From: Okamejei kenojei
Lineage: Eukaryota
Length of the DNA stretch: 64,000 bases
NCBI GenBank assembly: GCA_035221665.1
Contig: CM069139.1
Location: 57,350,001-57,414,000, forward strand
Direction: 5' to 3'
Part shown: positions 1 to 64,000 of the stretch, one piece after another
Layout of the letters: each line of letters begins with the position of its first letter
How positions within the stretch are numbered: position 1 is the stretch's first letter
Translations under genes and position numbers: made by a program
Notes under the pieces: generated by a model
Told to the model about the DNA's origin: nothing
Database searches by the model: none
The model's input: the letters and a program-made list of their open reading frames with translations, nothing else

Positions 1-1301
1 GCAGACTCCCAAGAAATTGTTGATTTTATATGTGAATTGCATTCCTCCACATTTCTGAGCTTTATGGATGGCTTTGTAGTCATCTTGCTTATTCCTTGTA
101 AGGGGGAGGAACTGAAATTCTCCTGCGACTGTTATTTTTGTACTATTGCCTATTCTGAGAAGAAAATAAAGTGGCACAAAAATATGCGTAAGACTCTGTT
201 TTTTATGGACGTTGAAGATCTCATTCTCTTCTGACGGTATGTTTAGCAGTTTTCACAAGGCCCCATGTCAAGATTCTGTGCAGGAGGATTGCATTTTTCG
301 GGGGTCGTTGAATTTTTCTAGTTTCATAAAATAATTAGGGTCCAATGTTATCATGCAGAATGATCCTGTCAATTTTTTTTTCAAAAAAAAAATCATAATT
401 TGGCTATTCACCACTTGGAGCACCCATTATTTTTATTATTTGGACGTTGGGGCAGCCTGAGTGTTGTAGCTCGCATGTAATGTTTGTGTGAATTGATATG
501 ATTATCTGCCACAGTTTCAAAAACTCCAAAGACAAATCCAGGAATGTGAAAACTTATTTTAATCTGCCAAATATATCCCCCTAATTGCATTATTTTCCAT
601 AGGATAACTCATTGTCAAAAGTGGAATATGCTCATAATTAGAATGCAACTTCTCTGACCTCTGGGGTTCCCGCTTGCCATTCATTGAGCTTGTGCTTATT
701 CAAATGGCACATCACAATATAGCTCTTGTGTATCTTCAAGCCAATCCTGAAGGAAATAAACTATATCTCTATTCTCTTGCCTCACGTTGTACCCTTGGGG
801 ACTGACTGTAAGAACATCTAATTCAGCTATCCAATTAATTTTAACTTTTGTTATCATTTAAAAAAATCTTTAGTCTGCTTAACTATTGGAAAACTGTCAT
901 AGACTTGGGTCATTCTCACTCTGTGTCCCATCGTCTAACTTTTGTTTAAAATTAGAATGTTTTTTTTAATCATGTGAATTCCAGGATCAGATTCTATTAC
1001 TGAGATATGCATGATTATAGTGGCAGTACATGGGAAATATTCGTAAAGATAATGATGCCTGTCACTGCTGAATGGGTTGTGGTCCTACTAGGTGGTCTTA
1101 CAGATCTGGGATTTGTAATGGTTGTGGCATCCATTTAAGGGCCACATTTATTTTGTGTGGTAACCTGCATGGTACTCGTGTCTATTACTTGAGACTAGAT
1201 TTACTTGAGCCTTACAGTGACCCTTAGATTTAGTGAAAATATAATCCTTTATTGTACAGCATTCTTTGAATGTTGAAAAGCTAAGGGTTTAGCAGGAGAA
1301 A

Positions 1302-1612
1302 GGGTTTTGCAGTGGTAGAGCTGCGGCCTTACAACTCCAGAGACACGGGTTCAATCCTGACCATTGGTACTGTCTGTACAGCATTTGTACCTTTTCCCTG
1401 TGTCCGCATGGGTTTTCTCCGGGTACTCCGCGTTCCTCCCACATTCCAAAGACATACAGGTTTATAGGTTAATTGGCTTCAGTAAAATTGCAAACTGTTC
1501 TTAGTATGTAGGAGGATAGTGCTAGGGTAGGGGGTGATTGTTGGTCGGCACAGTGTCAGTGGGCTGAAGGGCCTGTTTCTGTGCTGTATCTCAAGGCTAA
1601 AGTAAAGTCTAA
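1302..1612 (+). mobile_element. HE1-like tRNA-derived V-SINE
   Basis: tRNA-like A/B-box head (gcagtggtagag...gggttcaatcc), conserved core ttcctcccacattccaaagac, CR1-like tail gggctgaagggcctgtttc. Confidence 0.85.
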
Positions 1613-4600
1613 TATAGGGGCCCTACTAACAGCTAGTGAGCAGGTACAAAACAAATTTAAAATGCTGATATGTCGTTACTTTGTGGTTGATGATATCTTG
1701 AGTGAAAAGTTATTTCAAGTTTTATAAAGTTCTGGTCAGACCTGACTGAGAGCACTCTTCCCTTCAAAAAAGTGTTGAGGCTGTTTGAAAAGCTTTCTAA
1801 TCTCCTACTAAGAGATTCTTATTACGTAAGAAATATTGATCAAAGGAAGGTAAATTGGGTTGAATTACCGATCAGCCACGATGGAAATAAATGTCAAAAA
1901 AAGGTTGTTAGTGAAAATTTTCTATTACTACTAATTTACTGAGTTAACAATAATCTCACATGGTTTTCGTTTCAAATTGGAATGTCTTAATAAAACACAA
2001 AATGTCCTTCCCATGACATCATTATTAATTTCAATTAGTGTATTTTATAAGAATAAGCTTCATGACATTATAAATATCTTCCAAAACTACTCTTTAATTA
2101 ACCAGACCAATATACTTTTTTTTTTAATACAGTTTGCACATACTGTTCAACAATATAACAGTTTATAGGGAGTGCAAACATAATGCAAGTGACAAAACAT
2201 GGCCACATTAATGTTTGAAATAAGCATAAAGCCATGCTGAACAATGTGAGCAAGTATGCGTTGCCTATTATCCTGATAAAACCTCTGTTTAACATTGCAA
2301 TGTATATCCACATAATGCACTGGCATACTGTGATATGGTGGTCCCCTCAAGGGAAGCTTTTGACTTTGGGTTCTTTAGAAGATACTTTGTGTTCCCCATA
2401 GCACTGCTTTAAAGCTTCTTTAATTCTGACAATTTGGATGCTAGGGGGCAGTGAAGGCTGCAGCTTGTCCAGAGACCATGGAGGTAGTTTTCAATGAAGA
2501 CGGTTTAAATTGCGTGATGGAGGAGGGTTTAACGCATTTCGAGAATATTGTAGAGGACATAACTTCCTGAAGTTTTCCTTTCTTGCTTCTTTATACAAAC
2601 AGGTCTGAATATCCTGTTTGTGAATTTATCTGGCACTTTTAACTGCCTGTGTGGATAACAGCCAGGTCCCAGATGTCAGGGGAAAAGGTTGTAAACGTGC
2701 AAGGCACTCTCCGATTATGTAGATATCATCTTGCAGTGGCCTTGAAATGGCCTTCCAGTTCAAACCCTAAAAATAAACACCTATTAATCATCTGATGGTA
2801 ACATTCCTTGACCACTGCTTTGAGTATGGAGACCCCAAATCAGCTTCCTGCAATAGCTGGCCTCATGCACCCTGTCACCCAGGATAAGAAACAGTTTGCG
2901 TGGCAATTTTTTTCCTGTAAAAGAGACTGGCTCTAACTAGTTGTTTTCAGCCATCTCTAAATGGCCTTTCACTGATATATGACTCAAAGTCTTTGATACT
3001 GCACAAATTACACTTTGTCCATATTCTTTTGGAGAAAAAATAGCAAGGAAAAACAAACTTTGTCCTAAAATTTTGTGACTAATTTAATCTGCTGGCAGGA
3101 GTGAGACTCAGCCTTGAAAATAAAAAGATTTTCTGTTGAGAAGGCACACCTTTCTATTTCTCTTAAGTATGTTTTGATTGATTTTTTTTCTCTCCTTTTT
3201 CTTGTAAAGGGCACATTTGACTTGGGTGGTATTTCAATGCCATTTTTCTTGTGTTGACGTTATTGTAATTAGTGATTCTCTGTGTAACCACACAATTGTT
3301 TTGCTTTGAAATCTTACTAATGATGATAAAGGCCACTGAAAACTCGGTCATTAAAAAAAAGCTACAACAAAGAATTTTAAGGCATAATGCAGGTGCATGT
3401 ATGATGTATCTATTCAGTACAACACGGTGTTAATCAGCGAGAGAGAGATGTGGCTTGCTAGTACATAGAGGCATTCAAGATTTTTTTACAGAACTGTAAA
3501 CTTGAGAATTATTTGGTGAGGAGATGGATTTTTTGGCTTTAGCATGGAGAGTGTTTTACGGACATTCTCTGGTATTAAGGGACATGAATATCTGGCAGTG
3601 TTGTAGTTCTAGAGGAAATTTTGACAGTCGTGGTGATGGAAATGTTTTTCACATTGTTGCGACTTTGAGAAAAAAAACTTGTGGTCTACTGAGGGAAATG
3701 TGTAATGCTGTGGAAGTGCTGTTTCACTGAATGTGTTGTACCTGTGTGATAGGCACAATTCTTCAACAGTTTGTACAGCGAGTTCCTGATCTCAACCACA
3801 TTATTGGATAGCTAAGTGATTCAGGCTGGGTGAAAAAATATGCTGGTCCATTCATGCTTGCTTGCTAGCTAATTATAGAGGTTAAATGATATTTCATAAT
3901 TTTCCAATCTAGTCTTCCTGCCAAAGAATACCAGGCAATTTAATGAACACGGTGGAGAAAATATATAATATCAATGTTTTTATTCAAAGTGCGGCACGCT
4001 TATAAAATAGAGTCCTTAGAATTTCTGTTCATGATCACAACACAGTTGGCTAAATCATGCTGCTTGTTTAATATCATTGTGTTAAATTGATTCTTAGTGC
4101 TTTGTTTACTCACCGGAGAAAGAAATCTAACTTTGGTTCGTTTAAAGACAGTTCCCTTTTGAAGTAGCTTAGAAAGTGATTGTGTTTCATTTTATTTCTT
4201 GTTCTCGTAACCTGCTCGTGTAGGATGTGGCTTGTCGGTGCTTTTGTGTGTCAATTCCCAGATTGGAACAAGCCATATACAGACCTTCCATCTTTAAAGC
4301 ATACTGGATCCATGTGAAGACTCCACAAATTATGAACAGACCAAACAAAATTCCATCTTGATTGCACTTCAGCATGTAAATTGACCAGACGCTCGCCATT
4401 TGAAAGAGGACATAAATAACGCTACTGAAAAGTTCATAGAGTGTGCCACAGATGTAAACGTTTGAGACGCTGTTACATCTTTTATGAAATAATGTTTCAT
4501 TTGATATCTTACCTACTGATATCAGTAGTTGTGCTCAATTTTTTTTAAGGACATTTATTTTCTTAGGTAATTTTCAAACTCGCTTTTGTTGATAATAACA

Positions 4601-5169
4601 TCAACAAAAATATGTATTATTGAGTGCTCATGATATGGGTTTATTGAAGCAAAATAATGCACAACTCATCTCAATTGACAAATTTTATTTGGCTATATTT
4701 GTCACCTATTTTCTTTCTATTACATGCTAAAAGATTTGTCTGCAAATTTGCATTGTATTCTGGCAGTGAACTCTGTTCAGTAAGTGGTTGAAAAATACTT
4801 ATCTGAAAACCCTCCAACTGCTGCAGATTAACTTATTCCTGAAAAACTTGACACAAATTTCCCCACTTTCTCCAAAATGCTCACTCCATTGTCAGTTGGT
4901 TTTGGTCTTGCCTTCCATATTGGGCCCTTGCTAACACTGGAGAGCTTGGCAGTCTGCTACAAGTCCTAGTTTGAAATTACCTGCCAATGTTTATCAGACT
5001 GCTTCACCGCTCTTTTTATTCTGTCATCTCAAAGGGGACTTGCAAGTTTCTGTTGAGAGGTCACCGCAAATGCTGCCTGACTTGCTGAGTATATACTGCA
5101 TGCTATGTTTTATTTAAGGTCTGTGGTAGGATAAAACATAAGTAAAAGTTGAAGGGTGTGGTTCAAAAG

Positions 5170-5280
5170 ATCATGTGATAAGAGTAGAATTCGACCATTT
5201 GGCCCCAAGTTTACTGTGCCATTCAATCACGGCTGATCTATTTCTCCCTCCCAACCCCATTCACCTGCCTTCTCCCCAGA
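5170..5280 (-). mobile_element. CR1/HER1 LINE 3' end fragment
   Basis: Matches 49015-49140 (gccattcaatc...gctgatcta...ccccatt). Confidence 0.7.
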
Positions 5281-5934
5281 GATGGTTATGATGCAACAAG
5301 GCATGAAAGATACATCTAGAGATGTAAAGGACAATATAAAGTGTAAATGAAATTACTTAACAAAAGTGTTGATTCAAGAAGGCTATTACATGCCTAGTCA
5401 AAGGTTAAGGTGCTGCTTGCCAAGCATATATTGAACTTTATTGGAGCAGTACAGGAGCTGATAAACAGAGGCAGAATTCAAGTAAAAGGACTAGAAGCTC
5501 AAGGTCTTATATGCTCACTGAATGAATTTTCAAAATGATTATCTAATCAGTATTTGGTTTGCTGAACATGAACATATTATCACCAGAATGCCTAGTGGAA
5601 AGGGCAGGATCGATGGGATTGGTGGTAGCATCATGCTGAAGTGTTCAAGGATAATCCTTTGAATGGGGTGGCTGGTGGGAAAGAAGATGAGGTGCTTCAT
5701 TTCATGTGTATTTACCTCTTTGACCAGACTGCCATGTGAAAATGAATCCAATGCTCTCGTTGATTCATTTGTTAATTTAAAAATGTAAGTACATAGCAAT
5801 CCCTTAAAAAATCCATGCCAACTATCACAGATTGATCATAGTATAGGATGTTGATGATGCTGGAAACTTTAGCAAAAATTCAAAGTGCTGGAGGAATTCA
5901 GCAGTAACTCTAGATTGGGGGGTGGGATGTTTCG

Positions 5935-6222
5935 GGTGATAAGAGCAGAATTGAGCCATTCGGTCCATTGAGTACTCTGCTATTCTATCCCCCTCAACCC
6001 CATTCTCCTGCATTCCTGTAACCCTTGACATCCTTACTAATCAGGAATCTCAATCTCCACCTTAAAATATCCAATGTCATGGCCTCCACAACTGTTTGTG
6101 GCAATGAATTCTACAGATTCACTACCCTCTATGAGTGAAGAAATTCCTCCTTATCTCCTTTTTAAAGGTGAGTCATTTTATTCTGAAGCTATTCCCTCTG
6201 GTCCTAGATTCTCCCACTGGTG
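5935..6222 (-). mobile_element. CR1/HER1 LINE 3' fragment
   Basis: Similar to 49015-49355 and 62868-63210. Confidence 0.75.
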
Positions 6223-9200
6223 TATCAGGACTAGTCATATATTTCTTTGTCAATTTCCAGGGATCCTAAACCCTTTAATATATCCTCTTTCACTACGTTT
6301 TGCATGGGTTGATACCATAATCCCAGTTCAGCAATATTAGCATCATTCCTTTTTCTGAACAAGATAACCAACTATTCATGAAGAACATCTGCTTCCACAC
6401 AGTTTTTGATTTGCATCCTTATCAATGTTTTATGATTCCTTGCTTTTTATGTACTTATAAAAGATCTTTGACATTTTTTATTTTACTGGGTAATGGTATT
6501 GAACATTTCATAGTTTATCTTTGCTTTCCTAAGCTTTCTCTAGTATTAGACTCACCTTCAGCCTTTGAGAAGGAATAGGGAGGAGCAGTAATGATGGCCT
6601 GGCCTAGGTTCACCAGGGATATATGAATAGTACAGATATAATGACTATTTGATGTATGGAAACACAGAAGGTGGTTATATTTTGTTAAAAATATTACAAA
6701 GGGTTTTGATGAAGTGCATCTGAAAAGTTTATTTCCAATATTATGGGTCATCAATTTAGAGTCACTGTGAGAGTGACGTGAGAACCTAGAATACATTTAT
6801 TTACCTAAAAAAATTGTCTTTAAGAGTGAAAAGGTAGAGAAAGTAAAGATGAAAGCAATTGACAATCGGGGGTTTGAGGAGGGGTAAGTGAGTTATGGAT
6901 AGTGGAGAGCAAGGCAGTGGAATTATTTTTGACTTGCACTGGTGAAATGCTCGCCCCCAAAAAAACAAGCTGAATAACTTCCTTTCCTCACTTTCTTTCC
7001 AGTGTAGGTGAATGTGAACTTGCTGTTAATTTGGCTGCCTACAAGCTCAGGCTATTGCAATTTTGGGCAAGCAATATTGAAAGAAGTACTAAATTGCAGC
7101 TATCAGAGATATGTCTTTCCACAATACTGACATTAAACCAAAATGTTATTTTCTGTTAATTTTAATTCACAACAAATTTTATATGACACACATTAAACTC
7201 CAATTGTTTGCACCTTGGTGAAACCTCAATCAGCTTGAAATGTTACTGTGAATACAAAGCAGATTTTGTACACCAAACGCTGAATAATGATTGTTCAGAT
7301 TATAGATAGAGTTCATAGAATAAATACTTTAAGTTATGTGGAAGCCTATGATGCATAGTTTTACTCAGCACCAACCACATCCAGACCAAGTTAAAAACTT
7401 GCCACCATTGTGTCAAATATAGTCAGCTAAAATTGTAATCAGATATTAGTGTACACAAAGTTTTTCATCATTAACCATTCAACATTTTTTTTTAATTGAA
7501 TATCAATAGTTTAAAACATCCAAAAGGCACCAACAAAAATGCAATTGAAGCACAAAAATCTAAACTAAAATATGGACAGTGTTGCACTCTACATGGCAAT
7601 GCAGTCATTATAAGAAATTGACTTGCATGTTCATCATGATTCAATACCTGAGGCAAGATATGGGCAGCCAACAGTATTACTGAAAATATGATAAGGTAAG
7701 AAAACTACTGTAGTTAGCCTTGGATGAAATGGACGGCGATTATTCTGGTGCAGTTGTGGCAGCACTGATTTGGACGGCTGTACTAAGTTACAGAATTGTA
7801 TTGAGAAAATTTTTTAATATGAATCACAAGTCACAAAGTATAATTATTCTTTCAATACTTAACTATTTATTTCTATTTATACAAAAAGTTAACATTAAAA
7901 TTTGTGGCTCTCATTTGTATTTCATTTGTGTAATTGCTAAGATGGTGAGGTTGTACAAAATTAATCTAAAAGGGATTTATCTGGAATATCTGTGCCACTG
8001 ATATGCATATTATTTGAGATAGGGGTTAATTATTCTTTCTTTAGCAAAATCATAAGAGAGATGAAATGAAGAATTGATGCAGCAAAACTTTTTGTACATT
8101 GAGTGATATTTCAAACCGAAATAGTGATCCCACAGTTCACATGTAATTTTTAAATGCTTACGTTTAAATGGTCTTATATTTGACTAACAAAATCGTCTGG
8201 GACGTAAATCAAACAATAATTTCCAAAGAAGTCGTGTTCAAAAGTATTGTTAGGACATCAAACTATTTTAAAATGTGCTGCTGAAAATAAACTTTTAAAC
8301 TGGTTGAGACTTGTTACACAACTTTTTGAATTGCATTTTGGATTTTGATTACTTTTATTAGACTAAGATGTATTAAAAATGTTGCTCTGACATGGCATTA
8401 TTTGGCATTTTTCTTTAATACTCAAATTTAAATTATCACTAATTTGACTATTAGGGATTTTGTACAGACAGAATTATTCTTCTCGTGTGGTAGATTGTGT
8501 CTAATGTGGCCAGCATTTATACACACATGGTTCAATTGCTCTAAGCAGACGGCCCTTGAGATGGGTAACAATTACTATTGGACACATCATTAGGATGCTA
8601 ATTCATGTTTACTTATTTGTATTTGGTTAATATGTAGTAAATAATCACTGCTACATGTTTTATACAAAATTATACCTGACATGCTTACTTTAAAACTTTC
8701 AAAGATGTAGTTATTGATTATTATTAATTGATACTTGACCCCTGACTTGCAAAATACATAGATCATTAGTTGATCATTCCAGCAATTATTTATAATCATG
8801 TTTCTTTGATATAAGCAGAACTGACAAACGATTTTTTATTTTTTAATAAATTGCCATGTGTCATTAATTGCACAATTTTTGAAGAATTTCCATTGCATGA
8901 ATAGATATTTTCGCTTCAAATTTGCTGTGTTATGCATTTTGCATTTGTTCGGTGCTGTATTTTTGCACTGGAAATTTTACACAATACTGGAAGACGGCTA
9001 GAAGTGTGAAGATTTCAACAGTTACATAGCATTTCTGTCTGATGACCTCTGATTATCAAGGATGTTTTACTAATTTGACCGTTTGTAGTTGAGCATCAGA
9101 GGAAGAATTCACCAACTTGTTTGGTTGCTCATTGGTAAAACTCTGATTCTGAAGTACAGACCAAGTGATGACATGTTCTGATTGATAGTGATTGCATCTT

Positions 9201-10379
9201 TATGAACTCTTGCCGAAGGTCCTAACTTCCTGATGGGTCAACTATTCCACAGGGCGACTTCCTGAGATTGCCTGGTGGGCTCAGCATATCCATTTAAAGG
9301 CTATGTCACAGTTCCGAGATTTAGAACATGTTTTTTAACCACCGCTCTAGTCAATTGGTCTTATGTACAGTAACAAAATTGCTAGTTGAGTACACACTAA
9401 GAAGGATTGAAAATATTGAAAGACCCTAATTTTTATATATTCAAGTATTTTTGTTTAGTCCCAAAATATATTTGTGGAGTGTGCAAAAGGTAAAACCCTT
9501 TCATTTTGGCAATAAGTAATGTCTCAGTACAGTTTCTTGCTTAAGTTCAAAGTAAATATGCAACTCATTAACTTTTATGTTATTTTCTTACGTCCCCTTC
9601 ACAATGAAGCTGCAACATTGTCTTACTAGTTTACTGTCTTCACAGAAATCCTTTGGTTATAATTGTGCCTTTTGGCACACTTTCCCAATAGTTGGGAAGT
9701 CACAGCCAGTCAGGCAGATTATTGTATCCTCGTGCAAGGAGCACAGAGAGACTTCATTTTCTTGGAATACTAGATGTGTTTGAGAGGGGAGAAAAAAATG
9801 TTTCCAGGAAATTCAGTGTTGACGAACATGCCATAGCACTACAAAAGGAAAATTCTAAAGTTGCAAAATGACCAGGAAACTATCCAAATGGCAATATGAC
9901 TTCAAAATAACACTGTTTGATCTATTATATTGGCCACTGTTACCTTGCACAGGATGAAACATGGGTGAGATTTAACTGTTTGTTGATCTTGGCAGAAATA
10001 GCTGAGGTATTGAGTGTACTCTTTAATTACCCATTTTCATGGAAGATGTGAGGCACTTAATCTAATTCATCAGATTTAGTACCTGCCAATAACGTTGATT
10101 AGTCTGAAACACCAAATGGTGGAGTTGTGCCATCTAGCATTCAAATTCTTGTCACAGATAAGACCCTTGATTTTATTTTAAAGACAAGAGAGAAAAGAGA
10201 TGTATATCCTATTGCTTTAAGTCCATAAATACAGCTTCTGCTTTGCAGATTACAGTCAGACCTGGCATGATATTATTGAATTTAAAAGCAGACTCGAGGG
10301 GTTGGGTGACCTACTCCTGGTCCTAATCTGTACGTTCTTGTATCAACTGCCCAGATTGTAATTGCAGATCCACAATCCT

Positions 10380-10645
10380 GCCAACTAGGAATCTTTTGCC
10401 CACTTGTCAGGAATCTAACTGCCTTAAAAATATCTAAAGACTACTTCTGCCACTCTTCAAGATATGAGTTTAAAGACTCTGTGCCCTGTGAGAGAGAGAA
10501 AATCCAGGACAATGACTCCTGATTCTGGATTCTCCCTCAAAAGGAAATATCCTCTCCACATCCACCCTATCAAGGTCATTCAGGATATGCTGTAAAAAAT
10601 GTCATTTTCATTCTTCTAAACCCCAGTGGATACACGCATAACTTG
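10380..10645 (-). mobile_element. Degenerate CR1 LINE fragment
   Basis: Decayed similarity to the CR1 ORF2 3' region (ggattctccc...catccaccctatcaagg). Confidence 0.55.
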
Positions 10646-10986
10646 TTCTATATTCTTCATATGGCACCTTGCCCATTTTGGTTATCCATGGTCAACTTTC
10701 TCACAATTACTTTTTCTGTTTCTTATTAGCCAATCGTCTATTTATGCTGAGAAGTTGCCAAATAAACCATGAGCTTTTATTTTCTGCAGTAACATTTGAT
10801 GCAGCACATTATCAATACATCTTGGAAATCTCAGCACAGTGCATGCTTTGTCATATGTATATTTTCACTTTGGCAATGCTTTCACCTTCAACGTATGGAA
10901 AATGTAAATAAAGCAGCCAGGGAAGTTCAATTAATACAACCAGACTTTCTGAATGCAATTTAACATATTTTACATCTAATTTTCAG

Positions 10987-11140
10987 ATTTGGACCCGGAT
11001 TAGTGATCTACTGGTGCGGATTTATTAAGGAGTTGGACTGTCATCGTGAACGTGGAATATTATTAAAAGATTGCTTCCCTGAAGACATTATAACCTTCCA
11101 CCATACCAGAGCCAGCATTGACAGTGGAAAGAAGAGGTGA
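10987..11140 (+). CDS. CDIN1: CDAN1-interacting nuclease 1 (C15orf41), final coding exon
   Basis: Acceptor tttcag at 10981-10986, then (R)[50 protein letters not shown], matching the recalled human C-terminus [32 protein letters not shown]; convergent neighbour of MEIS2 as in other vertebrates. Not in the ORF track. Confidence 0.95.
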
Positions 11141-11502
11141 ATCCGGAAGTAATTTTGCCTTCCTGCAGTGCTAACTACTGGCAACATCTCTCCTGAACTT
11201 TAGTTGAACTCCTGCTGCCCTGGGTCACCATAATACCTCTTTAGAAAAACACATTGTGTTTCTGCTTTACTTCAGCAACACACTTCTGTGAGCAGCCAAG
11301 AACTGCAGACACATACCTCCCATTATCAGCATCCCAGTCCGTGTCAAGACTTTATAGATAGTTTAATCTTTCTACATCCGAACTCTTTCCTCCACAGAGA
11401 AGAGAAAAATTCTGCCGCTGCAAAAATAATTAATTGAAAGCTTTGTGCGAGGCAGACGAATGAAATTGTTTATTTTAAAGGTTTGGTCAATTAATTAAAA
11501 AA

Positions 11503-11508
11503 AATAAA
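11503..11508 (+). terminator. Candidate CDIN1 polyadenylation signal AATAAA
   Basis: AATAAA ~360 nt after the stop, ATTAAA just upstream and T-rich sequence downstream; other AATAAA motifs exist further 3'. Confidence 0.4.
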
Positions 11509-14329
11509 TGTTGCTCCATTTTATCTGTTCTTCCGATGCGAGAAATTTTTAACTAGCATATGCTGTTCTGAAAAAGATTGCCAGAAAGACGGAAGAAAGT
11601 GTGTGTTCAAAGCCCCCTTGAAAATAGGCAATATCTCCTCCCACTCTTGGTCATCTCTGGTCTATGACCATACGACGTAGAGAAGGTGCACTCAGGATGA
11701 TATTGAGGACCTTATGTCCATGTGTCAGGACCTCGAGGAGACCCTAAGTAGGTGGCAGAAGAAAACTACCACCTCACAAACTACCTGCTCCAGTAGTTTA
11801 CCCTATCAGTAGAAGAATCTGCCAACAGCCACCAGAGAGCGCACAAAGAATAAAAGGAGGTCATCCTCAATCCCAAAGAATTGTAGAATGGGAAAATTAT
11901 GATATATTTCATAACCTTAAAAAGGTTTAAAATTCATTAACTTCATTCAAATTGGCTTATTAAAACCTCAGTTAAGATCCATTTTGGTTTCATGTCAAAG
12001 TGATAGATGATGAAAATGTGATTTGAATGACTAATGTAAAAAATGAAGGAATGAAACTGCAAACAAAAGATACTTCAAGTGAATTTACCTGTTCAAAGGC
12101 AGGAATGTAACTTAGGTTTTCAATTTGAGCAAACTTTCAACTATCTAAGTGCACGACAATGAATATTTTAAAATCACTTTTTAAAAATCAATTTTAGTTT
12201 CTTATTCAGTAAAAGTTTTATTGAGCGATTGTTTGTGATAAGCATGTGTGTGTTAATTATTGATCCTCGATCCATTGGAAAAACATGATTCCTAAAATTA
12301 GAAATTGCCTGAAGAAAGGTCATTAAGATACTGGTCTGTGTGAGTTTGGCAAAATATTCTGCTGCGATCCAGAGCAAAACACTTTCCACATTTTTGACCA
12401 CAAAACTCAACAAGTGGAAGAAATTGGACACAGTACTTGCTTCCTAGTATCAAACATTTACCATGGTAAAACCGCGATACTGCATATTGTCATCTAGTTT
12501 AAAGAGACTTTGAGATAAACATCAAAAAATGCTCTGTGCTTTCTGATTTTAATTGGCTTTCTGATTTTAATTTATCCTGAAGTTAGAACCTCTTGACTTT
12601 CTTGCCAGCTATTGATTGTAACTGTTCTATTCAACACTATGACTGTTTTTATAGACAATGTGTTCTGTTAGATCTAAGTATCACATACTCGTGAGTTTGC
12701 TGTCTGCTATGCCTTTTTGCTGGTCTGTTTTATAAATAGAGCTAAGTGTAAGTCTTGTACACTGCAGTTAATACACTTAAATGTTTGGTACTAACCCAGA
12801 CTTGTCCTTTGACAAATTATTACAATTTTATACGCAAGTGATGTTTATGGAGAAACTGCGAGCTTACTAATGCACAAATGTAAAATTGCCCAACCTCAGA
12901 GAAGTGCATCGTGATTCCTTTGGAAAGACAAGTGTTGTACAATTATAAAAGAGCTCCTCTGAATGCCAGTGAAGTGCCTTTGCTCCAGAAAGCTGCATTC
13001 ATATCATGTCAGTGTTTAGAGGATGTGTTGGGACTGCTAATGGAATAAAACCAAGTGCACTGTTCCATTTTGCATGGTGTGTTGACTTATCCACTCCAGA
13101 GAAATATGTAACAGAAACAAAAATGTGTGTCAATTTATTCAATAGATATGATCTTAGTGTGGATATTCCTTCTGAAACTTAGATCCAATGCATTGAGGGC
13201 TTGTATTAAATCTCCTCCAGCCCGTGGCTGCCCATTATGAAGGAATAAAGCTTCAAAAAAGTTGATTCAAAATTGCTACATTTTATCCTCTGTTTCTGTG
13301 TAATTGTATTTTGCCTGTTTTTTTGCTAAAAATCACTTTTCTTCTACAATAAATAATGTTTTGCTTGTGAATTTGCCTTGAAAGCGTTTAACGTAAGTGG
13401 GTAACAAAAAGGAATCTATTATGTCTTTAAATGTTGGAATACTTCAAGCCTAGAATTCACAAAGATTAACTCATTCAGGTATATAGTTACCATTTTCAGC
13501 TTAAAGCTATGAGGATATGAACTTCAAATAAGAAACTATTCCTAATTCTGTAATCTTTTAAACCATAATTGTAAATTGTAGTGAATTATTACAAAACATT
13601 TTTTAAGAAAAAAGTTCAGTTGGTCTCTGCCTTTCCTCTTATTGTTTAAATGTGGCTTCTATATAAACAGCAATCTGGGTCATCTGTTTCAGCAATTGAT
13701 CATTAAACCTTACTTAACACTGTAATGAATCATCTCAATTTGTTTACTTTTTCTTAACTTGAGTCTGATTACTTCCATTCCCTTTTCTTCTGAAGGCCTT
13801 GATTATGGTTTCATAGAAGCCAGTGCCTTCCAGTACCAGACCTAAGTGTGTGCTATTCCTCTTTGAGCCTCAACAATCTATTGCAGTCAATTGTGCCACT
13901 GTTATTGCCAAACCAATCTTGACCTCACAGCAGGAGGTCGCTAGAATAGTGCCCATCAGTCAATACCAAGACTGATTGGTCTCTATCCATTGTTCCTTCC
14001 GAATGAGGAATGATCTATCACCAGGTAGTTCTCAGCCTACGCCGCTTATCAAATGCGGTTATAGCACAGAAAAATGCTATACACCCAGTGAGTGCCGACA
14101 CCTTCTAATGCATCCCATTCAATTTCATTTGCAGCTCTTATGAATATTTTCTCAACGGCCTATTCAGTTCCCTATTGAAAGTCCTGCTTGATTCTCGTCC
14201 CAGCATTCCTGCCATCAGTGTATTCCTCATCCTAACCCCCCCATGTAAAAAAGTTTTACGTTCCCATTCTCTATCTTATCATTTCTCTTAATATCCTGAA
14301 AACTTTGATTAAATTAGTCCGTAATCGTC

Positions 14330-14520
14330 TACATTTCCAGAGTTGTAACTGTAGTTTGTAGTATCAGTCCTTGCACTTTAGCCCTTGTCAGCAAGGCAAC
14401 ATTCCTATATGTCTGAATTGCACTCACTCCAGATCCTTCGTAAGAGGGCTGCTCAAAACTGAACACAATACTCTGGCAGTGTTCTAACCAGAGCTTTATT
14501 CAGCTGGATCTTAAAGTGCA
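14330..14520 (-). mobile_element. Degenerate CR1 ORF2 fragment
   Basis: ORF track shows KALVRTLPEYCVQF, the CR1 LVRPHLEYCVQFW motif. Confidence 0.6.
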
Positions 14521-14669
14521 CCTTCTGGAAATTAAGTTTTAGACTGAAAATGTTTAAGTCTAGTATTGTGCATGAAGATGCCAGAATTTCATTGGCTGTT
14601 TTAGTTATCGTCAATGCCCGTCGAAGATAGTTTAATGAGTTATGCTTGTAGAACTTGTAGATTTTAAAG

Positions 14670-14975
14670 GGGTGGAACAGTGGCACAGCAGTAGAGCTGC
14701 TGCCGTACAGAGACAGAGACCCGGGTTTGATCCTGACTACGGGTGCTGTCTATACGGAGTTTGTACGTTTTCCTCATGATGGCGTGGATTTTCCCCAGGT
14801 CTCGCTTTTTTCCCATACTCCAAAGACGTACCGGTTTGTAGGTAAATTGTTTTTTGTACGAATTGTAAAATGTTAGTCTGTAGGATAGTGCTAGTGCACA
14901 GGGGTGATTGCTGGACGGCGCAGGCTCAGTGGGCCGTAGGGCCTATTTCCGCACTGTACCTCTAAACTAAACTAA
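14670..14975 (+). mobile_element. HE1-like V-SINE, full length
   Basis: tRNA-like head, core and ctaaactaaactaaa tail. Confidence 0.9.
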
Positions 14976-16882
14976 ATTTTCTCTCCACTCATGTTTTTAA
15001 AAGGGTGACCAAAACATAAGAATATCAGAAAATAGGAGCAGAATTAGGCCACTAGGCCCTTCAAGCCTGCTCTGCCAATCAATGTGTCACGGCTGATCTA
15101 TGCTGGCCTCAACTCCTGTACAGATACCCATAACCGTCAATTTCTCCATCTTTCCAGAAATAAATTTAGTACGTCTTTCCAATAAATATGCTTTAACATT
15201 CCTAGTGCATGAGTCAAGGTTGCCGTCACCATTAGTTTCAAGCTTCCCTTCACTTCTGTTTTTCACTATACAGAAAGTACTTTGTTCTGTCTTCTAGGTC
15301 CACAAGGTGAATTGCATTACATTTTTCTTCATTGAAATCTATTTGCCAAATTTCTGTCCCTTCACCTTATCCTTAGCAATTTCATAGTTCCATATATACT
15401 ACTTTAAAACCTACTATTCAAAAAATTAATAGCTATTACCAGTGGTACTAAGATTAATGGTTTGAGAACGGTGGCAATAGGCAAAATAATTCAATGTAGT
15501 ATTGGAAATCTGAAAGCTTGCATATGTTATTAATTAACTTCCCTCAATATCTCACCATTATCATTACTCACTCTGGATTGATTTTGTTTTTTTGTGAGGA
15601 ATATCTGAGTTGTAAAGAGAAGTATTTTTTTCTAAGAACAAAGTCAATATTAGCATTTTAACCACCTTCTTAAAAGTGAAGGGTTCTATCTTGGAAAGAG
15701 TTCATGTTGATTAATTTCAGATTCTATTGAACACCTACAATGTAAAATGAGGCTGAATTTGTCACAAATTGTTTATGCTTAAAGAAGGATGATTAAATTG
15801 AATGCAAGTTCATGGGACTGGGTTTTGCTGCCAAAATATCTGGTCAATGTGCACACCATTAATGAGTATAGTTTAATTTATTATTACATCTACCAAGAAA
15901 CAGTGAAACGCTTGTTTTGTGTTATCCAGTCAAATCATACAATACATGAGTAAAATCATAAGCAAGTAAAAAAAGTGAAACAATTATAGGTTAATCATCT
16001 TCTGGAAGAGCATGCAAAGAGTCACCCTGTTCTTGTGCCATCTTGCAACTTTCAAGTGTCTCAAGTTTGACCATGGCCTACGGAGATGTGTAATTTCTTA
16101 TTTTCTCACTTTAAGGCCTGGTGTCCTGGCAGCACTGGCCCAGCACAACGCTGTTAGTTCCTTTCACCAATGCTCCCTGCAACTGCTGCAGGTTATGCTC
16201 AATCTACTCGCCCAGTTGCTGTGGGACATCCATTGGCCACCTCCACCAACACCACGACCAGCGTCCATTGCAAACGCGCTGTCCATGGCCTCCAGCAACC
16301 ACCTCAATGCTTCCGTGCGCAGAGGTCACCACAGCCCACTAATGTTGCTCATACATTCTATAACCTCACAATCCTCTGTGCCTAAACAAATTTCTCACAC
16401 TCTGTCCTACTTTTAACAACAAACCCATGCCTCCCCATCTCTGCCCCTCTCTATCTCTACCAACAGTTGCTCCCAATCTCCTTTATTCTTTGGTCTCTTT
16501 TTGCCTATTGCTAAGTTTCTGCATAATACTTTTTTTAGTCAAAGACTCAATATAACAAAGTAAATATCTGCATTTAATATTGAGATCGGGCAGATAAAGA
16601 GTTATTCATGAATCTCACGAATCTGGTCACTACTTTTTCAAATTACTAGGTATTTTTCACCATGTTAATGGACACCCTTGAAAGGGGGCATCAGTCTTGC
16701 ACAAATTCTCATTCTCAATCTAAGTACCGGGGTAAGTTGAATGTAATTCTCATGTTATTGAGGATTTGGTCCAGTTCTGCTTCAGAAAAAATTGCAGAAA
16801 AAGTACGCCTGGTGCTTCAGTCTTCTCTCTGATTATTAATCTCAACGTAATGGTCTAAGGATTTAAAACATTAAAATCAAAT

Positions 16883-17006
16883 GTTTAAATGTAAAAACAA
16901 GGAAGCTGGTTTTCAAAACAGACACAGAGCTGGAGTAACAGCTGGTCAGGCAGCATCCTTGGAGTACATGGACATGTGACATTTTGGTCGGGACCCTTCT
17001 TCAGAC
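16883..17006 (-). mobile_element. Short Penelope-like repeat with decayed hammerhead core, TSD-flanked
   Basis: AAAATCAAAT direct repeat at 16873-16882 and 17007-17016; - strand starts GTCTGAAGAAGGGTCCCGACC. Confidence 0.75.
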
Positions 17007-17074
17007 AAAATCAAATCTTTGATTCCTCTAATATTTTAACTTCTCTATCCTTTTGCTTATACAATTTTGCTCAG

Positions 17075-17407
17075 CCACCTCGTCTCCGTTCTAAATGGCT
17101 TACCCCTTATTCTTAAACTGTGGCCCCTGGTTCTGGACTTCCCCAACATCAGGAACATGTTTCCTGCCTCTAGCGTGTCCAAACCCTTAACAATCTTATT
17201 TGTTTCAATAAGATCCCCTCTCATCCTTCTAAACTCCAGTGTCCAAGCCCAGCCGCTCCATTCTCTCAGCATATGACAGTCCCGCCATCCCGGGAATTAA
17301 CCTTGTAAACCTACGCTGCACTCCCTCAATAGCAAGAATGTCCTGCCTCAAATTAGGGGACCAGAACTGCAGACAATACTCCAGGTGTGGTCTCACTAGG
17401 GCTCTGC
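17075..17407 (-). mobile_element. Young CR1/HER1 LINE ORF2 fragment
   Basis: ALVRPHLEYCLQFWSPNLRQDILAIEGVQRRFTRLIPG and RRMRGDLIET...RTRGHSLRIRG in the ORF track. Confidence 0.9.
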
Positions 17408-18229
17408 AACTTTTCGGGTCGAAACCCTCTTCAGTCCGCCTATTGGGTGAACATTTTATAATCTTCATGTATTTGAATGTTGAAGCTTTCAGCAATATTT
17501 TACATGACAAAGTTGCAGGGAAGCAGGGTGACTGAGAGAATTCCACTGATTCTAGTTGCACAATTTGAATCCTGATATTGTTGGCCAATTTCTTCAAATA
17601 GTTATGAGTGACTGACAATCTCGCAATTCCAGCAAATCCAGGCAGAATTCCAAAACTAGATGTAACAATCTCATCATGCAACATTGGAATAATGTGGAAT
17701 ATTGATTCACAACCTAGCCTGTTTTGCTTTGTTAGAAATGGCAGAATCCTTTCAAATAACATTTAGAGAAAAGTTTTTTATGGTATATTTATATATTCTT
17801 CATAGCAACCAGGTCAAAATTTGGGTAGACATTAATACAATGTGCAGAACAATTGCAATTGTATATAGCAACACTTATAACAACCAGGACTTGAAAATGG
17901 CTCTAACAACTGGCGACTCTGTATACTGTCTCAGTGTACTACCATTATACATTTATACTCTATCTGAGGCACTTATCTAAGATGTATCTAAGTGCTTATG
18001 TATAGTGATACGTACATATCTGTATAGAAAAATGAATTTCACAGTACAGGTGGCAATAAAGTACCATTGAACCTATAAGGATTTATAACATCTTAAATTG
18101 TGGTTTTTAAGTGCAGTTAAATTGGTTTCTTCAAGATGTGGAATTTAAAGCATAAAATTATCACACCCTACCCAGTGGCAGCCAACCCACTGTATAATGC
18201 TAATTGTACTTTTAATTACAACATTATTA

Positions 18230-18715
18230 GGCATTAGCTAGGGAGAGTAAATTGGGAGCAGCTGTTATTGAGTAAGTCCTCATCTGAGATGAGGGAGTCG
18301 CTTAAAAATCAACTGATCAAAGATCAGGACTGGCATGTTCCAGTCAGGAATAGGGACAGGGATGCCAATGTAACGGGACCATGCATAACGAGATAGATTG
18401 TAAATTTGGTCAAAAAGGGAAAAAAAGCATACACAGGGTTTAGCAAGGTGAAAATAGGCAGGGCCTTTGAGGAATATAAAGCAAGCAGGAAGGAATTCAA
18501 GCAGATAATTAGTAGGATTGAAAGAGGCCATGAAAGGTCTGAAGCAAATAGGATTAAAGAGAATCCAAGGCTGTTTATGCATACGCATATAGGATAACTA
18601 GGGAGAGGATAGAGCCACTCCAGGTTAAAGGAGGCAATTTATGCTTGGAGTCAGACGATGTAGTTGATGAATACTGAATTAGTACTTTCCGTCAGTATTC
18701 ACCAAGGAGAAGGTC
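18230..18715 (+). mobile_element. CR1 LINE ORF2 middle fragment
   Basis: EEYKASRKEFKQ...GHERSEANRIKENPRLF, typical of the CR1 endonuclease-RT linker. Confidence 0.75.
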
Positions 18716-18985
18716 AGATAGTCCATCACACAGAGCAGACTCCCCACCATTGACCCCATCCACACTTCAGGGTACCTCAGGAAAGCAGCCATCATAATCA
18801 AAGACCTTTACCATCCTGATCATTCTGCCTCATCCCTGCTCCTATTGGGTGAAGATATAAAAAATTGAAAACACATGCCACCAGTCTCAGGAATACCTTC
18901 TTCCTCTATGTTATCAAACTTCTTAACAAGTCCTCCCATAAGCCAGAGTACAGTCCCAATTTCCCACCCTACCCCATTGCAGACA
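18716..18985 (+). mobile_element. Rex1/Babar-like LINE 3' fragment
   Basis: KTHATSLRNTFFLYVIKLLN resembles the Rex1-type C-terminus; homologous to 56262-56735. Confidence 0.65.
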
Positions 18986-19001
18986 TTGGGCTTTTTCTCT
19001 A

Positions 19002-19290
19002 CAGCGCAGCTGTAGAGTTGCTGCCTTACATTGCTTGCAGCACCAGAGACGATCCTGATTACGGGTGCTGTCTGTGCGGAGTTTGTACGTTCTCCCCATA
19101 ATTTTCTCCAAGATCTTCGGTTTCCTCCCACACTCCAAAGACATATAGGCTTGTAGGTTAATTGGTTTGGTATGCATAAATTGTCCCTAGTGCATGTAGG
19201 ATAGTGTTAATGTGCGGTGATCACTGGTCGGTACGAACTCGGTGGGCCGAAGGACCTGTTTCCGCGCTGTATCTCCAAACTAAACTAAAA
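19002..19290 (+). mobile_element. HE1-like V-SINE
   Basis: Head, core and aaactaaactaaa tail as in other copies. Confidence 0.9.
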
Positions 19291-20656
19291 AAAATAATGT
19301 AGATACTTTTGAGATTATTAAATAAAATGACTATTTCCAGAATTCCAGACTTAGGAAAAGGACAATCAAACTTGTTCTCCCAGAAGGAAGATAAATCGGG
19401 GACTTAAATGCAGTGTTTATAATGTTGACGGTCATAAGTCATAAAATTGAAGTTGTAGTAATGGAACTGAGAAACATGATTATTAAATTGGTAAGCTCTG
19501 GAAAGATCAGAAATTGGAAGAAATTTGGTTACCCAATATTAAAGTTGTCTCACATCAAAAATGGTTCATGAATTATTTCTTGGGACAATGAATTGTATCT
19601 ATCCCAAGGTGGAAAGGAATCTTACAAGCAGAAATGTAGCATATTAAAAACACGACGTATGTAGCCTATAAACCTCCTCGCATTTTGTCCCTGAGCAGCG
19701 TCATCTGTGGAATGCAGTCAGGCAGCTTTTGAACATGTGCTGTGCTTGGAGCTCAACATTTTTAGGTGCTTCATGAACAAGAAGATTTATGTTTTTAAAT
19801 AAGTTTTAGTTTTCTGTAAATTGTGCAGAACGCTATGAGCGCTCATCGCCTTTAAGAAATTAAAATATATTGGTGAGAATAAATCACAGTTTGTACTGTG
19901 TTGGTGTGTTTATAAGGGGCAGGTTAAGCTTGCAAATTTGGCTCCATCAAACCCCCCGCCCCTGTGTCGAAATTAAAGTGCCTAATGAACAGTGAGCAAA
20001 TATGGGCAGAGATCCCTGACGATCAATGTTAACCAATATTATGCATTTGCACTTCATTTGAGACACGCAGTCATACAGCATGGAAAGGGCTCTTTGGGCA
20101 CACACCAACAAACATGTTCCATCTACACTTGTCCCACCTGCCTGCGTTTACCCCATATCCCTCTGAACCTATCCTATCCTGGAATCTACCAGAAATGGGT
20201 GAGAGCTTTATAACAACTTAATGGAATTTGTACCATTTTCTGAGCTGAATATCAAATATATAATGGCATATCGAATATTAGCTCTGCTCAACTAAATTGC
20301 TACGTAGGTTTGTTTGTGTCTTACTTTTTAATATTTAAGCATGAACGCATAAAATTCACATCCAATTGTTTATTTGTTATTATCCTGTTTCTTATTGGCC
20401 TGGGTTTTGCAATCTGTGATGAAGCAACTCTGCTCTCCAATGACTTTGAAGGAATCTGCCCGCAAATATCTAACCATCACTGAGTCAGACTTTCCTGCCA
20501 TCAGCTGTTGTCAAATGTCAATCAAGGGGATCGTTGGTGAAGAACAACGTTGATGCCGTCAGGCCGACTGAGCAGCCAATTGAAATACTCTGATAGACCA
20601 CAAAAATAGAAGATAGACCACAAACATAGAAGTAAAAGATACATTTCTTCAGTAAA

Positions 20657-20775
20657 TAGTTTCGTTTAGAGATACAGCGCAGAAACAGGCCCTTCGGCCC
20701 ACCGAGTCCGCAGCAACCAGCATCCCCCGCACATTAATACAAGCCTATACACACTTGGGATAATTTGCACTTACA
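20657..20775 (-). mobile_element. HE1-like SINE 3' fragment
   Basis: tttagagatacagcgcagaaacaggcccttcggcccacc tail sequence. Confidence 0.8.
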
Positions 20776-20869
20776 GCAGGTACACAAAACCACTATTTCT
20801 TTCCAAACTCCAGCAAGGAAAGCAGCAATGCCTATATATATGAGTCTTGAAGCTAGAAATCAAATATTA

Positions 20870-21377
20870 CTAGCCTAAGTGGGACCCGTTGGGTCCCATG
20901 TTCACATGAGAGGTCTGGTCCCCCAACGCAATATTCCACCTCTCCACCAATTCCAATATTGGTGGCCAGTGGAGGGGGGGGGGGGGGGGGAGGCGAGCGC
21001 AGGCCACCACATTCAAATGCAATTTCATGCCATTTCAGGCAGAGAGCAGGCCACCAAATTCAAATGCAATTTCATACCAGTTCAAGCAGTGCGCAGGCCA
21101 CCAAATTCAAATGCAATTTCATACCATTTGGGCTTTATACTCCTGGCCCCCCGGAAGGGTGATTGACATGAGAGATGACCAATCAGCTGATCTCAAGATT
21201 GTTTAAAGATTCATAACTTTTTGATTTTTCATCGATCGGAAAAATCCTTGGGGCTGCCTCAGCAGAGGAGGACTGTGAATAAGATGGCCAAAAATCATAG
21301 CAATATATGGTAGCATTTGTTTCTAAAATCAATATACAGCGCAGACAGGAAGTGGTCAAGATTGTTAGTTATATAGA
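20870..21377 (-). mobile_element. Non-autonomous Helitron
   Basis: - strand starts TC (21377-21376), ends CTAG (20873-20870), subterminal hairpin TGGGACCC-AAC-GGGTCCCA (20880-20898), inserted between A and T with no TSD. Confidence 0.8.
20999..21128. repeat. ~47-bp minisatellite, 3 units, inside the Helitron
   Basis: GCAGGCCACCAAATTCAAATGCAATTTCATACCA repeated three times with few changes. Confidence 0.9.
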
Positions 21378-21424
21378 TAATGCATTTTACAATAGTTTGC
21401 TTTTTATTTATTTTTATTTTCTGT

Positions 21425-21710
21425 GACAGTGGCACAACGGTAGAGTTGCTGCCTTACAGTGCCAGAAGCCCGAGTTTGATCCTGACTATGGGTCCTGTCT
21501 GTCCAGAATCTGTACATTCTCCCTGTGACCATGTGCATTTTCTCCGGGTGCTCCGGTTTCCTCCCACACTCCAAAGGCATACAGGTTTGTAGGTTAATTG
21601 GCTTTGATAAAATTGTAAATTGTCCCGAGTGTGTAGGATAGTGCGAGTGTACAGAGTGATCACTGGTTGGTGGGCTGAAGGGCTTGTTTCTGCACTGTAT
21701 CTCTAAAGTC
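21425..21710 (+). mobile_element. HE1-like V-SINE
   Basis: Head, core and tail match other copies. Confidence 0.9.
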
Positions 21711-23229
21711 CTAGGTTATGCTTTATGTTTCAATCTGAATGGAAACCAATCTCTAGTTCGTGCTAGAGTCCAGTTTTGCCCTCGTGTTTTATGCCTCTAG
21801 CTCCAATCTAGGCTGCCACTGGGGACATCAGTAAATCTGCAGTGCACAGATGTATAGAGTAGGTGACTGATGCATTGTTTGCCAGAGGTAGCACTTAACT
21901 TTCCCCGTGGACAGCCAACAACAGCATGAGGGGCCACAGCATTTTTCAAGTAGCAAGGTTACCCAAGGACCAGTGTGTTATTGATGGTACCCAAATGGCC
22001 CTGTGTGCTTCAGTGTACAATAATTGTTCATTCATGACTGCAAAGGATTACCCCACTATTAATGAGCCACCATCTGCACAGAAGCATGCAGGTAAACGTC
22101 TGCAGCTTAAGCAGCATTTCCCATCCCTTTGTTTTAAGGCAATGTGCAATGCCACCCAGAAAAAGAGAGTGCAAAATTAGTTCCCAGGAGATTAATTTTA
22201 AGCCCTGCAGCTCAAACTCACGAGTCTCCATAGCAACTATGTCCAGGTAAAATAAGGTACACTCATCCACCAAATTTATCCTCCAATATGCTACAGTGTT
22301 TGGTAATAACAGAGACTCAGATGTCTCACTGCAACACACTATAATAAAATAGATGTTGCTGAGCTGAGAAAGTTATGCAACTGTAAATACCAGACAATGA
22401 TCACCAAAGATATGACATGGTAGGAGAATACATTGAATTAATTGCTACTGAAACATACTGTCAGGTACTTGTGTGCAGGTACTTGAGGAACCACATGACC
22501 ACATTCTCAGTATCTATCCACTCATTAAGGAGCAGTGCTCCCAATTCTTCCAAATCCTGAAGAATACATCTTCGCCTACAATAACATGACATTTACTGAG
22601 CTGCTGCAGATGTCAGCCCTTGGCAAAGTCCGACTCCATAACAAGAAATGTTTCCAGAGACAGTTCCACTGAAATAAATGCAAGTAAATGTCCATCCTGT
22701 GCTTATGAACTGTCTGTTTAGTTCCTCTTACAGTGTGCATTTGGTCTACCTATGAGTACCTGCATAATACATACATTCAAGACTATCTTTCCAAAGTCAC
22801 CAGCTCCAACATTTCTCCATCTGCAGTAATTGAACTGTTCCTGACAACTTCACAGCCAAACACTACAGTGAACATAGTGATGGAAGAAGTTGCCAATACG
22901 TCATTTATATAGCACTTGTTCACCCCCAACCTACTTACTTATACTTTGGTTGGGCTAGACAGTTTTTAGGTCTTGGTTTAATATTTAGACTTAGAAGCTA
23001 GATGTAAAGAAGGGGAAAGAACATCAAGACAGCTTTCAACCAAGTGCTGCACCTAGGTACTCGATAGATATGTGTCCTTATATATACATTGGAAAATCCT
23101 TTAATAGCCGACAAAGGAAGATAATTGTCATTGTTGGTGAATTAGAGAAGCAGAATATTGGTGTTGCAATTTCATCTTGTTGAAATCTCTTCAGCTATCG
23201 GGGAACTCAGAGTAGGGAGATCAAGCACC

Positions 23230-23505
23230 AAAAGGACATAGGTTTAATCTGACGGGAAAGATTTAATATGAACCTGAGGGGCATCTTTTTCACACAAGGG
23301 TGGTGGGCATTTGGAACGAGCTGCCAAAGGAGGTAGTAGAGTCAGATACTATAACAACATTTAAAATACATTTGGACAAGTGCATGGATAGGAAAGACTT
23401 AAAGCGATATGGGCCAAAAACAGGCAAGTGCGACTGGTGTAGACAGGGCACCTTGGTCAGCATAGGCGTTGGGCCGAAGGGTCTGTTTCCATGCTGTATG
23501 ACTTT
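23230..23505 (+). mobile_element. CR1/HER1 LINE 3' end
   Basis: VGIWNELPKEVVESDTITTFKIHLDKCMD and the 3' tail shared with the SINE. Confidence 0.85.
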
Positions 23506-23660
23506 ATGTAGCTTTTGGCATCATGGATTTAAGTTTCATTGGACAGTTGGACGCAAATAAGTGAATAGGTTCAAGAAAAAATAGACATGAAGACAGTAAT
23601 TAATCGGGGCCATTGATTCTGTACACTCTCCTCACTCGCTCAGATGTGTGTCCTCCTCAA

Positions 23661-23950
23661 AGTTTAGTTTAGTTTATTGTCACATGTACCAAGGTACAGG
23701 GAAAAGCTTTTGTTGTGTGCTAACAAGTCATGCATGATTACAATCGAGCCATCCACAGTGTCCAGATGCATGATAAAGTGAATAACGTTTAGTGCAAGAT
23801 AAATTCCAGTAAAGTCTGATTAAAGATGGTCCAAGGGTCTTCAATGAGGTAGATAGTAGCTCAAGACCACTCTATAGGTGTTGGCAGGATGGTTCACTTG
23901 CCTGATAACAGCTGGAAAGAAACTGTCCCTGAATCTGGAGGTGTGCATCG
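23661..23950 (-). mobile_element. Rex1-like LINE 3' end / derived short element
   Basis: Homologous to 44160-44440, 56262-56735 and 58795-59165; gtttagtttagtttattgtcac tail. Confidence 0.75.
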
Positions 23951-25824
23951 ATGATAGTTTGGTTTACGTTTCTTCTCCTTTCGTGCACTACCTTCTGCGA
24001 GTCAATTAGCAAAGGTATGAGTGAATAAATGAATAAGTCGCACAGTCGACTAAGTGGACAGAACCTGTTAGAGAGGAGACTATTTAAGAACCAAAGGAAG
24101 AGACATGTACAAGGGAGTTTTGTTTTCCAGTGCACCCTTCTCCACAATAGCCAGTCATGAGAAGCACTTAAGGTTCTATAATCCCATAACTCCAATATCA
24201 ATATATGCTTTGTAGATGGCAGATGGTGGAATTCCTTCTAAAATGCAAGCTACCAAAGAGAAGCATTATTGACACTGAGAAGCTTGATTCCAGTGTGTAA
24301 ATTAGGCTGACCCTGGAGACGGAGGCAAGGTCAACGAAGTAAAGGTTAGATGAATGCCAATGACAAACTGCCAACATGAAGGCCTCGGACCAAAATTAGG
24401 GCTTCACTGATAGGACTGTAAAAAATGTTGAAATTTCCATTGCACAAATGTTTTATGTGTTTTTGCATCATGCATCAGCTAAACCCAGCCTTTAATTATT
24501 TAGCACTGTTTCCATACAATGGTAGATTTAATCTAGATAAATAGTAGTATAACTATGAAATTGGTTGCCACCTGCCTAGCTAATGGATTGGAATGAGGAA
24601 ACAATGGAAAATGGCCCTGTTGAAGTCATATGTAATTCAGTTTTGGGAAAGAAATATAAAAAGGTGTTAGCAATATTACTAATAGAACATCTTCAGATGA
24701 CAAGAAAGTCGATTCAAAGGGAGAAGAGCATGCAAACAGGAAGGTGATGAGTGACTATGAAGTGATGACAGTGAGCCAAGCTAGAAAATGGAGAGAGGGA
24801 AACATACCCGTACTTCCTGAATACCAGCAAGTTCTGTAGTGAGCAGATTAAGTTGCAGTGGGCAAAAAATGTTCTTCAACATGGATCAAGCTGGCTGCTG
24901 CGGATTATATTTGGGAAGCTAAAAGGTCATTCGCAGATTGGCAGGTGACCTTGAGGGAGCAGGTAAGGCCAAAGCTGGTTTTTCCACATTCCTGCTTACA
25001 TTTTCTGTTGCCTTCATGTCGGTACAGGATGGTACTCAAAATGTAGTAGAGTATTCTTAAGAGACAACTTTAAATGCATAAATTAGAAAAATGAAATGCA
25101 ATTATTGGCAGAGAAATATGTACTCGGGAAGGCAGCCTTGTGATGTTTAAAACTTGGCGGTTGCAGAAGTAGCCTCCAGTAAGAAATGATTTTCACTTTA
25201 ACTAATATGATTAACTCTTTCACCACTTATTTCGTAGAGAATGGAAAAGGCAGATAGTATGGGCACTGTAGTTTTAATGAAAGGTATGCATATGAAGGAA
25301 TCCAGGCCTTTGTTTTTATTTTTGTCTCCCCTGCTTGTAGATTAGGTAAGTTAATTGAACAAGTCACTGACTGCTGTTAACATGGGGGGTGGTAGGTGCA
25401 GGAGAATGGGCAGGGTTTAACCAGTTGTTCAAGCAGCTGGGCATTTTACTTCCAAAAACAGTCAAAAGTTCAAGTCACAGCAAGCCTGTCACTCACTGTC
25501 GCTCACTTCGGGAGCTGGCTCTGGTCTGCTTTCTGCCTGATGACCAGATGACTTGTCTCTGGGTCCTTTCTTCTCCACTGGTGACTGGGGGTGGGTGCTG
25601 CACAAAACAGACCCCAGCTCCTTTGCACATATTTACAAGAGCAACGTGGAGTAAAGGGTTGCACTCAGTGCTGTTGAGCGCATACGTGAGAGGAATTAGC
25701 ACCGTCGGTCTCACTCCCACAAAGTTCCCATTTTGTGGTGGCTGCATTTTGCATAACACAACAGCCCTGGAGAACCCATGGCTTTTTCCCAATGTCCTAC
25801 TTCCATCTGCTAAACATCCTCGCA

Positions 25825-26501
25825 TGTAGATAGGGTGGTAAAGAAAGCCTTTGGTGTGCTGGCCTTTATAAATCAGAGCATTGAATATAGGAGTAGGGAA
25901 GTAATGTTAAAATTGTACAAGGAATTGGTAAGACCAATTCTGGAGTATGGTGTACAATTTTGGTCGCCTAGTTATAGGAAGGATGTCAACAAAATAGAGA
26001 GAGTACAGAGGAGATTTACTAGAATGTTGCCAGGGTTCCAGCAACTATGTTACAGAGAAAGGTTGAACAAGTTAGGTCTTTATTCTTTGGAGCGCAGAAG
26101 GTTAAGGGGTGACTTGATTGAGGTCTTTAAAATGATGAAAGGGATAGACAGAGTTGACGTGGATAAGCTTTTCCCATTGAGGGTAGGGAAGATTCAAACA
26201 AGAGGGCATGACATGAGAATTAAGGGACAGAAGTTTAGGGGTAACGTGAGGGGGAACTTCTTTACTCAGAGGGTGGTGGCTGTGTGGAATGAGCTTCCAG
26301 CAGAGGTGGTGGAGGCAGGATCGATTTTAACATTTAAAAGTAAAGTGGATAGGTATATGGACGTGAAGGGAATGGAGGGGTATGGTCTGAGTGCAGGTAG
26401 ATGGGACTAGGGGAAAACAAATGGTCGGCACGGACTGGAAGGGCCGAGAGGGCCTGTCTCCGTGCTGTAATTGTTATATGGTTATATGGTTATATGGTTA
26501 T
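25825..26501 (+). mobile_element. Young 5'-truncated CR1/HER1 LINE
   Basis: Uninterrupted 191-aa ORF2 C-terminus (25835-26410; LVRPILEYGVQFW, RRLRGDLIEVFK, WNELP), 3' UTR and (GGTTATAT)n tail. Confidence 0.95.
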
Positions 26502-28147
26502 TACCATGTGCGGAACACATCTCCATCTGCAGGTGTGTGGTATTGAAACCAAATGAGTGTAAAATAATCTTCAAAGTTTTACTTAAATGCTGATTTTTTT
26601 TTAAATCCTTAAGAACATTATTTGCAAACATTTGCACAATGCATTAGACATTTCCAAATGCCTGAAAGTCGAAAGTGACATAGGTAGATGGAAATAGTAG
26701 AGTAAACTTGGATCATTGAAAAGATGGAAATAAATTATTGAGAATTGTGTCCTTTAGTATGACACTATCCTGGTAAATGATTTAATGTACTTCTGTGCTT
26801 ATTTCCAAATCCATTACTCGATTCGTTTATGAAATAGTCATTTAAGATTAATTCACTATGGTATCAAAATTGAACAAGCTATGTTCAGTGCTACTTTTCA
26901 TGAAGGGTGAACTATCCCCTGCCACTAACTGTTATTACACAACTATATATTGCTGTCAGCTGCAGTCTTCAAAGCTTAAAAAAGTTCCTGACACCAGCTA
27001 TTGCTTTTCAGCACCAATGCTTCCAGCTGCTAACTAGATCTCCTCATTGCTAAATATCTCTTCCCTGTAAAACTTCCTCTAGCATCCATTTTCAGTGGAT
27101 TAATATCTCCTGTCATTGTTACTGAGCGCTGATACTTAATATTGCTACCTGAGACATTTTGCTTTAAAACATTCTTTTCAGCATTAAATCAAATATACAA
27201 GCGTTGTTGCTATTTAAACATTTCATTTAAGACATAATGCATCATTTTTTTCTCAAAAATACTGGGAATTATTTGCATAATGAATAAAGTTTTGTTTTCA
27301 ATGAAATGCTCTGATCTCTCATTCTGTTACTGTCCCAGATAAAGGCCCATCAAGGCTCCCAACATGTTTTTAAATTCCTGTGCCTAGATTATGTGTTTCA
27401 TTCAACCCTTAAATTGCTTACTTAAATTTCTCAAGCAGAACAATCAGAACGCTGTGGAATTCAATCACATAAAGCTGCTAATATAGTTACTATGGATCAC
27501 ATTTTCCACTGATTTTTTGATTGTGGGAATATTTTTCTAACTAACACTTGATGCAACTTTTAATGAAATGTTATTTGGAATTGATTAATATAAATGTCAC
27601 AAATAACTTACAACATAACTAATAGAAGCAATGATTACTTGCAATAGTATTCTCAGCATCACAGTAATATTTTGAACGTTACCTGATCCCCCCCACCCAT
27701 CTTAGTCCAATAATGTAAGTGCATCTCACTCTTGTATTATCGGATCTGCAAAATCATTGATTCTTATAATTTTCCGAGTTCTTGATTCTTATTTTCTGAT
27801 TTAGATTGTTTGGTTCTGGTCTCCCTAATATTAGAAGTGTACTGATATGTTCATGTTGGATCACTTGTGACAAAGTTGGATTTTGAGCATGATTAAGTTA
27901 AGTTAAATTGAACGTTAATATTTTTACAGAATAATGTTTCGTCGTACTCTGAATCGTATAATTACCGGGGCTGAGGGAGATAATTCTACAGAGCACTTCC
28001 TCGGCCATTCAAAGGATAAAACATGCTGTGCATCTAAGCTGTTAAAAACCACAGCAATCTAGGTATTTGCTGCAAACTGGTTTGCTTCGCGAATACTGCG
28101 TTACAAACTAGAATGTGACCGTTAACAAAATAATTTACCAGACAATA

Positions 28148-28275
28148 CTGAAGAAGGGTCTCGACCCGAAACGTCGCCTATTCCTTCGCTCCAAAGATGC
28201 TGCCTCACCCGCTGAGTTTATCCAGCTTTTTTGTCTACCTTCGATTTTTCCAGCATCTGCAGTTCTTTCTTAAAC
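28148..28275 (+). mobile_element. Short Penelope-like repeat with intact hammerhead core
   Basis: CTGAAGA-A-GGGT-CTCG-ACCC-GAAA-CGTC at 28148-28175 followed by the family body gatgctgcc...gctgagtt...ccagcatctgcagttc. Confidence 0.75.
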
Positions 28276-28647
28276 AATTGAGCATGAGTAGTGTTGTGAC
28301 CCATCCACTTTTAACCAGCGAGAGGGTATTGTTAACTGGTCAGGATATTCGCAGAGTGGTGCCCAGACTGTTATTTCAACTCAAAACACGACAATGTCCT
28401 AACTATTTACTGAATATTTTAAGACAACTTGATGACTGATTTTGCCTGTACATTGGGAAAACGATTAGCATCCTTTTTAATCGGTAATGCTTTAAATATT
28501 TGAATCCATTATTAAGATTGCACGGAAACAGATCTTGCAGGTATTTTTCTAATCGTGGTTTAGAATTCGGGTCAGCCTCGAGTGGGTATTTTATTACTGA
28601 AACCAAACGCAATGTTTCGTGCGATTTGTTGATTCGTGTTCAAGGCA

Positions 28648-28731
28648 GTGTTGCTCCTGAACAGAGACAAATACAGATTGACGTCGTTTATATTGATGTA
28701 TTTTATGACCGATACACACTCCTATCAGTTT
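28648..28731. repeat. 84-bp duplicated sequence, copy 1
   Basis: 82/84 identical to 31242-31325. Confidence 0.95.
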
Positions 28732-28899
28732 TAACAGGGTTTTAATAAAAAATAGTGAAACTGTGCTCCCATCCTTTCAAAGACGTCCCCTCTAGGCAGC
28801 GTACCACGCCAAGCATTACTCGGCAAGATATGCATTTTATTGATAAACTATATGTGGACTAATTGCACAGGTAAACACGCCACCCCCAGAGACTCGACG

Positions 28900-29780
28900 G
28901 CACTATGGTTCGCTGATGTTCCAGAATATTAACTTTCAGCTACGCTGCCAAGGGCTGCTTTCAGGTACAATATCAGTAAGTTTTGCACCGAAACAAACCG
29001 ATCATGCGATTAGCAACCAACCACCCCTCCGAAGCCGTAGCTTGCAAAGGATCGGAGGGTTTGCGTTTGATTGTAAGCAGAGTCGCGATCGCACCTTTAT
29101 ATGTTTCCATACATGCGAGTTTGTTTAGAAATATAAAACCGCCATCAGTGGGAGGAAATCCAAATAATCAAAACTATTTAAGATAGTTAAAGATAGATAT
29201 GAAACAAAAGTGGTGCATTTGCAAAACCTGCATCTGCATTTTATCAAACTTGTGCATGCATTGTCTGATCGATTTGTACGTGCATATTCCAGCCCATGTG
29301 TGTGTGTGGGTGTGTGTGTGTGTGTGCACACGCACGTGATTGAGAAGTAAAGCTGCCGCGATCGCAAGCAAGAGGGAACGCGGATTGCTCTCACTCCCCC
29401 GCCCCATGTGCTCGGCTGCGGGTCAGTTTCACGGCTCGGCTCGGCGGCGCAGGCCCGGCAGCAGGGGGCGCTCGGAGGCCGCTGCCGCCGCTCGCTCTGC
29501 CCCGCTGCCCGCTGACTCCCCGTCTGACTCCCGAGCACAGCCAAGATTGTTACTTACAGTTATCATGAGATCTTTATGCAATTAATACCCGCATTAGCCA
29601 CCAACTACCCGCGGGATATTTATAACCTTTTTTCCCCCTGCATTGAGGGATAAAAAAAATGAATGCTTGGTAGGAAATAACAAGGATTTGAAACGATAAA
29701 TTATCAACATCTTTGCGCCTGTTAGTTCCGCTGGTTCGAACACGATTTATTTGCAGTGCCCTGCGACTCCCGGAGCTATA
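28900..29780. promoter_or_regulatory. CpG island 3' of MEIS2
   Basis: Dense CpG, GC-rich core 29330-29545, E-box CACGTG at ~29333, adjacent (GT)n; no repeat similarity seen. Confidence 0.75.
29298..29325. repeat. (GT)n microsatellite
   Basis: Directly visible, one interruption. Confidence 0.9.
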
Positions 29781-31241
29781 GACTGTGTTTATTTTCACGG
29801 AGTTGGTCAAATGTTGACAACCTTTTAAGCCAACATAACACCCAAGATTAGTGATGAGAAACTAATGAGGAGAGGGTCTTCATGCAAACCTCGCGCCTGG
29901 GGCTTCTAATTAAACCTTAGATTGGAAATAGCCAAGATTCCTCAGCCGCAAGCTGCAGGCTCAACTTTATCTCAAGTTTTAGACGATGCTCCTTTTTATT
30001 TTATTTTTGCAAGATATATTTCCACCACCAAAGCAAAAAGGGAAGAACACTGCAGCGTATTTTGCTGAGCGGGAGGTTCGATCCGTCGCTCTTGCCTTGA
30101 GCAAGTGTGATTTACTAATTAGAATATTTACATCATTAAGTCGAGGAGAGCGATGAAAAATATCCGTCACTCATTCTTCTCCAAGGTAGACGCACTGGAG
30201 AGCGTGGAACTGTCTCTAATTCAAAAAGGCAGTCGGGCAGAAAAGGCTATGAACATTATCCTGCTAGTTATTAATCAGTACTTCTAATAGCCCGACGCTT
30301 TGCTTATTCCAGCAGACTTTAATATTTATTTGTAATATTGATTGTGAGTATCCTTCACACGAAGCGACATACAATTTTGATTGGCCGTGTGCGATTTTAT
30401 AAATCAAATTGCTAATGGGAAAATTATCCGCGTTTTTAACTTTATTTGCATTTCTTTGCAAAAAAACATATTTTCAATTCTCGGTTAAAAGACCGCAGTC
30501 CGATAGCGTGTATGCTTATTGAGTCAATGCAACGGAAGCTTTTTGATGATATTCGTTCCTCTGCATTTCTTGACTGTTTGTTAAAACTCGAAGTCTCCTC
30601 AGAGTCAGAAATGTTACCTGCAAAGATAGAAAATACTGAAAATAATAGCCGGGGTTTTATCATTACCACCAAACCCCCCTCCCTTGGGCCTTGGTCGTCA
30701 AAAGCAAATAAGAGTTGGCATTTACGCACTAGGGATAATTATGCAAAATATTTCGGAGCTTTCTGTGGGGAATAATCTGTTGACGCTTTGTAAAAAAATA
30801 ACTTTTCCAGAATGAGAACGGAGGTACAGTCATCTGATTTATGCCGCCTGGAAATCCACATTTACTGATGAAGCTATGATTGCAGTTTAAGGAATGCAGG
30901 GCTCTTTCAACATTCCTACCATTTGCCTCTTATCTTTACCCTAACGGTTTCAATTACGATGGCGCAGTACATTACAAACGCCGACATCCCGAATCATATT
31001 GTTTACATCCACATCGCAAGGTAATGTATTGCAAAATGTCTTCATATATAATCCGTTGGATAAAAGCTTATCCTGCCTTCTTAAACGGATAAAGGAGATA
31101 AAAACGTGATTCAAGTCAGATCTGTTCCCCGCAAGCCTCAATTGAATGGCTTACATGATAGAGGTTGTCCTTTGCACTGGTTTCAATATTTCTCAGTGCG
31201 TTTCCCTGTGTTGTTACACACATACCTCTTTCCCTGTAAAG

Positions 31242-31325
31242 GTGTTGCTCCTGAACAGAGACAAATACAGATTGACGTCACTTATATTGATGTATTTTAT
31301 GACCGATACACACTCCTATCAGTTT
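31242..31325. repeat. 84-bp duplicated sequence, copy 2
   Basis: 82/84 identical to 28648-28731. Confidence 0.95.
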
Positions 31326-33355
31326 CAATGTGTAGCGTTTCCATTACTTCTTAATGAATCGTGCTGTGGTACCCGAAATGTAACGATATACAATGTTCCT
31401 ATAGTTACCCACCGGGAGATAATCCACGGTGTTCATGGTAAAATGATGAGAGTCCAATTTGTTAGGGGGGGATGAGGTGTGGACTGATTTTGAAACCGAT
31501 ATATAATGTGTAGGCTGAAGAAAGAATGAGCTGGAAGCAAAAGCAAACCCTGGTCTTAAAGACATTCTGACATTTCCGGGAACAATCAAAATAAGCTTCG
31601 TTGCACAGCGGAAAAAATACCAATAAGTCTACAAGGTTCATCTTGGGTAAACAGGAATCATAATTTACCATACCGACGCATATATAAAGATTCTAAAGCG
31701 CATTATGGCGAAGCTGAAATTTGGATTTAACACAAACTTATAGCAAACCTCGGTTTCCCCATTGCCAATTCTTGCTTCTGACGGCTTCTGACTGAATGCA
31801 ATTCGTTGTTAAATGTGATCGCTCAAAAGATGCAAAACTTTTTATTTAAGGGCGAAAGGTACTCATTTTGTATCTGCATTACATTGATTTCGCTTAAGGG
31901 AAACGATATTGAATGGTAATAATATAGACACAGTGTCCACCAACGTGCGACAAATATCCAGCGCAGATTTTTTCGGTAGGATTTCATTCACAGACAGCAA
32001 CATGGTCCAAAAACATAGTATTAATCCGATATTTGTCTGCGCTGGCGCTTTGGACCAGCAATCTAATTAGGATGTATTTTCAAGTGTAACTTGTCACAAA
32101 GTCAAACTTGTCGATTAGTATCAATAATTTTGAAAAAGAAAGATTCGCATTCGTTCTCAACTGGTAAATATTTTATGGAAATTTATCAAAGTACCCCCGA
32201 GGCCAAAAAAGAAACATTCCTTAAAATAATTAAAGAATACGCACACTTAGAGAGAGGCTGGAATCAAAGCTGACATTTTAAAGCAAAACAAAATGTATTT
32301 CAGGCAATCGTGCATATGTACAGCGGGGGTCACACAAGTGCAGTCGGAGCATTTATTTGCATTGATTTAGTCGGACTGAGATAATAGCAAGTATCCTCAG
32401 AGAAAGCGTTCACAGGTAATTTGTCATAACTTCCGTGAGAGGCGGTAACACAATCCGAATTGATTCTTTTTCTCCTGTTCATATTGGTTATCTGCGGACT
32501 TTTTCAGACGTCGGAATAGTAACCTTGGATTTCTGAAACTGAGGCTGAATCCAAATGTGAATCGAGTTTGTAAAGAATTTTTTTTTTTTGCTTATCTTTT
32601 GAAAAGAGTAAAGAAGTTTTTTTTTGTTGGAGGCGTTCGCCGATTATCCCATGCCTGGCTCCCGTTTTCATTGATCATTCCATATGAGATAATGCAATTA
32701 TAAACATCAATAGGAGGTTGCTGCGGGAATCATTATCTGGTGACAGTGATAAATGATCTCCAGAAATAGCGGCGTTTTCTCTGACCCACTCTGGGCTCTA
32801 GGGGTTGGGATACAAGGAGTCTCCATAGTAACATGTTTACAGCTAAAATGGTTGGTTAAAAATTCCAAAATGCAGAAAAGTCTTTATACGGGCTATTCAA
32901 ATTTACAACAGCTTTTTTTTCTCCTTTGCTGGTATTAAAACATTCTTAAATGTAAACGAGTCTGTAGCAAAATAAATTAAACGCTATTGCTTGGTCATTT
33001 ATTTCAGTATAATTTATTTGGGTCTGGCTCTGGCAATCAATTCTTAAGAAATGTGATGACTTTTCTTGTTTTTTTAAATGTGAAAAAATATAGTTTTGCA
33101 TTTGCAGTTGTCAATTATGTAAATGGTATTTTTGTTGGACTTGGCTTTTTTATAGATTTCCTCCCTTAAATTACTTTAGTGGAACTGCTTGTTTCATTTT
33201 AATCAATTTCCCCAAGAATACATTCAGCCGTGGAGTCGATACCAAATCTTTATCAAACTTTCCGCTTTCTCAAATCCGACCAGACAATCGAGAGAACTGC
33301 TTCGTTTCCATCAGCACAAAACCCCGTGCTCTGACTTGTTTTATTGTTCATGGAC

Positions 33356-33375
33356 ATATATATATATATATATAT
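33356..33375. repeat. (TA)n microsatellite
   Basis: Directly visible. Confidence 0.9.
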
Positions 33376-34403
33376 CAACTTTGCTTTTGCAAAAGTGAAA
33401 TCTTCAGTGTCCTACGTGCACATTTTACTGACAAACAAATAAACCTCTGTTAAAAAAATTGCACTCTGCTTCTTTGTTTTAAAAATCACATGATAACAAT
33501 ATCCAAGAAGCAGGATTAAAACACACGGGGAGATGCAATAGAATGCCGTAATACCGGACTTATTCGGTATCCATGTGGTTTTAAATTTAAGAGCATCTGG
33601 ATCTCCGGACCTTTTAAGAATTGAGCGACAATGCAGTTGCTCATTTTGCATCATTCATTGAAATTTGTAACCCAGCCAGTATGTTATAGAAACATGTAGC
33701 AAACGGACTGCACTCCGCACAGGAGTCAGAGAGAAATATTTTGTTTGAATGTATTAATTACAAGCACAACTGAAAATCTATTTACTCCAAGTAACGACGG
33801 GAGAACGCTCAGTGTCTCCCCCGCCCACCATATTTTAAAGGTTCCTTTCAGCAATAAAGGTAGAGGAGCAATATCTCACCTAATTGGGCGCAAGCACCGT
33901 TCTTTCAACCTGAGCTCTTGCGGCGGGGAGCCCGGCACTTTAAGGGGGGGGGGGGGGGGGGTCGAGGCGACACCAGCAGAACAGTAGGAGCATTCACAAA
34001 TGCATTTGAATGCAGGGGGTTGATGAGGGGAAATGTGGAAGCGAGGGAGGAAATTTGGCCTCCTCTCAAGATTGACCACTTTGTTTAAAACAAAAACAAA
34101 AAAACCCTCACGTTTCTGGAGTAAATGAGTGAAAGGACGTTCTCATGGCATTTGGGAGACTCTGGCAAAGACATAAACAGCAAAGAGTAAGCTTGAACCC
34201 GCGAATCTAAGTTTAATCGCAGAGAGCGAGACCCGGGCTGGTGCAGAAAATGCAGCGTCTGGCCCGCAACTTTGCAGTTGCGACGTCGCCAGAGTCTCGG
34301 GTTGTGTCTGAACTGATGAATCCGGTAACGAAATGATTGCAACCGAAGTTTTCTAAACAGGGGAGTTTCTAACACGTTCTAGCCGAACACCATCAAATGG
34401 TCT

Positions 34404-34495
34404 GACACAAAGTGCTGGAGTGACTCCGCTGAGTTACTCTAGCATGGCGTGTCTTTGTGTTTTGGAAGCAGCTTCTGCAATTCCTCGTGTCTACA
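34404..34495. mobile_element. Fold-back copy of the Penelope-like repeat
   Basis: gctggagtgactc-cgct-gagttactctagc hairpin made of the family body in both orientations. Confidence 0.6.
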
Positions 34496-35114
34496 TTAGA
34501 TGGTTTGATTGCAAACCCCGAATTGCCACAATAGCAACATAGTTCGCACAATTCAAATGACTCAGCACATTATAAAACGGCTAAACATCCACCTATTACC
34601 CTGTGCGGAACACATGTTAATGGTATCAACCCAGGCTCTGAATGTTTTTAAATAAACTTTTATTAAGAAGCTCTGTAAACAAAAAGGAGAAACCTCCAGG
34701 GTTTTAGATACAATATAACTCACTTCAAATGCTGGCCAATCTGATTTTCCATATTTTCATAAATACCATAATTCCCTCCCCACCCACCACCACGCTGACT
34801 TTGCAAGAATTCCCGAATAGTTTGGTTTCACGGCCAGAGGGGAAAGGGAGAGAGATTCGGTTTGAAATTAACTTATACTGTACATCCTCACGCTGACTAG
34901 TAGATGGGAGGGGAGACTTCGAATGGAGAAGGTGTGCGCTGCCCCCTGAATTTAGTTTCCACGACTTTAACCAGTGAAAGCAAATCCAGGAATTTGTGAC
35001 GGATGTAATCATTGCAACACGCAGAGAAAGTAAATTCTGCAAAGTTGGATATGGCAGCTGGTATCATTTAAAAACAAGTATTTTCATGAAATCCCAAGTC
35101 TTTGACTAAGATAT

Positions 35115-36676
35115 TGATAAATTTAGTAGGATTCTTTATTCTCTCCGTGAGTGTTGGTGTACAAAACGCTGTAGAACACTTAGAATTATTTTTTTTGTAC
35201 AGAAGATACCCTGTTTATATATTATATAAACCCTCTTAAATACGCCACAGGTTTCTTTCAAATGAACCTAGGTTTCCCAGTTGCTGTTCTACAGAAAGGA
35301 AATAATTTTTTCCTTCTTTTAAATTGAACAGTGGCCATGTCTGAACAAGTGGCAAACATATCTTTCAAATATGACCATTTTCTAGGATTAAACATAAAAT
35401 AAAAACTTCACATCAACTGCTTGCGAGCAGCAGCAGCAAATAATGTGAACCATACAGGACTGAATGAACCCAACATTATATTAAAAACAAAAACAAGGAG
35501 TCCGGTAAATGCAGACACTGGTAGAGTCCATTGGAAAGCCTCGAGAATGGTGAAGTCATTACAGGTGTGTTATCAAACAGAAAAAAAAATCTAAAAATGA
35601 AATATTTATTACGGCATTTGTGACTGAACACCTTTTAAACATACGTCACAGTCTTCATACAAGTACTTATGTCATCTGACAAAGCTCGCAAGGGTAACAG
35701 CATTTTCTTCTAGTGACACGTGCTGATAAAAGTAAGGAATTCATTGACATACAATACCAATTCCACAGCAGATTTGATACTAGCAAAACATTCGTTATTT
35801 CTCATTGAGGTAAACACATAGATATCTAACATGTAACAATTAATATACTGAACTCTCTGTACCAAGTATGTTACAGTATTTTTTTTGTTGTCTTTGCTTG
35901 TTCCAAGCAGTTTGAGTTCATTTAAAAAGGTCTTTCTTTTGGTGCAAGACCAGCTAAAGGATATTTCATTTAAGAAAATTCCACCCAAGAGCATTCTGAA
36001 TAGTTTGTGTGACAACATTTTCTCAATGCTGTGACCCACAGCCATAGGAGGAAGCCGCTACTTCATCTTCAGGGGTTCATCAAACAAGCTCTTTGAGGAA
36101 GAGTCAGTCCAGAACATAATCAGACACAGGCCATTCAGTGGGTTGAGCAGGCCTTATTTGATCCAGTAAAAATCAGTTATATGAGTGCATTCTTAAAACT
36201 TGTCACCTAGTGCTGCATCCAAAAAAACTCTTACGGATCTTCACTTTAGCTTCTTCCTCTGTGGCAGCTTGGCTGGACTTGGGCAATCTGGTCGGAAACA
36301 TGACTCCATTTGCTGTACGAGGACAACCATTTTGGGAACAACACACATAGTGTGGAAAAAGGATAACTTTCTTTCTAAAAACTATTGGAAGCAACAGAAA
36401 TAGAGTGATCAACAGAAATGTACAAGTTTAACTTAGTTCCTATATTTATGCTACAGTAGTAATAAATCTTTCAGTCTTTTCCAGAGGAACTTTACATCGG
36501 AGATAAGTTCGGGTGAAGAATGCCTTTGGCTTCACGTTAGCCTTGGCCTGTCATTGGTCCTCTGTCGACGTTGAGAGAAAACAAAATCACAGCTCATCTG
36601 GAATTCCATTAAGTGTCAACATCTGTTGAAAGGTTAAAGTCTTACATTTGTGGTTTTCTTTTTTTATTCCCTTATA
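35115..36676 (-). other. MEIS2: MEIS2 3' UTR
   Basis: Repeat-free AU-rich sequence after the stop; minus-strand AATAAA at 35605-35610 and 35135-35140. 3' end inferred. Confidence 0.7.
35135..35140 (-). terminator. Likely distal MEIS2 polyadenylation signal
   Basis: TTTATT on + (AATAAA on -), preceded on the transcript by UGUA elements. Confidence 0.6.
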
Positions 36677-36963
36677 CTATTGGGCATGAATGTCCATAAC
36701 TTGCCCCCCCACACTGGGGTCTACAGGATTTAACATTGTGGGGCTCTGTGCTGACATTGGCATTCCAGGGTGAGGTGGGGGTCCACCATGCATCATCATG
36801 GCCGGGTGATGTGGGTGACTTGGGAGATAGGGATGCATTGGGGGTCCATGTCTTAACTGGGCAGGGTGTGGGGTCATCTGGGGAGGAGTGTAACTTGGCT
36901 GTGCCATACTCATACCCATAGGACCACCCTGAGATACATAGTCCCCTGGCATGCCTTGTAAAC
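36677..36963 (-). CDS. MEIS2: MEIS2 terminal exon, coding part of long C-terminus
   Basis: ttttcag acceptor; GLQGMPGDYVSQGGPMGMSMAQPSYTPPQMTPHP...VGGQVMDIHAQ* (ORF 36677..36991); phase fits splicing from the 39620 donor. Confidence 0.97.
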
Positions 36964-39254
36964 CTGAAAAGACAAGAATAAACAAACACAATGTGTTAAC
37001 ATTAAGATATAATTCTGCAAAAGCATATCCTTATGTCTCATTACTGGTTATTTGTACATGGTCTCGACACATCATCTCTATACGCATTGGATTGCAGTAA
37101 TATTGATGTATTACGTATCACTGTATTACATAATCGCATGTGTTTTATAATAATAAATCACACTGGACAAGTCAAAATGATTAATTTAATCACCATGTGT
37201 TCAATTTTACTCATGGGTCACAGGTTCATGAAAGAATGGAGGATCAAGTTTCGGGCAGAAAAAATACAGGAAACAATAGAAAAAGTGAAAATTAAGTAGA
37301 ACCAGAGAAGATGTTATTAAAAGGAACACGGCAAGTGGTCAGGAAGGCATCAATGTGAAGAAAATCTCTTGCACGGGATCTCTCTTTTACGTACATGCAA
37401 TGTCTCCTAATTGTTTTTTAAAATGTCTTTTTAGGAAATTCGGTGAAATTATTTCATTGCGTTATTTGAAATGTTTCAGGTGGTGTTGCGTATTATGATC
37501 AGACTGCAGCTACAGATCTAGCCTTGAAGCGCCGAGGAAGTTGGGGAGAGGGTCAAACCTGGTGCTTTGAGAACGTGGGATGTGGGCATAAGTGCGAACG
37601 ATCTGTCAGTAAATGTCAATCAGATCATAGTGTCCGTTCTTCTTGCTAGAATTAATTTGAATATAAAATGGCTATCAATATAACGTCTAAACCACAGGAT
37701 ATCAACTTTACCTCTATTCATCCACTTGAATTTGCCAATAGAATTGCATGCGGATGGTGTTTATACCATAAACTGGTAAACTGAAGGCATGTAAATTGTT
37801 GCCATTGTGTTAAGTGATTCTGCAGATTATTAGTAACCACGCTGGCATAACCACACTGAGACAATAATACAGTCTGCACCGTGTAATAAGTCCCACTCAG
37901 TCCTGTTTACTCCAGCACAGCAGCATGCTCACTGGTTGATGATAATTAAGTACCAAATATACCATATTGTCTGGCTGCATAATCAAATAAAGGGAGGATA
38001 ATATTGTTAGTATTAAGCCATTAATGTAATTGGTTATGAAGCATAAAATATGTTATGTAATTAAATAGGCCAGAAATTATATGGCCTACATTAAGAATTA
38101 CCCAAGCTGAGAAAATGTTGTTTCAAATACTGTTTTAGGGAACGTTGTTTTTAACATTCCATTTTGACTGCATTAGAGGAATACTGTAAGAGAGGAAGGA
38201 AACTGACTGTAGCTGATGCATCGTGGTAACCCCCTCAAACATCATACGTGAAACTATAAGATCGTATTTTATATAACCTGAAACAATCCTGTTAGGTGAC
38301 TGCAAGGAAAGTCATTTTATTGACTTACAATACAAAAAGATTGAAGGCGATTTAATAACAAAATAAACTGCCACTCTTTTTAAATGTAAGCATTCGGCTC
38401 AATGTGCGCAAGGAGTTTCAGTTATTAAATAAACCTTATGGTCGGATGCCTCAACGATGTGATGTATTGGTGTTTGCTGTATCCGAATCCCTCAAACATC
38501 ACATGCATCGGACACACTCCATCTGATGGATTATTTAGACGGTAGCCAATCAGCTCCGCTGGCAATTCCATTCCTTCACTTGCAGTCATCTCTTAATATC
38601 TGCCACTGCTCCTTTTTACAGTTTCCTGACTCTTTTTTTATATATATCTCACACAGGAGGTGATGGATATGTCTAAACGGGGGGTGGGGGTGGAACCTCA
38701 ATGAGGAACGTGTTGTGTTACCAGTGCCATACATACATCCAGACTATAGATTGCAAACCGCAACATTTCATCTTTACATAAGATAATTCATGCATCGATC
38801 GTTTCCTGACAGATTTATGTCACTCAAAGGACAGTCTCACTTCTTGCTTTTATCGTTTCATGAAGCCTGGTTAATTTCTCTTAAGTCAATTGGGTGCCCC
38901 GAAGATGTTTCTTTTCCCTTAAACGTCCCGATTGTTCATTCACTGCTTTCGTTTTTATTCGCTGTGCTCCATAATTAAAACAAATGGCTTTGCAGACCTA
39001 ATTTGCACTGTGTATGGTAAATGAGCTAGTTGACCTTCTGCAGTTTGCGGGATAGGGTTGAATGTTCAAGGGGCAAACTATTGCACTGGGCCTTCGTTGG
39101 AGTAGCATGCAAGTACGGGCAAGGCAAAAAAAAAATTGGGGGAATGGGTGGGTGGGAATTTTAAAAAAAAAATTGCGCTACAGTAATAGATAGAATAAAC
39201 AGCCCGGTCGTACTTACTTCCCCGGTGCTTTGCGATTGGTAAACTAGATGAGGG

Positions 39255-39350
<96 letters not shown>

Positions 39351-39619
39351 TCAGCAAGGTCGACTATTAGATAGTGAAAGAGACCCTTAAAAAAATTTTT
39401 TTTTTTTGTATTTTAGGATCCGTGGGGTGGACAAATTCCTCACAAATCTCTTGTCTGCAAGATTTGTTTCCCCATGGGTGCAAGGAAGACAGGCAAGGCA
39501 GGCAGCAGGCAAGGAGGAACCCCCTGTGATGATAGGGCGTGAGAGGACATGTGGATGGGAGGAGGAGGGGGAGGTGATGACGCTACACTTAGGGTGTGGG
39601 ACAAATGCACTCGGCTTAC

Positions 39620-39730
39620 CAGCGGGCCGAATTCCCATATGTTGCTGGCCATCCAATACAAAGCTTCCCATTGGTTGGCCTTCTGGACTGTACGCCGCTC
39701 CTTGGCTTACTGAAGGATCAAGAAGAAAAC
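39620..39730 (-). CDS. MEIS2: MEIS2 exon (~exon 11) with two alternative acceptors (111 or 90 bp)
   Basis: Encodes [37 protein letters not shown]; internal ccttcag acceptor (exon edge 39709) removes GFLLDPS, which is diagnostic of MEIS2; donor GTAAGC. Confidence 0.97.
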
Positions 39731-41249
39731 CTGATTGTAGTCAAACGTGGACACAGAGGAGAAAGAAAAGACATACCAAACAATCAGCAGTTACTCCTGA
39801 AACAGCAGACACAGTATGTTGTTGAACAAAACACATATACACAGAATTTTAAGAAATAAATCAAGCCATCGTCCACTAACCCAACGACCCGCAGTGTACC
39901 CAGATTTAAACATTCCCAGCAGCAACAAAACATATCAAAGGTGCAACTTTATATCGCAAAAGCAGAAACAATGGAGTACTCCAAAGTACAGTTCCTCTCT
40001 CAGTGCCTAGAAGATCTGAAAACTTATTTTGTCCAAGAATGAGGTATTCCTCTGCTTGTGCCAGCCAATGTCACTTAAATTAAAGATTACTTAGTCGGGT
40101 ATTGTGCCCTGATTGTCCCATGATAATTAACTGTGACTATTGTCTACACCTTCTCTAATTGCACTCTGAGCATGAAGCCACCCAGCCAAACATTTAATGG
40201 ATTCATTCAATCAATACTATCAAATTACATAAAACTAAGAATAGTGTTATGAACAGCATGCAATTTATGATGATTAAAAATAAATTACACAGGCAGTTCC
40301 TTAAGTCCTTAATTTATTAAATGCATGCTGCAGTGTGGGTCTGACATTTATAGATCAGATTGATGGGATCAGGGAATTTCACAGCGAAAGGGGAGGCCAT
40401 TCAGCCCACTATGCTTGTGGCAACTCCCTATCTGTACCCCTATATCTTCATGGGTTTTTGTTTTAAGCTTTAAAGCTGTAGCTTGAGGTGACTTCTCTCA
40501 ATTTAGGCAAGGAAGGTGACACTAAGAATTATTTTCCAGAGCTTGAGAATAGGGGAGAAAAATGAAAAAGAAAACAGCCAAGCATACTAGTCTTAGTTTC
40601 TTTCCATTATGCTGTTCTTGATTGTATGTGAGTAATGATTTGGAGAAATGAAAGCATTGGGTTTTGGCAGCTATGCCTCTCCCACGCATGAAGAAATGTA
40701 CTCGGGCAAGGTACTCAGAAGGCACCTGTAGACCCAAATCCCAGTTAGTCAGTGCCTTCAGCAGAGTGAGAGAGGAAATGTTCCTCGCGCTAGCTAGGAT
40801 TGAATGAGTTTTGTTATGCAGCACTGACAATACCCTGACAAATCAAACCAAATTTCTCTCTGGCTGTCACAAAAATCCAGACGTTAGCTCTTGCCCAAAC
40901 TACTCTGTTCACACCACGGTATCATTCCTGATCCCCAAGAAGCACGTTTGACAAGTTGTACACAATTCACAGAAATAAAAAGCACTTTACATATTGAAGT
41001 AAAGCAGCGGGTGCAAATCAACATCAAATCAAAGCAGTGTGAGTGACAATAAAAGGCTTCAATAAAGCTTCTGGCAAACCAACACAGAAGCACACAACTC
41101 CATGGTCGGCACAACATGCTTGTAGATTCAATTTTGTATATAAGCCAAATTAGAATAAAAATGTCCCAGACTGAAATTAAACATTTTTTATCATGGGATT
41201 GACAGAATCTAAAAAGAACATAATTTTACCCTGGTTATTTAGGTGGTTA

Positions 41250-41578
41250 TTTAGTTTAGTTTAGTTTAGTTTAGTTTAGTTTAGAGATACAGCATGGAAA
41301 CAGGCTCTTCGGCCCTCCAAGTCCATGCTAACCAGCGATCCCCACACGCTAACATTATCCTACACACACTAGGGACAATTACTGAATTTACTGAATCCAA
41401 TTAACCTACAAACCAGTATGTCTATGGAGTGTGAGGGGAAACCAGAGAACCCGGAGAAAACCCATGCAGGTCACTGGGAGAACGTACAAGCTATGTACAG
41501 ACAGTACCCGTTGACAGGATCGAACCCATGCCTCTGGCGCTGTAAGGCAGCAACTCTACCGCTGAGCCTCAGTGCCGC
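41250..41578 (-). mobile_element. HE1-like V-SINE with (CTAAA)n tail
   Basis: (TTTAG)n at 41250-41284, then reverse-complement SINE body. Confidence 0.9.
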
Positions 41579-42129
41579 ATCAGTTAGGGGCTATGTTTTC
41601 TGCCCTGCATCAAATGTGGCAATAGAGCACTAAAACTATGCAATACTCAAGCTTACTTTTTACTTTAGAATTACTAACTGGAGCAATATGTTTCAGAGGA
41701 CTTTAACAGTAATTATTTTAAGGGACCCACCGCTATTATTAACAGTAAAAAAACACAGAAGCCATGGCATAATAACAGTGTGTTTACCTAGGAGTTGTGA
41801 GCAGTTAAGAAAGGCATCAGTGGCAGAGAGACAACCAGTGATTTCCGCAGTAACGGCACCCACTCAGCAAGTTATTTGTGGTGCGAAGATATTTGCCCAA
41901 TTACCCTTATTAACCAGAGATAAAAGCAGCCTTGGGAAAGTGAGGGTGGGGAATTCCAGTTGGCATCGGTTAGTGAGATTTCTCCCTGCACCAGAATTCT
42001 GGATAGTTAGCTCTCCCAGATGGTGGCCTGCCTGCCGGGATTATTTACCAGGTGAAGGAACTCCTGATGAATAACTTGATGAAGATTTGTGCCTGCAGGA
42101 CTTGAATACAGTTACTACTTGAGACTTGC

Positions 42130-42188
42130 CTGCTCGATTGGACTGGTCGATCATGGGTTGTACTATTCTTCTCCTGGCATTAATGAAC
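42130..42188 (-). CDS. MEIS2: MEIS2 59-bp exon (~exon 10), end of homeodomain helix 3
   Basis: Encodes (W)FINARRRIVQPMIDQSNRA; ttttag acceptor and non-canonical CAG|GCAAGT donor. Confidence 0.97.
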
Positions 42189-44159
42189 CTAAAAGAAAAC
42201 AGTAAAAGGGTACATTTTACTCCTCAATTAAAGAAAAAACAGAGTTGCTTTCTCCCCCCACCCCCATCCCACTCATTTTGATTTGTTGAAGGCACAGAAA
42301 TAAAATCAGCTGTCCGTCGTGTCATCTTTTGATTTAAAGTCCTCTTACGGTCAACCATTTTAATATATTTAGTTGCCTGAGATGGAATGTCTGTCGGGGC
42401 AAAGAGGCACAAACATGGTAAAAGTTCATTGCTTCAACCCGGTTGCTTTCTTCTGAGAGTGGTTGTAACACCCCTTCCAGCTGTCCATAAATGAAGACCA
42501 GGCTTTGCCACTCTCTGCTTTCACAAGGTATTGTTATGTCAGCAAGCCCATCAATTAGGTTGTCTGAAGTTTTATCACCACAGCAGCAAATAAGTGCTGG
42601 TACAGAAAGGCTCCTGCTTATTCGCAGCCCCTGCAGTTTTAGACTGTAAAGTCAAGGGGTCATTTGGAGGTTAGTGACTGGCAATGCTGACCTTTTCAAC
42701 TGAGATTTCCACACCCAGGGCACAAAAAAAAAGCAAATGCCCATCAGAACGAGGGGGGTACTAAAAGACATGTGCTCAGAAAAACAGACAACTTCTTTCC
42801 ACGAGTCCAAACATGCACTTTTGATTTTATACTGAAAGATACTTCTACGCTTATATATTTTGTCATTCTGGGAAATAAAAAGTTGGAAACGGATCCGAAA
42901 TGGAGATGGGGGCACCATGCACTTCCATTAAGGGCTTAGAAATTAATCCTCTTCTAGACAACCTACAGTTGCAGACTGCTATATATTTTTAAAAACGTTT
43001 AACAGTCATTGTGCATCCAGCGCACCATCAAAGTGCCGCAGTTATGAAAAAATTGTGACAACCTTGGATTTTGCTTCTGATTTGACAAATTATGATACAG
43101 CTTGACGGTCTGTCACTGTTACCAGAAAATTGCCACATTCTTGTTCTTTCCAAAAAAAGCCAGATAAAAATCGTTTCATAAAAGCTATTTGAAATTAATC
43201 ATTGCAGGTCTGGTTTTAATTTAGCAGTCCCGCCTCCCAGCAGAAACTGCACTCACTCCACCACTCGAAAAAAAAACCCCTTGTATTTCTTACTATCTAA
43301 AATGTTTGCAAACTCTATGCAGGGGCCAAATGTTTGCATTTGAAATGAAGCCAAACTGCTCCACTGTCTTTTATGTCCAACTTAGTGCAAGAAACACAAC
43401 TCATGCGAATGGCATGTAACAAATGTCTCATGGCTGTGGAATTGGGGGATGGGGAGTAAAAAACAAGAATGAACCAGGAGCCCAAAAAAACATACGATTC
43501 CATGACTGATTTCTGATGCAAAATAGTCATAGACAAATAGCTTATTATTTTAACGTAAATATTCTTATTTCAGAATGGACCTTCTAACTGAATTGTAATA
43601 ATCTTGCCAATGTTTTAGCAAGTGCATTATAAAATATTTTCTATCTATATACCGATTATTGAAGGGAAGAATCCTCTATAGATTTGCATTTTATCTTGTT
43701 GTCAAAAAATGTCACCCAACACAATTACTTGTCTTGCCTAAGCTCCAGTTGAAAAGCTGCTTCAGGCATTAAAACTAGCTAAGCAACTGAAGAAAGAGAT
43801 GTTCTTCAGGGAAATAGCAACGGTCCTTTTAACAAGCAGCGCAGATATCATTAAATCAAATCATCAGTAAACAAACATCTGTTCGACAGTCAGAATGCAC
43901 AAAGTGACCCTGTGCAGAACGAGTGTTTCAGTTACGATTACCAGATCCAAACGAATTCAATTTACCTCATGTTCACACTTGTCATCAAACTGAATGGCGG
44001 TAAAGAACAAAGCAATATTAAGTTTGTGTGCGACCCCAGATATCTGTAAATATATTTTTGACTTCAATCGATGGGCTTTGAAGGCACATCTAAATGGAGG
44101 TCATGTGCATAGAAACAGATGGATCCAAACACGCCCTCATTCTGGACATGAGGAAGATG

Positions 44160-44440
44160 TTTGGGTTTGAGTTTCATTTACTGTCACGTATGCCGAGGTA
44201 CAGCGAAAAGCTTTTGTTGCATGCTAACCAGTCAGCGGAGAGACTATACATGATTACAACTGAGCCATCCACAGTGTACAGGTACATAATAAAATGAATA
44301 AAGTTGAGTGCAAGATAAAGTACAGTAAAGTCCGATCAAAGCTAGTCGGAGGGTCTCGAGTGAGGTAGATAGTAGCTCAGGACTGCTCTCTAGTTGTTGG
44401 TAGGATGGTTCAGTTGCCTGAAAACAGCTGGGGAAAAAAA
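44160..44440 (-). mobile_element. Rex1-like LINE 3' end / derived short element
   Basis: Homologous to 23661-23950. Confidence 0.75.
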
Positions 44441-45057
44441 CTCTCCCTCAATTTATGGGAGGCTTTGCGACAGGAATTTTCAAATGAAAATTCTTAAACA
44501 AGGCATTTGTTTTTTTTTTTGGCTGGAATTGAATTGTTGGCAGTTGTTAGACTCCCAATCAAAAGTTCCAAGTCTGAAAGCTGCCTTTAAACAAGGTTGA
44601 AGTGGGTGCTTGTTCTCGATGAGGCCAGTAGATGGAGCATTTGGCAAAAGCAGGGTATTTTCATCCATGTGGGTAGAAAAAGTGGAAGAATGGACCGATC
44701 CACTACATTTTGACCAGTCACAGAGCAGCAACAGCGGAGCCTACAGTTTAGTCCTTTCAACCCTTGACCGCCAGCCAAGATGCTGCAAAAAATTGCAAAT
44801 GCAGGCCGTGCCCAAGTTACAGCATCATTCCCTTCCTGTGAAATATTTGTAACCCGGACAATTCACAGGTCGGAAAGATGGCCGTGATTCGCATTTCCAC
44901 ATAGCAACCCATCCCGCCGGTCTCCCAAAAGCTTGTCCTTACATGAGGGCTATACTTAGATTGGGGGTTTATAAGCTGAGAAGGACCTGTAGTGACGAGC
45001 TGAGGAGGTAGCAAACAGACAGACTTGGCCAACGTTCAGTACAACATGAAGATCTCG

Positions 45058-45249
45058 CAGTGGTTCTTAACCTAGGGGTCATGACCCCCTATTGGGGTCG
45101 TTTGGGGCTTTGCCGGAGGTGATGAAAGGGACACAAATAACATATAAATTTGTTGAGCCCATGTTTAGGAACGTAACAAAGGTACATACCACATACAGTA
45201 TTTTGATCATGTATGTGCATACTGGTGCCAAAAAGGTTAAGAACCATTG
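45058..45249. mobile_element. hAT/Charlie-type MITE
   Basis: TIRs CAGTGGTTCTTAACCT (45058-45073) / AGGTTAAGAACCATTG (45234-45249); no 8-bp TSD recognisable. Confidence 0.75.
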
Positions 45250-45254
45250 AGTGA

Positions 45255-45762
45255 AGGAAGGAACTGCAGATGCTGGTTTACACTGACGATAGACACCAAA
45301 AGCTAGAATAACTCAGTGGGTCAGACAGCTTCTCTGGAGAAAAGGGACTGAACCACACTGAGCAGGTGCACCAGTGTCCTCTGAACAAGGGGGTGATAGG
45401 AAGAGGGCGGGGGGGGGGGGGGGGGGTGGAGGGAGGTGGGGAGGAGTATTGAGATTGATCAGCACTCTGCCAATAGTCATTGAAGCGGATTCAATGTTGA
45501 CTTTCCGAGGAGTATTACATACTTCTGAAGAAGGCAAGAATTGCAGAAATACACGGACAGAGAAGGGGCCAATTGTGCAACTCTATCTTAGTGTGACCAG
45601 TCAAGATGCTACTGCACTGCATGTTCCAGCAGTCTGAATAATGGTCCCAATCTAAAATGTCACATATCCATGTTCTCCAGAGAGGTTGCCTGACCTGCTG
45701 AGTTACTCCAACACTTTGTGTTCCTTTGGTGTGAACCAGCATCTGCAGTTCTATATTTCTGC
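45255..45762. mobile_element. Inverted pair of Penelope-like repeats
   Basis: Family body on - at ~45255-45345 and on + at ~45630-45762. Confidence 0.65.
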
Positions 45763-46256
45763 ATGTTTCACTGACTTGTTGAAAAAAAAATCAAAAATAA
45801 CTATATAAAATGGAAGCAGTTATCTCTCCCTTTTGTTTTACGACTGATACCCGTACCCTTGTTTTAAGACCCGATATTCCTTTCTCCGGAATCACCTTTG
45901 CAATTAACTTGGAAATAGCCCCAAGTGAGTAGAAAGGGAGCACAATCTGCTCCTCGACCATTGGTGATTTTAGTTCCGGTTGTAGGGCTCAGAGAAACAA
46001 GGAGATTAAACCTGTCTCATTAATATTCAGTGACACCAAATAGCTCTGGTGTAACATGTGATACCAAAGCATTATCACAGCCCTTTGATTTATTCAGCAT
46101 GCATCGTATCATTATAGATAATACCACCTGAACAGACTGAGCAAACTGTTATCAATAGAAGGTTACCTCCTCACATTCTTTCCAAACTGAGCCCAAACTG
46201 ACACTAAATTGTGTATATTTTGAACTCTGAGCTAAGATTCAAGTAACACAGTCATC

Positions 46257-46563
46257 AGACTTTAGACTTTAGAGGTTTAGAGCAAAAACAGGCCCTTCGC
46301 CCCACCGAGCCCACGCCCACCAGTGATTACCCCATACACTAGCACTATCCGACACACTAGGGACAATTTACTATTTAACAAAGCTAATTAATCTACAAAC
46401 CTGTACATCTTTAGAATGTGGGAGAAAACCAGAGCACCCAGAGAAAACCCATGCGGTCACAGGGAGAATGGACAAACTCCGTACAGACAGCAGCTGTAGA
46501 CAAGATCAAACCCGGGTGTTTGGTGCTATATGGCAGCAACTACCGATGCGCTACTGTGCCGCC
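46257..46563 (-). mobile_element. HE1-like V-SINE
   Basis: Reverse-complement full SINE with agactttagacttt tail. Confidence 0.9.
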
Positions 46564-46639
46564 CATCCACTGAGGCTAAAAGATGTATATTTTGTACTCT
46601 GTGCTGAAATTCAAGGAACACAGTCATTAATGATAAATA

Positions 46640-47172
46640 AAAGGTGCTGCAGTAACTCAGTGGGATGGGCAGCATCTCTGCAGATCATGGACAAGTGACG
46701 TTTTGGGTCAGGACCCTTCTTCTGACTGATTGGTGTGAGGAGAAGAAAGCTGCAAGAGAAGAGGGGACAGGAAAAAGTCTGGCTAGGGTGAATACTGGTT
46801 TAGATAGGCAGATGGTTGAACGAAGTCCAGCGATGAAAAGACAAAAAGCGCAAGGATAGAAGAGACACGATTGTGAAGCCAGAAGAAAGAATATAGATGG
46901 AAGGGGATGGGAGAGGGGGAGCAGAAATGAGGGGGTAAACAGGGAGGGGGGAGGGAGAAGTGGGGAGGGTTCTTTGGAGGTTTGTTACCTAAAATTAGGG
47001 AATGCATGATATCCTATGTGGCTGGGACAAAGATAATCTATTCCTCTGAAGAAGGGTCCCAACCTGAAACATCACCTATCCATGTTCTCCGGAGATGATG
47101 ACTGACCCGCTGAGTTACTCCAGCACATTGTGTCTTTTTTGCAAACCAGCATTTGCAGTTCCTTGTTTCTGC
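46640..47172. mobile_element. Penelope-like fragment with inverted terminal repeats
   Basis: - copy 46640-46730 with purine-rich extension to ~47010, + copy 47046-47172; both carry decayed hammerhead cores. Confidence 0.7.
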
Positions 47173-47674
47173 ACTCTGTCCTTCCCTTTTCTTGACCTTT
47201 GACATAACTGACAACACCATTTTCCTTCAACCCTTGTTCAATTGAATTCCATTCTTGTATCTCTATTTATAAGCAGAGGAACACCTATAATGATTGTGTT
47301 ACTTCCGTGACTGAAGTTGCTATTTTTTGTTCTTCGCCTATTTCTTCATTTCGCCTATGGCATCATCTGGAGGCAAGGGGTCTGTTTCCATGCATTCATT
47401 GTGAACAATCATCTGCTCCTCACCCTTACTTCTCTTGCCTTTCAGCTATCAGTGCGGTTATCCAATATCCTGTATCACATCACCAGGAATTTCCTCCACC
47501 TCAATTTTCCGAGTTATGAAGCTCATCTTTGACTCCAGTCAGAAACCGTTCATTCAGGCACTACCAAGACAACGTTTGCAATCAGGATGCCTCTCGTGAC
47601 GAGTTGCCCAGCTGCATCTTTACCATCAACTAGAGTAGCTATTCCACCTCCTTAACACTCATGAAATTATGAGA

Positions 47675-47890
47675 CATGCAAGCAGAATTAAGCCATTTGT
47701 TCGGCCCATCGATTCTGCCCCACCATTCACTCATGGCTGATCTATCTTTCCCTCTCAACCCCATTCTTCTGCCTTCTCCCCGCAACCTTTGAGGCCCTTA
47801 CTAATCAGGAACCTGTCAATCTCCGCTCTAAAAATACCCAATGACTTGGCCTCCACTGCCGTCTATAGCAATGTATTCAACAGAATTCAC
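47675..47890 (-). mobile_element. CR1/HER1 LINE 3' end
   Basis: Homologous to 49015-49240. Confidence 0.8.
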
Positions 47891-47944
47891 TGGTCGACTC
47901 TATCTCTGCCTCAGCTCACTCACACGGTTTCTTGTCCTGATCCT

Positions 47945-48385
47945 TAGAACATAGAACAGTAGAGCACAGGAACAGGCCCTAATCTCCTTGCCTGCATATA
48001 ACTCATATCCGTCCACTACCTGCATATTCATCTGCCTATCCAAAAGCCTCTTAAACGCCACTATTGTCTCTGCCTCTTCACCCCTGGCAGTACTTTCAGG
48101 ACACCCACCACTCTTTGTGCAAAAAGCCTGCCCCACACATTTCCTTTAACCATGTTCCCTCCCACCTTAAAAATATGCTCTCTAGGTTCTGACAATCTAC
48201 CCTGTCCACTCTACTGTATGCCACTCATAATTGTATAAACTTATATCAGGTCTCCACTCAGCCTCCAGTGCTCCAGAGAAAGCAAACCAAATTTGTCCTA
48301 TCAACCCCTATAGCTAATACCTTCCAATCCAGGAGCACTCTGATAAACCTCTTCTGCACAGTCTTCAAATCCTCCTTTATAACCT
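47945..48385 (-). mobile_element. CR1/HER1 LINE 3' fragment
   Basis: AETIVAFKRLLDRQMN motif and tagaacatagaac tail. Confidence 0.8.
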
Positions 48386-49014
48386 CTATACTTGAATATC
48401 ACATTCTGTCCATTGTTCCTTGTTCTAACCTCCAGAAATTAGTTCATCCAAAGTTCTATTACCAAATGCTGTCCTACAGACAAGTCCCGTTTGCTCAATA
48501 TCCCTGTTCAGGCATTAGCTCCTGGCTGTGCAATGCCTCAATTGTAAAGTTATTATCCTTATATGCAAATTCTTCATCAATCCTTCCTACATCTGTAATC
48601 TCATCCATTTCGAAAGTCCTATGATAAATGTGTGCTCTTTCAATTTTTGCCCCTTGGTCATCCCCAAACTTATTTGCTTCACAAATGGTTGTCATGCATT
48701 CAACTGTCAATGCTCTAAGTTTTGAAATCCCTTCTGGAATCTATTGAGACCTTCCTTGAAACCTATATATGTTTTGAACAAGCTTCTGGTCTCCTTTCCT
48801 GGCGTCTCTCCCTATGTTGTTAGTTTCTGTGAAGTGAATTGGAAATTTTGTTATGTGAAAGGTGCCATATATTGTTGTTGTTGCCTTGATTAACACAGGA
48901 CATGCTTGACATTTTGATTTGAAACAGCAGGAGCGGTAAAGCACACTGGCGTGTGACTATCTGAAAGCTAGACCTGTGCTGTAAAATTCAACAGGTTTCT
49001 TGCATCTGAAGAGT

Positions 49015-49355
49015 TCATAAAGTCATAAGTTATAGGAGCAGAATTAGGCCATTTGGCCCATCAAGTCTACTCCGCCATTCAATACTGGCTGATCTTTCTT
49101 TCCCTCTCAACCCCATTTTCTTGCCTTCTCCCCATAACCCCTGACACCCTTACTAATTAAGACTATGTCAATCTCTAACTTAAAAATATCCACTGACTTG
49201 GCCTCCACATCCGTCTCTGGCAATTAATTCCACAGATTCACCACCCTCTGACTAAAGAAATTCCTCCTCATCTCCCTTCTAAAGGTATGTCCTTTTATTC
49301 GGAGGTTGTGGCCTCTGGTCCCAGACTGTTCCACTAGCGGAAACATCCTGTCCAG
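49015..49355 (-). mobile_element. CR1/HER1 LINE 3' fragment
   Basis: aattccacagattcaccaccctctg = RVVNLWN motif on -; short repeat tail. Confidence 0.85.
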
Positions 49356-51092
49356 AGCTTTAGTCTTAAAAAATATATATATTTATATTTTATTGAGAAC
49401 ATTGAGAAATGGTTATTATTTTTAGCAGGAAGAGGTTTTACTAGTGCTCAAAGAGTTGTAGGTGTGGTATAAATAACACCTCCGATCTTGAGCATAGCAA
49501 CCTTCTTCATATACGAGACTCACTGGCAGGCTAATGTGGTGTGTTCCTTTGGGAGTTGATTCAAAGCTCTGTAGCCACACTCCCTTTTATCAATCAAAAT
49601 ATGGCCAATTGAGATTATCAGACCAGGCAGATAAGACTGTTTTCTCTCCTCCCAAGAGTCACTAATGGTGTGGGCACGTGGGGAACCAAAAAAACCCTCC
49701 AGATGAGGAGCGCTTCATGTGCTCCTATATCACATCACTAAGTAATGCACCCTCCTCTCACCCTTCCCCCATTCATTTCTCCCTGGCGTACTCCGAGTAA
49801 TGGGCTGGACTAAATTACTAGGTTTTTCTTTTTACCCCCAACCATTTTTATTATTTACATCTGGTAGTCTCCTTATTATAAAGTCTCTCTTGCTCCCCTT
49901 GTACACAATTGCACACAGAGCTGCAAACCATTATAGTCCCTCTCAGCATGAGAACTTCATACTGTCTTCAAACAAATAATTACAGGCAAGGTTAAGGGGT
50001 CACATGGAGGTCATATCTTTGGATAGTCATCAGAATGTTTACATTAGTACCAACAGAGGCTCATTTAACATGCAGAGATTTAAAAAATGTTTCTACTGAT
50101 GTGCAAAGGTAAATTGAGCAATTTTAAAATACTGGACAAAATTTGTAAGGCCAACTTCCAAAACCATAATACTGAAAAGTTTCCATATCCTCATGTTTAA
50201 TGTATTCACCAAATGATCTCGACAACACTAATAGTTCCTCTGCCATTACCATTAAAAAGGAACACACAAATCTGTATGGTGCCTCGCTCTGTATGTAGGG
50301 TTAACATTCCCATACATTTGTGCCCAACTTTTATTGAACTTAAATCTCCTACCACCCTGTTTTCTGCTTCACTGATTCCACACCACACCTGGCAACATGC
50401 TCTTATTTATAGCAATCTTGCCATGAGAAAACTTTTTTTTGCCAAACCTTATTCATCTGGAACAGAGCCCAAATTAGATAGTCACTTCTTAAACAAACCC
50501 TCTTCCAAAACGAGTTGTTTAACCGGTTTGTCAAATCTTGCTGATAACTGGAATCCAGCGTACAAATACTATGTTAATTAAGTTCTATCACAGAATGAAA
50601 AGCTTAAATCGATGTGCTTTGATATTTTAAACAGCATTGTTCAAATCTATGGTAAGCAAAAATGTTAACTGATCATGTTAAATGTTAATGCAAGCTGATT
50701 TCTTGTTACACTAAAATTGAAATGTTCGAAGTTGAAGGAAAGTGAAAGAATTATTGATTTTTTTGGTAAATTTTCTACTGAACAGGCCTAAATGCAGTTC
50801 AAGCCAAAATGACATGCAAATATTATTTGCAGATTTAACAGCCTCTGGAGATGGCTGCACCTGTCAACTTAATCCTTCTTGCTGCTTCTTGGAGATTTTT
50901 CTGAGAATTAGGAATACCCAGAAATACTGTGCAGAGTGGACAGTCTTTCCAAATGTCCATCCTTGTCAATTATTTCACAAAAATTTGGGAAACTCCACTG
51001 AGATTGATTGCTTCAAATTCCCCTATTTGTTATACCCATGCCATCCAATACGTCCAACAATCTGTTATCACAAACTTGCCTTGCAATTTTCT

Positions 51093-51360
51093 TTAGACTT
51101 TAAGACTTAAAAGATACAGTGCGGAAACAGGCCATACACTAACACTACCCTACGCACTAGGGACAATTTGTAATCAAAGCCAATTAACCTACAAAGCTGC
51201 ACGTCTTTGGAGTGTGGGAGGAAACCGGAGGACCTGGAGGAAGCCCACACGGTCACTAGGAAAACGCACAAACTCTGCACAGACGGCACCCGTAGTCAGG
51301 ATCAAATCCGAGTCTCTGGCGTTGTGAGGCAGCAGCTCTGCTACAGCACCATTGTGCCAC
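51093..51360 (-). mobile_element. HE1-like V-SINE
   Basis: Reverse-complement SINE with an internal deletion near the tail. Confidence 0.85.
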
Positions 51361-52019
51361 CCCAAGTAATCCTGTAGTTTCCTGTAGTCTGAACAGATAG
51401 GTTGCATAAATAAGCATCCTACCTATTAAGACAGGCTAAAAGAGTTGGGACTCCACATGTTAAAGATGCATAATTTTAGGGGTGAACTGTTCAACTTCAA
51501 TAAATAGACTTTTGGGTTATGGCGGACTCAAGGTTTAAAGGGGTCAGACAGGCGATGGAACTTAGATCATACCAGCTACGATCCTACCAAATGGCGCAGG
51601 TGCCTTGAGGGCTTTCTTGGCCGATTCCGAGCCCTACCTCTTAGTAGACCAAGCAACTACTATGGTCAACTATATGGTTCTTATAGTTGGTCAATATGGA
51701 CCATATAGTTGTCCATATTAGAAACTAAGTTGAACGTTTGTGTGCCTGTTGACAATTGATTAAATCTTTATTGATAAATCCAATGGAAACACTGCAAGGG
51801 TTGCTTCTCTCTGGAAGGCATTATTTTGCTCTGCACCATTTAACTTTTCTCTCCCGTGGCCGAGCACCCTCATGTGAGTATTTCAGTCACTTTGACAGGT
51901 CGATCAGGAAATCCAAAATGTGGATTCCATTTTCCCTGTTTCCCAAGAGAAAAAGGAATAATATGCCGAACTGTCACATCACATTTAAGAAATATGCCCT
52001 TCTACAATTATATAAGGTT

Positions 52020-52118
52020 TTGGTGATAACACACCTGGAGTATTCTACACAGTTTTGGTCTCCTTATATAACAGAAGGAAATGCTTGCTACAGAGAGAGT
52101 GCAGCAAAGGTTCACTAG
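52020..52118 (+). mobile_element. CR1 ORF2 fragment
   Basis: LQLYKVLVITHLEYSTQFWSP in the ORF track. Confidence 0.75.
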
Positions 52119-52154
52119 ATAGGTTATTGGATTGCAACTCTATCAGAAGAGAGC

Positions 52155-52415
52155 TTGTCGGTTGGCTTCCATTCTCCTCCCCCCCCCCCCCCTCTTTTCC
52201 CGTGTTCATCTCTAACCTATTACCTGCATGCGTTGTCCTGCCCCTCCTTTCTTCCCGCCCTCTTTTCCCACCCATCGACAATCAGTCTGAAGAAGAGTCC
52301 CGACCTGAAAAGTCACCTATCCATGTTCTTCAGAGATGCTATCTGACCCGCTGAGTTACTCCAGCATATTGAGTCTTCTTTTGCAAACTAGCATCTGCAG
52401 TTATTTGTTTCTATG
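52155..52415 (+). mobile_element. Penelope-like 3' fragment with hammerhead-like core
   Basis: Pyrimidine-rich tract, then CTGAAGAAGAGTCCCGACCTGAAAAGTC (52287-52314) and the family body. Confidence 0.7.
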
Positions 52416-54414
52416 TGTCTTTTTTATCCATACATCATATCCAAATAGAACTCCTTAATCACAATAAACTGCTAAATATTATTTGAGTTTGAGAGTATGC
52501 TCTAACGAGTACCAAGCTCATCACTGTTATTCTAGGGTTGTATGGAATGGATTTCATTTACTGGTGCTCTTTTCCCTTGTTACCCAGCAGGGGGGTGGGG
52601 TGCCTGCAGTCATGTGCAGTGGAAGGCCTGGTTCGCCGCTGTGAGAAGATAAGACTGTTCAAAGAGCTTTTGTAACTTAGTAGGCACCAGAAATGTGGTG
52701 ACTCTTTGTATACTGCCTAGGCGAGGTCTGCTGCATGATTTCACCAGATTGTATGCAAAAACAAAGAATTTCACTGTACCTAGATACATGTGGTAATAAA
52801 GCATCATTGACTCATTGGAGATTGAAATATGAGGATGAGGAATTCGCTCCTGGTTCGCTGAGGTAAGGGATTAATACACTTTTTCATACCCATCTCTAGT
52901 AATGACCCAGAAGGTGTTGTGCACTGTATGTGATGTCCTGCATACCTGTTGTACATTGCACCATCTCAGTCATAGCCCCCACCACGGCAACCCGGTGGCA
53001 TCCAAAGGTCCAAACCAAGGTTGGTGGGGATGATGTAGGGTGGAACAATTGGAGCTCATTGGGGAGGGGTTTGAAACAGATGTGGCATCAGAGGATCAGA
53101 GACCAGAGAGGTTAGTAGGAACTTGGTTAAAAATGGGCTCTTGGGTGTTATAGTGTTGGAACATGTTGTAAATGTAAGTGGTTAAGGTGTCTATGAAAGA
53201 TATTGGGGTATTTGGAGGTTTGGGGAGGTGACAATTATGGAATCAACTAGGGAACCAGTGAAATGTTGGTCAGAATTTCAAATGGTTGTGGGAATGGGGC
53301 CAGGGGATGGGGAATAGGGATTGACAGAGTCTAAAAAGCAGAATGTAATGGGACTGCTATCAGTCCAAACCCAGTCGGCCACAGATGAGCATAACTAAGG
53401 CAGTCACTTCTCAGAACAACCACGTGCAGAAGAAACATTTGACGCCTATTCAATTGTTCACGGCACCCTGGTCCTTCGCATAATGACTCTTGCAGTGAAT
53501 GGTTCTTCAGCATAACATTGAGTGGGCCTATAGCAGTTTAACTATTTAATGCCCTGTGACAGTCAATGCTCAGTGTCTGGCTAGGGGTCCCAAAACCATG
53601 CAATGAACCGATCAGAATGAAATAACTCAGACCATAACAATTTTCTCCTCAGGAAACAAGGTTGCCGGTTTAATGAAAGAGTAGGATGCATGCTGCAATG
53701 TTCTCAGCCTGGAGACTGACAAGGCACAGCTTTGTTGTTTTGATCCCCCTTTCTGCCGTAGTTAAGCAGCCTTCTTGCACCAAACCGGCGCCTGACTGAG
53801 TACTCCTATTCATTTACTGCAACTTTTTGATGGACTGCTCAGTATTAAGGGTGTATCATATTTCTTGGTCCAAAGTTAGGATGTTCTGCGCTCCTGTTAG
53901 TTGCCGGGATACATTCAGTTTTGACACTAATAACAGGTCAACACCAATAGTGCCTTTTTGCGGAATGCCAGATGTACATTTTAAACAAACTACAATCTAA
54001 TTTGCTCTAACACTTGATGCCAAATCACAAAGGGGGAGGTCCACCCACGGAGCAGGAATCCCTGCAGCCACTTCTAAACCAATGCAGGTTTGAGATTTAA
54101 ATGTATTTTTTGAAAAGTAAAAACTGGCTCATGAAGGCTACAAAGAAGTGATTTAATTTTGGTGTTGTTGCTTATGTTACAGCTTTTATGTGGCCATGAA
54201 CTCTTTGACACAGGTTAACACAAAGCTAGCAACATCTCCAGAGACAAATACCTTCTTCGAGGGTTTCCCACCACCACACAAATCATTACTGGAAATTGCC
54301 GGGGAATCAGTGACCGTTTCTCCAAGGACTAACAGTATGGTTCAAACTACTGAGTACTAGAGGGTAATTATCAATGGGAAAAGGCAAGAATAAAACAACA
54401 GCAACAATTTCAGG

Positions 54415-54813
54415 GATGAGGTCTCGGCGGCGGCGGCAGCGGTGAAGCCTCGCAACGATAATGCCTCGGCGATGGTGAAGCCTTGCGGCGGCGATGCCTC
54501 GAGGGTCGACGTGGTCGATGGTCGATGAGAGCATGGAGAACCACCGTGAGGGGGGAGGGGAAGAACAATGGAGGACCCGGCATGGGGGGGACTGCCATGA
54601 GGGGGGAGGGGAAGAACAATGGACAATGGGGGGGACCCGACGTGGGGGGACTGCTGTGGGGGGGGGAGAGGGGGAACAAAAGGGGGAGCCGGCGTGCTTT
54701 GTAACTTTGTCAGCGCCGTAGGTGGCTGTTATTTGTATACATTGTGTATGCAAGCAAAGAATCTCACTGTGCTTAGTCACATATGACAATATTCCTATTC
54801 CTATTCCTATTCC
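54415..54813 (+). mobile_element. CpG/G-rich retroposon with internal tandem repeats and LINE-type tail
   Basis: Repeated GGGGGGAGGGGAAGAACAATGGA units, 3' end related to 52750-52810, (ATTCCT)n tail. Confidence 0.6.
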
Positions 54814-54934
54814 TTGGGCAGATCCATGGGATAGCAGAACATTATGCTCATTCTTGGTTATAAAGTCTGACCCCAAATATGGTATACTGTTCTACATCAT
54901 GACTGTATCATTATGCACTTTCCTGCATAAATAT

Positions 54935-55240
54935 AGACTTTAGACTTTAGAGATACAGGGCAGAGGCAGGCTCTTTGGCCCACTGAGCCCATGGCAACCA
55001 GCGATCATCCCATACACTTGCACTATCCTACACACGAGGGACAATTTACAATTTTTACAATTTTACCGAAGCAAATTAACCTACGCATTATTGGAGTGTG
55101 GGAAGAAACTGGAGCACCCGTGGAAAACCCAAACCGTCTCACGGAGAATGTACAAACTCTGTACAGACAGCACCCGTAGTCAGGATCGAACCCGGGTCTG
55201 TGGCGCTGTGAGGCAGCAACTCTGCCGCTGGGCCACCCGT
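54935..55240 (-). mobile_element. HE1-like V-SINE
   Basis: Reverse-complement full SINE. Confidence 0.9.
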
Positions 55241-56261
55241 GCGGGTTACTAAAGTACAAACGGTGACAATATACAGGTTTGCGTATAGAAAGGGGATTTT
55301 GAATCCCTATGGTGCTGCTTCACGTAACAGACACAGAGAATTAGTTCCAAAGTCTATTAACAGTCTTGGGCTTGCATTTTCTCCATAAAAGTTGTTTCCG
55401 AAGTTCACTCAAGACGATGGGTGTACCGCCAGTATGATTGCCACATTCAAAGGAAATGTGAGAAATTGCACCACGAGTTTTTAAGTGCAGAATGCCAGAA
55501 TCAGAATCTGTCAACAGCCCCAATGCTAACAGCAATTTCTCCTATATTTGTCAATGCAGCAACGGGGAAGGTACCCCATCGTAATCCATCATGTATCCCG
55601 AGAGACGAGACAAGGTGCTATATAAATGCAAATTTTTTTTATCTTTTACTTGTGATATATATCAAGCAAGAAATCAAGATGACTAGCATACTTTGGTCAG
55701 GTCCCAACTTGTTCTTGATTCATTCTGGTACAGCCTTTCCTGTTTTGTGCAAATCTGCGTTTGAGCAATGATCCTGTCTGTCTTCCCCCTGGGATATAGG
55801 TTGAAACTAGTGTATGTCAGCAAATTCTTTAACTCATTGTGGGTGCTCGAATTTTTTAAATCAAAGTTCACATGGGATTATATTGAGAAAATATCAACTT
55901 AAGCACCTGAAAAATTGAAGTAATTTCCAGGCAAATATTTAGTATTTTTTAGTTTAGAGATAGCATGGAAACAGGCCTTTCGGCCCACTAGGTTCATGCC
56001 GCCCCATTCACAATAGTTCTTAAGCCTGTTTTTTTTTTTGTTTTTTTATTCCCTTACCCTGGTTAAAAGACGTTCACCCTATTCCCCTCATGAATTTATA
56101 CTCTATAAAATCCCCCATGAGCCTCCTGTGCCCCAAGGAATAAAGTTCTAGCCTGTCCAACCTCTCCCTGTAGCACAGGTCCTCAGCACCTTATAACATC
56201 CTCATAAATCTTCACATTATTCCAAATGTAGCCTCACCAACATCTTGTACGACAGTAACAG

Positions 56262-56735
56262 TTTTAGTTAATTTATTGTCACGTGTACCGAGGTACAGTG
56301 AAAAGCTGTTGTTGCATTTCACCAGTCAGCAGAAAGACTATACATGATTACAATTGAGACATCCAATGTGTACAGATACATGATAAAGGGAGTAATGTTT
56401 AGTGCAAGGTAAAGTTTGGTAAAGTCCGATTAAAGATAGTTTGAGGTACCAATGCGGTAGATAGTAGCTCTGGACTTCTCTCTAGATGTTGGTAGTATGG
56501 TTCAGTTGCCTGATGACAGCGAGGATAAAACAGTCCCTGAAACTGGAGGTACACGTTTTCACACTCCTGCACATCTTGCCTGATGGGAGAGGGAAGAAGA
56601 GGGAGTGACGAGAGTGACTCGTCCTTGATTATGCTGGTGGCCTTGCTGAGGCAGAGTGAAATGTAGATGGAGTCAATGGAAGGGAGGTTGGTTTGTGTGA
56701 TGGTCTGGGCTGCGCCTACAATTCTTCGCAATCCC
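56262..56735 (-). mobile_element. Rex1/Babar-like LINE 3' fragment
   Basis: LRRIVGAAQTITQTNLPSIDSIYISLCLSKATSIIKD in the ORF track, plus the shared 3' tail. Confidence 0.8.
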
Positions 56736-57549
56736 ACCTTCTATACTCAGTATCCTCACTAATGAATGTACCAGCAGCCTTCCTAGCTGTTTGCAGATTA
56801 GGGAAGAAACGTGCAGTATATAAGTGTATGCTGTGAGCGAGCTCACTGGACTTCACCTTGGGCTGGAACTGAAATGGTGCCGGGACCCTCGAGTTCTCTA
56901 TGCCAGGATACTGTGAAGGAGTCCCCAGTGTGCAGAAGACTCGGGACCTGTTGCTACCAACGGCCACTCCAATCAGTGAAGACCGAATGAGCAGAAGACT
57001 TGCGATTAATTTAATCCTTTCTAAACCATTTACTGTATTTCACTATACTTTAATAACCTGAATTTCGTTGTAACATTGGAGTGTTCTTTCTCCATTATTG
57101 ACTTGAATCCTCAAAACCCGCCTGTATGATTACAAAGGCCAAGTCCTAATCATTTCTACATTCAAAGGAAATGAGTGGTCCCGTTGCCAATCTTTTGGTA
57201 AACTCCACTGAACACTTCCCTCCAGACTGTGACACAATCTTTCATGGATCACATCTTGTTTTCTATTACCTGACCAATTTTCCATTCCCATTGTCACCGT
57301 CTCTTTTACACCACAGACTTCAATCTTGATCAGGTGTCTATTATGTGATGTCTCTCGAACGCCTGATGGACATCAATATATACCATATCAACCACATTTC
57401 CCTCATCAACACTCACATGTAACTTCATCAAAAGAACCTATCACGCTAGTTGAACATGATTTGTTTTTAATAAATCCACGTGGCTTTCACTCATCAATCC
57501 ACACCTGCCTAAGTGACTACTAATTCTGTCTCTGATTAATATTACTGTT

Positions 57550-57842
57550 CAGCTTCGAGATATAGCTTCAGCCCACTGAGTCCATGCCGACCATCGATCA
57601 TCCATACACTAGTTCTATTATCCAGTTTTCACAACCTAAACACAAGAGTCAATTTTACAGAAGCCAATTAACCTAAAAGGTTGCACGTCTTTGGAATATG
57701 GGGTGAAATCGGGGCACCTGGAAGAAACCCACGCGGTCACAGGGAGAAATTACAAACTCCATACAGGCAGCATCCATGGTCGGGATCGATCCAGGTCTCT
57801 GGCACTGTAAGGCAGCAACTCCACCACCCTGCCACTGTGCAC
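57550..57842 (-). mobile_element. HE1-like V-SINE
   Basis: Reverse-complement SINE. Confidence 0.85.
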
Positions 57843-58032
57843 TGACACTGTTATTGCCTGAACCTTCCTGTCATCCGATCTTAAGCTGCCCGGTCGGTTA
57901 TACTTCCTGCAGTCACCCTTTTTATATAAGGTTGTAATATTTGCAGCAAGTCACTGCTCAGCCATCACTTGTCTGGCAGTGTATGACCAGAGCCTCTGCA
58001 ACCCACTCCCTCAGTTCCCTCAACAAGCCCAT

Positions 58033-58775
58033 GGCAACACAGTGGCGCAGCTGGTAGATCTGCCTCCCACAGCGTCAGAGACCCGGGTTCGAACCTGACC
58101 GTAGGTGCCATCTGTGTGCAGTTTGCATTTTTTACCAATGTAGTGACAGATGTTTATAGCATTTCAAGGATTTAGTCCTTTAGCCACTTTAATTGAAGAC
58201 AGGGGATCAGAAGATAATCGATACGCACCCACGAGCTCTCCACGAGACATTCAATGCCATCGAAAGATGAATCTTCCAAACACAGTCTCTTGATTAATAG
58301 TTTCTTTATTGTAGTAGTAAAGACAGTAAGATATCCATCCAAACTCCTTCTTGTGTAAGTACATTGCAATTCAATCCTGGTCATGCTCGTGCATGGTCTA
58401 AAGCTATGACCTCTCCCCCATTCTTCTTCAAACTAAACTAACTACTAGGGAGTCTGCGCGAGAATCCCAGCCGCAAACACGCCTCAGACTACTTATAAAT
58501 CCCACCCACATAATTACAGGCAGATAAAATTTAAAGGTAACCGGCTATAGTTATAACATACTGAGTTAAGCTAAATGGCTACTACAACCTATGTGACCAT
58601 GTGCGTTTCCTTCGATTACTCCAGTTTCGTCCCACATCCCAAAGACACATCCCAAAGGGTCGGTAGGTTAATTGGCTGCTGTAAATTGCCCTTAGGGTAC
58701 AGAGTAGATAAGAAAGTGGCTGAACATAGAACCTGTGTGAACAGGTGATCGATGGTTACTGTAGACTAGGTGGAA
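58033..58775 (+). mobile_element. HE1-like V-SINE split by an LTR insertion
   Basis: Head 58033-58138 resumes co-linearly at 58587 (gtgacc...ccagtttcgtcccacatcccaaagac). Confidence 0.8.
58139..58586 (-). mobile_element. Solo LTR (448 bp)
   Basis: TGTAGT...ACTACA termini, flanks ACCAA/ACCTA (5-bp TSD, 1 mismatch), TATA-like 58493-58499 upstream of AATAAA 58305-58310 on -. Confidence 0.8.
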
Positions 58776-58794
58776 CTTGAACAGATCTTTAAAC

Positions 58795-59165
58795 TGGTTT
58801 AGTTAATTACTCACGTGTACTGAGGTACAGTGAAAAGCTTTTTGTTGTGTGCTATCCAAACAAGACTATACCTGATTACAATCCAGCTGTCCACTGTGTA
58901 CAGATAAAGGATAAATGGTACAACATTTAATGCAAGATAAAGTCTGATTAAAGATACTTCAAGGGTCTTAAATTTGATATATGTGGGAAGGTCAGAATTG
59001 CACTCTAGCTGGTGAGAGGACCGTCCAATTGCCTGATGACAACTGGGAAGAAAATGTCCCTGAATCAGGAGGTGTGCATTTTCAAACTTCTGTGCTTCTT
59101 GACTGATAGGAGAGGGGAGAAGAAGGAGTGACTGGGGTGAGATTCATCCTTGATTATGCTTGGCC
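58795..59165 (-). mobile_element. Rex1-like LINE 3' fragment
   Basis: Homologous to 56262-56640. Confidence 0.75.
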
Positions 59166-59699
59166 AGTGCCTTCTCATTACAAACTTTTAGCTCATCAAG
59201 AATCTCAATCACAGTTTCCTTTGCTGAGACGCAAGCTACATTTTACTCCTTGACTACTCATTTGGAACCATAGCCAATGTCCTTCTTCTCCACGAGTCAA
59301 TTTCCAGTCCAATATCTTATCAGCTCCACAATCCTTTTTTACAATACTTTTTTATTTACTTACCTATATAATATTTTGGATTCCCTTTTATGTTTGTGGC
59401 CAATCTTTTCACATGGCCTTTCCTATTTCACTTCCCCATAAATTTCTCACTTGTACATTTCCCCTATTGTGTAGGATGCTAAACTAGGATGACATAGAAC
59501 AAGTGTATAGTTAATGGATGGTGTGGATTCGCTGGGCTGAAGGGTCTGTTTCCATGCCCTATCTCCAAACTAAATTAGAAGTAAACTAAGTGGAGCAAGT
59601 ACTTGGTTTTCACTTTTGTCATCAAGCCTGGCATCTGCTGTGCGCTTCTCTTCTCTGTTCTGATTTAATCTCTACTTCTGTTTTGGTCATCCACTGAGC

Positions 59700-60110
59700 T
59701 CTGACTTCAGTTTCCCTCATGGGAATGTAATTCAATTGTGGCTGAAACATCTGCACTTTAACAGGCTTCCTCTGTTCAATTACACTTTTTGCCTGCCCAG
59801 CACTGAATTCAATTCATCCAAGCTAGATTTGTTCTCATGCCAATGAAATTGGCCTTTATCCAATTGATTAGTTTTACCTCAGAGAGGCTGAGATTATTTC
59901 CCATGGCTATTCTACACGTGATATTATGATCGCTCTTTCCTAGATGCTCCCCCAGTGGTACTTGTTCCACTTGGCCTGGCTCATTTCCCAGAAACAAGTC
60001 GAGCAATGCTGTCTTCCTCACTCAGCCAGAAACACACCGAAAGAGAATATTCTCCTGAACACCCTTCAGAATCTCATCCCTTACTTAGTTCCTTAAGTTA
60101 TTGCTGCTCC
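59700..60110 (-). mobile_element. CR1 ORF2 endonuclease-domain fragment
   Basis: TALLDLFLGNEPGQVEQVPLGEHLGKSDHN, the AP-endonuclease SDH motif. Confidence 0.85.
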
Positions 60111-60134
60111 AATCTATATTCATGGAGTTTAGGG

Positions 60135-60295
60135 TAGCACCATGGCGCAGCTGGTAGAGTTGTTGCCTTGCAGTGCCAAACAGGGTGGACCACGTGAAGG
60201 TTCCAATCTCCCACCCCAGGATAGTGTTAATGTTCAGGGGTGACTGCAGGTCGGCGTGGACTCGGTGGGCCGAAGGGCCTGTTTCCATGCTGTAT
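60135..60295 (+). mobile_element. Internally deleted HE1-like SINE
   Basis: Head joined to tail through a short unrelated segment. Confidence 0.7.
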
Positions 60296-60649
60296 TGCTG
60301 TGAAGCAATAATGGAATGACCTTAGTGACTTTAAAGTCTCTTAACATTCCCATCACTTTAAAGTCTCTAAAGTCATTCCATCATTGCTTCACTGTGCCCA
60401 TTGTGCATCTCTGCAATGTTCCTGCAGATTTGCTTATCAATATCCCACCAGCTGGTGATTTACAGAACAATCCCAATGATCGTAATGAACCTCAGCCAGT
60501 GAATATGAGGTCCTCCAGAGGGTCCAGGCATGATGTTATGACAGACTAGTGTAGATGGGGCATGTTGATCGACGTGGACAACTTTGGTTGACGGGCCTGT
60601 TTCCACGCTATCTGACTCTATGACTCTATTGATGCATTCATTGTAAGTG

Positions 60650-60872
60650 ACCAGTGATCACCCCGTAGACTAGCACTGTCTTACATACAATTTTTACCAA
60701 AGCCAATTAACCTGAACTTCTTTGGAGTGTGGGAAGAATCTGGAGCAGAGAAAACCCATGTGGTCACAGGGAGAACATGCAAACTCCATACAGACAACAC
60801 CCGTAGTCAGGATTGAACCTGGGTCTCTGCCACTATAAGGCAGCAACTCTACAACTATTCCAATATGCCGCC
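60650..60872 (-). mobile_element. HE1-like V-SINE
   Basis: Reverse-complement head and core. Confidence 0.85.
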
Positions 60873-60934
60873 CCGAACCCAATCCTACCTGAACCCATTT
60901 CATTTCCCCCATATTCCCATCACTTCCCACCGCT

Positions 60935-61145
60935 AGATTCTACCCCTCATTAGCATACTGGGGGCAATTTACAGTGGTTAATTAACGTACCAACCTGCAC
61001 GTGATTTGAATGGGGGCTGGAACTGGGGCGCCCAAAGGAAACAGAGTGCACAGTCACACACAAACTACACAGACTACACCAGAGGTCAGGATTCAAGACC
61101 AGAGGTGAGGCAGCAGCCCTACTAGCTGCACCACTGTGCTGCCTA
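60935..61145 (-). mobile_element. Older V-SINE copy
   Basis: Diverged head (gctgcaccactgtgctgcc) and core. Confidence 0.6.
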
Positions 61146-61479
61146 AATAGGGATGAAGTGAATGTGTCATGGTTTGAACAACCAGCTATGTCTGTAATTC
61201 ATTTGTAGCATAATAATGTAGCCCAATAAAGAACACAGTCTGCCAATTGACGATTGGGATAATTTATCAGCAACAGGCCACATTCAGTCCTTAGCTGGAA
61301 CTACAATAGTGGATGCTAAAGTCAGTCTTGAGACACTCGGAATAAAACTGGAAATTTTGTCCAATATTGTCTGTAGTCCAGTGATATCCATGGGATAATG
61401 TGCATTTTCATTTCACTGGAGCAGGCGATTAGCTACAATAATGGACAAACCCTAAGAAAATTGGGCAGGAATTACATGA

Positions 61480-61915
61480 AGTACATTAATACAATAAGTG
61501 GCAGGACCCTGAGGAGCATTGATGTACCAATAGATTTTGGGGTGCAAATCTATAGCTCTCTAAACGTAGCAACACAAGTAGATAGGGTGGTAAAGAATCT
61601 GGGTGCTTACTTGTCCAGCAGTCGGGGCACTGAGCATAAAGGTCGGGAGGATCTGATGCAGCTCCATAAAACTTTGGATATACATTTGGAGTATTGCGTT
61701 TAGTTTTGGTTGCCCCACTTCAGGAAGAACATGGAGGCTTTGGAGAGGATGGTTTGCATGATATTGTCCGAATTACAGAGTATCAGCTATAAGGAATGGT
61801 TGGACAAATTAGTATTGTTTTATTTTCAGTGTCAGAGACAGTGGTTCAACTGGTGATCATATATAAAATTATGAGGAACACAAATAGGATAGATAGTCAG
61901 AGATTTTTTTTCCCA
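61480..61915 (+). mobile_element. Degenerate CR1 ORF2 fragment
   Basis: DFGVQIYSSLNVATQVDRVVK...HLEYCV. Confidence 0.8.
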
Positions 61916-61939
61916 TTTTTACATTTTTAGCTTTATTTT

Positions 61940-62182
61940 TTGTTTTAGAGATACATCGTGGAAACAGGCCCTTTGGCCCACCAAAGTCATGCCAACCAGC
62001 GATCACTCGTACACTAGTTCTATCCTGTAACTCACAAACCTGAACATCTTTGGAATGTGGGAGGAAACCCAAGCAGTCAGCCAGGAAGAATGTACAAACT
62101 CCGTACAGACAGCACCCGTGGTCAGGATTGAACCCGGATCTCTGGCACTGTAAGGCAGCAGCTCTACCACTGCGACACCGCC
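61940..62182 (-). mobile_element. HE1-like V-SINE
   Basis: Reverse-complement SINE. Confidence 0.85.
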
Positions 62183-62320
62183 TCAAAGTATGTCAGTGAC
62201 CCCACCGGCCACCCTTCCCCTCAAGATCCCTCAGTGACCTCACTGATCGTCCCTCACTCAAGTTGCATCAATGAGCCCAATCATTAATCAAGTCAAGTCA
62301 AGGGAGTTTATTGTCATGTG

Positions 62321-62414
62321 GTTACACAAAAGGCTGGAGAAACTCAGCAGGTGCAGCAGCATCTAAGGAGCGAAGGAGATAGGCGACGTTTCGGGTCGAG
62401 ACCCTTCTTCAGAC
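62321..62414 (-). mobile_element. 94-bp hammerhead-core mini-element with 11-bp TSD
   Basis: ATTGTCATGTG at 62310-62320 and 62415-62425; - strand starts GTCTGAAGAAGGGTCTCGACCCGAAACGTC. Confidence 0.85.
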
Positions 62415-62867
62415 ATTGTCATGTGTCCCAGATAGGACAATGACATTCTTGCTTGCTGCAGCACAACAGAATATTGTAAGCATAAATACAGAACATTACT
62501 TTAATATTAATGACTAATTGGGGTCAAGGAAAGAGCGTTCACGTCGCGGCCCTGTTTCCACCAATCTTTCCACCACCACGCACAAGAAGCACAAGCGACA
62601 AGACAGACACGATTGTGTGCAGATGCTGAGAAGTGTGTTCAGCTCTGGCTGAACAACTTCTAATCTTGTGTGTGGACTCGATAAGAAGAAGAATGAGTAA
62701 CATGCTAGTCACATGCTTTTTCTGTTGTTTCCTGTTCGCCAGCTCGGGGGGCTTTATGGGTGCTGTTGAATAGAGTTGACTGCTGCCTATGTTGGGAATT
62801 GTGCCCCTTTGCTTCTGAGAGTCCCATTGGACCTTCACTTGCTGTAACCTGCAGAGAGCGGTTCTAG

Positions 62868-63210
62868 GTTCATAAGTTCATAAGTTATAGAAGAAAAATT
62901 AGGCCATTTGGCCAATCAATTGTACTCCACCATTCAATCATGGCTGATTTCCCCCTCAACCACATTCTCCTGCCATCTCCCCATAACCCCGACACCCGTC
63001 TTCTTCCCGTAACCCCGACACCCGTACTAATTAAGAATCTGTCAATCTCCGCCTCCATATCCGTCTGTGGCAATGAATTCCACAGATTCACCACTCTCTG
63101 ACTAAATAAATTTCTCCTTATCTCCTTTCTAAATGCAGATCCTTTTATTCTGTCTGGTTCTAGACTCTCCCACTAGAAACATCCTCTCCATATCCACTCC
63201 ATCCAGGCCT
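62868..63210 (-). mobile_element. CR1/HER1 LINE 3' fragment
   Basis: VNLWNSLPQ motif and (TTCATAAG)n tail. Confidence 0.85.
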
Positions 63211-64000
63211 TTGTTTTGTTTTGGATTACTTGAAGGTTGCGGCACACAGAATCTAACATCGCTGCTTGTGAAAGGTTGTTCTAATGTATTTCTTCTAGAC
63301 CTTAATCTTCAACCAAATTTCCCTCCCACATGGAGCAGCTGTTTAACCATGATACACTTTGCTGGTGATACACAGCCCTGTTGCAGGGATTTGGGATAGA
63401 ATGGAGACGATGGGCTGAGTGGCGGATTGTTCTATGTTTTATCCCGAGGCATTTTCCATGGATTATTTCCCTCGTGGTATATTCAGCCTGTCTGCAATCA
63501 TTTGATAGGTTTATATCTTGATATAATTTTTATTGATCAGTGTTGAAAATGCACAACTGTGGCACTCGATGTGAATGAAAGTTTGTGAATTGGCATGTTC
63601 GATTTTAACAACTGCATTTATCTGCATATTCTTGTCATCTTCATATTTATTCTCTTTCATTCATAAAGTAATTTTCTATCTCCCTAATGTACTATACCAT
63701 AAATTAATCAGAACAATTTGGCTTGTTTAAAGAAAATAACTTTGAACGACTATTATTTAATTGATCTTTTAATTAAATGTGTTAACATTTATATCTTCCT
63801 AAATTTATCAACACTTAGATATTTTCAAATTAGTTGTTTTTTAATTGGTGCATAATTACAGCTCAAATGCACCGATTAGACTTATTTTAATAAACATTTT
63901 GTGCTCTAATAACTACTTGAAGTAATTCGATCCAGCAAACCTTACCCTAGACTTGAAATGAAATATATCTAATAAGAATGGTTGCAAAATAGACTTTTGT

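Follow-up and report, generated by a model that had tools for sequence, protein, structure and literature searches.

The animal Meis genes, which encode developmental regulators, contain a short coding segment, exon 10′, which was described by Irimia et al. in 2011 (PMC3140891). In Nematostella and Trichoplax the segment is coded in a single exon, and its alternative splicing is regarded as a bilaterian innovation (PMC3140891). The internal donor is of the GC type in 46% of the genes studied, and for Saccoglossus a third donor is described that falls 42 nt before the full-length end; a 21-nt extension of exon 11 is on record too (PMC3140891). Inclusion of exon 10′ is substantial in amphioxus and hemichordates; in vertebrates it was very low by RT-PCR with 10′-specific primers and many cycles, and the segment was excluded from 27/27 human and 6/6 mouse ESTs (PMC3140891). 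At least nine genomic losses are reported in total, at least six of them in vertebrates, for which the term 'ongoing loss' is used; the MEIS2 copy is given as lost in zebrafish, Xenopus and mammals and as interrupted by stops in chicken (PMC3140891). As far as the consulted sections of that paper go, its species list holds no cartilaginous fish and its authors leave the function of the segment open. A functional study of exon 10′ or a study of Meis splicing in cartilaginous fishes was not found in the literature searched, which covers few subscription journals; the main text of PMC13379096 mentions neither 'exon 10' nor 'intron retention', and PMC3342872, in the parts consulted, adds nothing on exon 10′.

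The window, i.e. the whole stretch of 64,000 nucleotides of Okamejei kenojei DNA that was analysed, holds a copy of this segment. The features are as follows, with a slash marking the exon-intron border in the splice sites:

42130..42188, minus strand: MEIS2 exon 10, 59 nt, encoding the end of homeodomain helix 3
42121..42132, minus strand: proximal GC 5′ splice site CAG/GCAAGT, 8/9 consensus matches; the intron starts at 42129
42049..42129, minus strand: exon 10′, 81 nt or 27 codons, read as an ancestral coding segment and optional extension of exon 10
42041..42051, minus strand: distal GT 5′ splice site CTG/GTAAAT, 7/9 consensus matches; last exonic base 42049, intron from 42048
39731..42048, minus strand: intron 10 as it runs from the distal donor, 2318 nt long (2399 nt if counted from the proximal donor)
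39620..39730, minus strand: MEIS2 exon 11, with two AG acceptors 21 nt apart, at 39730 and 39709
36677..36963, minus strand: coding part of MEIS2 exon 12b (long C-terminus), 94 residues compared

Residue comparison identifies the gene as the MEIS2 of a skate-like fish, as exons 11 and 12b match MEIS2 rather than MEIS1. Exon 11, which has the 21-nt alternative acceptor, shows 0/29 differences from all 11 MEIS2 proteins that contain it (a twelfth compared protein has no exon 11), and the product of exon 10 shows 0/19 differences from 12/12 MEIS2 proteins. Exon 12b is of the MEIS2 type: it is identical over 94 residues to the MEIS2 models of Amblyraja and Leucoraja and differs at 2-5 of 94 positions from the MEIS2 models of the other cartilaginous fishes, against 10-12 for MEIS1, the turtle row, offset by an indel, being left out. 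Exons 1-9 were not found within the window.

The proximal GC site is embedded in Ala-Gly-Lys-Ser codons. Over the initial 400 nt of the intron it matches the donor consensus best of all GT and GC sites, and the distal GT site ranks second. A crude estimate of U1 duplex stability gives −7.4 kcal/mol for the proximal versus −5.3 kcal/mol for the distal site. The initial annotation had placed a GC donor at 42129, a GT donor of the same phase exactly 81 nt further on, and between them an open frame that runs to a TAA at 42043-42041, and these positions are exact; the read-through frame spells a 29-residue peptide before the stop. The frame is kept in all four combinations of the two exon-10 donors with the acceptors at 39730 and 39709. 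Openness of the frame by itself was rejected as evidence, as 5560 of 21620 windows of 27 codons (25.7%) in the upstream intron (64000-42300) are equally open; exon 10′ stands above chance because it has homologues, not because its frame is open. Further into intron 10, at about 41580-41250 on the minus strand, lies an insert whose head is tRNA-like and whose tail is a five-base tandem repeat (41284-41250); it resembles a short interspersed element and may be a SINE. Beyond exon 11, reading past its donor (from 39619 downward, minus strand) gives 77 open codons at the start of intron 11; the Narcine MEIS1 model P0030 likewise reads through this donor, and extensions of this kind are described in sea urchin, hemichordates and arthropods (PMC3140891).

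When exon 10 together with the extension served as query, 255 of 1058 candidates matched. The best 120 were examined; 119 contain the anchor motif (P0114 was dropped), and, having been picked by a query that contains the peptide, their pass rate is not independent. The 27-residue piece alone, compared with 164 anchored Meis proteins, beats all 300 shuffles in 143, so that peptide similarity is present in both orthologues and paralogues; the remaining 21 are models that skip the piece. Identity to the window copy is 24-26 of 27 residues in rays and sharks (26/27 in rays), 23/27 in MEIS2 of birds and turtles, 21/27 in sturgeon MEIS2 and in hemichordates, 17-19/27 in most MEIS1 proteins and 16/27 in Nematostella. 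The MEIS1 read-through proposed in the initial annotation is real, with 17-18/27 identical residues in the mammalian models P0027 and P0052. The proposed isoform with 27 additional amino acids made through the distal donor also has counterparts: in the window this phase-1 donor joins exon 11 in frame, and 29/119 matches are vertebrate models with the same junction (P0074, which the pattern caught wrongly, was dropped). In-frame MEIS2 models with exon 10′ occur in turtle, duck, passerines and sturgeon as well. Bird models of this kind are P0146 and P0150 (passerines) and P0152 (ducks), each 23/27 identical, and a mammalian one is P0029 (Canis lupus baileyi), 17/27 identical. The MEIS2 losses reported for mammals, of which human and mouse were studied, and the stops reported for chicken (PMC3140891) may thus be narrower than stated. 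A search aimed at short transcript-like proteins across exon 10′ and exon 11 gave 10 matches among 51 candidates, of which four unnamed Logan ORFs and one ENA ORF are without a junction to vertebrate exon 11.

Outside the bilaterians, models of sea anemones and corals continue from exon 10′ into the C-terminus without an intron. Of 73 metagenome loci, 49 match the anchor pattern, and among these 49 the only carriers of a 10′-like peptide are four near-identical coral-like loci, here counted as one (L001). Over the first 15 codons of exon 10′, L001 has 4 identical, 8 synonymous and 3 replaced codons relative to the window, with 13, 13 and 5 identities at the three codon positions; over the 19 codons of exon 10 the figures are 6, 12 and 1, and 16, 18 and 7. 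The open frame of L001 extends over 204 codons. On these codon comparisons the pattern is the signature of a coding sequence, and the synonymous-site signal sums all history since the cnidarians rather than showing present selection. Together with the hemichordate and Nematostella identities, it shows a coding sequence shared with invertebrate and non-bilaterian Meis: exon 10′ predates the bilaterians and is far older than the vertebrate duplications. The earlier suggestion of coding constraint across paralogues since those duplications was therefore right as to coding-type conservation in orthologues and paralogues and understated the age. The Saccoglossus models include 0, 13 or 27 residues of exon 10′, in agreement with the third donor described for that genus (PMC3140891), and because of this match we equate the segment in the window with exon 10′ of that paper; it is already known rather than new, and the extension cannot be called 'hidden', as it had been. 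In the hemichordate models P0178 and P0183 (Saccoglossus) and P0107 (Glandiceps) the intermediate donor leaves the first 13 residues of exon 10′, the cut falling within the basic run.

For cartilaginous fishes, the isoforms are automatic predictions. MEIS2 models of 16 species are found among those listed (15 of the 52 members of the main cluster, 9/9 and 1/1 of two others). Six of the 16 have an in-frame exon 10′ spliced to exon 11, namely Chiloscyllium plagiosum, Mobula hypostoma, Hypanus, Hemitrygon, Pristiophorus and Pristis; eight, including the skates Amblyraja and Leucoraja, have no exon 10′ in the models listed. In the other two, Mobula birostris and Narcine bancroftii, exon 10′ is frame-broken, so that the frame-breaking changes in relatives against which the initial annotation had staked its proposal do exist. 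These breaks may be real recent losses or assembly errors; unlike that of Mobula birostris, exon 10′ of Mobula hypostoma is intact. The Mobula birostris models (P0139, P0137 and P0022) are spliced at the distal donor, though not in frame, and read exons 11-12b in another frame, and the Narcine model P0141 stops inside exon 10′. Since an annotation pipeline produced models through the distal donor even though they are out of frame, reads supporting that donor may exist. In one cartilaginous-fish MEIS1 cluster, which was reached via a 10′-bearing protein and of which 15 of 17 members were listed, all 12 full-length members listed carry exon 10′, the three others being partial proteins without the region; six species have a MEIS1 model with exon 10′ and no listed MEIS2 model with it. 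The cartilaginous-fish MEIS2 models also vary in an optional stretch of 17 residues that separates the MEIS domain from the homeodomain and lies outside the window (P0132 and P0124 versus P0125; 494 versus 477 amino acids).

The window copy shows some wear. Of the 27 residues of exon 10′, 1-3 differ from sharks and rays and 4 from bird and turtle MEIS2, while exons 10 and 11 show 0/19 and 0/29 differences over the same comparisons. The window has Gln where 98/119 matches have Pro, His where 93/119 have Arg, and Cys where 91/119 have Arg, the last of these falling in the basic core. Judged from these residues, the segment has lost basic residues, and the constraint on it appears relaxed but not absent.

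We consider it probable that exon 10′ of this gene is a rarely used insert of 27 amino acids in a disordered region behind the homeodomain, held under relaxed constraint. In the animal ancestor, the segment would have followed the homeodomain immediately as normal coding sequence. Bilaterians would then have gained a 5′ splice site inside it, within the Ala-Gly-Lys-Ser codons, where a single synonymous base of the Gly codon decides between GA (no donor), GC and GT, as the compared sequences suggest. The proximal site of L001 reads CAG/GAAAGT and that of the window CAG/GCAAGT, one synonymous base apart, and creation by such a change may explain why the internal donor is so often GC. In the skate the GC site, being nearer the consensus (8/9 versus 7/9), should mostly win over the distal GT site, with removal of the segment, in line with what has been published on other vertebrates. 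The older and weaker GT site would be used occasionally, at a presumably low level in this species, and would yield a protein with a basic, Ser/Pro-rich and disordered insert between the homeodomain and the activation region.

An AlphaFold model of the ray isoform P0124 fits this placement. The model, built on a 31-row alignment, is poor overall (mean pLDDT 51.4, pTM 0.28); in it the homeodomain helix ends at residue 362, exon 10′ (363-389) forms no secondary structure, and the pLDDT stays under 50 over residues 365-394. This predicted lack of structure suggests a disordered region, as expected of a linear motif. A folded role of the insert is unsupported by so low-confidence a model. The ancestral basic run with the serines behind it, part of which is gone from the skate copy, may resemble kinase-site and import-signal patterns. 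Candidate motifs are a PKA-type RRxS site, a basic import signal and SUMO-interacting or kinase-docking patterns, and a phosphorylation or docking motif is our best guess for the peptide.

Rare use of the insert has to be weighed against the view that the skate exon 10′ is a vestige which is no longer productively used and is heading to loss, its readability being due to the slow evolution of cartilaginous fishes and to splice signals or other elements acting at the DNA level. The missing 10′ models in half of the species listed, the skates Amblyraja and Leucoraja among them, the two frame-broken copies and the Arg-to-Cys change in the basic core would all fit this view, as would the six or more vertebrate losses under the heading 'ongoing loss' and the abundance of conserved non-coding elements at Meis loci (PMC3140891). 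However, frame, length and distal donor are intact in the window, 26/27 residues still match rays and 23/27 birds and turtles, and the break in Mobula birostris, absent from Mobula hypostoma, may be an assembly error. Complete disuse is therefore unlikely in our estimation.

Bolder than occasional inclusion, and quite improbable as it stands, is the proposal that exon 10′ is a linear motif of pre-bilaterian age, made up of a hydrophobic stretch, a basic run and serines, which docks a partner or takes a kinase signal behind helix 3. Its presence would be switchable by the synonymous change in the Gly codon, and cartilaginous fishes would still switch it in a tissue- or stage-specific manner, more in MEIS1 than in MEIS2.

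The initial annotation had also offered a truncated MEIS2, in which neither donor is used and the message ends in intron 10, with a stop two codons past exon 10′ and loss of the activation tail (a dominant-negative type of product). An in-frame TAA does stand directly behind the distal donor, 9/119 matches end in GK and a stop, the Narcine MEIS2 model P0141 (frame-broken) and the Nothobranchius MEIS1 model P0072 end unspliced in or behind exon 10′, and intron 10 holds two poly(A)-type hexamers, its only ones (AATAAA at 40318 and ATTAAA at 40198). Yet the proteins ending in GK are eight unnamed contig ORF calls and one hypothetical protein, GK is simply what a GTAAG or GTAAA donor spells, and the hexamers lie 1.7-1.9 kb downstream and are unsupported. 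Conservation of the stop as a sign of a real C-terminus was rejected, since 18/119 read-throughs go beyond GK or GN and the stop is thus not fixed. A stop more than 50-55 nt upstream of a junction leads to degradation of the message by NMD. Here 2421 nt of pre-mRNA separate the stop from the exon-11 donor further downstream. With intron 11 spliced, a message that retains intron 10 should therefore be degraded unless it is cleaved in intron 10, and we hold the truncated product to be very unlikely. Least credible of all is a purely regulatory use, in which competition between the two donors would delay the splicing of intron 10 or change its outcome, leaving part of the RNA retained or degraded and tuning the MEIS2 dose, the peptide being irrelevant today. 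A GC donor has been preserved next to a weak GT donor that is followed by a stop, and the Mobula birostris models take the distal donor out of frame. In the window, however, as in 6 of the 8 cartilaginous fishes that have a listed 10′ model, splicing at the distal donor keeps the frame and would trigger no decay.

Taken as it stands, the locus matters little: Irimia et al. named and dated the element in 2011 and tested it by RT-PCR (PMC3140891), and the insert is already present in publicly available predicted isoforms of rays and sharks. To the patchy loss known so far, the window adds a single cartilaginous-fish copy of MEIS2 exon 10′ that is intact but slightly eroded. What interest remains lies in the function, which is left open in print in the consulted sections of PMC3140891. 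If cartilaginous fishes include exon 10′ at regulated levels, this question would become testable, and if the segment were indeed a switched ancient motif, skate and shark embryos would be the place to learn what it does.

Among known proteins, the closest relatives of the predicted insert are found in predicted MEIS2 isoforms of rays and sharks such as XP_059811702.1 (Hypanus sabinus X1), XP_043553936.1 (Chiloscyllium plagiosum X1) and XP_051880896.1 (Pristis pectinata X4), which carry the corresponding insert of 27 amino acids. In the ray and shark isoforms the insert is spliced to either exon-11 acceptor and is 24-26/27 identical to the window; at the position of the window's Cys their residue is Arg, or Gly in Pristiophorus. 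Predicted MEIS1 isoforms of sharks, rays, mammals, birds and frogs have a homologous insert of equal length at the same place, in most of them 17-19/27 identical, which, unlike the window MEIS2 copy, keeps the Pro and the full basic run. Similar to exon 10′ as described by Irimia et al. (PMC3140891), the segment lies directly 3′ of the constitutive exon 10, has an internal GC donor and a conserved downstream donor, shows coding conservation to non-bilaterians and is followed by an exon 11 with a 21-nt alternative acceptor. Whereas the MEIS2 segment is lost or interrupted in the zebrafish, Xenopus, mammals and chicken of that study, the copy in the window is intact.

Follow-up and report, generated by a model that had tools for sequence, protein, structure and literature searches.

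The 94-bp insert at 62321..62414 of the window (the whole stretch of 64,000 nucleotides analysed here) is the commonest single product of its family. By its sequence it is not a separate retroposon but a piece of an abundant Penelope-like element (PLE), bordered on both sides by a target-site duplication (TSD) and starting at the 5′ edge of a hammerhead motif. It was probably formed as a by-product of the PLE, by a reverse transcriptase (RT) that primed at the internal start site in the head of the element and ran off the likely capped 5′ end of the RNA. Taken alone, the insertion is ordinary (real, young and of a known kind of element); it is the population pattern of clustered ends that is likely to be new and to have testable mechanistic content.

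The insertion and its target-site duplication

The following features were located in the window:

62321..62414, minus strand: 94-bp insert, element positions −2..+91 of a Penelope-like pseudo-LTR (pLTR), tailless, its 3′ end being the first of the two common ones
62310..62320, strand not given: TSD, copy beside the element's 3′ end, exact 11-mer
62415..62425, strand not given: TSD, copy beside the element's 5′ end, flush joint without extra base
62385..62414, minus strand: minimal type I hammerhead motif, read against the description in the available text of PMC4209133
62288..62496 (upper limit approximate), minus strand: host repeat, a short fragment from the 3′ end of a different retroposon; (CTTGA)n tail at 62288-62302, insertion point next to its AATAAA

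Element positions are numbered on the minus strand, position 0 being the C of the hammerhead CUGA (window 62412). The exact 11-bp direct repeat at 62310-62320 and 62415-62425 is spaced by 94 bp, and a flanking repeat of this kind would arise by chance with a probability roughly estimated at 2×10−4. In minus-strand orientation, 2 nt of the insert precede CUGAAGA, and its end lies 64 nt beyond the predicted cut site. The TSD base adjoining the element's 3′ end could alternatively be element-templated, as judged from sister copies.

The first-pass annotation had proposed a mobile 94-bp unit with a perfect 11-bp TSD that interrupts the tail region of another retroposon, and both points were borne out. 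The host is a retroposon 3′ end whose minus strand bears the (CTTGA)n tail, and the 11-mer stands on both sides of the insert and, in the host repeat, once; it was single in 20 of 20 fetched host copies (within about 250 bp), and the empty-site pattern of the host repeat gave 3,661 exact matches in the genome. Three of the 20 host copies (L064, L068, L073) run on into the end (C-terminus) of an ORF that we take to be LINE-like. The insert had also been called young, with its CpGs retained. Its youth is upheld by the presence of only two differences from a full-length copy, namely a C>T change at +63 (CpG decay, the sole private change found) and the common +80 variant, but not all CpGs were retained (five of six). 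A 105-bp skip was found in four public contig sets, with zero depth over the unique flanks; this skip may stem from host paralogues.

The hammerhead motif

The motif consists of a 2-bp stem I, CUGAAGA (62412-62406), an extra base, stem II (62404-62393), GAAA (62392-62389) and a palindromic stem III. The predicted cut lies after 62385 (after +27, i.e., +27/+28), and the motif in the insert is uncut. Judged by these sequence features, the pLTR of the parent element carries a minimal hammerhead with predicted cleavage activity. A search of the window against Rfam at gathering score gave no match, the hammerhead was not the minimum-energy structure in the predicted fold of the monomer, and the insert folded no better than its shuffles (z=0.14). 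A type III reading was discarded on inspection by eye, since stem I does not form.

The parent element

Exact genome matches numbered 25,144 for a 38-nt core pattern, 61,830 for a 28-nt pattern of the 3′ part, and 10,699 for a pattern reaching 30 nt upstream. In longer copies a GIY-YIG frame and then an RT frame are met upstream of the hammerhead. Two loci (L161 and L162) contain open frames of 1,197 codons, with the RT and, C-terminally, a GIY-YIG domain in one ORF; Pfam matches to this frame (RVT_1, E=5e-6; GIY-YIG, E=0.004) were both just under gathering score, and the YIDD and YIG motifs are visible. Both loci are arranged in the order truncated copy, hammerhead region, tail, ORF and hammerhead region again, and this partial-tandem pLTR structure was found in L161, L162 and L164. 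The first ATG of the long frame is at +162, beyond the tail. An optional tail of 30-40 bp and inverted arms are likewise present in the element; 31 of the 78 copies sampled for their ends (see below) were arms of inverted pairs, and in 29 of these 31 a tailed arm was paired with a tailless one. On the evidence of these domains and arrangements the parent is assigned to the endonuclease-positive PLEs. The RT and GIY-YIG domains are separated by a Cys-rich linker (C-x4-C-x2-C), which suggests the Neptune clade, and the element probably belongs there; in the available text of PMC8557442 such a linker before the GIY-YIG domain is a feature of Neptune that is also present in Nematis.

Three further long copies (L317, L344 and L171) had their 5′ ends at +2 (after G), +90 and +47, respectively, with no truncated copy upstream.

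Short and long copies

In a comparison of 200 short with 114 ORF-linked long copies, variants at five sites differed in frequency at none of them (+80 T>C, for example, in 55/200 short and 28/114 long copies). Divergence amounted to 1.03 changes per 77 nt in either set, tails were present in 74/200 short and 45/114 long copies, and no variants peculiar to the short copies were found. Since variants, divergence and tail fraction are shared, the short copies are not an independent element, and the minimal non-autonomous retroposon considered in the first-pass annotation was given up. Its other suggestion, a stereotyped Penelope truncation product integrating with TSDs, stands as regards stereotypy, Penelope origin and TSDs, but "truncation" is likely the wrong word for many copies. 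No subfamilies with diagnostic changes of their own, as expected of a SINE-like element, were seen among these 200 short and 114 long copies. A non-LTR retrozyme would have a tandem of at least two hammerhead units and unit ends set by self-cleavage; the insert has one unit between its TSDs and ends at −2 and +91, as against a cut at +27/+28.

Distribution of the ends

Copy ends and TSD lengths, the tabulation of which had been suggested at the outset, gave a shared 5′ window, two 3′ sites and frequent TSDs. The first 100 matches to the 3′ pattern on contig C1 (0-4.03 Mb) were taken, a selection that is independent of the 5′ end; 22 were left out as sister subfamilies by sequence markers (several with different upstream sequence), and 78 remained. 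The 5′ starts of these 78 copies fell at −7..+8 (43 copies), +9..+18 (7), +19..+28 (0) and +29..+52 (5, including 3 at +29..+31); none lay at −8..−30, and 23 were further upstream. Expressed per copy at risk, 43/66 ended at −7..+8, 0/23 at −8..−30 and 0/73 at +19..+28. The stop rate was thus 4.1% per nt in the hot spot versus 0.05-0.11% further upstream, and most ends were at −4..−1. Given the sharp 5′ ends at −7..+8 and their absence from +19..+28, the 5′ end of the insert, whose hammerhead is intact, is not determined by the ribozyme cut.

The two 3′ ends are about 35 nt apart, near +92 or at the tail end (about +127). An exact TSD of at least 7 bp flanked 15 of 25 solo hot-spot copies; mismatched flank pairs gave one in 20 of 600. 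A pooled set of 135 solo units, biased by the search pattern, included 73 with a TSD of at least 8 bp (8-17 bp, one of 25 bp). Among these 73, the 52 tailless units measured 89-108 bp (mode 94) and the 21 tailed ones 126-145 bp. Extrapolation from 25 of 100 anchors (4 Mb) to the 61,830 matches gives roughly 15,000 solo units in the genome.

Long copies cross the hot spot without a trace: 91 of them showed no indel excess there, and linkage is kept across it (−54 with +80, D′=1.0). Being free of scars and linked, they have the appearance of copies made without interruption from the 3′ priming site. As their source, a retrovirus-like transfer of strands from one molecule to another is unsupported by these 91 copies, in which no scars are seen and linkage is kept; strand transfer within one molecule is possible.

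The base preceding the 5′ end

Copies starting at −3 (n=2,234) were preceded by G in 992, A in 787 and T in 455 cases (G expected, 28%), so that A exceeds T here too; those starting at −2 (n=3,735) were preceded by G in 1,803 and by C or T in 1,932 cases (G expected, 30.5%). Where loci were sampled, a long copy carrying a substitution accounted for 10 of 25 cases with T, and those with G mostly lay outside a resolved TSD. G preceded 21 of 44 hot-spot junctions versus 17 of 74 upstream truncations (Fisher, p=0.008). The excess is found mainly in inverted arms (12/20); in solo copies it was not significant, with G in 9/24 for an expectation of 7 (p=0.25) and with p=0.08 in the comparison with long solo copies. 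The insert itself has no extra G. Hot-spot restarts within composite insertions followed a G in five of nine cases. A cap can be copied as an extra G, as described in work on L1. Such evidence is suggestive of a capped start rather than decisive.

Composite insertions

A tail-to-ORF junction pattern gave 189 exact matches against 61,830 anchors, and composites are accordingly rare. Twenty of 30 fetched junction loci were composites (19 events), the others being nine long copies and one single piece ending at +167. In a composite, the first piece stops within the ORF start (17 events at +192..+282, two at about +570) and is joined directly to a second one whose end lies at or close to a priming site. 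Both pieces started no more than 4 nt apart in 12 of the 19 events (two read by eye), and four of these 12 lay off the hot spot (−42/−43, −49/−49, −41/−41 and +38/+39), where stops are otherwise rare. Among 18 composites examined, 13 were enclosed in one TSD of at least 9 bp and one in a TSD of 7 bp, and four had none. We infer that the RT, having primed in the head, copied a short RNA up to its physical 5′ end, switched to an RNA's 3′ end and made a further copy. The same private changes recur in both passes of L343; the passes of L337 differ at the polymorphic +80 site, which counts against a one-molecule reading. As the composites were picked by their junction pattern, they show that a head-priming route exists, not its share among the short copies.

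Three passes were seen in four events (L334, L340/L341, L342 and L343), with 5′ ends at −41..−56 and repeated ORF-start junctions. This group possibly represents a second group of start sites, circular RNA or a tandem source, and those with a repeated junction (L334, L343) could derive from circular RNA or a tandem source locus.

Mini head-to-tail duplications (L025, L198, L200, L205, L221 and L185) run from the hot spot to about +23..+39 and then restart at the hot spot, often after G; the piece in L200 ends at the hammerhead cut site. Their lengths presumably resemble those of short promoter-proximal RNAs. Oligo-A was seen at the end of the ORF-start piece in L336 (10 nt), L326 and L329 (about 4 nt each), and neither AAUAAA nor AUUAAA occurs in −3..+700 of L161. 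When positions 1852-3051 of L161 were compared with contigs of another organism (run X21), joints back to the hot spot were found, one of them from +188 in four contigs and several with G or AG in between; these joints hint that the hot-spot pattern is also present in a relative.

Origin of the short copies

In the pathway that is considered probable, a promoter in the pLTR would start the RNA at about −6..+4, just before the hammerhead core; the available text of PMC2377424 and PMC8557442 places the transcription start of Penelope in its pLTR. AT-rich DNA would be nicked by the RT-GIY-YIG protein with a stagger of 8-17 nt, the length seen in the TSDs. The RT would then prime at +92 or at about +127; both ends are found among the copies, and the priming mechanism is adopted from the Anolis element in vitro. 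The partial tandem has two sets of these internal priming sites, one in its head and one at its 3′ end. If the head copy were used, only 90-130 nt of template would lie upstream, so that the cDNA would be complete at about 94 or 130 nt. It would be joined to the target, sometimes with an extra G; alternatively, the RT may jump to an RNA's 3′ end and copy again, which would give composites of the kind observed. An insert formed in this way is likely a dead-end by-product. A broader claim is made tentatively and is itself open to considerable doubt, namely that the main product in vivo is a strong-stop-like cDNA that is primed in the head of short capped RNAs and integrated with a TSD, jumps of the RT from the 5′ to the 3′ end giving two to three copies within a single insertion. 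If true, it would explain the genome-wide excess of single hammerheads, and also the one-tail inverted pairs, without ribozyme cleavage, and possibly also the birth of pLTR tandems and retrozymes.

Clustered 5′ ends might also arise if the long transcript were copied from a 3′ primer, the RT stopped at a structure or a bound protein at the 5′ edge of the hammerhead, and 5′ joining were normal. The same survival curve is predicted, no new mechanism is required, and hot-spot starts fail to account for about half of the ORF-junction loci. We nevertheless regard such stalling as rather unlikely. A predicted helix of +1..+9 with the tail at +116..+124 (probability about 0.5) could stop the RT nearby, but ends would then be expected 3′ of the helix, and most lie at −4..−1; pieces that stop within the ORF start and then resume from an identical 5′ base, four of them off the hot spot, are left unexplained, and a G excess is not predicted. 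Processing of the template, either by a 5′-3′ exonuclease halted at a ribonucleoprotein core or through a splice-acceptor-linked end, would account equally well for composites in which the 5′ end recurs. Immediately upstream of −1 there are a pyrimidine tract and CAG, in D. virilis the 5′ end of hammerhead helix I coincides with the end of the intron (available text of PMC4209133), and the oligo-A at three composite junctions suggests decay intermediates. This explanation is improbable all the same, given that CAG or AG is kept in many copies, that no common upstream exon was recognised by eye in 135 printed junctions, and that an uncapped end leaves the G without a reason.

High copy number, fixed length (mode 94) and TSDs would suit an independent SINE- or retrozyme-like non-autonomous element that spreads from its own short masters, and retrozymes do derive from pLTRs (bioRxiv 10.64898/2026.07.22.740005). 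The lack of private variants, the equal divergence and the similar tail fractions (200 short, 114 long copies) make it very improbable, and so do the dispersed, non-tandem positions of the copies and the dependence of priming in Anolis on RNA downstream of its start sites (PMC11167929), a stretch absent from short copies. That the unit is the reverse-transcribed product of hammerhead self-cleavage is scarcely credible: three of 78 copies do start at +29..+31, and the mini-duplication in L200 ends at the cut site, but 0/73 start at +19..+28, and for the insert this origin is refuted by its own sequence, which contains the whole uncut motif.

Relation to known systems

The literature already describes hammerheads in PLEs as well as single dispersed motifs, tails and inverted arms, and also TSDs and internal priming. 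The present element shares with the endonuclease-positive PLEs, as described in the available text of PMC8557442, PMC3846280 and PMC2377424, a single ORF for RT and C-terminal GIY-YIG, partial tandems of pLTRs, inverted 5′ arms, the optional 30-40-bp tail, the minimal pLTR hammerhead and TSDs; the same text gives variable 5′ truncation, whereas here about half of the sampled copies end in one 16-nt window. In vitro, priming by a PLE takes place at two internal sites, one at either limit of the tail; RNA extending past these sites is required, and the template is uncut (PMC11167929). This element, Poseidon of Anolis carolinensis (PAc; Frangieh et al. 2024, PMC11167929), resembles the present one in having two internal RT start sites at the limits of the tail, both downstream of the hammerhead, and in copying uncut RNA; its template in vitro spans the pLTR-ORF junction. 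The two 3′ ends found here, about 35 nt apart, match both of its start sites, which supports internal priming. The ORF of PAc begins inside the hammerhead, unlike the long frame described above with its first ATG at +162, and the main text reports no clustered genomic 5′ ends, extra G or end-to-end composites.

Thousands of single dispersed minimal hammerheads in metazoan genomes, "probably related to truncated PLEs", are described in the available text of Cervera and de la Pena (2014, PMC4209133). Architecture and dispersal are the same as here, whereas self-cleavage and circles are proposed there and the present ends lie off the cut site. Non-LTR retrozymes (PMC7229834, available text; bioRxiv 10.64898/2026.07.22.740005) are likewise non-coding and pLTR-related and carry a type I hammerhead; they differ in forming tandem arrays of at least two hammerhead units, with circular RNAs demonstrated in several species, from the present units with one uncut motif and no lineage of their own. 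The texts cited here and the literature listings searched contained no description of 5′ ends clustering at the edge of the hammerhead, of an extra G or of head-derived composites, and nothing of relevance was seen in the available text of PMC12602865. Internal priming has been demonstrated in one in vitro study. The ends and junctions of the approximately 15,000 solo units record the PLE reaction and give exact predictions for RNA start, priming sites and template jumps.

Further repeats in the window

A further very high-copy repeat, SINE-like by eye, lies directly before the host repeat at about 61940-62180 (depth table). A tailed copy of a sister subfamily was found on the plus strand at 28148-28275, starting at position 0 and with no clear TSD. 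Five older copies (16929-17006, 45632-45721, 46639-46726, 47045-47133 and 52285-52374) have 71-78% identity to the insert, and their alignments likewise extend to the 5′ edge of the hammerhead.
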